Assembly: GCA_963818475.1 (NCBI GenBank)
Contig: CAWFSF010000006.1
Location: 1,120,001 to 1,184,000 of the forward strand
DNA from: Nitrospirota bacterium
Lineage (GTDB): Bacteria; Nitrospirota; UBA9217
DNA: 64,000 nt
Reading direction: 5' to 3'
The notes below the pieces were generated by a model, which had not been told where the DNA came from, ran no database searches, and saw nothing but the letters and a program-made list of their open reading frames with translations. Below, one piece after another: positions 1-64,000 of the stretch (its first letter is position 1; each line of letters opens with the position of its first letter). The position numbers and the translations under genes are program-made.

Positions 1-25
1 GGTTCGAGTCCCGCCACCCGCTCCA
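1..25 (+). tRNA. tRNA 3' end (probably tRNA-Gly), truncated by window start
   Basis: GGTTCGAGTCCC T-arm, acceptor strand CACCCGC, U discriminator and CCA; lies upstream of tRNA-Cys as in common Gly-Cys clusters. Anticodon not visible. Confidence 0.7.
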
Positions 26-32
26 TTTTATT

Positions 33-131
33 CAGTTCAGAGTGCAGAGTTCGGAGTTCGGAGTTTACCATTCGCATCTCGTCACTCTCGACTCCTGTCT
101 TCCTCCTAACTCCCAACTCATAACTCGTAAC
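33..131. repeat. 7-nt-period imperfect palindromic repeat
   Basis: Left arm (GAGTTCG)n-like, right arm (AACTCNN)n-like. Confidence 0.7.
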
Positions 132-139
132 GTACAAGC

Positions 140-215
140 GGCGGCGTAGCCAAGTGGCTAAGGCAGAGGTCTGCAAAACCTTCATTCATCGGTTCAAATC
201 CGATCGCCGCCTCCA
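140..215 (+). tRNA. tRNA-Cys(GCA)
   Basis: GGCGGCG/CGCCGCC acceptor stem, anticodon loop CTGCAAA, GGTTCAAATCC T-arm, U73 and CCA. Confidence 0.96.
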
Positions 216-236
216 ACTTTTCCCGCTAAGCGGGAA

Positions 237-370
237 TGAAATAACAAATTCTAAATAACAAATCCCAAATAATATCCAAATCAAAACTCCAATTTCCGAA
301 ACATTTTGAAACGTTAGAGTTTTAGTTTTGGAACTTATTTGTAATTTGGCGCTTGTAATTTGGTGCTTGT
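237..370. repeat. AT-rich short-period palindromic repeat (copy 1)
   Basis: AAATAACAAAT-like left arm and ATTTGTAATTTGG-like right arm; a related copy lies in inverted orientation at about 13070-13200. Confidence 0.7.
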
Positions 371-375
371 ACCTC

Positions 376-3300
376 ATGATGCCTCATGCCGATTTCGTCC
401 ACCTTCACCTCCACACCGAATACAGCCTGCTCGACGGCGCCAACTCTCTCGATGGACTGATAAAGAAGGCTGTTGAACTGCGCATGCCTGCTGTCGCGGT
501 CACGGACCACGGCAACCTGTTTGCCGCGCTGGATTTCTACCTGAAAGCCACCAAAGCCGGGATCAAACCGATCATCGGGTGCGAGATGTATGTAGCTCCC
601 GGTTCCCGCTTCGAAAAAACCGGAACTGCAAGCCAACACGATGAAAGTTTCTACCACCTCATCCTTCTGGCCCGGAACAAAGCAGGGCTACAAGAACCTC
701 GTCAAGCTCGTTACCAAGGGCTACCTCGAAGGATTTTATTACAAACCCCGCATCGACAAGGAACTGCTCCGTCAGCACAGCGACGGTCTTATCGGCATGT
801 CGGCATGCCTCTCCGGCGAGATCCCCCGTCTTTTGCTCCAGGGGCGGTACGAGGATGCCAAAAAAGCTGCTCTTGATTACCAGAGCATTCTCGGGAGCGA
901 TAACTTTTATTTCGAGCTGCAGGACAACGGCATCCCTGAGCAGGAGCAGGCCAATCGAGAACTGATCCGGCTGTCGGCCGATACGGGCATTCCCCTGGTG
1001 GCGACGAACGACTGCCACTACCTGAACATGGAAGACCACAAGTCCCACGATGCCCTGCTCTGCATCCAGACCGGCAAGATCGTGAAGGACACGAACCGCA
1101 TGAGGTTCTCGTCCGAGACCTTCTATGTGAAGTCTCCCGAGGAAATGAAAAAGGCCTTCGCCTATGTGCCCGAGGCTATTTCGAACACCATCGCCATTGC
1201 CGAGCGCTGCAATCTTGAAATGGAACTTGGCAAGTACCACCTTCCCCACTTTCCGGTGCCCGACGGCGCTACGCGCGAATCCTACATGGCGGAGCTCAGC
1301 CGCACGGGACTGGAAGAGCGGTTCGCGGAGATCGAGGCGGTGCGCGGCGCAGGGAGCATCGACCGCGAGGCATATAAAAAGAGGCTGGAATTCGAGATCG
1401 AAATGCTCGGCAAGATGGGCTTTGCCGGGTACTTCCTGATCGTCTGGGATTTCATCCGGTATGCCAAAGAGCACAACATTCCCGTGGGCCCGGGCCGCGG
1501 CTCAGCTGCCGGCAGCCTCGTTGCCTATTCCCTCCGCATAACGGACCTGGACCCCATTCCCTACAATCTCCTCTTCGAGCGGTTCCTGAACCCCGAGCGC
1601 ATCAGCATGCCTGATATCGACGTGGATTTCTGCATGGACCGCCGTGACGAGGTGCTGAAATATGTGACCGAGAAATACGGACAGGACCATGTGACCCAGA
1701 TCATCACCTACGGCACCATGCTCGCCAAAGGCGTGATCCGCGACGTTGGCCGGGTGCTCGACATACCCTACGCGGAAGTGGACAAGGTCGCCAAGCTGGT
1801 GCCGAATACGCTGGGCATCACGCTTGAAAAGGCCATGGAACAGGAACCGAAGCTCCGGGAACTCAAAAAGGACCCACGCATGGCCGAGTTGATCGAGATC
1901 GCGCTCAATCTCGAAGGACAGGTCAGACATGCGTCGAAGCACGCTGCAGGCGTCGTGATATCCCAGGAGCCGCTTACCGAGTATCTTCCCCTCTTCAAGA
2001 CGCCCAAGGACGAGATCACCACCCAGTTCGACATGAAGGGCGTGGAAAAGATCGGTCTGGTCAAGTTCGACTTCCTCGGCCTGCGCACGCTCACCGTGAT
2101 CCACAAGGCCGTTGAAACGATCAACCAGCGGCTGTCCAAGGCGCCATTAGCCAATACCGAGCAGTTCTCGATCAGCCGCATCCCCTTTGACGACGCCAAG
2201 ACCTATGAGCTCCTGTCGCGCGGTGAGACCGCAGGCATCTTTCAGCTGGAATCCTCGGGAATGACCGACATCGTGGTCAAGATGAAGCCGCAGTGTTTCG
2301 AGGACCTGATCGCCCTGGTCGCACTCTACCGCCCGGGCCCGCTCCAGAGCGGCATGGTGGACGATTTCATCAAGCGCAAAGAAAGGTTCGACCAAGATCA
2401 CCTATGAACTGCCCGAGCTCGAATCGATCCTGAAGGACACCTATGGGGTCATCGTGTATCAGGAGCAGGTGATGCAGATCGCCCGCACCCTGGCAGGCTA
2501 TTCCCTCGGCGGCGCGGACCTGCTCAGACGCGCCATGGGAAAGAAGGACCCCGAGGTCATGGCCAAGGAAAAGGTGCCGTTCCTGAAGGGCGCCGAGAAG
2601 CTGGGGGTCAATCTCAAAAAAGCCGAAGCCATTTTCGACCTCATGGCGAAGTTCGCCGAGTACGGGTTCAACAAGTCCCATAGCGCCGCCTACGCGCTGG
2701 TCTCCTACCAGACCGCCTATCTGAAGGCGCATTATCCGGTCGAGTACATGGCTTCCCTGCTCACGAGCGAAGTCCAGGATACGGACAAGGTGGTCAAATA
2801 TATTTATGCGGTGCGCCAGATGGGCATTACGATCCTGCCGCCGGACGTTAACCAGAGCATGTGGGACTTCACCGTTGTTGAGGCCCATGACCGGGAGAAC
2901 ATAGAACCGGGCAGCAACATCGGTTCGATCCGCTTTGGCCTTGCGGCGGTCAAGAACGTCGGCATTTCCGCGATCGAGGCCATTGTCGAGGCCAGGGAGA
3001 AAAAAGGCCTGTTCACGTCCCTGATGGATTTCTGCAACAAGGTGGATCAGCGAAAAGTGAACCGGCGCGTGATGGAAGCGCTCATCAAGTGCGGGGCCTT
3101 CGACGGCACCGGCAGCCGCCGGGCCCAGATGTTCGAAGGCCTTGATATGGTCATTGACCAGGGCGGCAAGCATCAGGAGCAGGAGTCCATCGGCCAGTTC
3201 AGCATCTTCGGTTCCCTGGAAAGCCAGAAGGAAATAGCGCTGCCCAATGTGCCGGAGTGGAAGGAAAATCAGCTCCTCGCGCATGAAAAGGAGAGCGTCG

Positions 3301-3899
3301 GATTCTATATCAGCGGTCATCCCCTGGCCGCGTTCGAAGCGGACATCAAACGCTACGCCACGGCCACTACCGAAACGCTTGATGGCGTCCAGGACGGCAG
3401 GGAAGTGACGATCTGCGGGATCATTGCCGGAATGAAGATCAAGGTAACGAAGAAGAGCCAGGAAAAAATGGCGATCCTTGATCTGGAGGACCTTTCCGGA
3501 GCAGTGGAAGTGGTCGTGTTCCCCGACCTCTATAAATCTTCCCAGCATCTGCTTCTGACGGATACCCCGCTGATCGTTGCCGGGACGCTCGACAAGAGCG
3601 AACAGGGAAACAAGATCAAGGCCGTGCGTCTGCATCTGCTGACGGAGGTAAAAAAACGCGGAACGACCAGGATGGATATCCGCTTCAGCGCAACGGGCCT
3701 CACGCAGGACGATCTGCTCAAAGTAAAGGACATCCTTCTCCGCTATAAGGGGACGATCCCCGTTTTTCTTCGGCTTCAGAACCCCACCCGCAAGGATTCG
3801 CTCATTTCCGTCGGAAAAGAGGTCCGGGTGAATCCTTCAGAGCAGCTCATCAGCGAGATCGAGGCCGTGCTGGGCGCCGGCGCCGTCTCGCTGGCATAG
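376..3899 (+). CDS. dnaE: DNA polymerase III alpha subunit (apparent frameshifts near 680 and 2385)
   Basis: PHP motif HLHLHTEYSLLDG, GPGRGSAAGS, PDIDVDF, YGFNKSH and a C-terminal OB fold, spread across three ORFs. Confidence 0.96.
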
Positions 3900-3984
3900 C
3901 AGGCGTTATCACAACGGTCTGTACAGTGACGCCCTGCTGCATGTTCGACTCCGCTGCAGATATGACCAAGGTTCTGTCAGATCT

Positions 3985-4359
3985 ATGATGAAAAAATTTC
4001 AGGACCTGGTTACCTTCACGGAGCGTGATGTAGAGGAAGCTCTCAGGAGAAATGTAGATGACGAGATCTCCTTGGTGCCGCTCACGATCGCACTTGCTAC
4101 GAACGATCCTGCCTTTGCGCAGCAGGTCTGCCTGAAGCTTGCTGCAGACCATCGGCCCGTGGTGCGCGGCAATGCCCTCGTCAGCCTGGGCCATCTTGCC
4201 AGGCGATTTCGCAGCCTGGAAGAGCTGCCGGTCAAGAGGGTCATCGAAGCCGGGCTTGTCGATAAAGATGAGTATGTACGGCTTTCGGCTAAATCTGCGG
4301 CTGATGAAATACACCAATTCCTTGGATGGGCCTTTGAGAACCATGTCTACGGTATTTGA
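3985..4359 (+). CDS. Hypothetical HEAT-repeat-like helical protein
   Basis: 124-aa ORF with VRGNALVSLGHL and YVRLSAKSA HEAT-like segments. Confidence 0.6.
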   Translation: MMKKFQDLVTFTERDVEEALRRNVDDEISLVPLTIALATNDPAFAQQVCLKLAADHRPVVRGNALVSLGHLARRFRSLEELPVKRVIEAGLVDKDEYVRLSAKSAADEIHQFLGWAFENHVYGI

Positions 4360-4436
4360 TCGCAGCATTGTTCCTGACCCCATCGCTCATACACTTCGAC
4401 ATTCGACTTTGAATCATTGACCATAATGGAGGGTTC

Positions 4437-5117
4437 ATGAGTAGCATTAAAGATTTTTTTGAACAGTTCGCCCTGATTTCGCTTGAAAAGCAGGCAAAAT
4501 TCGATCGGCTCACCGGCGAGCATTTTGCTGAATTCGATATAGATGCAGGCCTACTGAAAATCGATAATGATCTTGTATTTCCGTTTCAGGTACTTGGTAC
4601 GCAGTCAGATAATACCCTCACGTGGCTGTGGGCGTGGTCCGAAGAACATGCGGATGTTCAACCTGAACTGCTGGCAGCGGCACTGAAACTGAAGGACTGG
4701 GGATCGAAACAAGGCGTTGAAGAGTTCTGCCTGCCCGAGGTTGATATTGAGCGTGCCGACGGAATGATGATCTCGCTGATCGCGGCCGAAGTATGCAAAG
4801 CCAGCTGCTACTACCGGGACGCCTATGAGGGGGGCGCGGCGTTCGTGCTGCTCTCCGGAGCGGGTATTGACCGTCAGCCGGATTTCGAACTGTCCGGACT
4901 CCTGATATCCTTCACTGATATCGCCTCACGCTATGAACTTAACCACCGGAACACATTGCTGTCCTACCTCCGGATGAAGGGCCTTCCCTTTGTAGAGGAT
5001 GGCGCCATGATCACCGGCAAGCTCGAATCCGGAGAGGAGATCCGGATGGAATTCGGCGGCAGCGGCATCATCGTGTCGCTGAACGGAGAATCCTTTTCTC
5101 TTCAACAGTCCCTCTGA
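4437..5117 (+). CDS. DUF6882-like protein
   Basis: GGAGG RBS; QVLGT..TWLWAWS and YYR.AY.GG motifs. Confidence 0.65.
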   Translation: MSSIKDFFEQFALISLEKQAKFDRLTGEHFAEFDIDAGLLKIDNDLVFPFQVLGTQSDNTLTWLWAWSEEHADVQPELLAAALKLKDWGSKQGVEEFCLPEVDIERADGMMISLIAAEVCKASCYYRDAYEGGAAFVLLSGAGIDRQPDFELSGLLISFTDIASRYELNHRNTLLSYLRMKGLPFVEDGAMITGKLESGEEIRMEFGGSGIIVSLNGESFSLQQSL

Positions 5118-5313
5118 TAATGCTTACGAGAAGCTCGTGCCGTGGCTTAAGATGCCTGTGCTCTGGGGCTGCACCTCGTCTGATGCCGGAAATAATGGAC
5201 AGTGCATCGAGGGGTTGGATGGAGTGATCTCTCTGGCGCGCATCCCTTACCATTGCAAGGGCATTTGTGACGGATGACAGAAGTTCCCGCTTATCGTCAA
5301 CAGCAACGATCCG

Positions 5314-7101
5314 TCAGCCCGGCGAAATCGCTGGGGTCGGTGTATGGACTGGCCCCGCCGCTTGAAGCTCGTTCGGATATTCCCCCTTCGGGAGATATAT
5401 CTCGAACGTCGTTCCCTCCCCCTCCCTGCTCTGGACCAGGATCTCACCGGCATGGCTTTTTACTATGCCATACACCATGGCAAGACCCAAACCGGTCCCC
5501 TTTCCCTCAGGCTTAGTAGTAAAGAACGGAACGAAGACCTTGTCCAGGATCTCGCGGGGAATGCCGGTTCCTGTATCTCGAACGGCGAGCACCACATAGC
5601 TGCCTGGAGCCGGGGAAGGAAACACCGGGGGAGCATCAGCCTCCAGCTCTTTGACAGCTGTGGTGAGGGTTATCGTGCCGCCTTCATGCATGGCATCCAT
5701 GGCGTTCATCACGAGGTTCGCGATGACCTGCTCCAGATGGATGCTGTCGCCGCTGATCATCGGCAGGTCCGGGGCGAGCAGCACCTGCACAGTAATATTC
5801 CGGTCGAGCAGCGCCGGTCCAAGCAGTTCAGCAGTATCCAGTACGACGGAGTTCAGATCCGTCGGTACGAGCGTCAGGCTCTTCTTGCGCGCAAAGCTGA
5901 GAAGTTTTGATACCATCTGTCCGGCACGCCAAGCCGCTTCCTCTATGGTCTTTATCCTGCGCTTTCCGAACTCGTCGGTGACCGCATGTCGCCGCAGCAC
6001 TTCAGTGTGGCCGAGAATGCCTGTCAGGACGTTATGGAAATCGTGGGCGATGCCGCCTGCGAGAACGCCCAGTGACTCCATCTTCTGGGACTGCAGCACC
6101 TGTTCCTGCAGTTTCATCTTTTCGGTGATGTCCCGGTAAAAGGACTGGATATACGGTACACCGCCGATGACGATCGATCGCGAGCTGATCTCGAGCAGGA
6201 CCCTGGTCCCGTCCTTGCGGTAATGCTCGGCCTCGTAGACGAGGGATTCGTTGTTCAGCATCCTCCTGAACCGCTCATCGATCTCGCCTCCGACCTTCTC
6301 GATCTCTATGAGCCGGATGCTGGTTCCGAGGACTGTTTCCTGCTGAAAGCCATGAAGTTCGCAAAAACGGTGGTTCGCATCGGTTATGTTACCGTTCCGG
6401 TCAAGCACCGCGATCCCGTCGTTAGCGTTGTCGAAGAACGCGCGGTATTTCTGCTCTGATATCTCCAGCGCCCCTGTTTTTTCCACGACCTGGTCCTTCA
6501 GGCTGCTGGAATACAACTCGAGCGTTCGCTTGTCGTCGGAGAGTTCCGCCCTGAGCTGCAGTTCCGTGACGATCAATTTCTGGTTGTAATATCTGAGGAG
6601 CAGGCCGATGACGAGGGTGGATATCAGGAACGCGTTATTGCTCACGAACACACCGCTGGTGATGTTTTCCGTGAGCATGATCGGCACGACATATATCCCG
6701 TAGATGATTCCTACGAGAATGAATGACAAGGATACGCTGAACGGCACAAAACCCAGGCAGCAAATCGCCAGGATGAGCATGGCTGCATAGTAGGGTGAGC
6801 TCTGTCCACCGCTCTGGAGAACAGCGAGTTCGACCGTAATGGCGCACAGGGCCGTACCGGTGATAGCGATGCCGTACTGGTAGACCTTGCTTAGCTTCAG
6901 CTGGTTGAGATAATAGAGGATAATAAGGGCTGCTGATATGGCAAGACGATAGACCATGAAGCGCTTAAAGTTATCGACTGATATGAAGTAGTCCATGAAT
7001 TCCAGGACGGGAAAGAGAATGGCGCCCATGATGAGGACCGTGCCGATCCAGTCCTGCGTCAGCTTTAGGAGGTGGTTTTTCGGAGAAAAGCGCTGTTCCA
7101 T
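5314..7101 (-). CDS. Membrane PAS-domain sensor histidine kinase
   Basis: N-terminal TM helices, PAS, LAGGIAHDFHN H-box, NAMDAM N-box, DTGTG, PFFTTK, GTGLGL. Confidence 0.93.
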   Translation of the reverse strand: MEQRFSPKNHLLKLTQDWIGTVLIMGAILFPVLEFMDYFISVDNFKRFMVYRLAISAALIILYYLNQLKLSKVYQYGIAITGTALCAITVELAVLQSGGQSSPYYAAMLILAICCLGFVPFSVSLSFILVGIIYGIYVVPIMLTENITSGVFVSNNAFLISTLVIGLLLRYYNQKLIVTELQLRAELSDDKRTLELYSSSLKDQVVEKTGALEISEQKYRAFFDNANDGIAVLDRNGNITDANHRFCELHGFQQETVLGTSIRLIEIEKVGGEIDERFRRMLNNESLVYEAEHYRKDGTRVLLEISSRSIVIGGVPYIQSFYRDITEKMKLQEQVLQSQKMESLGVLAGGIAHDFHNVLTGILGHTEVLRRHAVTDEFGKRRIKTIEEAAWRAGQMVSKLLSFARKKSLTLVPTDLNSVVLDTAELLGPALLDRNITVQVLLAPDLPMISGDSIHLEQVIANLVMNAMDAMHEGGTITLTTAVKELEADAPPVFPSPAPGSYVVLAVRDTGTGIPREILDKVFVPFFTTKPEGKGTGLGLAMVYGIVKSHAGEILVQSREGEGTTFEIYLPKGEYPNELQAAGPVHTPTPAISPG

Positions 7102-7246
7102 GGGTTTGATTATAAACTAATTTAATTGTAAAATACAATAAATTCTGCATACCACTAGTTCCCAGGCTGTTGTTGTCACCCTTGACAAGATGAGCTTATT
7201 CACGGTATTCTGCGACATCAATCAAACTGCTGAGGAGTTACAGGAC

Positions 7247-8035
7247 ATGCATCTGCTCGACATCCTTGAAAGAAAATTCCGCCGCTATGCTATTCCGAAC
7301 ATCACCATTTATCTTATCGCAGGCCAGGTGCTTTTTTTTATGTTCGCCGTGTCAGGCCGGTTCATTCTCGAGCGCGTTCTCCTCATTCCCGAACTTGTTC
7401 TGGCGGGCGAATGGTGGAGGCTGATCACCTTTCTGTTCATTCCACCGATAAAGAATCCGATCTTTGCTTTTTTTGCCTGGTATCTGTTCTATCTCATGGG
7501 TGGCGCTCTGGAAGGCCACTGGGGCGCTTTCCGATACAATGTCTTTCTGCTGGTCGGCTATATCGTGACCGTAGCTGCATCGTTTCTTATGCCGATGTTC
7601 CCGGCAACAAACGTATTCATCGGCGGTTCTGTGTTTCTTGCTTTTGCCTTTCTCTATCCCGACTTTGTTTTATATATCTTATTAATTCTCCCGGTAAAGA
7701 TCAAATGGCTGGCGCTGCTCACCTGGATCGGCTATGCTTATCAGGTCCTGTTTGGAAGCTGGTCAACGCGGCTGCTCGTGCTCGCTTCTATCAGCAACTT
7801 TCTCCTGTTTTTCGGCAAGGACATATACTGGAGGATGAAAACGGGGAAAAAACGCATGGCAACACAGGTCAGGGAATATTCCGGAAAGAAGGAAGCCTTC
7901 CATACCTGCGCGGTCTGCGGCATCACCGACCTGTCCAATCCGGCGATGGAGTTCCGGTATTGCCAGGATTGCGGCGGGCAGGGATACTGCACTGACCATA
8001 TCTTTAATCACGAGCATGTAAAAAAAGGGAAATAG
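7247..8035 (+). CDS. Membrane protein (rhomboid/Der1-like) with C-terminal Zn-binding motif
   Basis: GEWWRLITFLF, several TM segments, CAVCG...CQDC...YC..H. Confidence 0.75.
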   Translation: MHLLDILERKFRRYAIPNITIYLIAGQVLFFMFAVSGRFILERVLLIPELVLAGEWWRLITFLFIPPIKNPIFAFFAWYLFYLMGGALEGHWGAFRYNVFLLVGYIVTVAASFLMPMFPATNVFIGGSVFLAFAFLYPDFVLYILLILPVKIKWLALLTWIGYAYQVLFGSWSTRLLVLASISNFLLFFGKDIYWRMKTGKKRMATQVREYSGKKEAFHTCAVCGITDLSNPAMEFRYCQDCGGQGYCTDHIFNHEHVKKGK

Positions 8036-8237
8036 AACAGGAAAACGCATGTAGACGTGTTTCCTAAAACGGTAACGAGAAAACATCGTTCAGGGAGAAA
8101 AACAAAGCTGCGGGAGGTCTCTCTTCAGCTTTAGCTTTTTGAGCGATGACGTTCGTGAGGGGTGAGGTGAATGGTGAGCTGACCGGATGGTTCGACATCC
8201 GGCAAGAGGAGTGTTGGGAAAAGTGATGGTCGCGCGA

Positions 8238-9660
8238 TCAGGCAGAATTCTTTACCGGTATCTTGATCCGCTGTCCGATGCTGAGAAGTCTTCCGCGCCG
8301 AAGGTTGTTCACTTCCATGATCTTATTTATGCTCGTCCGGTAGCGAAGTGCCAGGAGCGATAGCGTCTCGCCGCGTCTCACGCGATGAACGACATATTCC
8401 ACCTGCGGAGGTGACCATTTCGGCATGGTCGTCGAGGCTGGCAAGCAGCGCTTCGCCTTTGCCGGGAGGCACGCGGAGCGAATAGCTGATATTCGGCGTT
8501 GCATCACGACGCAGTTCCGGGTTCAACGCAGAGAGTTCACCCGGATCGATGCTGAGTTTCACTGCTATATCGCTTAATTGCACCGGCCGTTCGATCGTCA
8601 CCGTTTCGTACGGCAGCGGCTGGTCCAGTTCCTCCAGCGAGAAGCCATATTGCGCAGGATTGTTGATGATGGACAGCACAGCAAGGAATCGAGGAACATA
8701 CCGAGCTGTCTCGCGCGGCAACCGCTCATAGAAGTCCCAGAAATTATCGAGATAATTGACCTTCTGGTTCCGGATAACGCGGGCGACTGATCCTTCTCCG
8801 CAATTATATGCTGCGAGAACGGTTGACCAGTCACCGAACATCTGATGGAGCTCTTTAAAGTAGGCAATGGCCGCTGCTGTGGCTTTATCGGGATCGAGCC
8901 GCTCGTCGATCCAGGCATTTCTTTTGAGGCCGAACTTGTATCCGGTGGAAGGGATGAACTGCCAGAGGCCGAAGGCACGGGCACGGGATAATGCCCTGGT
9001 CTTGAACCCGCTTTCGATGAGCGGCAACCATGACAGCTCTTCGGGCAGTCCGGCTTCTTTCAATGCCTGTGCCATGTTGTTACGATATCTGCCGGAGCGT
9101 TTATAGGATTCCAGAAAGAAATCGCGTTCCACGGTCTGGAAAGACTGGATCTCACGCGTTACATGATTGTTCACCACCATGGGGATGGCATTATAACTCC
9201 CCTTGACCGTGGTCTGCTGGGAAGCATACATCTCCATGATCCTTTTAGAGATCGTGAACCGGAGGTCTTCTTTTTGCTGGGAGAGCTTTTGGCTGTTGGG
9301 AACCTTTAAAATAAGCGCATAGGCCTGATCAAGGGATTCGATCGCCTGGTCCATGTCGTTGTCTTCCCAGTACTCCTGGGCGGTTTCGGTAAGTTCCAGG
9401 GCCGTATCGAGGAGGCCCTGTTCGTCATCGGCCGAATAGGCCCTGCCTGCGCTCTTTTCTTCCGATGCCTCCGCCTCTGCTATAGCATCTAATTGTGTGT
9501 CATTGGTCCTGGATTCGGTCAACTGAGGTGAGGACGGTCCATCCTGCGTTTGGGCGGCCATTGCCGGTGTGATAGCAACCCCAGGCGAGTTTTGGGCTGC
9601 GCAGCCGAACATGGTCATAACAAGAGAAAGTACGAAAATAGGGCGAAAGGATGAGTTCAT
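8238..9660 (-). CDS. mltD: MltD-like lytic transglycosylase lipoprotein with LysM (frameshift near 8410)
   Basis: Lipobox MFGC, LIESGF, GLWQF, AAYNCG, LPRETARYVP, LysM VRRGETLS. Confidence 0.88.
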
Positions 9661-9815
9661 AATTGGTAATACTAAACGATGAAAATAAATAATGCAACAA
9701 CTATTTGGCCCCGTCTTGATATAAAGCAATTTTTATCGTATAAAGAACTGAGGTCCATGGTTATGCCGGATAGCAGGGGCGATTGGTGCTCAGAAAAGCG
9801 TGCAGGGTGGTGGCG

Positions 9816-10418
9816 ATGAAAAGAATGGGACTTCAGATTCGATCAGCAGGATTCGTGCTGGTGCTGGTATGCGCGGCTTTCACTGCATGTCATGCGCCTC
9901 GATCCGCCCCCCTCCCCCCCATTGAAAGACCATCAAAGCCTGAGGTGCGTTCCACAGAGCTTGAGAAGCGCATTCATGTCCTGGTCAATGGAGAACGAAA
10001 AAAACATGGTCTTTCACCGCTCGCATGGAATGATGCCCTCTCCGGCATTGCGCGTAAACACAGCACTGACATGGCCCAAAGAGGTTATTTCAGCCACATT
10101 TCTCCTGATGATCATGACTTTTCCTATCGGTACAAAAAGGAAGGGTATCAGTGCGCAGTCCGCGGCCGGGGAAATGCCTACTACACCGGTGGGGAAAATA
10201 TCTTTCAAAATAATCTTTACGACCGGGTCCTGATCAGTAACGGTGTCAGGCATTTTGACTGGAACTCTGCGGACAGGATCGCTGAAACGACTGTTGACGG
10301 CTGGATGAAAAGCCCGGGGCACCGGAAGAATATTCTGATGCCCTATTGGGCCAGTGAAGGCATTGGTGTTTCAATCTCACCTGAGGGGAAAGTGTACATT
10401 ACGCAAAATTTCTGCTGA
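9816..10418 (+). CDS. CAP/SCP-domain lipoprotein
   Basis: Lipobox FTAC, HSTDMA...YFSH, GENI, WMKSPGHRKNIL. Confidence 0.88.
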   Translation: MKRMGLQIRSAGFVLVLVCAAFTACHAPRSAPLPPIERPSKPEVRSTELEKRIHVLVNGERKKHGLSPLAWNDALSGIARKHSTDMAQRGYFSHISPDDHDFSYRYKKEGYQCAVRGRGNAYYTGGENIFQNNLYDRVLISNGVRHFDWNSADRIAETTVDGWMKSPGHRKNILMPYWASEGIGVSISPEGKVYITQNFC

Positions 10419-10435
10419 TACCCACCACTATCCTT

Positions 10436-10822
10436 TTATCCTTTGCAGGCTATAAAATCCATCTCAACGGCAACATCCTTGGGAAGGCGCGAGACTTCGA
10501 CGGTGGCACGCGCCGGCGGGTCGACCGGAAAATAGCTGCCGTACACCTCGTTCACGGCAACGAAATCAGACATGTTCTTCAGATAGATCGTTGCCTTGAC
10601 AACATCCGACATGGCGCAGCCTGCAGAAGTAATGATAGCTTTTGCGTTCTCCATGACCAGTTTTGCCTGCGTTTTTATGTCCGATTGGACGACTTCGCCG
10701 GTCTTCGGGTCGATCGGTATCTGGCCCGATATAAAGACCAGGCCGCCTGCTTTTACCGCCTGAGAATAAGGGCCGATTGCTTTAGGAGCACTATCTGTTG
10801 CAATGATCTCTCGTACCACCAT
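10436..10822 (-). CDS. ridA: RidA family enamine deaminase
   Basis: [29 protein letters not shown]. Confidence 0.93.
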
Positions 10823-10910
10823 AACCTCCACCAATTGATTAGATAATACTCGTAAATATTTGAGATATTTAGCGTATCATGTATTAAAGTAAGCCATTAG
10901 GGCTGCAGCC

Positions 10911-13067
10911 CTACCCGGTTTTAACCCGCTTTACATCGATCACCCCTTTAATGCCTTCAATGTTTTTTATCACCTTGTTCAGATGTTCCACGTCCTTGAT
11001 ATCAAGCGTAAAATTGAGCGTAGCTCCCTTGTTCTCATCCGTTATTGCCTCGGCATGCGTGATATTTGCCTCCAGCGCGCTGATCGATGAAGAAACGCTG
11101 GCAAGGAGGCCGGGTTTGTCTATGGTACGGACCGTTATCTTCACCGCGTGCGCTATGGTCTGGAAATCTCCCCAGGTAACTTCGACCAGACGGTCCTTGT
11201 CAAAAGTGAGTTCACCAACATTCGGACAATCAGCCGTATGAACGGAAACTCCCCTGCCGCGCGTGATAAAACCGACTACCTGGTCTCCGGGAACGGGATT
11301 GCAGCATTTTGAGAGATGGATCATCATATTGTCAAGCCCGCTGATCTTCATCCCCCCGCTCCCGTCGCCTGCGGATTTGACATGCTTGGGAGCTGGTTTT
11401 TTCACCAGCGGTTCCACATGCTGCTTGTCCGGCGCGAGCCTGTTCGCGACCAGGTGCGGAGAAACCTTGCCATAGCCGATTGCGGCAAGCAGGTCGTCGA
11501 TCGTATTATGTGATAGCTCTATGGCAATCTGAGGGAGCTCCTCCGATTTGAGGACCTTGGCGGGGTTCAGGTCGTGTTTGCGGAGCTCCTTTTCGAGCAG
11601 TTCCTTGCCGAGCAGTATGCTTCTCCTGCGTTCTTCGATCTTAAGCCAGGCTTTGATCCTGGTCCGCGCTTTTGAGGTTTTGACGAATTTAAGCCAGTCG
11701 CGGCTCGGCGTATGGCCGGCTTGAGTGATGACTTCGACCTTATCCCCATTTCGTAGCTGGTGCTTGAGGGGAACGATCTTGCCGTTCACCTTGCCGCCAA
11801 CGCACGAGTGTCCGATGTCCGTGTGGATGCTATACGCGAAATCGACTGGTGTCGAACCCTGCGGCAGCTCTCGCACATCTCCCCGGGGCGTAAAGACATA
11901 CACGACCTCCGGGAAAAGGTCGCCCTTGACCGTGTCCATGAACTCTTTTGCGTCAGGGAGGTCCCGTTGCCACTCCAGCAATTGCCGGAGCCAGGCAAAT
12001 TGCTGCTCTTCCCGCTGGCTTACCGGGGATTTTTCCTTGTACCGCCAGTGTGCGGCAATGCCCTCTTCGGCAAGGCGATGCATTTCATCGGTCCGGATCT
12101 GGAACTCCACCCGTTCTCCTTTGGGGCCGATAACCGTAGTATGGAGCGACTGGTAGAGGTTCGACTTGGGTACGCCGATGAAATCCTTGAACCGGCCGGG
12201 GACCGGGGTCCAGAGCGAGTGGATGAGGCCCAGGATGGCGTAGCAATTGACCTTGGTATCGGTGATGATCCGAATCGCGATCAGGTCATAGATGTCGTCA
12301 AAGGAGATGCCCTGCTTCTGCATCTTCTGATAGATGCTGTAGAAGTGCTTGGGCCGACCCTTTACCTCGCCTTTATATCCGTGTTCCGCGAGTTGGCCCC
12401 GCATGGTTTCCATGAGCTCGTTTATATAGGATTCGCGCTCGATGCGGCGCTGGGAGACCTTTTGCGCCACATCCTGATACGCCTCGGGGTTGAGATACAT
12501 GAATGAAAGGTCTTCAAGCTCGATTTTGATCTTGGAAATACCGAGGCGGTTGGCGAGTGGCGCGTAAATATCGAGCGTTTCCTGTGCAATACGCCGCTGC
12601 TTTTCAGGAGCGAGCGACTTCAGCGTACGCATGTTGTGGAGCCGGTCGGCCAGCTTGATCAGGATGACCCTGATGTCCTTGGCCATGGCGACGATCATCT
12701 TGCGAAAATTATCAGCTTCGCGCTGTTCCCGGCTCTGGAGCTCCATGCGGCTTAGTTTTGTCATGCCTTCGACCAGCATGCCCACTTCCTCGCCGAACAG
12801 GCTCTTGATCTCCTCCTGCGTGGAGGTCGTATCCTCGATCGTGTCGTGGAGCAGGCCGGCGGCAACAGTGGCGGCATCGAGCTTGAGGTTGGCGAGAATG
12901 GCCGCGACCTCGATGGGATGGATCAGGTAGGATTCCCCGGAGAGGCGCGTTTGCCCCTGATGGGCCTTGGCTGAAAAGATGTAGGCGCGCCTCAGCAGGT
13001 CCACATCCGCGTCGGGATGATAGCTCTGAATGCGTTCTACGATGTCTTCGAGCCTGATAGCAGGCAT
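10911..13067 (-). CDS. rel: Bifunctional (p)ppGpp synthetase/hydrolase
   Basis: HD motif LHDTIED, YQSLHT, EFQIRT, TGS and ACT domains. Confidence 0.96.
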   Translation of the reverse strand: MPAIRLEDIVERIQSYHPDADVDLLRRAYIFSAKAHQGQTRLSGESYLIHPIEVAAILANLKLDAATVAAGLLHDTIEDTTSTQEEIKSLFGEEVGMLVEGMTKLSRMELQSREQREADNFRKMIVAMAKDIRVILIKLADRLHNMRTLKSLAPEKQRRIAQETLDIYAPLANRLGISKIKIELEDLSFMYLNPEAYQDVAQKVSQRRIERESYINELMETMRGQLAEHGYKGEVKGRPKHFYSIYQKMQKQGISFDDIYDLIAIRIITDTKVNCYAILGLIHSLWTPVPGRFKDFIGVPKSNLYQSLHTTVIGPKGERVEFQIRTDEMHRLAEEGIAAHWRYKEKSPVSQREEQQFAWLRQLLEWQRDLPDAKEFMDTVKGDLFPEVVYVFTPRGDVRELPQGSTPVDFAYSIHTDIGHSCVGGKVNGKIVPLKHQLRNGDKVEVITQAGHTPSRDWLKFVKTSKARTRIKAWLKIEERRRSILLGKELLEKELRKHDLNPAKVLKSEELPQIAIELSHNTIDDLLAAIGYGKVSPHLVANRLAPDKQHVEPLVKKPAPKHVKSAGDGSGGMKISGLDNMMIHLSKCCNPVPGDQVVGFITRGRGVSVHTADCPNVGELTFDKDRLVEVTWGDFQTIAHAVKITVRTIDKPGLLASVSSSISALEANITHAEAITDENKGATLNFTLDIKDVEHLNKVIKNIEGIKGVIDVKRVKTG

Positions 13068-13069
13068 GT

Positions 13070-13200
13070 TTATTTAAGCTCCAAATAACAAGCGTCAAAT
13101 AACAAATAAGCTCCAAACTTAAAAAAACAAGAACCAACCGTTTGAATTTTAGATATTGGAGTTTGGAATTTATTTGGGATTTGTAATTTGTTGTTTGTAG
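13070..13200. repeat. AT-rich short-period palindromic repeat (copy 2)
   Basis: CCAAATAACAAGCGTCAAATAACAAAT ... TTTGGAATTTATTTGGGATTTGTAATTTG; overlaps the recJ stop codon. Confidence 0.7.
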
Positions 13201-14970
13201 TTTTCTTTTTCACTTTTAATGTCCCGGATCTCGAGCTCAACGTTCGTTTTCCCGTTCCATGCATTGATCCGGGGCGTGAACACGATCGCTACTTTTGAGC
13301 CTTCGACCACTGTTTTGCCCGGCCGCCCTCCCCGGCTGAAGGAAATAGCGCCGAAGGGGCTGCCTCCCTGCTGCCGAAGCAGAAGCTTCAGGTGGTTATT
13401 CCGCACGGTCTTCGATGAGAGGACCATAAGCCCGCGGGCTCCCAGGCGGGGTTCGGGATTTCCCTGGCCAAAGGGCGCCATTTGGTCGATCTCATGCATG
13501 AGATCCAAGGTAAGCTCATCGAGCGTCACAGCGCCATCGACAGCCAGGGTCCGCACAAAACCCTGGGATCTCATCTGCTGCATGACGATCGAACCGAGCC
13601 GTTCCCGGAGTTCGGGGATGCGGTCCTCCTCGACCGTGAAACCGGCAGCATATTTGTGGCCGCCGAACCCGAGAAGCAGGTCGGAACAGGCGGACAATCC
13701 CTGGTAGAGGTCAAACCCCGGGATGCTCCGTGCCGAACCTTTGCCGATGCCGTCCTTCACGGAAATGAGAGCGGCAGGCCGGTAGAATTCTTCCACGATC
13801 CTCGACGCCACTATCCCGATGACGCCAGGGTGCCAGTCAGCGGATGCCAGTACAAGCGCCCCGGTCATGGCCATGTCCAGCGTCTTGCATTTGGTCCTGG
13901 CTTCTTCCTGAATGATTTCCTCAACGGCCTGGCGCTCCCGGTTGATGTCGTCGAGCATGGACGCCAGTTCACGTGCCTCGTCGGGAGACTCCGTGGTGAG
14001 CAGTCTGAAGGCGGCATCGGCACGGTTAAGCCGACCGCTCGCATTGATCCGGGGGGCGAGTGAAAACCCCACAGCCCCCACGCCGATCTTTTTTCCTTCA
14101 AGGCCGGCAACTGCTTTGAGCGCTGCAACACCTTTCCGTTGTGAACCGTTGTGAGCCGACAGGTCTTCAAGACCGTGCTTCACCAATATCCGGTTCTCGC
14201 CGGTGATCGTACCCACATCAGCGATCGTGCCGAGGGCAACCAGGTCGAGGTATTGCCTCAGCCGCTGGTCGTCCGCCGGGGCGTCCAGGAGGGCCTGCGC
14301 CAGTTTGAACGCCATGCCGACCCCGGTCAGCCCTGCAACCTCTTTTTTAACACGGTCCGGCGTCTCCCCGGATGACCAGCTTTGGATGCAGAACAGCGTA
14401 TGCATCAGGAAGCGCGATAGCAGCGTTGCCGGAAATATCTGCCTGCTTGATAAACTCATGGTGATCGGTAACGATGAGGTCGATCGACAGCGAGCGGGCC
14501 GTATTTGCCTGGTCCATGGCGCTGATCCCGCAATCAACGGTAATAACGATCGAAACCCCTGAAGACTTGAGCGTATGCAGTGCAGTGCAATGCAGGCCAT
14601 AGCCTTCGCTCATGCGGTCGGGAATGTAGCAGAGGACATCGGCATTCAGGCTTTTCAATACCAGAAAAAGGAGCGCCGCCCCGGTCACGCCATCGACATC
14701 ATAGTCGCCATAGATTGCGATCTTCTCACGGCCTGAAAGAGCCGCTCGAATCCTGCTGGTGGCTTTTTCTATGCCTGCGAAGATCCCCGGTCCGGACAGT
14801 GCCGCGAGCTCGCAGGAGAGAAAGGCCCGCACGTCAGCAGGGTCGGCGATCCCCCGGTTGGCCATCAGTCTGGCAATGAGCGGATGGATCCCTGCCTGAC
14901 CCGAGAGCGCGGCTGCAACTGCTGCGTCGGATTCCGCAAGAACCCACTTTATTGGAGCAGAAACGGTCAA
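13170..14970 (-). CDS. recJ: ssDNA exonuclease RecJ (frameshift near 14380)
   Basis: GDYDVDG, TVDCG, DHH, LGTIAD, APRINASGR, GSARS, GGHKYAAG. Confidence 0.93.
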
Positions 14971-15159
14971 TTAACCCTTATTCTCTTTTTTGGCGGCATC
15001 TGAGCCGTTGTCCTGGTTTGGTGAGTCGGAAATCCCCTTTTTGAAGCCCTTAATGGCTTTCCCCAGTCCCTCACCGAGCTGGGGAAGACGGTTTGCACCG
15101 AAGATCACGAGCACGATGACCAAAATTATGATCAGTTCCGGCATTCCGAGTCCGAACAT
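14971..15159 (-). CDS. tatA: Twin-arginine translocase TatA/E
   Basis: [27 protein letters not shown]. Confidence 0.95.
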
Positions 15160-15722
15160 GTTGCCTCCTTATATTGCTGCGGGGTATTCAGATTGATGAA
15201 CGATCGCCGCTCTGGATCAAATCGGCTGATTTCCTTTTCAGTAACGTACCGTACGTTTGCGCGAACGAATATGCCCTGTATCCGGCGCTCATTCTCGCGT
15301 ATCCGCTCCTCTATCACGGGAAGCAGCTTCTTGCTGTACACGGCATGGAGCGGCTCGGTCTGTTCTCCAACAGCGGGCACCACCGCATCGTACCCCGGCG
15401 CCAGTTCCATCAGGTAGGAAAGAAGCCCCGCGTTCAGGAACGGCATGTCGCAGGCGACCACGATATTGTATTCACTCTCGGAACTGCAGATGCCGGAATA
15501 CATGCCGGTCAACGGGCCCCGTTGGTCCAACCTGTCCGTGACGACCCTGGCATCGTAGGCACTATAGCGTTCCGGTGAGTTGGTCACGATAATGATCTGG
15601 CGAACTACAGACCGAAGCGCCCGCAGAACATGCTCTATCATGGGCATTCCTGCAACCGTCAGGAAGGCTTTATCAACGCCCATGCGTTTGTTCTCTCCAC
15701 CGGCGAGGATGATACCTGTCAT
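15132..15722 (-). CDS. mobA: Molybdenum cofactor guanylyltransferase
   Basis: ILAGG...RMG.DKA, GPL.G, ACDMP, EPLHAVY, N.NTP. Confidence 0.93.
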
Positions 15723-15727
15723 AATTA

Positions 15728-15756
15728 AAATTACAGTATTTACAATGAGGTGTCAA
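15728..15756 (-). promoter_or_regulatory. sigma70-like promoter of mobA-tatA-recJ
   Basis: TTGACA-N17-TAATTT, 5 nt before the ATG. Confidence 0.55.
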
Positions 15757-15882
15757 TAACGAACTTTCTTGTTGCGCAGTATCCCCGCTCAAAAAGGCTC
15801 TGATGTTCCTGTGGCCGTACACTGCTCAAAGGATAACTGCAAGATGTCGTGCCTGTTGAAGTTCTAAAATTTGAGCTTTACG

Positions 15883-15911
15883 TTGACAAACTATTTAAAA
15901 ATACCTATACT
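15883..15911 (+). promoter_or_regulatory. sigma70 promoter
   Basis: TTGACA-N17-TATACT, 6 nt before the ATG at 15918. Confidence 0.75.
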
Positions 15912-15917
15912 GCGTTC

Positions 15918-16202
15918 ATGAGATGGCAATCTATCATCGTGCTTCTGGCGATCGCTCTCAGTATCGTTGTGCCGCCTGCGCTGCCGATCATGGCCGCCCA
16001 GGGCGGGCAGGCTGAGATCGGAACGCTTGATGTCTGCCACTCGGCAACACCCGCACTGTCATCGAACGGTGACATGCCCTGTATCAATGAAGGTATGAAC
16101 CTGCTCCTTCCCCAGGAGCTCAGCACGGTTTCTGCAGTTGCAGCTCCCCGATCCAAGCCATTCTGTATTGCCTTTCAAGACGAACGTCCTCCAAAAAGCT
16201 GA
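15918..16202 (+). CDS. Putative regulatory leader peptide (DUF2946/CruR/CutF-like) ending ERPPKS
   Basis: 94 aa; N-terminal hydrophobic segment, DVCH and MPC cysteines, C-terminal RPP. Confidence 0.65.
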   Translation: MRWQSIIVLLAIALSIVVPPALPIMAAQGGQAEIGTLDVCHSATPALSSNGDMPCINEGMNLLLPQELSTVSAVAAPRSKPFCIAFQDERPPKS

Positions 16203-16408
16203 TCGCTGGTACCAGACCGAAGTTGTGAGTATTCCTCCCCGGAATAGGTATGCGCACGTCTGCGCGTGCCCGTAAGCTCGGCTCCGCTTCGGCAATATCC
16301 GTTGTTTTAGTGTTTCATACATGGTATTTCCGATGCGGAGCCATTTTCTCTGGGTGCCGTTATTTGTCCCGATGTCAACGCAGCATATCACAGGGTAGTA
16401 AAGAAACC

Positions 16409-16903
16409 ATGAGTAAAATTATTGCCACAGCGCTCATTCTGATTGTCATCGCACCTGTTTATGCATATTCGGTCCAGATCGGAGCAAGGGCTCCATTATT
16501 CACGCTCCCTGACTTGAATGGAAGAACCATTTCGCTGGAACAGTTCAAGGGTAAGGTCGTGTTTCTGGATTTTTGGGCGCCCTGGTGCATCCCTTGCAAA
16601 GAAGAGCTTCCTGAGCTCGACACGCTGTTAAAAAAATACGGCGAAGAAGGTTTTGTGGTCATCGGAATGAGCGTAGACACGTCTGATAAGGATGTATTGA
16701 CGTTCTTGAAAAAAGTTCCCTTGAGCGTTCATATCCTGATTGATAAAAAGAACGAGGTCTCTGACGCCTATCGTGTTTCCAGTCTGCCGACCGGATTCAT
16801 TATCAGCAGAGACGGCATCATCGAGTACCGGCACAGGGGTTTCGACAAGGGGCTCCTGCCTGTGTATGAAAAAGAAATAAACGCGTTGTTGAAACAACCA
16901 TAA
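16409..16903 (+). CDS. TlpA/ResA-like periplasmic thiol-disulfide reductase
   Basis: Signal peptide, DFWAPWCIPC, LPT cis-Pro loop. Confidence 0.9.
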   Translation: MSKIIATALILIVIAPVYAYSVQIGARAPLFTLPDLNGRTISLEQFKGKVVFLDFWAPWCIPCKEELPELDTLLKKYGEEGFVVIGMSVDTSDKDVLTFLKKVPLSVHILIDKKNEVSDAYRVSSLPTGFIISRDGIIEYRHRGFDKGLLPVYEKEINALLKQP

Positions 16904-16926
16904 ATCATTTATCTGGAGGATCGAGC

Positions 16927-18483
16927 ATGCGTTCACTTAGATCACAGGCATCAGGTTTACTCATCGTCGCAGCAATGTTTTTATTTGCCGGGTGCGGGAA
17001 CTCCGACTCCCCTTCTCCAGCAACGTCAACGACCATAACCGGAAGCGTATTTGCGGCTCCGGTTGCAGGTGCGACAGTCGTAGTCATGAATTCAAGCGGC
17101 ACTGCAACTATTGCGGGACCGGTTACCACGCTCGATGACGGCACCTATAGCGTAAACGTCCCGAATGCTGCACTGACAGCTGATCTGATCATATCTGCGA
17201 CGTCGGGTACCTTTACGGATGAGGCCACGTCAACGGACGTGACCGCAGGGACGCTGGCAGCCTACGTGGCTGGTGGCAGCCTGACCGGCGGTTCAGCGGT
17301 GCACCTTGATCCTTCTTCGACAATCGTTCATGATCTCGTAACTTCCGGTTCAGGCACATCAGTATCCGTTGCAATGTCCCTGTTTGGCGCATCGTTCGGA
17401 TATCTTCCCGACACGTCCGTAGCGCCTAAAGATCCGGATGCTCCACTCACCGACGGTTCCGACGCGTTGCGACGGCTCGCCGGACTGCGTGCCGCTGCAT
17501 TCAGCCGGATCACCTATGACCTCGGCCTCACGCCGGGACAGCAATTCGACCTCATCAAAGCCATGGCAAAAGACCTTTCCGATGGGACAGCAGACGGGCT
17601 GTATAATGGCGCCGCAATCGAGATCATTCCCGGAATAAATTTGCCCGCGGACTGGAAAACCCGGTTCGAGAGCGCTATGACGACCATGGCGAATGTACGA
17701 CTGACGAACTCCTACCGGGTCACCTATATGCCGGAAATGGGCATGATGGCCCCCAGGACGGGGAAATCGAAATTTCAGATCAGGGTCGTAAAGCGAATTG
17801 ATGATACGCCAGGCACTGGACTTGCGCTGAAGATAAAGCCATTAATGCACATGGTCAATGGAACAAATCACTCAACACCCGTAGATATTGTATCGGAATC
17901 CACCACTACTGCCGGCACATATGACTGCACGGCATACTATCTAATGGCATCCGGTATGAGCATGGGGTTCTGGGACCTCAAGGTGGATATCGCCGACGGA
18001 ACAACAACGGAATCCGCAATGTTTTTTCCGTCCGTCGGTATGGCTATGGGCACAAACACGGTCCGTGCCACGCTGAAGGGACAGGCCGATATCATCAGCA
18101 GTATGAGCGGAACGGAAAAACGTTCTTACTATTTGTTCAAAGATGGTTTGGCAACCGGCGGCACAAGTACATTTGATTTATTCATTGCCGCCAAGCAGAG
18201 CATGATGAGCTATCCTGCTGTATCGTTCGGTACCGTGTTAAGCAACCCTACCGGCACGGTGACATCGATGACCGTCGATGCCTCAACTGATGGAGGCTCA
18301 ACCTGGGCTGCAGCACTAGACAATTCCAACGGTCACTGGAGCGTACCTGGACTGACAGGCCTTGTCTCCGGCACTACAGGCACCATCTTTGTGAAAATGA
18401 CCGTCAATGGAGAAGCTAAAACCACTGATGGCAACGTGGCTACAGGAACGAACGATTACGCAACATTCATTGTGAAGCCGTAA
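16927..18483 (+). CDS. Large Thr/Gly-rich lipoprotein with Met/His-rich YtkA-like region
   Basis: GGAGG RBS, lipobox LFAGC, motifs MPEMGMM, PLMHM...HSTP, MASGMSMG. Confidence 0.7.
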   Translation: MRSLRSQASGLLIVAAMFLFAGCGNSDSPSPATSTTITGSVFAAPVAGATVVVMNSSGTATIAGPVTTLDDGTYSVNVPNAALTADLIISATSGTFTDEATSTDVTAGTLAAYVAGGSLTGGSAVHLDPSSTIVHDLVTSGSGTSVSVAMSLFGASFGYLPDTSVAPKDPDAPLTDGSDALRRLAGLRAAAFSRITYDLGLTPGQQFDLIKAMAKDLSDGTADGLYNGAAIEIIPGINLPADWKTRFESAMTTMANVRLTNSYRVTYMPEMGMMAPRTGKSKFQIRVVKRIDDTPGTGLALKIKPLMHMVNGTNHSTPVDIVSESTTTAGTYDCTAYYLMASGMSMGFWDLKVDIADGTTTESAMFFPSVGMAMGTNTVRATLKGQADIISSMSGTEKRSYYLFKDGLATGGTSTFDLFIAAKQSMMSYPAVSFGTVLSNPTGTVTSMTVDASTDGGSTWAAALDNSNGHWSVPGLTGLVSGTTGTIFVKMTVNGEAKTTDGNVATGTNDYATFIVKP

Positions 18484-18501
18484 CATCGGAAAAGGATACT
18501 T

Positions 18502-19476
18502 ATGCAAAACAAGATCCTTAAAATACTCTGTGCGGCCCTGTTTCTTGGGGCCGCATGCCTCTTCTCCCAGCCGGCCTTGGCGGGCTCCTGCTGCGGCGGC
18601 GGGGGCGGTTCGACACTGCTGTTGCCGAAGTTCTATCAGGCCATGGTCGATGTTTCTTTTGAGCTGGAAAAATACGACGGGTTCTGGAATCAGGATGGGA
18701 AGTATACTCACGACCCCCCAGGATCGGATCTTCGGCAATACCGTCTGAATGCGGGGTATGCCCGGCGTTTTTCAAAAAAATGGCAGACCAGCGTCCTCGT
18801 TCCTTATGTCTGGAACGTCAATAAATATGAAAACAGTACCCATCGAAAGGACGGAATCGGCGACACGACATTGAGCCTCTGGTATGAGGCGCTTGACGAT
18901 ATTTCTGCCTGGCGAATACGCGATCTGAAGGACCTGACGCCCTCGATCACGGTCGGTCCTTCTTTGATCATTCCCACCGGTATCTCGCCCTACGACGGAG
19001 TGCCCAGCGAAGATGTGACGGGACGGGGATTCTACAGGCTCGATGGAAACATCATTATCACGAAAACCCTCCATCCCTGGAGCGCTTCAGCATCTCTCAG
19101 CTATGGGAGTCATCTCGAAAGATCTGTCAATCGGGAATTGGACTATGTCCCTCCGTACCGAAAAAAACTTGGAGACCGATCGTCAGCCTCCATCTCATTA
19201 AGCTACATCTATTACGTCGGGTCGGGTGGAGATGCCCTGACCTTCACTGCATCGCTGTCGGATTTGCGTGAAGCAGATGCGACCAGAGACGGCAACCGGA
19301 TCGAGAACAGCGGATTTCAAAAAGACTTCATCGGCGGAACCATCGCTTACTCAAGCACGGATCATGATTGGGGTGTCAGAACGGCATGGAGTCACACGGT
19401 CAAGCAAGACGGATGGGGGAAAAACTTCCCCGCAACCGACATCTATACCATAGGGGTGAATCATGGGTTCCGATAA
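18502..19476 (+). CDS. Putative outer-membrane beta-barrel transporter with N-terminal Cys-Cys
   Basis: Signal peptide ALA, then GSCCGGGGG; G.GD, PTG and TG.G motifs; amphipathic strands; terminal GVNHGFR. Confidence 0.7.
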   Translation: MQNKILKILCAALFLGAACLFSQPALAGSCCGGGGGSTLLLPKFYQAMVDVSFELEKYDGFWNQDGKYTHDPPGSDLRQYRLNAGYARRFSKKWQTSVLVPYVWNVNKYENSTHRKDGIGDTTLSLWYEALDDISAWRIRDLKDLTPSITVGPSLIIPTGISPYDGVPSEDVTGRGFYRLDGNIIITKTLHPWSASASLSYGSHLERSVNRELDYVPPYRKKLGDRSSASISLSYIYYVGSGGDALTFTASLSDLREADATRDGNRIENSGFQKDFIGGTIAYSSTDHDWGVRTAWSHTVKQDGWGKNFPATDIYTIGVNHGFR

Positions 19477-19993
19477 TATACGCCTGTTGTTACTGGGGAT
19501 AATCCTAGCCGTTCTTACGGGATGCGGCGGCATGATGGACGATCTTAATCCGTCTAACAGCGACAAACACCATGTTGGACAAATTGCTCCGGATTTCACA
19601 CTTTCCGACACTCTCGGGACCAGCATCACACTCTCGACTGCACTTACAGGAACTAGTGTGAACGGTGTTGTCCTCTACTTCACCATGTGGTGCCCGACCT
19701 GCGACGTTCATATGAGCAACATGCGAAGTTCCCATATCCCCAACTTTCCTAATGTGCGTTTTTTTGCCGTGGATTATGTGTCCAGCACTGTTGCTGATGC
19801 CCGCAATTCAGAGCTATCGAACGGGTATGCAGGATCAGGATTCATTGTTCTGGCTGACACGGGTCAGACTGTTCTGAATCTTTACCATGGTACAATGGGA
19901 ACCACTGTTGTCATAGACAAGACCGGAGTGATACGGATGAACGAGGATTATAAGGACGATAGACTGACGGCCGCCCTCGCTGCATTGCCGTAA
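19463..19993 (+). CDS. Thioredoxin-fold (redoxin) lipoprotein
   Basis: Lipobox LTGC, APDFTL, YFTMWCPTC. Confidence 0.82.
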   Translation: MGSDNIRLLLLGIILAVLTGCGGMMDDLNPSNSDKHHVGQIAPDFTLSDTLGTSITLSTALTGTSVNGVVLYFTMWCPTCDVHMSNMRSSHIPNFPNVRFFAVDYVSSTVADARNSELSNGYAGSGFIVLADTGQTVLNLYHGTMGTTVVIDKTGVIRMNEDYKDDRLTAALAALP

Positions 19994-20027
19994 CCCGGTC
20001 TTTCGATTAAAACTAGGAGCATATATC

Positions 20028-20494
20028 ATGAAGCAGATATTTATAGTCGCTGTCCAAACTCTGGTACTGCTGTGCGCAACCGGAGCAAACGTCCTTGCCC
20101 AGGACGATATCAGTAAGTCACCGTTCATGCGGCAATTGCGGAATGGACCGAAAGGCCTACGGGTTTCAGCCGTATGTTGATCCAGTACGAGGACGGGACT
20201 GTGGTGGGCACCTGCAGCCTGCACTGTGCAGTCGTTGAGCTCGATGCGAATCCGGGGCGCGTTGTAAAGTCCCTGCTCGTTGCTGACCGGGAATCGCGGA
20301 TACTGCTGGAGGCTGAAAAGGCCGTCTGGGTCATGGGGGGTAAGAAGCGCGGTGTCATGACGGAACTGCCCACGTGGGCCTTTCAGTCAAAGGAAGGCGC
20401 CGAAACGTTTATGAAGGCGAACGGCGGCAAGATCACGACTTGGACTGAAGTTCTTGCTGCTGCACGCGATGAAGTAAAACGAAAAACACGATAG
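20028..20494 (+). CDS. NosL-family metal-binding protein (frameshift near 20124)
   Basis: Signal peptide; removing one T restores CGNCGMD...CSLHC...GVM...AF...A..F...NGG. Confidence 0.8.
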
Positions 20495-20593
20495 GTACTT
20501 TCCACGCTGAGTGACAAAAAGGGTGAACGGACTTTACTTTTAGTCCTCAGCGCGTTATTATGCACTGCACATTAAACATTGCGCCTTTCTTCT

Positions 20594-21054
20594 ATGACGA
20601 TCACGAACGTTCATAACCATAAAAACAGTGCATTGTTGACGATCCTGCTGTTGGCTATCCCTTCTTGGTTCGGCCTGTACCCGTCAACATATCTATGCTG
20701 CGCCGACCGTCATCGGCTCTAATGCCGTCATCGAGATATCCTCCCTGAAGACCGCAACGCCGATTTTTCTCACCTATCGATACCAGGGCAAACTGATCAA
20801 CTTCTTTGTTCTTCGGCTGGACTCAGGCGTCCAATCCTACCTCGATGCCTGCGCAAGCTGCTATCATCACCAAGCAGGGATACCGTCCCGATGACGGTGT
20901 GGTTACCTGCCGGTACTGCAATATGAAATTTCCGATATATAAGCTGGAAAAAGGACTGGGGAGCTGTTACCCGATCAGGATAGCGGGAAGGGCCGAAAAC
21001 GGCAACTATTTGATCTCCCTTGCGGAGCTGGAAGGCGCTGCGAAGCTGTTCTAA
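20594..21054 (+). CDS. DUF2318-like Fe-S/Cys-rich protein (frameshifted)
   Basis: Joining frames gives INFFV...YLDACASCY..KQGY....VTCRYCNMKF...GSCYPI. Confidence 0.7.
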
Positions 21055-21062
21055 CAACATCG

Positions 21063-22272
21063 CTACTCATATCTGAGCGCCTGTATCGGGTCCTGGAGCG
21101 CTGCCTTGCGCGCAGGATAGACGCCGAAGAAAATCCCCACCGCTGCTGAAAAGAAGAATGCCATCAGAATCGACCAGAGTGAGACGCTTGTCGGCAGCAC
21201 CTCGACGAACACGGGGATGACGAGCGCCAGGCTGACGCCGAGGATGATGCCGATGACGCCGCCGGCGCCGGAGAGCGTTATGGCCTCGATCATGAATTGA
21301 GCCAGGATGTCCTTGTTCCGAGCGCCGAGCGCCTTTCGGATGCCGATCTCCCGCGTGCGTTCGCGCACCGACACGAGCATGATGTTCATGATCCCGATGC
21401 CGCCGACCAGCAGCGAGATGCCGGCGATGCCGCCGAGCACCGCGGTCAGCACGCCGAGGATCGTGTTCATCGTTTCAAGCATCGCCCCCTGCGTTTGAAT
21501 AGTGAAATCCTCTTTATGGGCATGCCGCTTTATCAGAACGTCCTTGATCTGGGCAATGGCGCGGTCGACATCGTCCGCGCGCGGCGTAGATGCGATGATC
21601 TCAAAAAGCGAGTCGGTGTCAAAAAGCTCCTGGCCGCTCGTCACGGGAATATACACGATGTCGTCGATATCCATGCCCATGCTGGTCCCCTTCTTCCGCA
21701 TCACGCCGACCACACGATAGCGCGCGTCGGAGAGTATCACCACCTTGCCGAGCGCGTTCTCCGTGCCGAAAAGCTCCTCTTTTACCTTCGTGCCAAGGAC
21801 GATCACCTTGGCTCTTGGAATCGACATCGCCCTGTGAAATATAGCTTCCCGTGTCCACAAAAAGATTGCGCACCCGCTGAAATTCCGGCGTTGTACCGAT
21901 TATCATGATATCCCGGCCCATGTTCTGGTATTTGAGCTTTCCGGTTCCGAACACGAGCGGGACCGCATCGGTCAGAAGCCAGGCGCGCCGTCTGAGCGCC
22001 TGGGAATCATCATAGGTGAGCTTCCGTACCGTGCCTGCCGAAGGAGGGTGAAACCCGCCGCGCGTCGAGGTCTTTCCCGGAGTGATGATGAGAAGGTTCG
22101 TGCCCATTCCGGTCAGTTCCTTGGTGATGTACACCTGCGCTCCTTCGCCGATGGACACGAGCAGGATCACGGCCATGACACCGATGATCACGCCGAGCAT
22201 GGTCAGTCCCGAGCGGACCTTGTTGGATACGATCGCTTCGAAGGCTACTCTGAATGTTTCGAAAAAGTTCAT
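21063..22272 (-). CDS. MacB/FtsX-like ABC permease (frameshift near 21815)
   Basis: RSGLTMLGVIIGV, GGIGIMNIMLVSVRERTREIGIRKALGA, ALRYE. Confidence 0.92.
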
Positions 22273-22946
22273 GCGCGCACCTGGTCGTCAATGATCTGCC
22301 CGTCCTTCACGGAAATGATGCGTTTGCACCGTGCCGCAACGGTCTGGTCATGGGTGACGATAATGACCGTGACGCCCTGCTGGTTAAGCCCGATCAGGAT
22401 CTTCAATATCTCTTCACCGGAACGGCTGTCGAGATTTCCCGTGGGCTCGTCGGCAAGAAGGAGCGGCGGATGATTGACGAGCGCACGGGCAATGGCCACA
22501 CGCTGCTGCTGGCCGCCGGAAAGTTCCGTGGGTTTATGATACATGCGCTCGGCAAGGCCGACCTGCTGGAGCAGCGGCATGGCGCGTTCTTTCCGCAGCC
22601 GCGCAGGGACCCCGCTGTAGATAAGCGGCACTTCCACGTTCTTGAGCGCGGAAAATCTCGGCAGGAGGTTGAAGGTCTGGAACACGAAGCCGATCTTGAC
22701 GTTCCTGATCGACGCGAGCTCGTCATCCGTCATGGAGCTGATCTCCCGGCCTTCGAACCGGTACGATCCGCTCGTCGGACGGTCCAGACATCCCAGCATG
22801 TTCATGATCGTCGATTTCCCCGAGCCCGACGGTCCCATGATGGCGATCAGTTCCCCGGGCTGGACCTTCAGGGAGACATCGGAAAGAACGGTGATGTCCA
22901 CCCCGCCCATGCGGTAGATCTTGGTTATGTGAGAGAGTTCTATCAT
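22269..22946 (-). CDS. ABC transporter ATP-binding protein (MacB/LolD type)
   Basis: GPSGSGKS, LSGGQQQR, ADEPTGNLD. Confidence 0.95.
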   Translation of the reverse strand: MIELSHITKIYRMGGVDITVLSDVSLKVQPGELIAIMGPSGSGKSTIMNMLGCLDRPTSGSYRFEGREISSMTDDELASIRNVKIGFVFQTFNLLPRFSALKNVEVPLIYSGVPARLRKERAMPLLQQVGLAERMYHKPTELSGGQQQRVAIARALVNHPPLLLADEPTGNLDSRSGEEILKILIGLNQQGVTVIIVTHDQTVAARCKRIISVKDGQIIDDQVRA

Positions 22947-23004
22947 GTTATTACCGTACTCCCAATCCGAATCCTGAACCCAATCCCAACTCCGTTCCTA
23001 ACGG

Positions 23005-24099
23005 TTACTCAAGGATCACTTTCGCCTTATCCTTCAACCCCGTGGCTTCGGGAGTCGTGATAACGAACTCTCCTGCTGAAAGTCCCTTGGTAACCTCTGT
23101 GTAGCTCCAGTTGGTGATCCCGATCTCGACGGGTTTCAGCTTTGCTGCGGCCTTTGCACCAGGTTTGAGATCGCTGCCGATCGCAACATAGACCTGTTTT
23201 TTTCCTTCCCGTTCAATGACCGCCTGTGACGGTACGGAAAGCACGTTCTGCAATGTCGTGATCAATATCTCGATATCTGCGGACATGCCGGGCTTTATCC
23301 GCGCATCCTTCTTGTTGAAATAGACCCAGACATCGGCGGTGCGGGTCTCCAGTTTTCCGCCGCTCACGATCGGGGAGATACGGCGGATCGATCCTTCGAA
23401 TTTTTCCCCCGGGAACGCATCGACGGTGATCGCAACCGGCTGTCCGATCTTGAGCCTTCCCACGTCAACTTCATCGATCGTTGCCAGCACATAGATCTTG
23501 TCGGGATTCACGATCGTGGCGATCTCCTTGCCGGGCATGAGGATCTCCCCTACCTCGGCGGTCTTTTTTGCAATAACGCCTTCAAATGGGGCGCGTATGA
23601 CCGAATAATCCCTTTTAACCACGGCATCTGCGGCTGCGGCCTGATACTGCGATTTGGCGACTTCATAGGCCCTGCGGGACGCATCGAGGTCCTGCTGCGC
23701 GACCATCCCTTTATGGAAAAGGTCTTCGACCCTGTTCAGGTTCTTACCGGCTTCTTCGTAGGTCGCTTTGCTCTGCATCAACGCGTTCTCGGTCTGGACC
23801 GACTCTTCGGCAAGGTCCAGCTGCGCAATGAGCGCTCCTGCCCTGACCAGGTCCCCTTCTTGAACGGGAAGCTTTACCACTCTGCCGGTTCGCTGCGCTG
23901 AGAGCGTTACTTCGGTTTCCGACTTTACCGTGGAGGTCGTGGTTGCGTTCACGATGACGCGCAGCTCCCCGGGTTTCAGTTCGATCGCCTTTACTGAGAC
24001 AGGCTTTTTTCCGCTGAGGGCGATTATGAATAGTACGACCACTACGACCGCCGCGGTCCAGAACAGCTTGCTTTTAACCATGCGCATTAATTTCGACAT
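23005..24099 (-). CDS. MacA-like periplasmic adaptor (MFP)
   Basis: N-terminal TM, lipoyl-like halves, IRAPFEG, KPGMSA. Confidence 0.92.
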   Translation of the reverse strand: MSKLMRMVKSKLFWTAAVVVVVLFIIALSGKKPVSVKAIELKPGELRVIVNATTTSTVKSETEVTLSAQRTGRVVKLPVQEGDLVRAGALIAQLDLAEESVQTENALMQSKATYEEAGKNLNRVEDLFHKGMVAQQDLDASRRAYEVAKSQYQAAAADAVVKRDYSVIRAPFEGVIAKKTAEVGEILMPGKEIATIVNPDKIYVLATIDEVDVGRLKIGQPVAITVDAFPGEKFEGSIRRISPIVSGGKLETRTADVWVYFNKKDARIKPGMSADIEILITTLQNVLSVPSQAVIEREGKKQVYVAIGSDLKPGAKAAAKLKPVEIGITNWSYTEVTKGLSAGEFVITTPEATGLKDKAKVILE

Positions 24100-24110
24100 T
24101 TCACCGGCCC

Positions 24111-24560
24111 TTATGATTCATTCTCTGCGTTGTACTCAAGGCGTTCTTTGATGGCCTTCATGAAGCCACGGGTCACTTCTCCCAGCTTATCGGCAACGAC
24201 CATGTCCTGAAGAAAACTGAAATGGCTGTTCACGTGCCCTTCCAGGTGGTAGGTGATCTCTGTCTCATCGTCCGATATTTTTCTGAAGGTCGTGATCCCC
24301 GAGGTGATGAGATGTTCGTGCGTCGCGGTCCATGCTATTTTTTCATGCTCGATCAGTTCGGTCGTATGAGCATGCATCTCGACCATCCGGGTGAAGGGGC
24401 CGAGCGACATCCTGATGTTCCAGATGGAATCGAGGTCGTTCAGGATCTCGACTCCCTTGCACCCGGGAAAGAGGCAGCCCACCTCCTTGCGGTCGATCAT
24501 AAAGGACCATACACTTCTGATCGGCAGCTTTACGGTAAAAGTGACCTCTCTCGTCGGCAT
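24111..24560 (-). CDS. SRPBCC/CoxG-like protein
   Basis: VWSFM.D...VG.LFPGC motif, 149 aa. Confidence 0.75.
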   Translation of the reverse strand: MPTREVTFTVKLPIRSVWSFMIDRKEVGCLFPGCKGVEILNDLDSIWNIRMSLGPFTRMVEMHAHTTELIEHEKIAWTATHEHLITSGITTFRKISDDETEITYHLEGHVNSHFSFLQDMVVADKLGEVTRGFMKAIKERLEYNAENES

Positions 24561-24597
24561 CGTTCTCAGGCCTCCTCTGTTGGCTGGTCCCTACAAT

Positions 24598-25933
24598 CTA
24601 TCCCTTAGTGAGTTGCCACGTGCCCATGGCCTTAAAGAGCCGTGCAGCAGCGAGCTGGTAATCATAGAGCGCCTGGACGTGGTCGGTCTCGGCATTGACC
24701 GAGGCGACCTGTGCATCGGTAACTTCAATGTACGGCCCGACTCCTGCTTCATATCTGCCCTGGGCAAGTTCAAGGCTCTCTTGCGCCTTTTTGACGGACA
24801 ACTCCATCACTGCGATGCGGGCCGTCGCGCTTTCGATATCCGCGTACGCCTGGTTCAACTCTATGAGGATCGATTGCCGAAATGAGCGTCCCTGCGCCTC
24901 AAGAGCATGCAGATTTGCCCTGGCTTCGCTGACCCTCCCTCTCGTAAGACCACCTTCGAATAGCGGTACGGACAGCGATATGCCCGCGTTCCAGCTGTTC
25001 TGGATATTGCCTTCGAGCTCAACGCCGTTGAAGGAGCCCATATCCTGGGTGCCGCGGGGCGTCCAGTTGTAGGCGCCATTTGCCGAAAGGGTAGGAAAAT
25101 AATTCGACTCTTCGGCTTTAACTCTGGCTTGTGCAGCCTGGATATCCGCTTCAGCTTTGAGCATTTCCGGACGGTTCTTGACCGATTCAGCCAACGCCTG
25201 TTCCATGGGCGGAATTACAATTGGCGACGAGAGGATATCTTCGATCTCGATATCACGCTCCGGGTCGATGCCCATGGCATTATACAGCCCGATGGTCCGG
25301 AGTCGCACATTGTTCGAGGCATTTATCAGGCCGAGTTTTGCGTTGTTCACTTCCACTTCGGCTCGCGTCACATCAAAGCGCGGCTTTGAGCCTGACTGGA
25401 AAAAGGCCTCTGCCTGACGGAGATGGCTCTCGGCCTGTTCGATCGTTTTCTGCGTCACCAGCACAAGGTGCTTTGCCGCAAGTAGTGCAAAATATGCCTG
25501 TTTGACGTTCAGGACCGTTTCCTGGATAACTCGCTGCTCATCAAATTCCAAAGACGCGTGTTCCCAAGCGCGCAGCATCAAGGGCATTGCCGGTCTTGCC
25601 GAAGTCATAAAGTGTCTGATTAACTGAAACGGACGTCGTGTAGCTCTTGGTGACACTGTCCCCAAAAGCTCCGCCCAGGGAATGGTTCTCCGAATAACCG
25701 GTGCTTGCCTTGACCTGCGGCAGATAGGGTGAAGCAGCCTGGGTAACGCGGCCCTGGCCGGCGTTCACATTCTCCCGGGCGGACCTGATCGCCGGCTGGT
25801 TCTTGAGCGCGGTTTCGATGCAGCCGCTCAGGGTCGTCACATTCGTCTCCGCCTTCAGACCCGCTGTGAAGATACAGAGTTGAAACAGGACCATGCCTGT
25901 CAGAAATAGTTTCATCTGTGTCATCATGTTCAT
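24598..25933 (-). CDS. TolC family outer-membrane protein (frameshift near 25555)
   Basis: Two OEP repeats, LYDFGK, PLFEGG, RYEAGVG. Confidence 0.88.
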
Positions 25934-25965
25934 CCTTGTTTCCGGCGTTGCCGGACGTTTTCCGA

Positions 25966-26439
25966 TCATTTCAACGCCCGTTTGACCGTACTTGGCGACT
26001 GATCGCTCCTGCCCCTGGAGATGATATCGGATAATTTCCCCAGGACAGCCGTCAGATTGTTTCGGTCGTCGCTGCTCAAGCGCAAAAAGATCCGCTTCAA
26101 TTCGCCCTTCGCCTGTTTTTCAGCGTCGCCAAGCTGTTCTTTGCCATAGGAACTCGCTTGCAGCCGAATGATCCTGCGATCATGCTTGTCGGCTGTCCGC
26201 ACCAGCACGCCGGACTTGACCAGGCCGTTCACCAGCGATGTTGCGGAAGCCGGGGTAATGGAGAGGAACCTGGCAATATCCTTCATGTTGACCGGCCCGT
26301 TCTCCCGGACGAACTGGGTCGTTAGAAATTGAATGAAGGAGAACGAAGTCGTGACGTTTTTCTGCATGTGCTGATGCAGCGACCGGTTGGTCATAAAGAA
26401 GAGGTTGATCAGATGGCTGATGCTGTTGGAGGGCGGCAT
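25966..26439 (-). CDS. MarR family regulator
   Basis: MKDIARFLSITPASATSLVNGL...DRR; upstream TTGACA-N17-TATATT. Confidence 0.9.
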   Translation of the reverse strand: MPPSNSISHLINLFFMTNRSLHQHMQKNVTTSFSFIQFLTTQFVRENGPVNMKDIARFLSITPASATSLVNGLVKSGVLVRTADKHDRRIIRLQASSYGKEQLGDAEKQAKGELKRIFLRLSSDDRNNLTAVLGKLSDIISRGRSDQSPSTVKRALK

Positions 26440-26602
26440 AAACTTAGACTCCCTAACTATTAGACATACTGAATATAGCACCTGTTCCGGCGTTTGTCAA
26501 ACCGGTATGCGGACGGGATGGTGAGCAGCGGGAAAATTTGTCTGAGCGAAGATATCAGCGTGAAGAGATTGCAATTTCACTATAGGTAGTGTATATAAGG
26601 GC

Positions 26603-27547
26603 ATGCGCTTCCTGCTCAAGCCTGCGGACCAACTCTCCCTGCTCTTCATCATACTGCTGTCCGGGTGCACGATGTTTGCCGACCTCCCGCTGGCCTCAAG
26701 GCTTCGGCTGCTTACCACCTACGGCCTCCTTGCCATCGCGGCGATCTCGCTGGCGCTCTTCCGCAACCGGCTGCGAACGGAACAACAGCGTTTTTACCTC
26801 CATGTACTGCTTACGACAGTGACCATACTCGTCATCTTCAACAGTATGGGAGACCTTATTCGTGGTCTTCGGTCTCAAACCTACGATGAAATGCTCATCC
26901 GGATCGACCATCTCCTCTTCGGCGTCCATCCGACGGTCTGGCTGGAGCAGTTCATTACGCCGGCCCGCACCGCCCTGTTCCAGTTCGCTTACAGCAGTTA
27001 CTATTTTATTCCCTTCGCGCTGGGAATTGTGCTTATCGTCAAGGGCAGGTACGCGGTATTTGAAGAGGCACTCTTCGGCATCGTGCTCTGCTTCTATCTT
27101 TCCTACGTCGGGTACCTGCTCGTTCCGGCCATTGGCCCCCGTTTTACGCTCGACCACCTGCAGACCGCCGGCCTTCAGGCGGGCCCCTTCATCAACGTGA
27201 TCCAGGAAACATTGAACGGCCTTGAACAGAACAAGACCGACGCGTTTCCGAGCGGACACACCGCCGTGACGCTGCTGACCCTCTTTTATGCCGGGAAATT
27301 AAAAGAAAGAGCACTTTTCAGGGTGCTCCTGCCGCTGGTCTCGACCCTGATCGTTGCGACCGTTTATCTCAGGTACCATTACGTGATCGATGTGATCGCC
27401 GGTGTCCTGCTGACGGGGTTGATCATCGTACTGGCGCCGATGGCATACAAAGCGTTCTCAGTCGTCAGGACGACCATCTCACGAGGAGCGTCATGGCGGC
27501 GCCCGAAAGGATGGGAATTGAAAGGTTGTCATTGGCAACCGGAATGA
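26603..27547 (+). CDS. PAP2 superfamily membrane enzyme, Aur1/Ipt1-like
   Basis: YLLVPAIGPR, DAFPSGH, YLRYHYVIDV; multiple TM helices. Confidence 0.8.
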   Translation: MRFLLKPADQLSLLFIILLSGCTMFADLPLASRLRLLTTYGLLAIAAISLALFRNRLRTEQQRFYLHVLLTTVTILVIFNSMGDLIRGLRSQTYDEMLIRIDHLLFGVHPTVWLEQFITPARTALFQFAYSSYYFIPFALGIVLIVKGRYAVFEEALFGIVLCFYLSYVGYLLVPAIGPRFTLDHLQTAGLQAGPFINVIQETLNGLEQNKTDAFPSGHTAVTLLTLFYAGKLKERALFRVLLPLVSTLIVATVYLRYHYVIDVIAGVLLTGLIIVLAPMAYKAFSVVRTTISRGASWRRPKGWELKGCHWQPE

Positions 27548-28049
27548 GCTCGACCGCGGCCGCTATCACGGCGCCGGCGGCTACGATCCCGGGAGAGAGC
27601 CGCATACCCGCCAGGGGCAGAAGGACCAGCCCCACGAACAGCCCAGCGATGATGAATGCCGCAGTACCCTCGAGGCTTTTGCCCCCGATCTTTGTTTTGC
27701 CGTACCGCTCTCCGATCGTCGTTGCCGCAACATCGCCAAAGGCAAGAAAGCAGATAGCCGCCGCGGCAACTTCTGCGGGAAAAGCGTAGAGGGAGAATCC
27801 GATGCCGAGGATATAGGGGGCGGTGCCGGTCAGCTTCTGTTTTTCATTGTTCCTGATAAAGCTGCCGAATCTGGAGTAGACGAACCGGTTCAGGCCCGGC
27901 AGCTTCAGCCGTGCAATATCGAGGGCCAGGACGACGATAAACAGTACGGCGTAGATGCAAAGCGCCCGGCTTCTGCCGAGGATAAAATAGAGAGACAAAA
28001 GCCCGACTCCGCCGACGAGGTGATAGAATTTTCTGCCGATATGTTTCAT
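27465..28049 (-). CDS. CTP-dependent lipid kinase (dolichol/phytol/DGK1 family)
   Basis: RKFYHL, GD.AA..IGE.YG, KSLEG, DNLSIP. Confidence 0.82.
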   Translation of the reverse strand: MKHIGRKFYHLVGGVGLLSLYFILGRSRALCIYAVLFIVVLALDIARLKLPGLNRFVYSRFGSFIRNNEKQKLTGTAPYILGIGFSLYAFPAEVAAAAICFLAFGDVAATTIGERYGKTKIGGKSLEGTAAFIIAGLFVGLVLLPLAGMRLSPGIVAAGAVIAAAVELIPVANDNLSIPILSGAAMTLLVRWSS

Positions 28050-28158
28050 AGGGAATGCGATCCTCCGATCGGACCCAGCATACAAGGTATTGGGAGGATA
28101 TTCAACTCTGTTTTGCCGGGGAATGGTCGTGGACTGTCCGGCTTGGCGATCTGCGGTG

Positions 28159-29271
28159 CTAGATCTTCTTTTCAAATATCCGGTATTTTTTGTACACGGT
28201 GCCGCCCATGAGTTCGCAGCCCCGCTGCATGGCAATGTTGTCCTCAAGGATCCACGACATCTCCGCGCGTTCGTACCCCCTGCGCAAGGCGGCCTTGAAT
28301 GATTTGAGGTAGAGCAGCCCCTCGATGCCCTTTTTCCGGTACTCTTTCTTGATGCCGAGGGTCATGACCCTGATATCCGTGATCTTTCTCGAATACCACA
28401 AGAATTTGACAAGTTCCACCGGCCCCAACCTGCCGTCGATCCTTTTCAGCACCTGGTTGTAGTCGGGGATCGCCATGTAAAAACCGACCGGAACGCCGTT
28501 CAACTCCGCAAAGAGCAGAAGGTCCGGCACGATCAGCGGTTTGAGCCTGTCTGGCCATGGACTCTATCTCCTCGTCGGTCATGGGCACGAAACCCCAGTT
28601 GTGGCTCCAGGCGGAATTATAGATGTCCTTTACTACAGCCAGCTCCTGTGCGAATTTCTTCATGTTGGCCGGACGCACCGTGAGGCCGGGCATCCGGGCC
28701 TGCACGATCGACGCGAGCTTCTCGAGCCTTTCGCCTGCGGTCACGTCCTTGATCACCGAGATATAGGCAAGGAGGTCCTTGGACTTGGTCAGGCCGCAGC
28801 GTTCCATGTAGTCGAGATAGTACGGCGGAGTGTAGGTCATCATGATCATGGGAGGTGCATCAAAACCTTCGAGGAGAAAACCGCATTCGTCGTTCGTCGA
28901 CGGGTTCATGGGGCCGCGCATGATCTGGATATTGCGCTCCTTGAGCCAGCCGGCGGCAGCGGCAAGGAGCGCTTCCGCTGCCGAGGGATCGGGAAGGCAT
29001 TCAAAAAAGCCGAAAAAACCGGCCTGTTCCTGATGAAGTGTCGATGTGGTTGCGGTCGATGATCGCGGCGATCCGTCCGACATCATCACCATTCCTGCGT
29101 GCGAGAAAACAGGCCGCTTCGGCATGGCGGAAAAAAGGGTTTTTCTTCTCCCAGGAGGAACCGTATCTCGCTCTTCAGCGGAGGGACCCAATTCGGGTTT
29201 CCCTGATAGACCTTCCAGGGAAAGCGGATGAAGACGGTCCAGGCCTTTCTTATCAGCGACCAGCTCGATGT

Positions 29272-29275
<4 letters not shown>
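28159..29275 (-). CDS. GNAT-like protein, putative bacterial ceramide synthase (several frameshifts)
   Basis: GFFGFFEC, GPMNPSTNDECG, MM.Y.PPYY, NWGFVPMT, PDYNQ, EMSWILEDN. Confidence 0.72.
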
Positions 29276-30477
<1,202 letters not shown>

Positions 30478-30525
30478 GCTCATACCCTCCCCTGTCATCG
30501 TTGTCATCGTTGCTGTGAGTCACCG

Positions 30526-31528
30526 TTATTTCAGCCAGCCGTTTTCCCGATACCATTGCCAGGTGATCGCCAGGCCCCGGGCCAGGGGAAATTGCGGCTG
30601 GAAACCCAGGTCATCTCGAATCGCCCTCTGGTCGCATAACCAGTATTTCTGCGCTGCTTCGTTGATCTTTTCCCTGCTCAGGACAGCGGCCTTTGCTGAG
30701 AACAGGCCAATCAATTCTGAAACGAGGCCGATCACATACGCCAGGCTGATGGGAACCGTGATCGTTCGGGCACGCACACCGCCGCTCGAAAGCAGCTCCT
30801 GCCGGAACGCAGACAGGGTGTAGGTACGCTCCTCGGCAACACAATAGATGCTCCCGCTCCTGGTCTTTTTCTCGGCGGCAAGAAGCAGTGCCTGAGCAAG
30901 GTCTTCGACGTAACAGGGATTAATGTACCGCTCGCCTCCGGCCAGATTCAGGAGGAACCCCCGTGACGCCATGGTAAAAAACTCAAACACATCGGTATCC
31001 CGCGGCCCGTACACGGCGGATGGACGCAGAATAACCACCGGAAAGGTGTCGCGGTACGAGAGCGCCTCGGATTCGGCAAGCAGCTTGCTCCGGCCGTATT
31101 CGGAAACAGGCCGGGGAGGATCCGTGGTCTTTGCCGGCTGAGCGTCAGGACTGGGCCCTCCTGCCGCAAGACTGGACACCAGAATGAACTTTTCGATGTC
31201 CGTATCATACCGGGCGCAGGCCTGAAGAACATTTCTGGTGCCGATGTGGTTCACGGTAAAGAAATCGCGCGTTCTTCGCGCTTTCGTAAGTCCCGCGGCG
31301 TGGAAGACACGTTCCCTGTCCGCGCACGGCCGATGCCAGGGAAACGGGATCTGCACAGTCTCCCTCCACCAGCCGGACATCGAGCCCGGACAGCCAGCGG
31401 AGCTTTGACCGGTCTCTCACAAGGCAGGTCACCGCATATCCGTTTTTTATTAATAATTGCACCAGGTGACTGCCGACAAAACCGGACCCACCAGTCACGA
31501 GCGCGCTCCTGGAGATCGACGGCGTCAT
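30526..31528 (-). CDS. NAD-dependent epimerase/reductase (extended SDR; frameshift near 31320)
   Basis: TGGSGFVG, HAAG, SSLAA, YGRSK, RPSAVYGP. Confidence 0.85.
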
Positions 31529-31606
31529 GGAATACAGGGAATGGGGAACTGTTTCATATGGCTGAGTTTAGCGAAGGGGGGCGGTGATGTCAAGATGAAT
31601 GATGCG

Positions 31607-32641
31607 TTACGGTTTATGGGGGGGGGGAGCAGGAATTCTGCATTCGGCGTTCATATTCATATCGCATCGTTCGCATTCAAGCTGGATGGTGCTGTGCAGT
31701 ATCTTGAACTTTTTCGACAGAAGCGCCCTGATCTCATCAAGCAGGTCCCTGCTCCGGCTGACCAGTTGATCATCGATGATCACGTGGGCGCTCATGGCAT
31801 GGACCCCGGACGTGATGGTCCAGACATGAATATGGTATGCTTCACGGACGCCGGCAAGTTTGCCGATCTCGGCAGCCACGACATCGATATCGACATGCGA
31901 GGGCACTGATTCCAGCAGGATGCTGACCGACTCCTTGACCAGCGCCCATGCGCCATACATGATCACGAAGGATATCAGAATGCTGAGGATCGGATCGATA
32001 AGGTACCAGCCGGTCAGGAGAATGACGACGCCGCCGGCGACCACGCCGACCGAGGACAATGCATCGCCGATAATATGCAGATAGGCGCCGCGAATGTTCA
32101 GGTTCGCGTGGCTGTGCTTGGTCAGGACCATCGCACCGATGATGTTGGCGACCAGGCCGATGATCGCCACGACGAGCATGAGCGTCCCCTGCACGGGCTG
32201 CGGATCCAGGATGCGCAGGTATGCCTCGTAGATGATGTATATCGAGATAAGGACGAGGATGACGCCGTTGATCAAGGCAGCCAGGATCTCGAGCCGGTAG
32301 AACCCGAAGGTCCTCCGGTCGGTGGCGGGCATGGTGGCGAACTTCATGGCGAAGAAGGACAGCAGCAGCGCAGCGTTGTCGGTCAGCATATGTCCGGCAT
32401 CGGACAGCAGCGCCAGACTGTTCGAAAGCAGTCCGCCCACCAGCTCGGCAACCATCATCAGGACGGTGATCGACAGGGCGATCAGCAGCCCCCGTCTTCC
32501 CCCGGCAGCTGCCAGGTTCAGGCCATGGGCGTGATCATGGCCGCCCTCTTCGTGGTGCTCATGATGCTCGTGGTCATGGGTTTCATCATGGTCGTGATCA
32601 TGATGTTCCTGTTGCCCGCTCTGTCGCAGGGGAATGGTCAT
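31607..32641 (-). CDS. czcD: CDF family Zn/Co/Cd exporter with His-rich N-terminus
   Basis: HHDHDHD tract, SLALLSDAGHMLTD, HIIGD, HIHVW. Confidence 0.9.
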   Translation of the reverse strand: MTIPLRQSGQQEHHDHDHDETHDHEHHEHHEEGGHDHAHGLNLAAAGGRRGLLIALSITVLMMVAELVGGLLSNSLALLSDAGHMLTDNAALLLSFFAMKFATMPATDRRTFGFYRLEILAALINGVILVLISIYIIYEAYLRILDPQPVQGTLMLVVAIIGLVANIIGAMVLTKHSHANLNIRGAYLHIIGDALSSVGVVAGGVVILLTGWYLIDPILSILISFVIMYGAWALVKESVSILLESVPSHVDIDVVAAEIGKLAGVREAYHIHVWTITSGVHAMSAHVIIDDQLVSRSRDLLDEIRALLSKKFKILHSTIQLECERCDMNMNAECRIPAPPPHKP

Positions 32642-32659
32642 GGTAACAAGCTCCACTCT

Positions 32660-33479
32660 TTACGCTTTTTTCCAGAACCTGAGCTCCGTAACAGGTTCCA
32701 CGGCCCCGAGCTCTGCTGCATATCCGTAAAAGGTCATCAGCCCTTTTTGCTCATGCGGCCCGAAATCGAAGCTGAAGCATTTCCAGTATTCCAGCAGTTT
32801 CTGCGCCGGTATGCCGAACCTGCCGGCATGTATTCTCCGCCAGTTCCGGGAGGTGCGAGAGACCGTAGGCCTTCGATTTCCTGAGAATATGATAGAGCGA
32901 TGCCAGGTCTTTATCAAGACTTTTTTTATAATTGATCTGCCAGAGGGCGAAGACAAAAGGAAGGCCGGTGAACTCGTGCCAGACCCCGCCCAGGTCGTAT
33001 TCGTGGTCAAATCCTTCGACACGCGGGCGCTTGAGCGCATCATCGCCGATCAGGAGCACGGCATCGGCCCGGTCATAGGGATGGTCCTTCCCCTGTTCAA
33101 AGAGCGTATAGTCAGGGCTGACGCGGTTTTTGAGCTCAAGCAGTATCCTGAGCAGCACCACCGAGGTCGCTGATGCGGTGGTCAGTGCAACCGTTTTTCC
33201 ATTCAATTGGTCCATGGGCAGGCGGCTCTGGAGAATAATGCTCATGACGTTGTTCCGGGACGTAATGGAAAAACCGGGCATGATCAGGTATCGGCCGGGA
33301 TTCGCGGCGAATTCGATGGATGAAGACGGAGACACATCGATGTTGCCTTCACTGAGGAGGCGGTTCAATGCGGTCGGAATGCCTTCCACCAGAGTAAAGG
33401 GAAAGGCGACCGCACCGGAGATGATCCCGGCGTGGACAGGCACGGTGTTCGAGTAGATGATATGGCCAAGTTTAAGCAT
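32660..33479 (-). CDS. mqnA: Chorismate dehydratase, futalosine menaquinone pathway (frameshift near 32815)
   Basis: I.YSN..P, PT.LN, SATSV.LL, LLIGDDAL, DLG..W...TGLPFVFALW. Confidence 0.88.
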
Positions 33480-33537
33480 AGCGATGTGATCTTCCTGATG
33501 TGTAATCCTAATGCATATCATAATAAAGTCAAGTATG

Positions 33538-33614
33538 ACCACTGAGGCGCGGAGACGCGGAGAAAATCGATTTGAAATATAGCTCTTTTCAGTGCCCTCA
33601 GCGTCTCTGCGGTG
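33538..33614. repeat. 9-nt-period palindromic element (GCGGAGAC/GCAGAGAC type)
   Basis: GAGGCGCGGAGACGCGGAG ... CTCAGCGTCTCTGCGG. Confidence 0.75.
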
Positions 33615-33657
33615 AAAATAGGTTCTTACGACTTCACCAATCCTGCAACCTCACGAA

Positions 33658-36600
33658 CTAATCCGCCTTCTTTTTTGTAAAGAAGTTTTCCAGGTCATCA
33701 ACGATCGTGTACACGACCGGGATCACGACCAGCGTGAGCAGCGTCGAGGTTATCAGTCCGCCGATCACGGCAATGGCCATGGGGGCACGGGTCTCTGCGC
33801 CTTCTCCGAGCTTCAGCGCCGTGGGCAGCATGCCGAATACCATGGCGGCCGTGGTCATGATGATCGGTCGCAGCCTGACCGGTCCCGCCTTGAGCAGCGC
33901 TTCTTCGCGGCTCATCCCCCGATGCCGGAGCGTTATGGTATAGTCAACCAGCAGGATCGCGTTCTTGGTCACCAGCCCCATGAGCATGATAACGCCGATG
34001 AGGCTGAAGATCTGATCCGCTCTCCCGTGATCAGGAGCAGCAGCCCCATGGCGCCGATGAGGCTCACGGGCAGCGAGAACATGATCGTAAAGGGGTGGAC
34101 AAAGCTCTCGAACTGGGCAGCCAGGATCATGTAGACCATGATGACGGCGATGATCAACGCAAAAGAGATGTTTTTGAACGAATCCAGCATAGCATCCGCC
34201 ATGCCGACGTAACGGGTTGAAATATCCGGTGACCCGTTCTTTGCAACGATCTGGTTCAGATCGTTGATGGCCTGGCCCATGGGTTTGGTCTTGTCCGTAC
34301 CTGCAAACAGGGTTGTTGCCCGCTGTCGATTGTAATGCATGATGACCGTGGGCCCCTTGCCGGTCTGGATCGACGAGACATCGTGAAGGTGCACAAGCTC
34401 GCCTGTTGAGGAACGGACCAGCAAGCGCTTCGATGTCGGACGGTTTGTCGCGTTCGGCGCCGAATAGACGCGCTGTTATATCATATCGTTCGCCTTCTTT
34501 TTCGTCCTTGTACTTTCCAACGATCTCGCCGCCGATCAGGGTGTTGACCGTGCCGCCGATGGACGATGCGCTCACGCCGAGATTAGCGGCTTTCTCGCGA
34601 TCGATCCTGATGCGCACTTCCGGCTTGCCGATCTCGATCGAGGTGTCGGTATCCACAATGCCGGGAAGCTTCGAAAATGCATTTTTGATCGCCAGTGGTC
34701 CGTTTGTTCAGGTCTTCGAGGTCCCTGCCCTGGATCATAAGCTGGATCGGCACTGACCGCATACCGCCTCCCACCATGGCGATCATCTCAACCGACGCCT
34801 TAAACTCGGGCTGTCCAGACACGCTGTCGCGGACCTCCTTCATGGAATCGATCTGGATGATATTCCGGTCTTTCCGTTCCTTCATGTTGACAAAGATCCT
34901 GCTTTTGTTGACGTCAGGCGTCAGGTCCGAACCGGTAACATAGAAGGTGCTCGCAATCTCCGGTCTTTGCCGGAGCTCTTCATCGACCTTTTTCATGACC
35001 GCATCGGAGCGATTCAGTGAATAGTCTATGGGAGTTTCAAGTCTCACCATATACCTGCCCTGGTCCTCGGCGGGCATGAATTCCTTGCCCAGAATAAACC
35101 AGAAGAATGACGATTCCTCCTGCGACGCTCGCCAGTGCGAGCAGAATGACCTTCCAGCGGTTCCGCAATGCCAGAGCAAGAAGCGGATTATACAGGTCGA
35201 AGACCTTGTCGAATCCTTTTTCAAGGAACATATAGACCTTGCCGTGCTTCTTCCGGTAGCTCAGAAAGCGCGACGTCATCATGGGAGTGAGCGTCAGCGA
35301 TACAAAGAGCGAAATGAGCACGGCGATCGTCACGGTGATGCCGAACTCGAAGAAGAACTTTCCTACGATGCCCTTCATGAACGCAACAGGCACGAACACG
35401 GCCACAATGGACAGGGTCGTCGCCATGACCGCCAGTCCGATCTCCGAGGCGCCCTCCCGGGATGCCTGCAGGGGCGACTCCCCTTCTTCCATCCTCCGGT
35501 AGATGTTCTCAAGCACCACGATCGAGTCGTCGATAAGAATGCCGATCGAAAGCGACAGGGCGAGCATGGTCATGATGTTCAGGGTGAACCCGAAGGCCTG
35601 AATGAACGCAAAGGTGGCGATGACCGACGTCGGCAAGGCAACTGCGCTGATCAGGGTGCTCCTGACGCTTCTGAGGAAAACAAAGATGATCAGCACCGCC
35701 AGGATGGCGCCGAGCCACAGCGATACCTGCACGTCCTCGATCGAACGGCGGATGAATTTGGACTGGTCGAAGGTAATGTCGAGATGCATGCCCTGGGGCG
35801 GCTTGACCTTTGCAACGGCGTCTTTCACCCGTTCGGCAACAGCGACCGTATTCTCGCCGGACTGGCGCTTGACCGACAGGCCGACGGCGCTCTTGCCGTT
35901 GAACCGGGTAAGGGAACGTTCGTCTTCAAGCCCGTCTTCGGCTCTGCCGATATCGCGCAGCTTGATCAGTCTGCCGTGACGGTAGGCGATCACCATGTCG
36001 TTGAACGCTTCAGGCGTTTCGAACTCGCCCTTGGTCTTTACGATGTATTCGGTCCGGGAATTCTCGATCCGCCCGCCCGGGATCTCGCGGTGTTCCCGCC
36101 CCAGAGCCAGCTTGATATCATCGGCCGTCAATGAAGCAGCGTTCATCTTCGCTGCGTCGATCCAGATGCGGACCTGACGGTTCCGGCCGCCGCTGATCGT
36201 CACCGACCCGACCCCGGGGATCTTTTCGATGTCGCGTTTCAGGACCTTGTCCGCATAATGGGTCAGTTCCTTGATCGAGCGGTCGCCGGAAACAGCGATC
36301 CAGACGATCGGCTGGTCATCGGGGCTGATCTTTTCGATGATCGGCGCATCGGTGTCTTTCGGCAGCCGGTTCCTGATGGCGGCGACCTTGTCCCGGACAT
36401 CCTGTGCAGCCTGTTCCAGATTGCGTTCGAGGTGGAACTCCACCGTGACGATGGAGTACTCTTCCATGCTGCGCGAGGTAATGGCCTTGACGCCGCTGAT
36501 GGTGTTCACGGCCTCTTCAAGGACGTCCGTGACGTCGACCTCCATGATCTCGGGGCTTGCGCCCACCAGCTTCGTGGTGATGTTCACCACCGGGAAGTCG

Positions 36601-36719
36601 ATCTTGGGAAAGAGATCGAGGGCAAGGCGCGGGAAGGAAACGATGCCGAACACGATCAGCGCAACGCCGATCATGGTCATGAAGACCGGACGTTTGATGG
36701 CTATTTCAGGAAGTCGCAT
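33658..36719 (-). CDS. RND efflux permease, AcrB family (several frameshifts)
   Basis: IKRPV, IDDSIVVLENI, GLVTKNAILLVD, RLRPIIMTT. Confidence 0.92.
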
Positions 36720-38031
36720 GTTTCGCCTCGCTTATGGATTCTGATTGTCCCAGGGTGCCGATGCTTTTCATGAGCCGGAGGATGGCGATCTGCTGGTCGC
36801 TTACGGCATTCGCCAGTTCCCGTTCGGCCTGCGACAGCGCCTGTTCCGCATCGATGAGCGATAAGCTCGGAAGCAGTCCTTCCGCGAACAGGTTCTCGAC
36901 CGTATCGAAGTTGTCCTTTGCGTACCCGAGCTGGAGTTTTGCCGTATCCAGCACCGCGGTAATGGTCTGGAGATTGATATGCGCTTCGAGGACTTCCGTT
37001 TCGATAGACCGCTCCAGCAGGGTCGTTGACAGTTTGGCCTGCCTGACCTTTGATCGTGCTTCGGAAGTCTCGGCCCTCATGAGTCCGCCTTCGAAGATGG
37101 GGATCTGCAAACGAAGACCGCCGTAATAGGTTGTTGCATCCATTTGCGTCGCTGGCTGGGAGTCCACATACTTCACCCCGGCTTCCGCATACAGCTGCGG
37201 ATAGTGGGCTCCCTTGACGATCGTGACGTTCTCTTCAGCAACCTTCTGGTTCAGCCGGGAGCCGGCATAATCGGCCCGATTTGACAGGGCAATTGCTTTC
37301 AGTTGATCATAAGTCTCTTCGGAAGGTTTCAATGCTTCCGGTTCTGCCAGCGCCGCGTCATTCGGCAGTTTGGTGACCATGCTGAGCTGGCTTTTGGCGA
37401 TCTTTAAACCGTCCTCTGCCCTGATCAAATTGATTCGTGCCTGGCTTACCAGGGTCGTAGCCCGCAACAGGGAGGACATATTCGCTTTATTTCGTCGCGT
37501 CGCTGCTTCCCGCTCGGTCACTTTTTTGTGCCGCTCCATCCGCTCGACAGCCCGACGGCCGATATCAACCAATTTTTGTGCTTTGATCACGCCGTAATAG
37601 GCCTGTGCCACGGTGAGGAGCGTGTCCTGAATGGTAAACTGGAATCCGCTCCGGCTTGCTTCGCGGAGCGTCTGGGCAGTACGGAGCGCAGCAAATGTTC
37701 TCCCACCGGTATAGAGCGGCTGGGTCAATATCAACGCAGCCTGCAATTGTTCCTTAGGCTGAAAGATAAAATCCCCGCCTTCCGGGGGCAGGGTCTCGTT
37801 GTACCGGGTATAGGCTGACTGCGCCACAAGGCGGGGGTACAGATAGGTCCATGCCTGGTCGATCCTGGTCTCTGACTGGATCACCGTCTCCGCTGAGATG
37901 CCGATGACCTCATTCGTGTCGATCGCGGCATTGTAGGCATCGCTCAGCGTATACACTTTGTCGTCAGCTTGCGCGGAGACGGCCATCAGGACGATGGCGA
38001 TGGTGAACATGTTTCTTAACAATGGTTTCAT
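36706..38031 (-). CDS. TolC family outer-membrane protein
   Basis: Signal peptide, QPLYTGG, IPIFEGG. Confidence 0.9.
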   Translation of the reverse strand: MKPLLRNMFTIAIVLMAVSAQADDKVYTLSDAYNAAIDTNEVIGISAETVIQSETRIDQAWTYLYPRLVAQSAYTRYNETLPPEGGDFIFQPKEQLQAALILTQPLYTGGRTFAALRTAQTLREASRSGFQFTIQDTLLTVAQAYYGVIKAQKLVDIGRRAVERMERHKKVTEREAATRRNKANMSSLLRATTLVSQARINLIRAEDGLKIAKSQLSMVTKLPNDAALAEPEALKPSEETYDQLKAIALSNRADYAGSRLNQKVAEENVTIVKGAHYPQLYAEAGVKYVDSQPATQMDATTYYGGLRLQIPIFEGGLMRAETSEARSKVRQAKLSTTLLERSIETEVLEAHINLQTITAVLDTAKLQLGYAKDNFDTVENLFAEGLLPSLSLIDAEQALSQAERELANAVSDQQIAILRLMKSIGTLGQSESISEAKHATS

Positions 38032-38109
38032 CTCTGCAATATCCTTTATGGTTAAAGTGCCGAGTCAGCTTGTATGCATTTATCGCTTATACGTCAAAAT
38101 CAAGAACAT

Positions 38110-38199
38110 TCTCGCTGAGGCGCAGAGACGCTGAGAAGGAGTTGAATCCTTGATCTTTTTTTCTTGCAGTTCTCTGCGCCTCAGCGGCTCTGCGCGAGA
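38110..38199. repeat. 9-nt-period palindromic element
   Basis: CTCGCTGAGGCGCAGAGACGCTGAG ... CTCTGCGCCTCAGCGGCTCTGCGCGAG; supplies the TetR stop codon. Confidence 0.78.
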
Positions 38200-38897
38200 T
38201 AATCTTGCTTTGACTTCGATATAGATACAAAGACATCGCTTGTCGACGCGCCAAGCCCGTCAAAGAAAACGCCGGTGACAAAAGAGCTGAAGTGATCAAC
38301 TGACAGGTCCAGTTTCTTCCCCACAACATATTCCGCCAAAGGCCGGTTAATGAAACTTTGCATGACCATGCCGACCAGGACGGAGATCGCGAGTGTCAGA
38401 TCGACTTTTTTAAGCTCGCCCTTCTTCATGCCTTCTTTCAGGATCGCTGCAAGTTTCTCATGGCTGTGATTGAAAAAGTTATCAGCGAGCCACTTGAGGT
38501 TTTTGCCGCAGCAGGCGAACTCAATGGAGAGGATCCGGCGAACTTCCTCGTTGTTGTGCTGAAAACGGACCAATTCCTCGATATATTTTTGTATTTTATC
38601 CCGCGTTGTCGCGCCCGTTGAGAAGATCTCGTGCTCCCAGATGCGGTCGAACTCTTCGAATGAATCAGCAAGAACGGCCCGGTACAGCTCGACCTTGTCC
38701 GTAAAATGATAATAGATCATGGCATTGTTCACACCGGCGGCATCCGCCACTTCACGGACCGTTGCGCCCTCCAGTCCGCGCTGGGCAAAGAGCGTGCGTG
38801 CCGCGGCGATGATCGCTGACCGTGTGCAGCAGGCGGCCTGTTTTGATGCCGGGCGGCGTCCTGCGGTTCTTTTCTTGGGAGGTGTTTTTGTCGGCAT
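38181..38897 (-). CDS. TetR/AcrR family regulator
   Basis: LFAQRGLEGATVREVADAAGVN.AMIYYHF.DK. Confidence 0.93.
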   Translation of the reverse strand: MPTKTPPKKRTAGRRPASKQAACCTRSAIIAAARTLFAQRGLEGATVREVADAAGVNNAMIYYHFTDKVELYRAVLADSFEEFDRIWEHEIFSTGATTRDKIQKYIEELVRFQHNNEEVRRILSIEFACCGKNLKWLADNFFNHSHEKLAAILKEGMKKGELKKVDLTLAISVLVGMVMQSFINRPLAEYVVGKKLDLSVDHFSSFVTGVFFDGLGASTSDVFVSISKSKQDYLAQSR

Positions 38898-38902
38898 GGC
38901 AA

Positions 38903-38964
38903 TAATTAACTAACTGCTTAATTAAATGAAGCCGCATCATACTAGGGAGGAGTATTGTTGTCAA
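38903..38964 (-). promoter_or_regulatory. sigma70 promoter and candidate TetR operator
   Basis: TTGACA-N17-TATGAT (38936-38964); inverted repeat TAATTAA-N8-TTAATTA (38903-38924). Confidence 0.6.
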
Positions 38965-39052
38965 GATGAATTTACGGGAAGAACAGTGGGAGGATCAAGC
39001 AGTTTGCCACATAAAGCACATAGGTCACTAGATGCAACAGGGCAAGAATGTT

Positions 39053-39160
39053 TCGCGCGGAGACGCGGAGGCGCAGAGACTGCAAAAGACAAAGCTTTGT
39101 ATCTGGTTTAATACAGCACCAATGATTTTGACTTCTCTGCGCCTCCGCGTCTCCGCGCGA
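39053..39160. repeat. 9-nt-period palindromic element with perfect 27-bp arms
   Basis: TCGCGCGGAGACGCGGAGGCGCAGAGA (39053-39079) and its exact reverse complement (39134-39160). Confidence 0.85.
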
Positions 39161-39181
39161 GTACGCCTTATGGCTCCAGGT

Positions 39182-39847
39182 TTATATAATTTTTCCAACC
39201 AACTCCGCAAATGAGTGAGAACGATATGCGATAGTGCCGATGATCGGCACGCCGGAAAGTTCCTGGATGACCGCAGGACTGGTGGCTTCGGCCAATCCCT
39301 GCTGCCCGCCCTGCCCGTCGTTGATGACGACGCCGGCGATCATCAGCCTCCGGGACCGGAGCGCATCGATCGTCAGGAGCGTGTGGTTGATCGTGCCGAG
39401 TCCCGGCCGGGCGACGATCAATACCGGCAGGCCCAATGCTTCGGCAAGGTCGAGAAAGAGATAGCCCTGCGCAAGCGGCACCATGATCCCCCCTGCCCCT
39501 TCAACGATCATGAACCGGTGTCTCTGCGACAGCGTTTTGAAGGACTGGAGTATCTTCCCCGGGTCGATCGTTTTCCGTTCTATCTGTGCGGCCACGGAGG
39601 GTGCGACGGGAGCCTGGAAACGATAGGGATTGACGAGTGACAGCGGATCGCGAACTGCGGCTGCCCGGATGAGTGCTTCGGCGTCGCGTGGTATGAGTTT
39701 GCCTGAACGTGATCTGCAGCCCGTTTCCGCTGGTTTCATGACGCCCACATCGATCTTTGCCGAGCGAAGGGCCTTTGCAATACCGGCGGCGACGTAGGTC
39801 TTCCCTACGCCCGTGTCGGTTCCGGTAATAAATAAGCCTTTAATCAT
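39182..39847 (-). CDS. bioD: Dethiobiotin synthase
   Basis: TGTDTGVGKT, KPAETG, VEGAGG, LGTINHTLLT. Confidence 0.96.
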   Translation of the reverse strand: MIKGLFITGTDTGVGKTYVAAGIAKALRSAKIDVGVMKPAETGCRSRSGKLIPRDAEALIRAAAVRDPLSLVNPYRFQAPVAPSVAAQIERKTIDPGKILQSFKTLSQRHRFMIVEGAGGIMVPLAQGYLFLDLAEALGLPVLIVARPGLGTINHTLLTIDALRSRRLMIAGVVINDGQGGQQGLAEATSPAVIQELSGVPIIGTIAYRSHSFAELVGKII

Positions 39848-39904
39848 GAGCGTAATTTCCTGAGGATAACAAAACAAAATCACGATTCCGGCGATTTCCG
39901 GCTG

Positions 39905-39956
39905 CTATAACGCGAAGATGAGCCCCGTCCCGTGGGGCTCGATCTTCAGGTTGGAT
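39905..39956 (-). mobile_element. Integron attC site
   Basis: ATCCAAC-N5-GATCGAGC...GCTCATC-N5-GTTATAG: canonical R''/L''/L'/R' spacing with one extrahelical base; overlaps the stop of the upstream ORF. Confidence 0.85.
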
Positions 39957-40465
39957 CATTTTGGCTTGAAAGGAGTTTGTTTTGGACTATGAGTCTGCGC
40001 ACTCCCTGCTTCTTGTGATTTCAATCGCTGTTGCGGTTGTTGTTGCGTTTGTAATGTGTCTTTTTGGGGATGCTTGAGAATATATTTATCGAGTACGAGA
40101 TGAGTAATCAAGTAGACAATTATGCCGGTGATTATAGGGATAAGGAATTTTACGAAATGTCTTTGAATAAAGTTATATGGTTTTTTTATTGTATTTAATA
40201 TTCGCTTACGCTTCAACGGATATTTGAAATAGATTTGGCATTGATAATAACCATCATCTGTGAATACGACAGCATGATGTTGTATATCTCTAAAATAGCC
40301 ATATTGGACTAAGTTGGATATGGCATTCTTAATATCGGTCGGATGAGTATTGGGGAATGTTATATCAGTTGACAAGCCGATAGTTATGGAATGAATAGCA
40401 ACAGTATGAAAACGTAATATCTCCTTTTCAAGTTCTGGTAAATCGCTGATCGGTTTTTTTATCAT
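39956..40465 (-). CDS. Cassette-borne hypothetical protein with C-terminal TM helix
   Basis: AT-rich 169-aa ORF between two attC-like sites. Confidence 0.7.
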   Translation of the reverse strand: MIKKPISDLPELEKEILRFHTVAIHSITIGLSTDITFPNTHPTDIKNAISNLVQYGYFRDIQHHAVVFTDDGYYQCQIYFKYPLKRKRILNTIKKPYNFIQRHFVKFLIPIITGIIVYLITHLVLDKYILKHPQKDTLQTQQQPQQRLKSQEAGSAQTHSPKQTPFKPK

Positions 40466-40478
40466 AGGTTTATTCAGG

Positions 40479-40536
40479 TGCCAACCTCGGGTGAGGGGCG
40501 CGGGTTTTGCAACCCTCTTGAGCCGAATAGTTAGAA
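40479..40536 (-). mobile_element. Degenerate attC site
   Basis: TTCTAAC...GCTCAAGA...GTTGGCA, 58 bp, directly after a stop codon; imperfect stem. Confidence 0.62.
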
Positions 40537-42240
40537 TCAGATCTTCCAGACTTTCTCGTACGCCTCAACCGCAAGTGCCTGGGTCCTCTTCGCAATATCT
40601 GTGGCTGTCCAGTCCGCGGCGCCATCAATGGAAGTCTGCAAAGGAAAATGCGCGGCCCGCAGGATACGCTTCTTCTCCTTGAAAGGCTTGTTACCAAGCT
40701 TTGAGTTCATGTCCACTGATACAAGAATCAAATTCCCGAGTTGGCCGATGATCTCTTCTGTAAAATTGCCCGTACCGATAGCGCTTTGGGGAACCAAGTG
40801 TTCGATGGTCATTGCATCGTAGTCAGTCGTTACTGCGGTTTTCTTGGCCTTGTCAAAACAGACTAGTATGTACTTCACCAGACTGCGTTGCTTGGTAATC
40901 TCGTCGGTGTATAAGATCTGCGGGAACAGAGCCTTGACCTCTTCGAGAGACGGTACGCGTTTACGCAACTTTTCCTTTAGTTCCTTAAGCACTACCAGCG
41001 CACTGTCCTGATTGTGAGACTCAAACAGTCGGCGGCCAAGCGAAGCGTACATTTCAGAGATACCGCCGGACGATCGTTGCGATGTGACAGCCGTGAAGAG
41101 AAAATGAAATTTCTCAATCGCCACTAGCGCATCTTCAAGGTGCCGCATCTTGATTGTCTTTCCACGGTAAGATCGCAGGAGCGAGAGCACGCACGGTGTC
41201 TGCTGTTGAACTCTGAACAACTGCAGAGCCCCGAGAGCCTCGGGCACGCGCCGCTCCTGCTTTGACCATTTCCCGAAAGTGATCTCGTGAATCATCCGGT
41301 AGAGGGTGGCGTCCGTTACAAGTGAGTCAAGAAAAGCCTTAGCTTCCGTTTTGGTAATCCGACGCTTTAGCGCCTTGAACAAAGTTTTGGCCGAGAGGTA
41401 ATCATAACGCGAAAGCCAGAAATGGTGGATGAACGCATCTGTCTCTAAATCGCAGGCTGCAGCCTCAATCGTTTCGAGCATTCGGCGCCACTTCACCTTT
41501 ACCGGGTCGATGGACGCGCTCTTGCTCTTGAGGTGTTTGTTGACATGATTCTTGACTAGGTCCGTTAGGCTCAAATCCTTACCGCGCGTGTTTAGTGTCT
41601 CGAAAATGATGTAAGCATCATCCTCATCGTCAAGTTTGACAAATATCACCTTCAGATTAAGCACGGCGTCGCGGATGTCGGTCAGTCGTAGTTGTATTAA
41701 TTTCTTCTTCTTGTCATCCGATAGGCTGGCATCGCTTTCCAGACTCTCGCTCACGCCATCAATGAGTTTAGTAAGTTGTGTGAATGCATCTTGTAGGTTC
41801 TGCTCTTCCGAAAGAGGGTTCACCGGCACTTCGGGGGCACCCCACTTAAGGATGTGGTCTTGGAAGAATGGATAAGATGTTTCCGTTGAGAGAATGAATT
41901 CAGGTTTATTGTCGATATTCTTGCGCTCTATTAATCCATGGATTCCTTGCGCCAGATCGTTGAGCCCATGTTTTGCGAGGGCGTTCCGGAGAACGGCGAG
42001 CAGAAGCGTGACGGTTGTCAGTCGCTGCTGTCCGTCTACAATGCCAAAGCGCTGCTTGCCATCTTTGAAAACCACCATTGAGCCGATGAAGTAGTCCAGT
42101 GGTCTGTCCTTGATGACATCGTCCCAGAACTCCTGAACATTATCACGAATCCAAGAATATGGCCGCTGGAACCTCGGAATGCGATAGTAGCCTGACGATA
42201 AGAGCGTCCTTAAATCTTGATCGGTCGATTCAATCTTCAC
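40537..42240 (-). CDS. DUF262/DUF1524 (GmrSD-family) nuclease
   Basis: IPRFQRPYSW, DGQQR, FETLNTRG, IEHLVPQ...LGNL...N.KLGN HNH-like C-terminus; GGAGG RBS with GTG start. Confidence 0.9.
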   Translation of the reverse strand: MKIESTDQDLRTLLSSGYYRIPRFQRPYSWIRDNVQEFWDDVIKDRPLDYFIGSMVVFKDGKQRFGIVDGQQRLTTVTLLLAVLRNALAKHGLNDLAQGIHGLIERKNIDNKPEFILSTETSYPFFQDHILKWGAPEVPVNPLSEEQNLQDAFTQLTKLIDGVSESLESDASLSDDKKKKLIQLRLTDIRDAVLNLKVIFVKLDDEDDAYIIFETLNTRGKDLSLTDLVKNHVNKHLKSKSASIDPVKVKWRRMLETIEAAACDLETDAFIHHFWLSRYDYLSAKTLFKALKRRITKTEAKAFLDSLVTDATLYRMIHEITFGKWSKQERRVPEALGALQLFRVQQQTPCVLSLLRSYRGKTIKMRHLEDALVAIEKFHFLFTAVTSQRSSGGISEMYASLGRRLFESHNQDSALVVLKELKEKLRKRVPSLEEVKALFPQILYTDEITKQRSLVKYILVCFDKAKKTAVTTDYDAMTIEHLVPQSAIGTGNFTEEIIGQLGNLILVSVDMNSKLGNKPFKEKKRILRAAHFPLQTSIDGAADWTATDIAKRTQALAVEAYEKVWKI

Positions 42241-42274
42241 TTCAGTCCTCCATCTTCGTACAGGGTGTACGTTT

Positions 42275-42337
42275 CGCTAATATTGACAAGCTGAAACGCG
42301 CATGCGTAGCGAATCTCTGTCGAGCTTTTTGTTAGAA
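42275..42337 (-). mobile_element. Degenerate attC site
   Basis: TTCTAAC-N5-GCTCGACA...TTTCAGC; R' eroded to ATTAG with a lengthened spacer. Confidence 0.62.
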
Positions 42338-42341
42338 TCAA

Positions 42342-42998
42342 CTAGCTACGGCGACCCTTCCAGAGAGGTAGATTGATCAGGCCAAACAACGTGCCTTTGC
42401 TTGAAAGAATACCGCGGCAAGTAAGCTCAATATCAGCTATCAGTGCATCAACTCTTTCTTGAATAGGGTCTGGGTCTTCGCCCTCCCAAAGGATACTCTG
42501 AAGTTCACGAAATTTATTATGATAAGTTTCCTCATCTTCCTCGGCTCTAAGATAGCTGTCTTTGCGACGCCAAAAGCGCCGAGAGGCAAGGAATATTTCG
42601 TTTATGACTTTACTCAAGTCATCAAATGGTTTACTTTCCGTGGTGCCGATCTGTGCCATGAATCGGTAGCGTAAGGCGTGTATCCGGCTGAAAAGTTCAA
42701 GGTGCTTGTTGTAGCGCTCTACGACAACATAAGCTTGGTCTAATGCCTCCTTATCCTCGGGCGACTCATTAGAATCCGCTTTCCGCGTGGTACCTTCGCC
42801 TCCAAATCCGAAGGGACTACGCATAGCATGAATCACGTCTCGGGCTTGATAGAAGAGCGCAAGAACTTCCTCTGCCAGCTCCATACGGCGCTTTCCGACG
42901 TGCTCACGACGCCATGCGTCAATCCCGAAGATCGCGGCAAGTGATGCTATCGTGACGGAAGCGTTCTGTATTACGGATGTCCAGTCGCAGGTTTGCAT
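42342..42998 (-). CDS. Cassette-borne hypothetical helical protein with N-terminal TM helix
   Basis: 218-aa ORF; IASLAAIFGI.AWRR, MRSP motif. Confidence 0.75.
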   Translation of the reverse strand: MQTCDWTSVIQNASVTIASLAAIFGIDAWRREHVGKRRMELAEEVLALFYQARDVIHAMRSPFGFGGEGTTRKADSNESPEDKEALDQAYVVVERYNKHLELFSRIHALRYRFMAQIGTTESKPFDDLSKVINEIFLASRRFWRRKDSYLRAEEDEETYHNKFRELQSILWEGEDPDPIQERVDALIADIELTCRGILSSKGTLFGLINLPLWKGRRS

Positions 42999-43038
42999 AG
43001 TAGTTAACCAGGTGCTTACCAGTTAAGGGGTGGCTCCG

Positions 43039-43085
43039 GGGTCGGGTCTTGAAAAAGCAGTTTCTTATATCTCAAGACCTGACCC
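43039..43085. repeat. REP-like hairpin GGGTCRGGTCTTGA...TCAAGACCTGACCC
   Basis: 14-bp arms with 1 mismatch and a 19-nt loop. Confidence 0.75.
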
Positions 43086-43551
43086 GATTTCGTCGACCGA
43101 ATAAATCATTGTAAAGAGAGCTTATGTCTCCTTTTGCCTTGAAGTCGGAAAGACTGATCCTGCATTTTTTGTCGTCTTGTCGGCCCTTAATTGGCGACTG
43201 AGAAATGATTGATGTGCGTTTTTTATTGTCCATTGTTCGGTATGAAAGTGAAATTGAATCTGCACTATAATGAATGAGAAGAAGAACTACTGTTCCGTTG
43301 GGGTTGTTGATGAGGGTTCTATGTACATCCCAATGAGAACATTTTCCCTCATATATACGCGCCTTAAGCTGAACATATTTAATTGAATCATCCACTTTAA
43401 GAATTACATCGTATCCAAAGGTGTCATGTTCCAGTCGCGCGATCTGCAATTCTTTTCCATTGGAGGCGGCATGTAATGCCAAGTCCCCAAGCATTCTATA
43501 CTCAGCGATGAGTTCGCGAAGTTTTGAGTTCGATTCGAGAATACTTTTCAT
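43072..43551 (-). CDS. Cassette-borne PD-(D/E)XK-like nuclease
   Basis: E...D.FGYD.......YVQLK motif; ATG 19 nt after the attC R' box. Confidence 0.7.
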   Translation of the reverse strand: MKSILESNSKLRELIAEYRMLGDLALHAASNGKELQIARLEHDTFGYDVILKVDDSIKYVQLKARIYEGKCSHWDVHRTLINNPNGTVVLLLIHYSADSISLSYRTMDNKKRTSIISQSPIKGRQDDKKCRISLSDFKAKGDISSLYNDLFGRRNRVRS

Positions 43552-43569
43552 GCTGAACCTCTGTGTGTT

Positions 43570-43628
43570 GCCTAACATGCTGGTCGCACCGTCTTTTTAG
43601 CGCGTCGCCGTGGACCGGCAGGTTAGTA
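43570..43628 (-). mobile_element. attC site (59 bp)
   Basis: TACTAAC-N5-GGTCCACG...TGCGACC-N5-GTTAGGC. Confidence 0.78.
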
Positions 43629-43662
43629 GTCACATGCCCCAACAAGGTGTCGGGCCGAAAAT

Positions 43663-43691
43663 ACAGTAGCATGGATTGTAGAGGTGGTCAA
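43663..43691 (-). promoter_or_regulatory. Candidate cassette promoter
   Basis: TTGACC-N17-TACTGT with extended -10 TG, pointing into the array. Confidence 0.5.
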
Positions 43692-43721
43692 TGCATTTAC
43701 GCTAGAAAGGTTGCCCTGTGC

Positions 43722-44463
43722 CTAAAGCACCCTGCTGTCCAGATTGAACACCTGCCCGGACACATTGCGCATGAGCGAAAGGTGGTAGATAAAATCAGCG
43801 GTTTCTTGCGGGTCTGAAAATCTTGCCAAAGCGTGTTCACGAAGAATGCGGTCCTGTATCGATCCGGATATCGCCTTGCCCATATCAGTCGGAAGATAGC
43901 CCGGCAGAACAACGTTCACCTTGATGTTCTGAGCGCCCAATTCTTTTGCGCACGACTTGGTCAGGCCGATAAGTCCTGCCTTGGATGCGGAGTAATTCGC
44001 CTGCCCTTCCCTGCCTTGCAGCCCGACAATGGACGCAATATTAATGATATGACCGCCTGTTCGCCCATCCATGTGCCGCGCCACGCCACGGATACAATGA
44101 AACGCTCCGCTGAGGTTCGTATCGATCACCTGGTCCCACTGTTCCTCCGACATGCGAAGCAGCAGGTTGTCCTGTGTCAGGCCTGCATTATTCACCAGCA
44201 CATCAATGGTTCCCCACTGCTTGAGCGCCTGATCCACCATGTTCTGTACGTCATGAGAGACCCGCACGTCCGCTTTGAAGCTGAGTGGCATCACCGCCGG
44301 CTGATCTGACCGCATCGACGGTCGCACGGGCTGCCTGCTCGTTCTCGCGAAAAACAACCATGACGCGGCAGCCTGCCTTGCCGAATGTTGTCGCGATGAC
44401 CTTCCCGAGTCCGCGGGATGCGCCGGTAACAATGACGACCCGATTATCAACTGACGGGTTCAT
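43722..44463 (-). CDS. fabG: FabG-like 3-oxoacyl-ACP reductase (frameshift near 44280)
   Basis: TGASRGLG, NNAG.T.D, YSASKAG. Confidence 0.85.
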
Positions 44464-45623
44464 CCTGCATACCCTTTCTGCTTCAGCGCGCCAAAGGCAG
44501 CCAAAGCAGCATCTATGTCCGCAAAGGAATGCGCGGCAGTAACGGTCGTCCTGATCCGGGACGTGCCTTCCGCTACGGTCGGCGGTCGTATGGCTGATGC
44601 GAACACTCCGGACTCAAGAAGCAGCAAAGAAGCCTGCGTTGCTTTCTCAGAGCTTCCGATCATGACCGGAATGATCGGCGTTTCCGATTCACTGGTGTCA
44701 ATACCCAGGGTTTTCAATCCCTGCACGAACCGGTCACGGTTCAGCCAGAGCTTCTTTCTGCGCTCCGGTTCCTGCTCAACAATATCGAGGGCCGCCAGTG
44801 ATGCGGCACAGATCGCGGGAGGCAGGGCAGTGCTGAAGATAAAGCTCCGTGCGCTGTTCAGGAGAAATTCGATAAGATGCTTGTCTCCGGCTACATAGGC
44901 CCCAAAAGAGCCGAAGGCCTTGCCGAGCGTGCCCATCTGGATCGCTACGCGGCCTGTAAGGCCGAAATGCTCTGCTGTTCCCTTTCCCCCTGCTCCCAGC
45001 ACGCCCGCGGCATGGGCGTCGTCAACCATGAGCATTGCGTCATAGCGCTCTGGCAAGGGACGACCAGTTCCGGCAGCGGAGCGATGTCGCCGTCCATGCT
45101 GAAAACGCCGTCAGTCACGATCAGCCTGCGGCGGGCATGAGCGGTCTTCTTTAAGATATCTTCGACATGGTTCACATCCCTATGGCGGTAGACATAGACC
45201 TGTGCTTTGCTCAAACGGCATCCATCGATGATGCTGGCATGGTTCAGGCTGTCGCTCAGGATCACGTCGTCTGTCGTCGCCACAGCGGGAATGATGCCTG
45301 TGTTCGCGGCATACCCGGAATTGAACAGGAGCGCGGCTTCCGTTCCCTTGAACTCGGCCAGCCGTTCTTCCAGCCGGCAATGGAGCGACTCCTGTGCCGG
45401 AAACAAGGCGTGAAGCGCCTGATCCAAAACCGTATTGCTCCATGGCAGCGCAGGCAGCTTTCCGCAATGCCGGGTGATTGGCAAGGCCGAGATAGTCGTT
45501 CGAGCACATGAGTATGACGCGCTGGCCATTGATCATGACATGCGCGCCATCATCGGGTCCGGCGATCACCAGCCGCCTGCGAAGACCATGCTGATCGATG
45601 TACGAAAGCTCTTGTTCAAACAT
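44460..45623 (-). CDS. bioF: 8-amino-7-oxononanoate synthase (frameshifts near 45390 and 45055)
   Basis: [45 protein letters not shown]. Confidence 0.92.
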
Positions 45624-45637
45624 GCCTGTTCATCCTT

Positions 45638-45818
45638 AAAAAAGCACTTGGACACGGATTAACACGGATAAGAGCCGGATAACGGCGGATTATTTCTTTT
45701 ATAAGAGGTTCACCCAATAGGTGAATGCTTTGCTTTAGAATTTATCCGCGGTCGCTTAGAAGCGCCTACTTCTGGTAATCAGATGTTTCCGATTCTTCCG
45801 TGTCCAAATGCCGTTTTT
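45638..45818. repeat. CACGGAT-type palindromic element, copy 1
   Basis: TTGGACACGGATTAACACGGATAAG...TTCCGTGTCCAAAT; about 80 bp nearly identical to 46726-46807. Confidence 0.8.
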
Positions 45819-46642
45819 TGGTTCCTACCCGTGCGAACGAAAAGCTCCGGTGTCATGGCCGCGGAACACACGCCGACCCGGTCGATCATCACGCTCGTTT
45901 TTTCAAGATAGTGGATCAGGCTGTCCAGGTCGCGTCGCTCATGGTTCACAAAAAAGGCCCGTCCTCCATGCCTGTCGCCCTCTTGTTTCAAGAAAGGAAA
46001 GCGGACATAGCCGAAGTCCCGTGCAGCTATGTATCCGGCCGTGTAATCGGATTCGTCGGACCAGCAGAGCTCCGCCATCATTCCGGGCCCATGGGCCACC
46101 TTGGTAGCAAGGGCCAGGGCTTCGCGCGTCCGATGGTGCACAAGACCGACAGCGGCAAGCAGGCGGGTGATCTCGTCGAGCGCCGGGTCCGTCCAGTCGA
46201 AGCGCGATGCGCGGATGCCCCGCTCCTGGTCCGGTTCAAGGCGCTCGCCGGTGACAGCATCCATGATCATGGCGCCGCGCATGTTGGCACCCGAAGGCGC
46301 GGCGCCTCTACCGATCTGCTCCATGGCAATCCGGATCGCCAGGCTAGAGACTCCGACGGTCTCAAGGATGCGTGCAGCGGTTTCCCTGCTGCTTACGGGG
46401 TCTGGAACCTGGAGGGTGTAGAGATCGAGGCTGGCATGTTTCTGGATCAAGGCCGGATCGATTGCATCAATGGATAGGGTGGTCTGGTCCGGCCGCACTC
46501 CCCGATCCATGGCGCGTGCGATCAGCTCCCCGACCGTCCGGTCGATCCGGTCTTCCGGCACGATCCGTTCGGCGCCGCAGGCGTGGTGGTTGTTCTTCGT
46601 GGCGCGCATGCGAATGCTGTAGAGTTTTCCTTGCTTTATCAT
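45779..46642 (-). CDS. bioW: 6-carboxyhexanoate-CoA ligase
   Basis: YSIRMRA, GAERIV, MRGAM, REALALATKV, AELCWSD...YTAGY. Confidence 0.9.
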   Translation of the reverse strand: MIKQGKLYSIRMRATKNNHHACGAERIVPEDRIDRTVGELIARAMDRGVRPDQTTLSIDAIDPALIQKHASLDLYTLQVPDPVSSRETAARILETVGVSSLAIRIAMEQIGRGAAPSGANMRGAMIMDAVTGERLEPDQERGIRASRFDWTDPALDEITRLLAAVGLVHHRTREALALATKVAHGPGMMAELCWSDESDYTAGYIAARDFGYVRFPFLKQEGDRHGGRAFFVNHERRDLDSLIHYLEKTSVMIDRVGVCSAAMTPELFVRTGRNQKTAFGHGRIGNI

Positions 46643-46696
46643 GGTAAGAGAGTGCCGTGTTCTCAAAATGCAACGAATGAAAGCTATGGAAAATCA

Positions 46697-47025
46697 TTTG
46701 TACACGGAAGAAGCGGATTAACCTCAAAAAAGCATTTGGACACGGATAAACACGGATAAGAGCCGGATAACAGCAGATTATTTCTTTTATAAGTCGTTCA
46801 CCCAATAACTGAACCTACAAACGCAGTTGGCCGCAGATTTAGCAGATTTACGCAGATAAAATCAGGCATTCAGGATTAAAGAAGTTTCACCCCAGGGGTG
46901 AGTCTTTTATCGTGTTATGTAAGTTTTTATCCGCGTTTATCCGATTTTTCCGTGTCCAAATACCGTTTTCAGGCTGGTAACTGTCCGCCGTTATCCGTCT
47001 TTTATCCGATTTGATCCGTGTCAAA
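46697..47025. repeat. Nested CACGGAT/CGCAGAT palindromic elements, copy 2
   Basis: Multiple ACACGGAT/CGCAGAT units on the left and ATCCGTGT/ATCCGCG units on the right. Confidence 0.78.
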
Positions 47026-47062
47026 GATATGGATCCGATCCTGATTGATTCAAGTTTGCCCA

Positions 47063-48046
47063 TCAATGACGCAGCCCGAGGTCCTGTATCATCTTGAGAT
47101 CGTCGGCCGGATCCAGGCCGATCGTGGTGAGGTAATTGCCGATCAGGAAACCGTCTGCGCCTGCCATGAAGATGAGCGGATGGAGCGAACCCAGCGCAGC
47201 ACCCCTGCCGGCGCAGATGCGGATCTGTTTTGCAGGCAGCAGCAGCCTGAACAGGGCGATGGAAATGAGCGCCTCAAGCGGCGTAATGGCGGTTACCTTC
47301 TCAAGCGGCGTGCCCATGATCGGCATGAGGAAGTTGAGCGGTACAGAGTCAACATCAGCCTCCCGGAGCGCGAGGGCCATCCTGATCCGGTCCTCCATGG
47401 ATTCTCCCATGCCGAGAATGCCGCCGCTGCAGAGGGACAGGCCCAGGGCGCGCCCCTGCTGCAGGAGCTTGATCCGTTCGTCGAAAGAATGGCTGGTGCA
47501 GATGTTCGGAAAGAACTCGCGCGAGGTCTCGATATTGTGGTGGTAGCGGTGCAGACCGGCGCTCTTCAGATAGGCAAGCTGCTGCTGCGAAAGCGTGCCG
47601 AGCGTGGCGCAGGGAGAAAGGCCGGCATCACGCACGCGCCCAATCCCCTGCGCGATGTTCTCAAGGTCCTCGTCCGTGTCGATGCCGCGACCGCTCGTGA
47701 CGATGCAGAAACGCTTGGCGCCGTTCTTTTTGGCGCTCTCGGCAGCTTTGCCCATCTGATCGACGGAGATGAGCGGATAGACCGGAGCACCCGTGGAATG
47801 GTGCGACGACTGGGCACAGAAAGAACAATTCTCGCTGCAGGCTCCGGACTTAGCGTTCACAATGGAGCAGATGTCCACGTTGTTGCCGTGAAAGCGTTCG
47901 CGCACCCGGGTGGCTGTTGCGAACAGGTCCATGAGGTCGGCCCCTGAAGCATGGGAGAGCGCTACCGCGTCTTGATGATCAACAGCGCCGGCCTGCAGTG
48001 CCAGAGCTCCGGCACGGGCCAGGGTTTCTTTGAAGGAAGATTCCAT
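47063..48046 (-). CDS. bioB: Biotin synthase
   Basis: NAKSG.CSENCSFCAQS, YHHNIETS, CSGGILGMGE, GNYLTT. Confidence 0.96.
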   Translation of the reverse strand: MESSFKETLARAGALALQAGAVDHQDAVALSHASGADLMDLFATATRVRERFHGNNVDICSIVNAKSGACSENCSFCAQSSHHSTGAPVYPLISVDQMGKAAESAKKNGAKRFCIVTSGRGIDTDEDLENIAQGIGRVRDAGLSPCATLGTLSQQQLAYLKSAGLHRYHHNIETSREFFPNICTSHSFDERIKLLQQGRALGLSLCSGGILGMGESMEDRIRMALALREADVDSVPLNFLMPIMGTPLEKVTAITPLEALISIALFRLLLPAKQIRICAGRGAALGSLHPLIFMAGADGFLIGNYLTTIGLDPADDLKMIQDLGLRH

Positions 48047-48073
48047 GGAAGGGTTTTACCTGAAGGAAAGGCT

Positions 48074-48108
48074 ATTGTCAACTAAATTGTAGGCACATGG
48101 TTGACAAT
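48074..48108. promoter_or_regulatory. Candidate BirA operator
   Basis: ATTGTCAAC-N17-GTTGACAAT perfect inverted repeat 28 nt upstream of bioB; spacer slightly longer than usual. Confidence 0.7.
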
Positions 48109-48124
48109 CGCAAACGGTACCGCA

Positions 48125-48200
48125 GATCGTCAGGCGATCAGGCTGACGGCTGAAGGTAAAGTAAATTCACCCTTCCACCTTCAGCCTTCTGCCTATTCAC
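48125..48200. repeat. 7-nt-period palindromic repeat
   Basis: AGGCTGACGGCTGAAGG ... CCTTCCACCTTCAGCCTTCTGCCT. Confidence 0.6.
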
Positions 48201-49024
48201 TTTTTATTGATCCCCTGCCTGCAGACCGGCTCTTTATTGGCTATGCGCCTGTTCAGGATGGCAAGATTGTGCTGGTATTTGGTATTGTCAAAGCTCCAGG
48301 ACGATTTATGCCAGAGATGGAAAATAATGGCCAGTCCCCGCACAGAGCGCAGCCGTTTTCCCTGGTTCAGCGCACGGATGCCGATATCATTATCTTCAAT
48401 AGAACCGTCGAGAAACTCTTCATCGCATCCGTTGATGGCGATAAAAAGTTCTTTGTAAAGACTGAAGTTGCATCCCCAGACCCCGTCATTGTAGATCCGG
48501 TCCCGATGCATGGCCTGTCTGAGCCAGGGGTTCTTGATCTGGATCGATTCCGCCACTCTGCGCGAACGCCGCCGGGCCGCGTCCCATAACAGGCGAAAGG
48601 TGAACCGGTTCATCACTTTTCCGCTTTCCTGCAGTTTCAAACTTAATTGCTCCCCGATCTCAACGCGCTTGCCGCTCAAGACCGCATCAGGAGCGCTGTA
48701 GTCGCGGTGGGCTTTGATAAAATGACGGTGGGCCATGCAGTCGCCGTCAATGAAGATCAGATAGTCGCCTGAAGCCTGGCGGACCGTTTCGTTCAGGATC
48801 CGCGGTTTTCTGAAGCCGCTATCCTCCTGCCACACGTGCCTGATCGGGAAGCGGTGTTTGAGCAATTCCTGGAGCTCGCGCACCATGTCCCTGGTCTCCG
48901 GCCCGCTGCCGTCGTCGGCAATGAGCACTTCGGACGGCAGAACGCTCTGGCCGGCAAGGCTGAGGAGGCAGAGTTTCAGCGCCTTGGGGCGGTTATAGGT
49001 CGGTACGATAACCGATATGTTCAT
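48197..49024 (-). CDS. Glycosyltransferase family 2
   Basis: IVPTYN, ADDGS, FIDGD, WGCNFS, ED.D, HLWH. Confidence 0.9.
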   Translation of the reverse strand: MNISVIVPTYNRPKALKLCLLSLAGQSVLPSEVLIADDGSGPETRDMVRELQELLKHRFPIRHVWQEDSGFRKPRILNETVRQASGDYLIFIDGDCMAHRHFIKAHRDYSAPDAVLSGKRVEIGEQLSLKLQESGKVMNRFTFRLLWDAARRRSRRVAESIQIKNPWLRQAMHRDRIYNDGVWGCNFSLYKELFIAINGCDEEFLDGSIEDNDIGIRALNQGKRLRSVRGLAIIFHLWHKSSWSFDNTKYQHNLAILNRRIANKEPVCRQGINKK

Positions 49025-49144
49025 AAAACTGCCTCCATGATTGTACTAGGCCATCAGAAATAGTGCTGAAAAAAATCACCTATGCCTATTCTGCTGCGCT
49101 CAATCCCGTATTTGCTGATCGGGAAATGATGACGAGCTGCTTGG

Positions 49145-50237
49145 TCAGCGTTGCGCCGATAGGCTGGAAGTGATCTGTCGGTGCAATCGCCTCAGGTGTT
49201 CGGTTACGTTGCGGCGATTAACCAACACCCCGAAATCATCCGGCACCACTACCTGCGAATATCCGAATATCCTGTTGAGGATCATGTCGCCAACCATCGG
49301 GCGGTAATGCGATGTTTCATAGTAATAATAATTATTTGTAGTTATAGTATTTAAACCACTGAAATCATAGTAATCGGTCATTTCAGCAAGCTGTCTTTTA
49401 AATTCAAAAAAAAGCGGCAGGTCGGTGTCGAGATATGTTGTTTGATGGATGGGATTAATGAACACTATCAGCTTGATGTTATGCTCCTTTGCCAGGCTGA
49501 CAAGCTCTCCCACGTCACGAAGAGTATTTGATAGATAATCTCCGTCATAATGATCGGGTTTTTTGAATTTCTGGTCATTATTATGTTTCTCGACGTTGCT
49601 CTCTATTGCACTGTCGCACGTAGTGCAGAGGACTCGTCCTGAGTCGTAGATGTCGTACGTTACCTGTGGGGACGCTGCCCCATCGCTCTTCCTGTAATTG
49701 AATTGCATGTAATTGTTGAGCGAAGAAGAAACCTTTTTTATATTCATAAAATATTCGCCGTAAAAATCGACCTTACGCTTGCCTGAAACCAGGTAATGCG
49801 GCTGCCGGAGAAGATCGAATAGATGGCTTTCGGGATTGACCTGGTAGGAAAAATCATCAAGTGCGATGATGACGTTCTTTATGCGGATGCCGTTCTCTAT
49901 GAGCAGTTTGATATTATCCAGATGGTTTTTAGGCAACCCTTCTGAATATCCCATGTTGTAATAATGGCCAGTTTGGATCTTTTTATTGTCGATATGCAGC
50001 ACCCTTGAAGACCCGAAAAGCAATGAATCGTATCTGTCCTTGTGGTCGATGAGATATTTTATTTTTACAAATCTTTGGTTCGGTTCCTGGAATTGCCTTG
50101 AAAAATCGTCCCGTACGATGCCATAGTCATCGACAATATAGTTTATGAGCACAAGTATGCTGACAGCCGCGAGCGTGCAGATAGTCGTGGTGAAAAACCA
50201 TTTTTTGAACGATCCCTTTTTGGGTCCCAGCCGTCAT
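49145..50237 (-). CDS. SGNH-like periplasmic protein (start probably shifted by an indel)
   Basis: N-terminal TM, GSSR, YETSHY. Confidence 0.65.
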
Positions 50238-51310
50238 ATTCGTCCTTCGAACCGCATGTTCTGGACGATCTTTTTCACTGCTTTCCAACTCCAGTGAGTG
50301 TCGTCCGCATAGTAAATATCTTTTTCTCCATCGATGATCGCTTGAGACAGAATTGCCTTGGTGTCGACGAAAATATATTTCTTGGGCAGTGGGCGTATAA
50401 GCTCGAAAAAAGTACTTTTGGGATAGGGATTGTCGACGATGTAATCCCGGTACATATTGTATTTATCCGGAGCCGGCATGAAATAGAGTGTTATTCCCTG
50501 TTTTGCGAGGAGATTTGCCAGGACGTTGAGGTTGTCATTTAATTTTATGACGGCCTGCTTATTTGCTGTCGGGATATTCCTAACATCTTCGTCTAAAAAA
50601 AGCAGCCGATGATCATTCTTAACGCTGAACAACGAGGCAGTAAGATCGCGGGCATGCACGGAAGAATTGAAAGCATGATCGGAAAAGTTATATAAGATCG
50701 TGTTCCGAACGAACTTGACGTTTCCCGTATTGATGAAGTTGATCTTCGGATAGTTCGATATACACTTCGCATCTCGATAATAGTGCTCTACAGCGTCAAG
50801 CGCCATGGTCGCCTGAAAGTCCACGTTCCGAGATCGAAGTTCGTGGTGCAGCAAAGACCGTTCGACCAATTCAAGGATCAGGAAGCGGGGCCGGACCTTT
50901 GCAAGGTAGCCGCTGTTCAGCAGTACGATCGTTGTTTCAAATTGAGTCTTACCGCGAAGAGGCTGGACGTTGAGCACATCCAGATCATGCAATGACGCTA
51001 TCCAATCCTGGTAGAACGGATCTTTTCCGCTTTTGGTGTTCGAAAAGGAATCGCCAAGTCGTTACGACATCGACATGTTGCTAGCCCGGTATAATCGGTA
51101 TTTTCAATATGTTTCCTCGGCAGGGTTATTTCGTATTTCCGGTAATGCTTGGAACCCGAGATATATCCCAATCCGGGTCAGGTCGCCATTGCAATATTTC
51201 TCGAACGTGAGTATATCCTCAGTAAAGAAGTGCCAGATCATAAAATTGAATATGATCAGCAGCGCGAGCGAGGCGATCAAAAGAAATGACCATTTTTTAT
51301 ACACGTTCAT
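50234..51310 (-). CDS. AlgJ/AlgX-like SGNH O-acetyltransferase (frameshifted)
   Basis: GDL.R, GDSF, E.VER, PDK, DDTHWS. Confidence 0.75.
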
Positions 51311-51318
51311 CTGCAGAC

Positions 51319-52775
51319 CTAGAAATTAAAATACAGAAACTCACTCACTTTATTCATGCTCATAACTGCATACACCGCCGCAACGATGGCAAACGCAACC
51401 GTTTTTCGGTTTGGCTTAAACGTCCGCATCATCTCGTCGGAATTTCTGACCAGCAGAACCACCAGCAGGGAACCGACGAGAACATGGCTCCACTGCCTGT
51501 TGATCGATTTGACAAACAGATCACCGAATTGGACCCCATGCTCCTTGAAAAATCCACCTTGGCTGCCGAGCGTGACAGTTTGATCCCGTTCATGCCGAAC
51601 ATGCCTGCGAGCACCTTGATCGCGTCGTCCCACGTTTTGGCACGGAAAAAGACCCAGGCTATATTCACGAAATTAAACGTGAGAAACCACGCAAGAAAAC
51701 GATGCATTTTAATGTTGAACCCTGACCAGATGCGGTGGATCACCGTGGCGGCTCCGTGCAGGAAACCCCAGAACACGAACGTCCATCCCGCCCCGTGCCA
51801 GATGCCGCCGATCACGAAGGTCGCCATCAGGTTTCGATAGGTTGCAAGATCACCGACACGGTTCCCTCCGAGAGGAATATAGATATAATCGCGGAGAAAC
51901 CGGCTCAAGGTCATATGCCATCGCCGCCAGAAATCGGCGATATCCGTTGCTTTATAGGGGGAGTTGAAGTTGAGCGGCAATCTGATGTTGAACATGAACG
52001 AGGCGCCAAGGGCCATATCGGTATACGCTGAAAAGTCAAAGTAGAGCTGGAGCGTATAGGAGAGACTCGTGATCCATGCTTCGATCAGGGTGAGCGTCTG
52101 CATGGAATCAAACCCGTGGTTCGCGAGCGGCGCAAGCTCATCGGCAAATACGACCTTTTTGAACAACCCGATAAAGAACAGGTACAGCCCAGGCGAGAGG
52201 TTCCGGTAATTAAGTGCCCGGTTTCTCATTGCTCCGAACTGAGGCATCATTTCCTTGTGATGAATGATCGGTCCGGCCAGCAGGTGCGGAAAGAAGGTTA
52301 CGAAGAGCGAGTAGCGTAAAAAATCATACTCTTTCGCATTTCCTTTATACATATCGACCAGAAAGGCAATCTGGGTAAAGGTGAAGAAACTGATTCCCAA
52401 GGGCAGAATAATATTCTGGACAGTCAGATCCCATCCCGCAAGCGTGTTGATGTTGGTGATAAAAAAACCGGTATATTTGTAATAGCCAAGAAGGAGGACA
52501 TCGACCACGATACCGAAGACCAGAATGGTTTTACCCGATATCCGCGCATGTCCCTGTCCGGATTTTCTGAGGGCCGAGCCGACAGCGAAGTTGAAAAGGA
52601 CGCTTCCGAGTATCAACGCCAGGTACTTTACATTCCACCAGCCGTAAAAGAAAAGCGAAGCAAGTACAAGCCATGCGGTTGCGGCCGTAGTAAGTTTTTG
52701 TTTATTCAGCAGGAAGTAGACGACGACGGTTATCGGCAGAAACAGAAAAAGATATTCGTAGGAATTAAAAAGCAC
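51319..52775 (-). CDS. MBOAT O-acyltransferase, AlgI/DltB-like (frameshift near 51560)
   Basis: MLFNS, PLGISFFTF, DFSAYTD, FWRRWHMTLS, GIWHGAGW, FLYFNF. Confidence 0.92.
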
Positions 52776-53057
52776 TCAAGCACCTTCTCGGATCTTATTT
52801 TCTTTGGAAATTAGCAGCTTAACAAAAAGTTTGCCACTATACCATGCCGTTGCCTCGATGGTCAAGAATTAACGTGCAGGATAAGAAAGAAGCTCAGTTA
52901 ATTCGACTACTTGAGCTCGTATTCGGTTGTAAAAGCGAACGGCTGAAGCGGAACTGGTGCAGACGGCAACGTCACTGGTTGGGCGTATCAGGCAGGAAGT
53001 TAAGGCACGATCACAGTAGAACATTGGATTTGCAGGGTGCTACATACGCTGCTCTCC

Positions 53058-53922
53058 TTATCTCGTACCCGGCTTGAGGAAGGTCGGTCCATGAACCATG
53101 AACCACGGATTCAGAAGGTTCTCTTTATTGTACTTCAAAGGTTCAGAGGCATCGGTCCTCTGGACAGAACCGCCCGCTTCTTCCACAATGATCTGCCCTG
53201 CCGCCGTGTCCCATTCCATGGTGGGGCCGAGCCTCGGATAGATGTCCGCCCTGCCTTCGGCAACAAGGCAGAATTTCAGCGAACTGCCTGCAGGCACGAA
53301 ATCGACCTCTCCGTGCGTTTTTTTCATCGTGTTCACGAAGTTCTCCAGTTCCGGAGTCGCATGGGAGCGGCTGCCTGCAATGACCAGCTTGCGGGGCCTG
53401 GATTGGTCAATAACCGGTGCGTTAAGCGGCAGTCTCCGGGAATGATGCAGGATCGTCCTCAATCCGTCTTCTGCAACCTTTATTGACTCATCGAGAACGT
53501 CGCCAGCCTGCATGATATATGAGCCGAACCCTTGCGCTGCGAAGTAAAAAACTCCGGTCACCGGAATATAAATGACGCCCAAAACCGGTTTCGTTCGATG
53601 GATCAGCGCTATGTTCACCGTGAATTCGCCGTTCTTTTTTATGAACTCCTTGGTGCCGTCGAGCGGGTCAACCAGCCAGAAATATTCCCAGGCTCTTCTT
53701 TCGGAATAGGGGATACTTTTGCCTTCTTCGCTCAGAACAGGCAAATACGCAGAAGGCATATCGGGAGCAGCGGAAAAGGCTATTTGTGGCGAGTTCACTG
53801 GCGATGACCTTATGGGAAGCCTGGTCAGCCTCGGTAAGAGGTGACCGATCGTCCTTCAGGGTCACGCTTACCGTGCCGTTGTAGACTCTGAGAATCTCCT
53901 CCCCTGCTCTTTTTGCGGTCAT
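53058..53922 (-). CDS. cysQ: 3'(2'),5'-bisphosphate nucleotidase (frameshifted, start uncertain)
   Basis: SPLTEAD, SEE, DPLDGTKEF, SRSH, GSSLK, EWDTAAG. Confidence 0.9.
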
Positions 53923-53964
53923 GAGAACGCGGGGAAGGAGCGCAAAAACATAGTAGTCGGCATA

Positions 53965-54567
53965 TTAAACGATCCCCCGGACATTGAGATAGGCAAGTAT
54001 TTTAGCAACTGATTCATCGATGCTCAGGATGTCTGTTTCAAGAAGGAGCTCCGGATTCTCCGGAACCTCATAGGGGCTGGAAACGCCGGTGAAGTTCGAT
54101 ATTTCTCCCCGTTTCGCTTTCTGATACAGGCCTTTCGGGTCGCGTGTTTCGCAGACGTCCACGCTGCATTTCAAATAAACCTCAATAAAATCCTCCGGAC
54201 CGACCAATTCACGCACCATCTGCCGGTCGGTCCGATAGGGCGATATGAAGGCAGTAATGGTCACGATGCCCGCATCCACGAACAACTTGGAAAGTTCACC
54301 GATCCTGCGCAGGTTCTCATGCCGGTCTTCCGGCGAGAAGCCGAGGTTTTTATTCATGCCATGCCGGATGTTGTCGCCGTCAAGAACATAGGACCTTATG
54401 CGCCGCTGGAACAATTGAGACTCCAGTTCATGGGCGATGGTGGATTTACCCGAAGCGGAAAGCCCGGTGATCCAGATAAGGACGGACTTGTGCTGGTTCA
54501 TCCTCCAGCGGTCTTCCTTGGTTATGGTCGGGTGATGCCAGGTAACATTCGTGGCATGCTGCTTCAT
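53965..54567 (-). CDS. cysC: Adenylyl-sulfate kinase
   Basis: GLSASGKST, LDGDNIR, RDPKGLY. Confidence 0.95.
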   Translation of the reverse strand: MKQHATNVTWHHPTITKEDRWRMNQHKSVLIWITGLSASGKSTIAHELESQLFQRRIRSYVLDGDNIRHGMNKNLGFSPEDRHENLRRIGELSKLFVDAGIVTITAFISPYRTDRQMVRELVGPEDFIEVYLKCSVDVCETRDPKGLYQKAKRGEISNFTGVSSPYEVPENPELLLETDILSIDESVAKILAYLNVRGIV

Positions 54568-54604
54568 GGTTAACTTGTTCCCTTCTTGCAGCAGTTACAG
54601 CGCA

Positions 54605-56063
54605 TCATGACGTTTCCTTGATCACGCGGTGCACGATATCCTGCATCATGGTCTGGATCTTGTTGAGCGACGACGTGGAATCGGCCTCGAAGCGCATCAC
54701 CAGCACCGGTTGAGTATTGGACGCCCTGATGAGTCCCCACCCCTGTTCAAAAACAGCCCGAAGGCCGTCAACAGCGATGATCTCTCTTGGTTGCAAAGGC
54801 AAACCTGCAGGCTGATCAAAGAGGGCCTTTACCTTCTCAACGAACTCTGAACTTGATGTCATCGGGACAATCGAATCTGATCTCGGGAGTATTGAAGGTT
54901 TTGGGAAGATCTGCCAGGAGCGAACTGAGTGCCCCTGCCTTCCCAGGCGCGTTTTTACGCTTCTTAAGTATTTCCACGATCCGGCACGCGGCATAAATAG
55001 CGTCGTCGTAGCCGAAATACCGGTCCGCAAAGAACAAATGACCGCTCATCTCCCCTGCCATGGCGGCATGGACCTCTTTCATCCTGGCCTTGATCAGGGA
55101 ATGGCCGGTTTTCCACATGATCGCGGTCCCGCCGTGGCTCCGGATGTCGTCATACATGGCCTGCGAGCATTTGACCTCGGAAACAAAGGTCGCTCCCGGC
55201 ATGTTCTGCAGAATGTCCCGGGAGAAGATGACCATAAGCTGGTCGCCCCAGAGAATATTCCCCTGTTCATCGACAACGCCGATCCTGTCGGAATCCCCGT
55301 CAAAGGCGATGCCGAGATCGGCACTGGTTGTTCTGACCGTTTCGATCAACAGTGAAAGATTTTTCGGGACCGTGGGGTCAGGGTGATGGTTCGGGAACCT
55401 GCCGTCCGGTTCGGAGAAGAGTTCGATGACCTCACAGCCCATGGCGCGTATGATCTCCGGCGCTGCAAGACCCGCAGTGCCGTTTCCGGAATCCAGAACA
55501 ACCTTGAGCGGCACGTCGCGAAGGGCGGCAAATTGGTCCTTGAGATAGGCGATATAATCCGGCATGATGGATCGGTGGCCGACTGCTCCGCTGATTGCGG
55601 ATTTTCCTGCCCCCTGACCCCTGAACCCTGAACCCCGATTCATATCCCCTGCACCCGCTATCATGATCCGCTTCAGCTTCTGGATCTCTTCACCATAGAT
55701 CGTATCTTTGCCGACGCAGAGCTTGAAGCCGTTGAATTCAGCGGGGTTATGGCTTCCGGTGATCATCACCCCCGCCCCCGGTTTGAGATGGAAAAGCGAG
55801 AAGTAGAGCGCAGGCGTGGGACAGAGGCCGATGATCGTCACATCCATGCCCGCGGACGAGAGCCCCGAGACGATCGCATCGCACAAGCGCGGAGAGCTCA
55901 AGCGGGCATCATAGCCTACGGTCACGCTCGTGATCCCCTTCGGGTGCACATAGGCGGCGAAGGCCCGTCCCAGCATTTCGATGATCGGCGAGGTCAGATC
56001 GCGTTCAGCAATGCCGCGGATGTCATATTCACGGAATATGTCAGTATTGACCATATCGCTCAT
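54605..56063 (-). CDS. manB: Phosphomannomutase/phosphoglucomutase (frameshift near 54845)
   Basis: FREYDIRG, TGSHNP, FDGDSDR, GEMSGH, RASNTQP. Confidence 0.93.
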
Positions 56064-57520
56064 TTTTTCACCGGCGGCAGCGGGCTGCGATTGTTTTTTT
56101 CATGCCGGCTGTAATCGTCATCATACCGGACGATGTCGTCCTCTCCGAGATACTCTCCGTTCTGGACCTCGATGATCTGCAGAGGCACTTTACCGGGATT
56201 CTCCAGGCGGTGTTTGGTCGACACGGGGATGTACGTACTTTCGTTCGGATGGACATCGTAGACCTTGTCGTTGTTCGTAACCCGCGCAGTGCCCGCAACA
56301 ACGACCCAGTGTTCACTGCGATGATGATGCATTTGGTACGACAGCTTTGCACCGGGGTTGATCGCTATCCGTTTGATCTTGTAGCGGTCACCTTCTTCGA
56401 GAACGGTATAGTTCCCCCACGGCCGGTGCACGGTGCGGTGGATCAGGTGCTCTTCAGATTTGCGTTTTTTGAGCTCTTCGACGATCTTTTTAACCTCTTG
56501 CGCTTTATCCTTACTGCAGACAAGCGTCGCGTCAGGGGTGTCGACAACGATGGCGTCCTTCAGACCGATGGTCGCCACCAGTCTTTTTTCAGCATAAATG
56601 ATGGAATCCCTGCTTCCGAAGTCTATGACGTTGCCTGAGATGATGTTGCCTGATGCGTCCTTTTCTGAAACCTCATCCAGAGCAGACCAGCTGCCGACAT
56701 CAGACCATTCAATATCAGCCGGGATGACCGCAGCCCGGCCTGTCTTTTCCATGATTGCATAGTCAATGGAAATGGATTCGAGCTTTTTGAAGACTTTGGC
56801 AACCACAGCTGATTCCGTAACAGAGCCGATGCTTTCCTGGATCTCCATCAATCCCTGATACAGCGCGGGCTGCAGTTTCCTGATCTCCTCAAGAAAAGTG
56901 CTGGTCTTCCAGACGAACATGCCGCTGTTCCAGTAATAGGTACCCTGCCGGAGATATTCCTTTGCCGTCTCAAGGCCGGGTTTCTCGACAAAGGCTTCGA
57001 CCTTGCATACTCTCGCGATCTCTTGTTCTACGCATGGTCTGCCCGCTTTGATATACCCAAATCCCGTTTCCGGACGGCTCGGTTTTATGCCGAGCGTTAC
57101 CAAATAGTCCAGCTGCGCTGCAGCGCCGGCCGTTTTGATCATGCTCAAGAACTCATCGGTCTTTCGGATAGAATGGTCTGCCGATAATACGACCATGATC
57201 GCGTCGGGATCGATTCTGTTCAGATGCAGGGCCGCCAGTCCCAGCGCAGGTGCGGTGTTCCTGGCTTCCGGTTCGACAATAACGTTTGCAGCCCAGGAGC
57301 CGTCAAACCGCGCAGAGAGCTGTCTATCGATATCGTCGGCCAGTCCTTGATTGGTGACGACGAAAATGTTCTCTTTCGGGATAAGGGGCAGCACGCGGCC
57401 AACGGTCTCCTGAATAAGCGTATCGACCCCCCCTATCTTCAGGAGCTGTTTGGGCATTTTCTCACGGGAGAGCGGCCAGAACCGCGTACCGGAACCACCA
57501 GCCATGATAACAGCGTACAT
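56060..57520 (-). CDS. manC: Mannose-1-phosphate guanylyltransferase/mannose-6-phosphate isomerase
   Basis: AGGSGTRFWPLSR...PKQ, FVEKP, WSDVGSW, cupin RPWG/HHHRSEHW. Confidence 0.95.
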   Translation of the reverse strand: MYAVIMAGGSGTRFWPLSREKMPKQLLKIGGVDTLIQETVGRVLPLIPKENIFVVTNQGLADDIDRQLSARFDGSWAANVIVEPEARNTAPALGLAALHLNRIDPDAIMVVLSADHSIRKTDEFLSMIKTAGAAAQLDYLVTLGIKPSRPETGFGYIKAGRPCVEQEIARVCKVEAFVEKPGLETAKEYLRQGTYYWNSGMFVWKTSTFLEEIRKLQPALYQGLMEIQESIGSVTESAVVAKVFKKLESISIDYAIMEKTGRAAVIPADIEWSDVGSWSALDEVSEKDASGNIISGNVIDFGSRDSIIYAEKRLVATIGLKDAIVVDTPDATLVCSKDKAQEVKKIVEELKKRKSEEHLIHRTVHRPWGNYTVLEEGDRYKIKRIAINPGAKLSYQMHHHRSEHWVVVAGTARVTNNDKVYDVHPNESTYIPVSTKHRLENPGKVPLQIIEVQNGEYLGEDDIVRYDDDYSRHEKNNRSPLPPVKK

Positions 57521-57625
57521 AATAGAGAACCCTTTCTTTGCTGTGAGACGATAGCGATCCTATTTTAATCGCAACGCTAGAGGTATTCAGTGTGTCTGCA
57601 TGAAGGTAAACTTCACAGAAACAGT

Positions 57626-58561
57626 TTATTTTGCAGCTAGAAATAATTCATACGTTTTACGGATGCCTTCTTCGAGACCTACTGTTGCATTCCATCCAAG
57701 AGACCGCAAACGTGAAATATCCAGCAGTTTTCTGGGAGAGCCGTCTGGTTTCGTAACGTCATGCCGGATATCCCCCTCATACCCTACGATCCTTTTTACG
57801 AGTTTCGCGAGATCCTCAATGGTCACTTCGTTCCCCGTCCCAATATTGATAAACTCGCCGATATCCTGGTAGTCATACTTTTCCATGAGAAATATACACG
57901 CCTCTGCCAGGTCGTCCACGTAGAGGAATTCTCTAAACGACCGTCCAGTTCCCCAAATGGTCACCGCCGGCTGACGAGACGCTTTTGCCTCATGGAATTT
58001 TCGGATGAGCGCCGGCAGGACGTGGGATGTTTCAAGGTCATAATTATCGTTCGGCCCATACAGATTCGTAGGCATCACCGAGATAAAATTAGTTTGGTAC
58101 TGTTCATTGTAATACCGGCACAGTTTTATCGCAGCTATTTTGGCGATTGCATAGGGTTCGTTCGTCGGTTCCAGGAGACCGGTGAGAAGATGTTCTTCCT
58201 TCATTGGCTGTGGCGCGAACTTTGGATAAATGCACGACGAGCCGAGATTCAACAATTTTTTTACTTTGTACTTATACGAAGCGTTAATGATATTTGCCGC
58301 GATCATGAGGTTGTCATAAATGAATTCTGCTTTGTACGTATTGTTCGCGAGTATTCCTCCCACCTTGGCAGCAGCAAGAAAGACGTAGTCAGGACGTTCT
58401 TCCTCAAAAAAAGTTTCCACAGCGGCCTGTTGTCGCAGATCAAGCTCTTTACTGGTTCTCATCAGGAGATTGGTGTATCCTTCGCTCACCAGTTTTCTTT
58501 GAAGAGCGGAACCAACCAATCCCCGATGACCTGCAATGTATATTTTAGAATCTTGCTTCAC
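57626..58561 (-). CDS. fcl: GDP-L-fucose synthase
   Basis: [29 protein letters not shown]. Confidence 0.95.
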
Positions 58562-58621
58562 GCTAGCTCCTGACTGGGCAATCTTAAACAGTTCAACAAA
58601 AGTAATTCCCGCAACGGTAAC

Positions 58622-59839
<1,218 letters not shown>

Positions 59840-60040
59840 TTACGACGGATGCATTTCGGCAGAAACCAATTAAGTGCATCATCTCGGGATTCGTTATCGC
59901 GGATGATCTAGCAGTGAGCAATGCCTGACACCTGATGACTCCTTTTTCATATCGCTTCCAGAGTGCCTACAGAGGGTTTTGTTCCCGACGTTCTGGAGTG
60001 GACCGTTCACCACGAAACAATATCCGCAACCTTCGCCGTT

Positions 60041-61024
60041 TCAGCGACTGCAAAGCGCTATCTCTTGCCGGGGCAGACACATCGATTCAGGGCATCCCCG
60101 CAGATGCCAAAGAAAGAGGTACCCGAAAATGCCCCACCTCCGCCTCAATCGGCCCATGCAGAACAGCGTAAGAATATTCATCAAGGTGGAGCCGGACAGC
60201 TGGTATGTGACCTGGATGAACCCAAGCAGGAACAATGCACCGGTTCCGCTCAGACTGAGCTGCAGACTTTTCCGGAAAAAGAGATAGCGTGACCTCCATG
60301 ACTCAGCACGGGCTCTGAGACTGACGCTCTTTGAACTTCCGCCTCCCAGGTGATAGATCGCAGCCTGCGGCAGGTGATAGACAGGCCAACCGGCGCGGTG
60401 CATCCTGAGGCACCAGTCGATCTCTTCGTAAAAGAAGAAGTAATCCTCGTCAAGCATACCTGCTTCATTCATTGCTTCCTTCCGCACCATCATGCAGGCG
60501 CCGATAATGAAGTCCACAAGAACCGGGTCTCGGGACTCCTGTGTGCGGGACGCGAAAGAAGCACGGTAGGTCACTGGTGCGAAGAGCCTTAATAGACTTT
60601 TGCTTACAAATTCGCTGGCAAGCCTGGGAAACGAACCAATAGACGTTTGATGAGACCCGTCTTGGTTCAGCAGCTGCGGTCCGCACATGCCGGCTTTTCT
60701 ATGGGCATCCATAAAGGCCAGCATGCCATCCAGGGCGTTTTCCGTTAAGACCGTATCACTATTCAGGAGAACAGCAAAACGGCCGTTCATGAGGCGGATC
60801 GCCTTATTGTTCGCCCTGGCAAAACCCTCATTGCGCTGGTTGGCGATGATGATAACACCGGCATAGTGCTGTGCAACCGCCTCAACGCTCCCATCCGTGC
60901 TGCCGTTATCTACGACAAAGATCTCGAAGGTCGCTTGTTGTACGGTCCGGAAGATGGACGCGATGCAATCCATCAGCAGCTGCCGCGTGTTCCAGTTAAT
61001 AATGATGATGGAAAGGTCAGGCAT
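60041..61024 (-). CDS. Glycosyltransferase family 2 (WbbL/rhamnosyltransferase-like)
   Basis: VDNGSTDG, GFARANN, LNSD, FFYEEIDW. Confidence 0.9.
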   Translation of the reverse strand: MPDLSIIIINWNTRQLLMDCIASIFRTVQQATFEIFVVDNGSTDGSVEAVAQHYAGVIIIANQRNEGFARANNKAIRLMNGRFAVLLNSDTVLTENALDGMLAFMDAHRKAGMCGPQLLNQDGSHQTSIGSFPRLASEFVSKSLLRLFAPVTYRASFASRTQESRDPVLVDFIIGACMMVRKEAMNEAGMLDEDYFFFYEEIDWCLRMHRAGWPVYHLPQAAIYHLGGGSSKSVSLRARAESWRSRYLFFRKSLQLSLSGTGALFLLGFIQVTYQLSGSTLMNILTLFCMGRLRRRWGIFGYLFLWHLRGCPESMCLPRQEIALCSR

Positions 61025-61053
61025 GGATATCCGATCTAAGGCGTATTATGCTG

Positions 61054-62025
61054 TTACGAGTCCTTTTCACCAGTGCATCGTCTGCTCTCAGCGGTTCTTT
61101 TTACTTCACGATAGAGCTTATAGAGCTTAAATGCAGGAAAAAAAGCGTAAAATATTTTTTTATCATACCCGTATTGCTCCCGGATCTGATCCAGTGCTTT
61201 GTCTTTCGATATCTTGTGGTGCTTGCTGAAGAGCTTCCAGACACTGTACGCCGGCAAATAGTTCATATAGGCACGCTTGAACCGGGACATATTGACGTAC
61301 GGTTTTTCGGCATAATCCTGCAGCAGCAAATATGCTTCATCGATCCCCAGTCCACGGGCTAGATTCTTTTTCGTCTGCTGGCCGGCATGCTCCCTGAACG
61401 AGCAGAGCGGCTCGTCGATGAAATAAAAATCGCCCTGTTCCAAAAGGGCGAACCACATTTCCAGGTCAACGAGCTGTTGATAAGCGACATTGAACCCCCT
61501 TAGCGCAAGATCTTTTCTGAAAAGAACGACGGAAGGTTCGCCAATCTTGTTACGTTGCTCGAACAGACAATCCTGGATGATCTTCGTTCCGGTTACCTTG
61601 CCTGCATTTTGATATCCATATTTGACGGAGAGAATGGCTGATTGTTCATCGATAATGTTCCTGGCCGAAGCCACGAGCGCCACGGAGGGCTCCGTGTCCA
61701 GCACGGAAACCATTCTTGCCAATGCGTCCCGGGACGCCAGGTTGTCATCTCCGAATAGATATTTCACATATTCTCCACCGGCTTCTTGCAGACAGTAGTT
61801 CCAGTTCTCGACCATGCCTAAATTGTGTTTGTTGGCGATGAACCTGATCCTTGCATCTCGTTCAGCGTAGTGTCTGATGATATCAGCGGACGCGTCCTGT
61901 GAGCAGTCATCAATGATGAGAAACTCGAAATCCGTGAACGTCTGATAGAGAACGGACTCAATGGCCTCGGCAAGATAGGGAGCAAAGTTGTATGTCGGCA
62001 TGCAAACGCTGACTTTAGTGCCCAT
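61054..62025 (-). CDS. Glycosyltransferase family 2
   Basis: MPTYN, DDCSQD, NWN, GDD, IGEPS. Confidence 0.9.
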   Translation of the reverse strand: MGTKVSVCMPTYNFAPYLAEAIESVLYQTFTDFEFLIIDDCSQDASADIIRHYAERDARIRFIANKHNLGMVENWNYCLQEAGGEYVKYLFGDDNLASRDALARMVSVLDTEPSVALVASARNIIDEQSAILSVKYGYQNAGKVTGTKIIQDCLFEQRNKIGEPSVVLFRKDLALRGFNVAYQQLVDLEMWFALLEQGDFYFIDEPLCSFREHAGQQTKKNLARGLGIDEAYLLLQDYAEKPYVNMSRFKRAYMNYLPAYSVWKLFSKHHKISKDKALDQIREQYGYDKKIFYAFFPAFKLYKLYREVKRTAESRRCTGEKDS

Positions 62026-62087
62026 AATACGCTTCCCGGCTCCGCGCTCGTTCGACAAGGCGCGGCTTTCATAGCCGACCATTTTGA

Positions 62088-63230
62088 TCACTTATCGTTT
62101 CTGATGTGTTTCAAAATTGCGCAGATTTTTTCAATGTCATCCGGGGTAAGCCCGCCGTACAGCGGCATGGAGAGGACCTGTTCTACGATCTTGTGTGCAA
62201 CAGGCAGATTACCCGGGACCGATGAGGGGAGCTGTCGGTAGCAGGTGTAATTGCTGCAGAGCGGGTAAAAATATTTCCTCGTGAACACATTGTATTCCTT
62301 GAACCGCTCATACACCTGGTCACGCGACCTGCCGAACTTTTTTTCGTCGATCCGTATGACAAAGTACTGGCAGCTGCTCTTCATTCCCGGCAGATCATTT
62401 GAATAGGTAACGCCCTCGACATCTTTCAACAAATCCCGGTAGGTGTCGATCAGTATTTTTCGCTTACTTCTTTCTTCCTCCACGTAGTCAAGCAGCACTA
62501 GGCCCAAGGCGGCCTGGATTTCGTTCATTTTGCCGTTGATGCCGGGCATGACGACCTCTTCCTCGTTTTTGATGCCAAAGTTCTTCAGCAGTTCGATTCG
62601 CGGCTTCAAATGCGAATCCTTGAAAGCAAGCGCCCCTCCTTCGGCGGTATGGAAAAGTTTGGTTGCATGAAAGCTGTACATGGAAATGTCGCCGAAATTT
62701 CCGATTCCCTTTCCGTTAATCTCAACCCCAAAAGCATGGGCTGCATCGTAAATAATTTTTAAACCGTATCGGTCGGCGATTTCCTGGATTTTATTCCCAT
62801 CACAGGGCGCACCAAAGACATGGACGGCGAGAATACCGGTCGTCTGCGGGGTGATCATGGACTCGATCTTTTGGGCGTCAATGTTCATTGTGACCGGGTC
62901 GATATCGCAAAAAATCGGCTTGATGTTGTTCCAGGAAAGCACATGCGGCGTGGCCGGGAACGTGAACGGTGTGGTGATGACATCTCCCGATAGCCTCAGA
63001 CTCTGGCATGCAGTGATAAGCGCAATAGTCCCGTTGTTGAAGAGCGAGAGATTCGGCACCTTCAGCAGGTCCTGGAGTTTTTTTTCAAGGGAAACGTGCT
63101 GAGGCCCATTGTTCGTCAGCCATTGCGATGCCCATACCCCTTCGAGTCTTTTTGTCAGTTTCTGCAAGTCCGGCAGAAGAGGTCGGGTCACGTAAATAGG
63201 CTTGTCAAAGGGTTGGATCTTGGTGGTCAC
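62088..63230 (-). CDS. DegT/DnrJ family sugar aminotransferase (VioA-like)
   Basis: DAAHAFG, SFHATK, G.NGKMNE. Confidence 0.92.
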   Translation of the reverse strand: MTTKIQPFDKPIYVTRPLLPDLQKLTKRLEGVWASQWLTNNGPQHVSLEKKLQDLLKVPNLSLFNNGTIALITACQSLRLSGDVITTPFTFPATPHVLSWNNIKPIFCDIDPVTMNIDAQKIESMITPQTTGILAVHVFGAPCDGNKIQEIADRYGLKIIYDAAHAFGVEINGKGIGNFGDISMYSFHATKLFHTAEGGALAFKDSHLKPRIELLKNFGIKNEEEVVMPGINGKMNEIQAALGLVLLDYVEEERSKRKILIDTYRDLLKDVEGVTYSNDLPGMKSSCQYFVIRIDEKKFGRSRDQVYERFKEYNVFTRKYFYPLCSNYTCYRQLPSSVPGNLPVAHKIVEQVLSMPLYGGLTPDDIEKICAILKHIRNDK

Positions 63231-63766
63231 TATATATGCCCCTCTTTCTGGTCCATAAGATACCGCTCAAAGTTTTTGAGGACTGCTTCTTTGTTGCGCT
63301 CTCCGATTTTACGATTTGCGACATATATTCCCCATGGCTCGAGGTCTTTGGATATTACCGAACCAGCGCCAACTACAGCCCCTTCCCCCAACGTTATGCC
63401 AGGCAGAAGAACGCTATTTGCCCCCACCAGACAAAATTTCCCCATTCGGATCGGGGCTCTTGTGACATTTCTATATTGTTCTTCAATCGTTGGGTTTCCA
63501 AAACCCCAATATTTAAAATCTTCAGTTCCTGTCAGGATTCTGCAACCTTGCGAGATGCCGGAAAACTCTTCCATAGTAAATTCCTCGCCGCCTGTTATCG
63601 AGGTAAAACATGCGATATGAACATAATTGCCGATTCTCATTTTTTTCTTAGCATAGATCATGACATAATCATCGATGATAATGTTCCTGCCGAACTCAAT
63701 GTGCTCGATGCCGATGATCTTAGTGTACTCAAACGTCTTTACTCCGGGTATGTTATAGTTACTCAT
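63230..63766 (-). CDS. Hexapeptide-repeat acyltransferase
   Basis: Left-handed beta-helix repeats, VGANSVLLPG...GAVVGAGS. Confidence 0.88.
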   Translation of the reverse strand: MSNYNIPGVKTFEYTKIIGIEHIEFGRNIIIDDYVMIYAKKKMRIGNYVHIACFTSITGGEEFTMEEFSGISQGCRILTGTEDFKYWGFGNPTIEEQYRNVTRAPIRMGKFCLVGANSVLLPGITLGEGAVVGAGSVISKDLEPWGIYVANRKIGERNKEAVLKNFERYLMDQKEGHI

Positions 63767-63835
63767 ATTTTTTGAACTTTCTCCAATGACCCTATCTGAC
63801 GTAAATGGATTCCCGGTCGCTGGCACTAATCGTAT

Positions 63836-64000
63836 TTATTGGTTGTGCTCTTTGTAATGTCTGAGCAGCGGTTCGGGATACCGCTTAAGAGTTGCCGCTA
63901 AATATTTAATTTTACGAAAGCGATTCCAATCGCCTGGCTCAAGATATTTATGAGCATTAATGTCCCAGGGTATTTGTTTAAACCAGTGATGATAAAACAC
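63836..64000 (-). CDS. C-terminal fragment of an unknown protein (truncated by window end)
   Basis: Open frame of 54 codons plus TAA, co-oriented with the cluster. Confidence 0.45.
   Translation of the reverse strand: MFYHHWFKQIPWDINAHKYLEPGDWNRFRKIKYLAATLKRYPEPLLRHYKEHNQ

Follow-up and report, generated by a model that had tools for sequence, protein, structure and literature searches.

The conserved bioW-bioF-SDR-bioD gene string of an uncultured Nitrospirota genome (G000) contains an integrase-less integron cassette array (CALIN), and the locus is in all likelihood (probability roughly 0.85) a truncated integron consisting of a promoter, an attI-like site and four gene cassettes, with no integrase gene. 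The features are listed in Table 1; positions count within the window, which is the whole 64-kb stretch analysed (C6:1120001-1184000). A CALIN in the biotin operon, situated between fabG and bioD, had been proposed in the first-pass annotation of this DNA, and the attC sites and the gene string bore this out, the upstream flank being an SDR/fabG-like gene. Arrays of this kind are already known; what sets this one apart is chiefly its location within a biosynthetic gene string.

Table 1. Features of the cassette array and its flanking genes, in the direction of reading of the array
Feature	Position	Strand	Evidence
SDR/fabG-like gene, upstream flank of array	43722..44450	-	PF00106, E 3.5e-47
Integron platform head: predicted promoter and attI-type crossover	43629..43721	-	12-copy alignment
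attC site D	43570..43628	-	R1 36.9 bits, E 1.8e-8; R2 36.4 bits
c168, 159 aa from second ATG (GAGG ribosome site)	43072..43551	-	PD-(D/E)XK/DUF4365-like
Inverted repeat, 14-bp stem, overlapping c168 stop codon	43039..43085		read from sequence
Motif E, left half of attI-like site	43006..43027	-	ends at crossover (G 43008, TT 43007-06)
c218, 218 aa; cassette starts at 43007	42342..42998	-	ORF
Site C, probable decayed attC	42281..42337	-	R1 10.5 bits, E 2.3; R2 8.8 bits, E 7.7
GmrSD-family type IV restriction endonuclease, 567 aa	40537..42240	-	PF03235, PF07510, PADLOC
attC site B	40479..40536	-	R1 18.5 bits, E 0.008; R2 23.6 bits, E 1.4e-4
c169, 169 aa, predicted membrane protein; G+C 0.35-0.41	39956..40465	-	translation
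attC site A, last site	39905..39956	-	R1 30.9 bits, E 1.3e-6; R2 32.7 bits
bioD (dethiobiotin synthetase), intact	39182..39848	-	PF13500, E 1.4e-50, profile positions 1-192 of 198

The G+C content was 0.35-0.53 within the array compared with 0.54-0.61 in its flanks. In the SDR gene the PF00106 match starts at profile position 52, the N-terminal part being out of frame in the assembly; the contigs from 4 runs are 1 nt shorter at 44285/6, which makes this frameshift specific to the present assembly. With TIGR01830 the gene scored 214.6 bits, below the cut-off of 297.75. bioD, which gave a single match in the genome, the only copy found there, lies downstream of site A at a distance of 57 nt. The cassette genes and bioD all point in one direction, which suggests that bioD would most likely be transcribed from the predicted promoter of the array itself and/or by read-through from the operon promoter. 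Judged from the sequence, read-through from the biotin operon promoter into bioD is plausible.

attC sites of the array

attC sites share an architecture in which R''...AAC is followed by L'', L' and GTT...R', with one or more extrahelical bases in L'' on the 5' arm of the top strand. The window was searched with a lineage-specific covariance model (R1) built from 23 attC sites, all of which came from five related genomes, where the arrays adjoin intact intI genes, and none from the window, and with a second model (R2) of 62 sites. With filters off, R1 returned 9 matches at E<=10. Three sites, starting at 39905, 40479 and 43570 with spacings of 0.5 and 3.0 kb, were significant and lay on the same strand; neither model found a further significant match in the 64 kb, and site C was not significant with either. 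The first-pass annotation had proposed a search with IntegronFinder or the attC covariance model as a check; the lineage-specific model R1 recovered A, B and D at exactly the coordinates that it gave but not the fourth of its attC-like sites. Its claims of a shared orientation and of stop codons at the site starts held: the four sites share the minus strand with the genes, and stop codons overlap A, B and C or lie no more than 4 nt from them. The complementarity of cassette ends that it described is literally there; because only GTT plus 1-2 purines are involved, it is weak evidence.

The sites were also compared by local alignment with 57 reference attCs, 1407 random pieces of the window serving as background. 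The scores of site B (70) and site D (60) were matched by none of these pieces, while those of site A (26) and site C (25) were reached by 0.6% and 1.0%, respectively. Site B is identical at 44 of 50 positions to an attC in the complete integron of G067. Folding alone backs A (z -2.3) and D (-14.0 kcal/mol, z -2.2), with B and C at background (z -0.8). In the reference attC family 94.1% of 850 cells were paired versus 71.8% in shuffles, 11 of 15 pairs showed compensatory changes, and the covariation score was reached by 0/500 shuffles in an alignment that had been fitted to the model. Most sites in the complete integrons of relatives score 53-75 bits, compared with 10-37 bits for those of the window. 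When the bio loci of the relatives (68,216 bases) were searched, the sole match at E<0.01 was an attC adjoining bioD in G003.

Site A has canonical geometry, with a 7-nt R'', a 5-nt spacer and an L'' that has a single extra base, on the 5' arm. Its R' is G|TTATAG, and directly after it comes TTATAGCAGCC, which makes up the right half of the attI-like site. G003 and L074 have the same right flank behind their last attC. Site B abuts the GmrSD stop codon and fits the architecture, differing from its closest relative by two mismatches in the stem. In site C, which starts 4 nt past the c218 stop codon, the stem is broken and the R' box reads ATT instead of GTT. Site D has its single bulge, atypically and contrary to the family rule, on the 3' arm and sits 5' of the first ORF, inside the head. 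Its position and its 3'-arm bulge are left unexplained by the truncated-integron reading and count against it, as do the non-significant scores of site C and the background-level fold of site B.

Platform head and cassette genes

Past the SDR stop codon comes a 93-nt segment whose homologues are the promoter-plus-attI heads of complete integrons in relatives (G050, G064, G052, G038 and G067); there the head is separated from the start of an intact intI by about 140 nt. Because of this homology to an intI-adjacent head, the element is considered an integron without integrase and not a set of loose cassettes. The first-pass annotation had pictured cassettes integrated in trans at a housekeeping locus; this was not supported, since the array is headed by a platform homologue and not by bare genomic DNA. 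Twelve head copies were aligned: 4 from bio loci, 3 heading other attC clusters in G000 and 5 beside intact intI. In the window the head comprises a -35 box TTGACC (43691-43686), a 17-nt spacer, an extended -10 TGc-TACTGT (-10 at 43668-43663) and a crossover motif CTTG|TT (G 43643, TT 43642-41). All 12 copies have TTGAC and the TA of the -10, and the remainder of TGCTACTGT is nearly invariant; the spacer is variable, and divergence begins after GTT. This conservation points to the head as a putative cassette promoter. Against it, a generic promoter scan did not list the predicted site, and its 8 matches in the region were no more than shuffles would give (7.5 expected).

A second crossover lies inside the array, at the end of motif E. 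The motif occurs once in G000, and its 22 nt are identical in G003 (L021) and L074, where different cassettes follow. The cassettes are flanked by motif E and the sequence after site A, which behave like two halves of one attI-like site. Both the head and this fifth boundary, which divides the first "cassette" of the earlier annotation in two (c168 and c218), had been missed there.

The first-pass description of the array as defence-like was substantiated for one cassette by Pfam and PADLOC. The GmrSD protein matched PF03235 (E 2.5e-36, 126.1 bits) and PF07510 (E 6.7e-18, 65.3 bits), both above the cut-offs, as well as the PADLOC profiles Orf5 PDLC02699 (E 2.2e-174) and HEC-06 (E 3.7e-98). The two Pfam domains follow each other in the order known from GmrSD type IV enzymes, with DUF262/GmrSD_N at the N-terminus and DUF1524/GmrSD_C at the C-terminus; the difference is that the predicted enzyme is carried here as a single integron cassette. 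c168, c218 and c169 had no match in Pfam, NCBIfam or PADLOC. For c168 an Atlas feature search gave 0.98 to clusters auto-named PD(D/E)XK endonuclease and DUF4365, a lead only, and for c218 it gave only unnamed clusters. c218 is present in 2/63 other genomes of the order, both from another genus. In G064, a c218 fragment with 88% identity has the same G|TTAAC start with different sequence upstream; the cassette boundary at G|TT is kept there in another context. The inverted repeat at the end of c168 recurs over 40 nt in runs X1 and X4, on further contigs that differ in depth; it is not high-copy in G000.

Integrase genes and the SDR-bioD site in relatives

Profile searches agreed with the earlier statement that the window is without a tyrosine recombinase: PF00589 had 11 matches in the genome and TIGR02249 had 13, none of them in C6:1120001-1184000, and no TIGR02249 match exceeded the 265-bit cut-off. 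The best TIGR02249 segment (105 bits) belongs to a recombinase adjoining an IS91-like gene. In tblastn with the IntI of a relative, nothing was found within 180 kb of the array, and no intI remnant at the bio locus. The genome-wide search for intI that the first-pass annotation had suggested detected no intact gene in G000, only fragments; these are spread over six or more places and in two cases adjoin arrays. R1 gave at least 80 attC matches in more than 20 clusters of the genome, which also has at least four integrase-less heads (predicted promoter plus attI-like site) with their own array, one of them that in the biotin operon. Across the order 28/64 genomes have an intI above the TIGR02249 cut-off. 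Within the genus of G000 none of six genomes (65-92% complete) does, while arrays differ among genomes with 94-97% BioD identity; this counts against the truncated-integron reading.

The fabG-bioD interval had also been put forward for comparison with related genomes, and both empty sites and different cassettes were seen. SDR and bioD are separated by 6-10 nt in G002, L075 and L076 (genus level by BioD identity); in six genomes from other genera the distance is 14-362 nt. Arrays occupy the site in six cases (G000, G003, G004/L078, G005, L073 and L074), and these have in common only their ends and two short motifs. The simplest is that of L074, in which the head, motif E, one cassette and an attC are followed by the same right flank as in G000; 6/7 positions of its R'' are complementary to the start of the cassette. 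Absence of attC matches and the same four genes fixed in the relatives had been named beforehand as the outcome that would speak against a cassette array; this outcome did not occur.

The explanation for these observations may lie in an integrase encoded elsewhere, either by another integron of the lineage or by incoming DNA, which would have brought in cassettes as circles at the attI-like G|TT and removed them again through the attC hairpins. Such activity would have made the arrays of sister genomes differ at one and the same site. G000 retains no intact integrase, the local attC sites are low-scoring or broken, and the array is read as now frozen and decaying.

Another explanation is that a complete integron (intI, Pc, attI and array) inserted between SDR and bioD and that intI and the upstream part were cleanly deleted later, leaving the SDR stop codon intact. 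The rampant loss of intI in G000 is in keeping with this, and two other heads in the genome still retain the GCATATTAGT boxes that are placed between intI and the promoter in relatives. However, the head homology begins merely about 20 nt past the SDR stop codon in all four bio-locus copies, the locus has no intI debris, and none of the relatives examined has an intI there (10 genome loci and 6/80 metagenome loci). A clean deletion therefore seems unlikely.

More improbable still is that the locus was never an integron platform and that a trans-acting integrase placed free cassettes singly at a non-att site of the attG type. Integrase activity of this kind has been shown experimentally, according to the available text of a preprint (10.1101/2022.09.11.507474); the left junction is TAG|TT in G003 and G005, and the lack of an intI remnant at the locus would agree. 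In an attG insertion, however, the left junction carries no att site, whereas the array here starts with 93 nt homologous to the promoter/attI region found next to intI in complete integrons, and the sequences flanking the cassettes behave as two halves of one site. That the locus is a generic variable 'defence island' hotspot with chance or terminator-like hairpins, as the restriction gene and the two of four sites folding no better than shuffles might suggest, can practically be dismissed in view of model E-values down to 1e-8 at exact coordinates on one strand, the identity of site B at 44 of 50 positions to a complete-integron attC, the head and the c218 boundary exactly at G|TT.

Relation to known integrons and significance

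The array of G000 shares its attC family and head with the complete sedentary chromosomal integrons of G038, G050, G052, G064 and G067 (intI 353-384 bits with TIGR02249), and with that of G067 also a 36-nt core after the promoter. It differs from them in lacking intI and the approximately 140 nt between intI and promoter. As CALINs are described in the available text of Cury et al. (2016; PMC4889954), half of them occur in genomes that lack intI, and in 95% the vicinity contains no recognisable intI pseudogene. The array resembles them in having at least two close attC sites and cassettes that share one orientation and mostly lack database homologues, and in the absence of intI from its surroundings. 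Compared with that description, it differs in keeping a predicted promoter and attI-type head, in lying inside a biosynthetic gene string with bioD directly behind the last attC, and in a content that varies between sister genomes. With attG insertions (SALINs), as far as the accessible part of the preprint describes them (10.1101/2022.09.11.507474), it shares the location of cassettes in a chromosomal non-integron neighbourhood and an expression that would depend on nearby promoters; the differences are the att/platform sequence at its left end and the presence of several cassettes instead of one.

Little is new in kind at this locus; the new point is the 93-nt homologue of a promoter/attI head on an integrase-less array. 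CALINs are common and their origin is debated, with integrase loss, rearrangement and secondary-site insertion considered in the available text of the two sources (PMC4889954; 10.1101/2022.09.11.507474). The bio locus is a clean natural case, with the empty site, a minimal form (head, one cassette and attC) and six arrays in close relatives. It indicates that a platform is present in at least some CALINs, which would be integrons without integrase, and that their content still turned over at a fixed site.

It is tentatively conceivable, although rather doubtful, that the lineage runs a 'distributed' integron, in which scattered integrase-less heads with arrays are served in trans by an integrase that is located elsewhere or only transiently present, with bioD as the permanent last gene of one of them. 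If so, expression of bioD would depend on the cassette promoter and on the cassettes in front of it. Since the single-copy bioD lies downstream of a variable, partly defence-related array, polarity and promoter dependence are directly testable.

Gene order and attC sites between the SDR gene and bioD

Every gene of the region is encoded on the minus strand, and the fabG-like SDR gene and bioD are separated by four ORFs without biotin function. The G+C content at 39.8-43.6 kb was 0.35-0.53, as against 0.54-0.61 in the flanks. Compared with contigs of four public sequencing runs the SDR gene contained one extra nucleotide, giving a frameshift at 44285/6 that may be an assembly error, as may the split in bioF. 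Together with the truncated AcrB-like ORF these defects are probably assembly indel errors, the alternative being that the genes are real pseudogenes.

Sites A to D had all been put forward as attC sites by the first-pass annotation. For their evaluation we built a covariance model, R1, from 23 AAC...GTT hairpins (alignment A1) on the array side of five of the seven intI loci fetched, and a broader one, R2, from 62 sites (alignment A2). The hairpin scan replaced a repeat search on three intI loci, which had yielded partial families only. In the reference family 94.1% of 850 cells were paired, compared with 71.8% in shuffles, and compensatory changes occurred in 11 of 15 pairs, both values referring to an alignment fitted to the model. 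R1 was run on the whole window with filters off, and local alignments were made against 57 distinct reference attC sites, with 1407 background pieces. Sites A, B and D are genuine attC sites, and beyond the sites listed R1 gave no further significant match in the 64 kb. Site B shared 44 of 50 positions with one attC from the complete integron in the related genome G067, and site D carries its bulge on an atypical arm. The claim failed for site C, which has a broken stem and ATT as R', and is a decayed attC at best. Folding was better than in shuffles for sites A (z = -2.34) and D (z = -2.22); sites B and C folded no better than shuffles.

Features of the biotin locus and related elements elsewhere (G000 is the genome holding the window; C2, C3 and C6 are its contigs; L numbers are fetched loci; local scores are given with the fraction of background pieces)
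Feature	Position	Strand	Remarks
bioW	45779-46666	minus	first in transcription order
bioF		minus	follows bioW; split into two overlapping ORFs (44945-45056)
SDR (fabG-like) gene	43722-44450	minus	follows bioF
Head	43629-43721		93 nt, directly after SDR stop codon
Site D	43570-43628	minus	R1 36.9 bits (E 1.8e-8); R2 36.4; local score 60 (0/1407)
Motif E	43006-43027		22 nt, between c168 and c218
c168, c218, GmrSD, c169		minus	cassette ORFs between SDR and bioD
Site C	42281-42337	minus	R1 10.5 bits (E 2.3); R2 8.8; local score 25 (1.0%)
Site B	40479-40536	minus	R1 18.5 bits (E 0.008); R2 23.6; local score 70 (0/1407)
Site A	39905-39956	minus	R1 30.9 bits (E 1.3e-6); R2 32.7; local score 26 (0.6%)
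bioD	start 39848	minus	follows cassette ORFs
Inverted repeat	39032-39182		near-perfect, stem about 25 bp, between bioD stop codon and tetR-family gene
tetR-family gene		minus	follows bioD
AcrB-like ORF	35037-36719		profile positions 3-545 of 1021 only
Further heads (L175-L177)	C6:762.7 kb; C6:1722.1 kb; C2:581.5 kb		integrase-less, leading attC clusters
32-36-nt core (...TAAACTGGTAAAGAACGGAAATCC)	L002 2285-2316 (C3:52474-52505); L021 7295-7330; L048 ~11395-11480
intI fragment	C6:1772159-1772560		residues 12-65 abut 421-493 (internal deletion); adjoins 8-attC array
intI fragment	C6:86408-86683		residues 150-241 only; adjoins 5-attC array

The array had also been called defence-like. This holds for one cassette, whose 567-aa product belongs to the GmrSD type IV restriction family and matched the PADLOC models Orf5 and HEC-06; for a second cassette it is plausible. 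An Atlas feature search, and that search only, gave a lead for c168 as PD-(D/E)XK / DUF4365-like (score 0.98); it assigned no function to c218, and c169 had no match in family profile searches. Paralogues of the four cassette proteins were not found in G000. The 8-nt-periodic GACGCGGA-type repeats of the inverted repeat behind bioD were also seen in a relative's locus, L043.

The putative promoter/attI-type head and a split attI-like site

The segment that follows the SDR stop codon, here called the head, is conserved in the related genomes G003 and G005 and in the metagenome contig L074, and is absent from empty SDR-bioD sites. Three further copies exist in G000, and each precedes a cluster of attC sites on its own strand; the copy on C2 leads a textbook array of at least three cassettes. 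In G050, G064, G052, G038 and G067, which possess an intact intI, the head aligns about 140 nt from the intI start codon. Across 12 copies the -35 element TTGAC is invariant and the extended -10 element TGCTACTGT nearly so, while the spacer of 17-18 nt is freely variable. An (A/C)CTTG|TT motif lies about 25 nt beyond the -10 element, and after it the copies show no relationship to one another. This pattern is the signature expected of a cassette promoter joined to an attI-type crossover point, and the head may well function as such.

Downstream of the promoter G003, L074 and G067 share a 36-nt core, which also turns up in the array of G004 and, at C3:52.5 kb, ahead of a gene pair that encodes a tyrosine recombinase and an IS91-like transposase. 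Small alternative hairpins surround the core, which had no Rfam match; it could be a segment of attI bound by the integrase, or a leader RNA. No Rfam family matched the head or leader in 38900-47200, L074 or L177, the sole matches being sub-threshold ones to plant miRNAs at the long hairpin 39032-39182.

A fifth boundary, motif E, lies within the array and is unique in G000. In G003 and L074 it follows the head and is succeeded by different cassettes. G064 contains a fragment of c218 (88% identical) that begins at this same G|TTAAC and is preceded by different DNA; downstream of it come a toxin-antitoxin-like pair of ORFs and an attC. c168 and c218 are thus distinct units. The minimal form is seen in L074, where the head and motif E are followed by a single cassette of 243 aa, by an attC in which 6 of 7 R'' positions are complementary to the start of the cassette, by G|TTATAACAGCC... 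and by bioD. The right flank of L074 is common to site A of G000 and the last attC of G003. The cassettes are thus bracketed by the two halves of a single attI-like site, for which the stretch from motif E to TTATAGCAGCC is the candidate. Within the head, the interval from the first crossover motif to motif E is occupied by site D and c168, in place of 51 nt present in G003 and L074. A hairpin at 43039-85 was considered as a REP element and rejected, its core 12-mers occurring only once or twice in the genome and not as a high-copy repeat.

The SDR-bioD gap in relatives and the missing integrase

The order bioW-bioF-SDR-bioD was found in all eight relatives' loci that reached far enough (10 fetched). 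Comparison of the fabG-bioD interval, suggested by the first-pass annotation, turned up both empty sites and different cassettes. The gap is empty (6-10 nt) in G002, of the same genus, and in the metagenome contigs L075 and L076 (BioD 81-85% identical), measures 14-362 nt in six genomes of other genera, and holds an insert of 0.9-4 kb in G000, G003, G005, G004, L073 and L074. The metagenome loci analysed were the 6 of 80 returned that had a BioD identity of at least 80%. In pairwise blastn comparisons the six arrays had two ends and two short motifs in common and nothing else; G004 and L078 were 99.95% identical across 2181 nt. With R1 an attC directly before bioD scored 24.4 bits in G003, 30.6 in L074 and 26.1 in L073, and a strong attC in L078 scored 67.8. 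Eleven of the 16 ORFs in the relatives' arrays had no Pfam family; the others comprised a ParE/antitoxin pair, a hexapeptide transferase, an IS200-like transposase and a weak HNH match. Inside the G003 array (L021 8780-9806) the upstream region and start of the IS200-like Y1 transposase gene are directly duplicated over 115 nt. No public run exceeded 9% of sampled words, none of those listed was an RNA data set, and the four examined gave relatives' contigs only, with other DNA between the same flanks or with motif E directly after the head, the c168 segment being absent.

Profile searches confirmed that the window contains no tyrosine recombinase. In the order, 28 of 64 genomes had an integron integrase above the TIGR02249 cut-off, as against none of the six of the genus. 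With G067 IntI as tblastn query, only intI fragments were detected in G000: two adjoin attC arrays, both in the canonical divergent orientation, and the rest, at least four, are smaller and located elsewhere. In the remaining five genomes of the genus, 65-92% complete, there were likewise only fragments, with 0/5 over the cut-off. A tyrosine recombinase of 285 aa, encoded at C3:51.4-52.3 kb beside an IS91-like gene, was rejected as an integron integrase; it is 33% identical to IntI and lacks model positions 180-233. R1 matched G000 at least 80 times in more than 20 clusters, a lower bound, since scoring covered 150 of 2603 candidates and did not recover site A.

Origin of the array and its significance

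The locus is best read as an integron platform without its integrase. The array would have been filled and reshuffled in trans, and in G000 it would now be frozen for want of an integrase and because of its weak attC sites, which score 10-37 bits where others in the genome reach 72.7. That a complete integron lost its intI in situ at the bio locus is improbable: neither debris nor an intermediate was seen, and the SDR stop codon lies only about 20 nt from the head. The first-pass annotation had favoured insertion of cassettes in trans at a housekeeping locus (attG, a genomic non-att site), which the head at the array start and the attI-like site split around the cassettes make very unlikely.

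Co-transcription of the cassettes with bioD is plausible, because bioD is a single-copy gene, has the same orientation as the cassettes and is preceded by no predicted terminator. A scan of 39100-47200 gave 8 promoter-like and 8 terminator-like sites, compared with 7.5 and 8.3 in shuffles, and none on the minus strand between the array and bioD; with totals at shuffle level it carries little information.

CALINs (attC clusters without an integron integrase) and their possible origins are among the subjects of PMC4889954, and genomic insertion of cassettes is among those of a preprint (10.1101/2022.09.11.507474). The matches listed in a literature search on Nitrospirota integrons and attC sites included a paper about Archaea and no account of integrons in this phylum. 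CALINs as a kind are already known. This one is informative in that it retains its head, lies within an operon and has relatives that show the whole range of site states.
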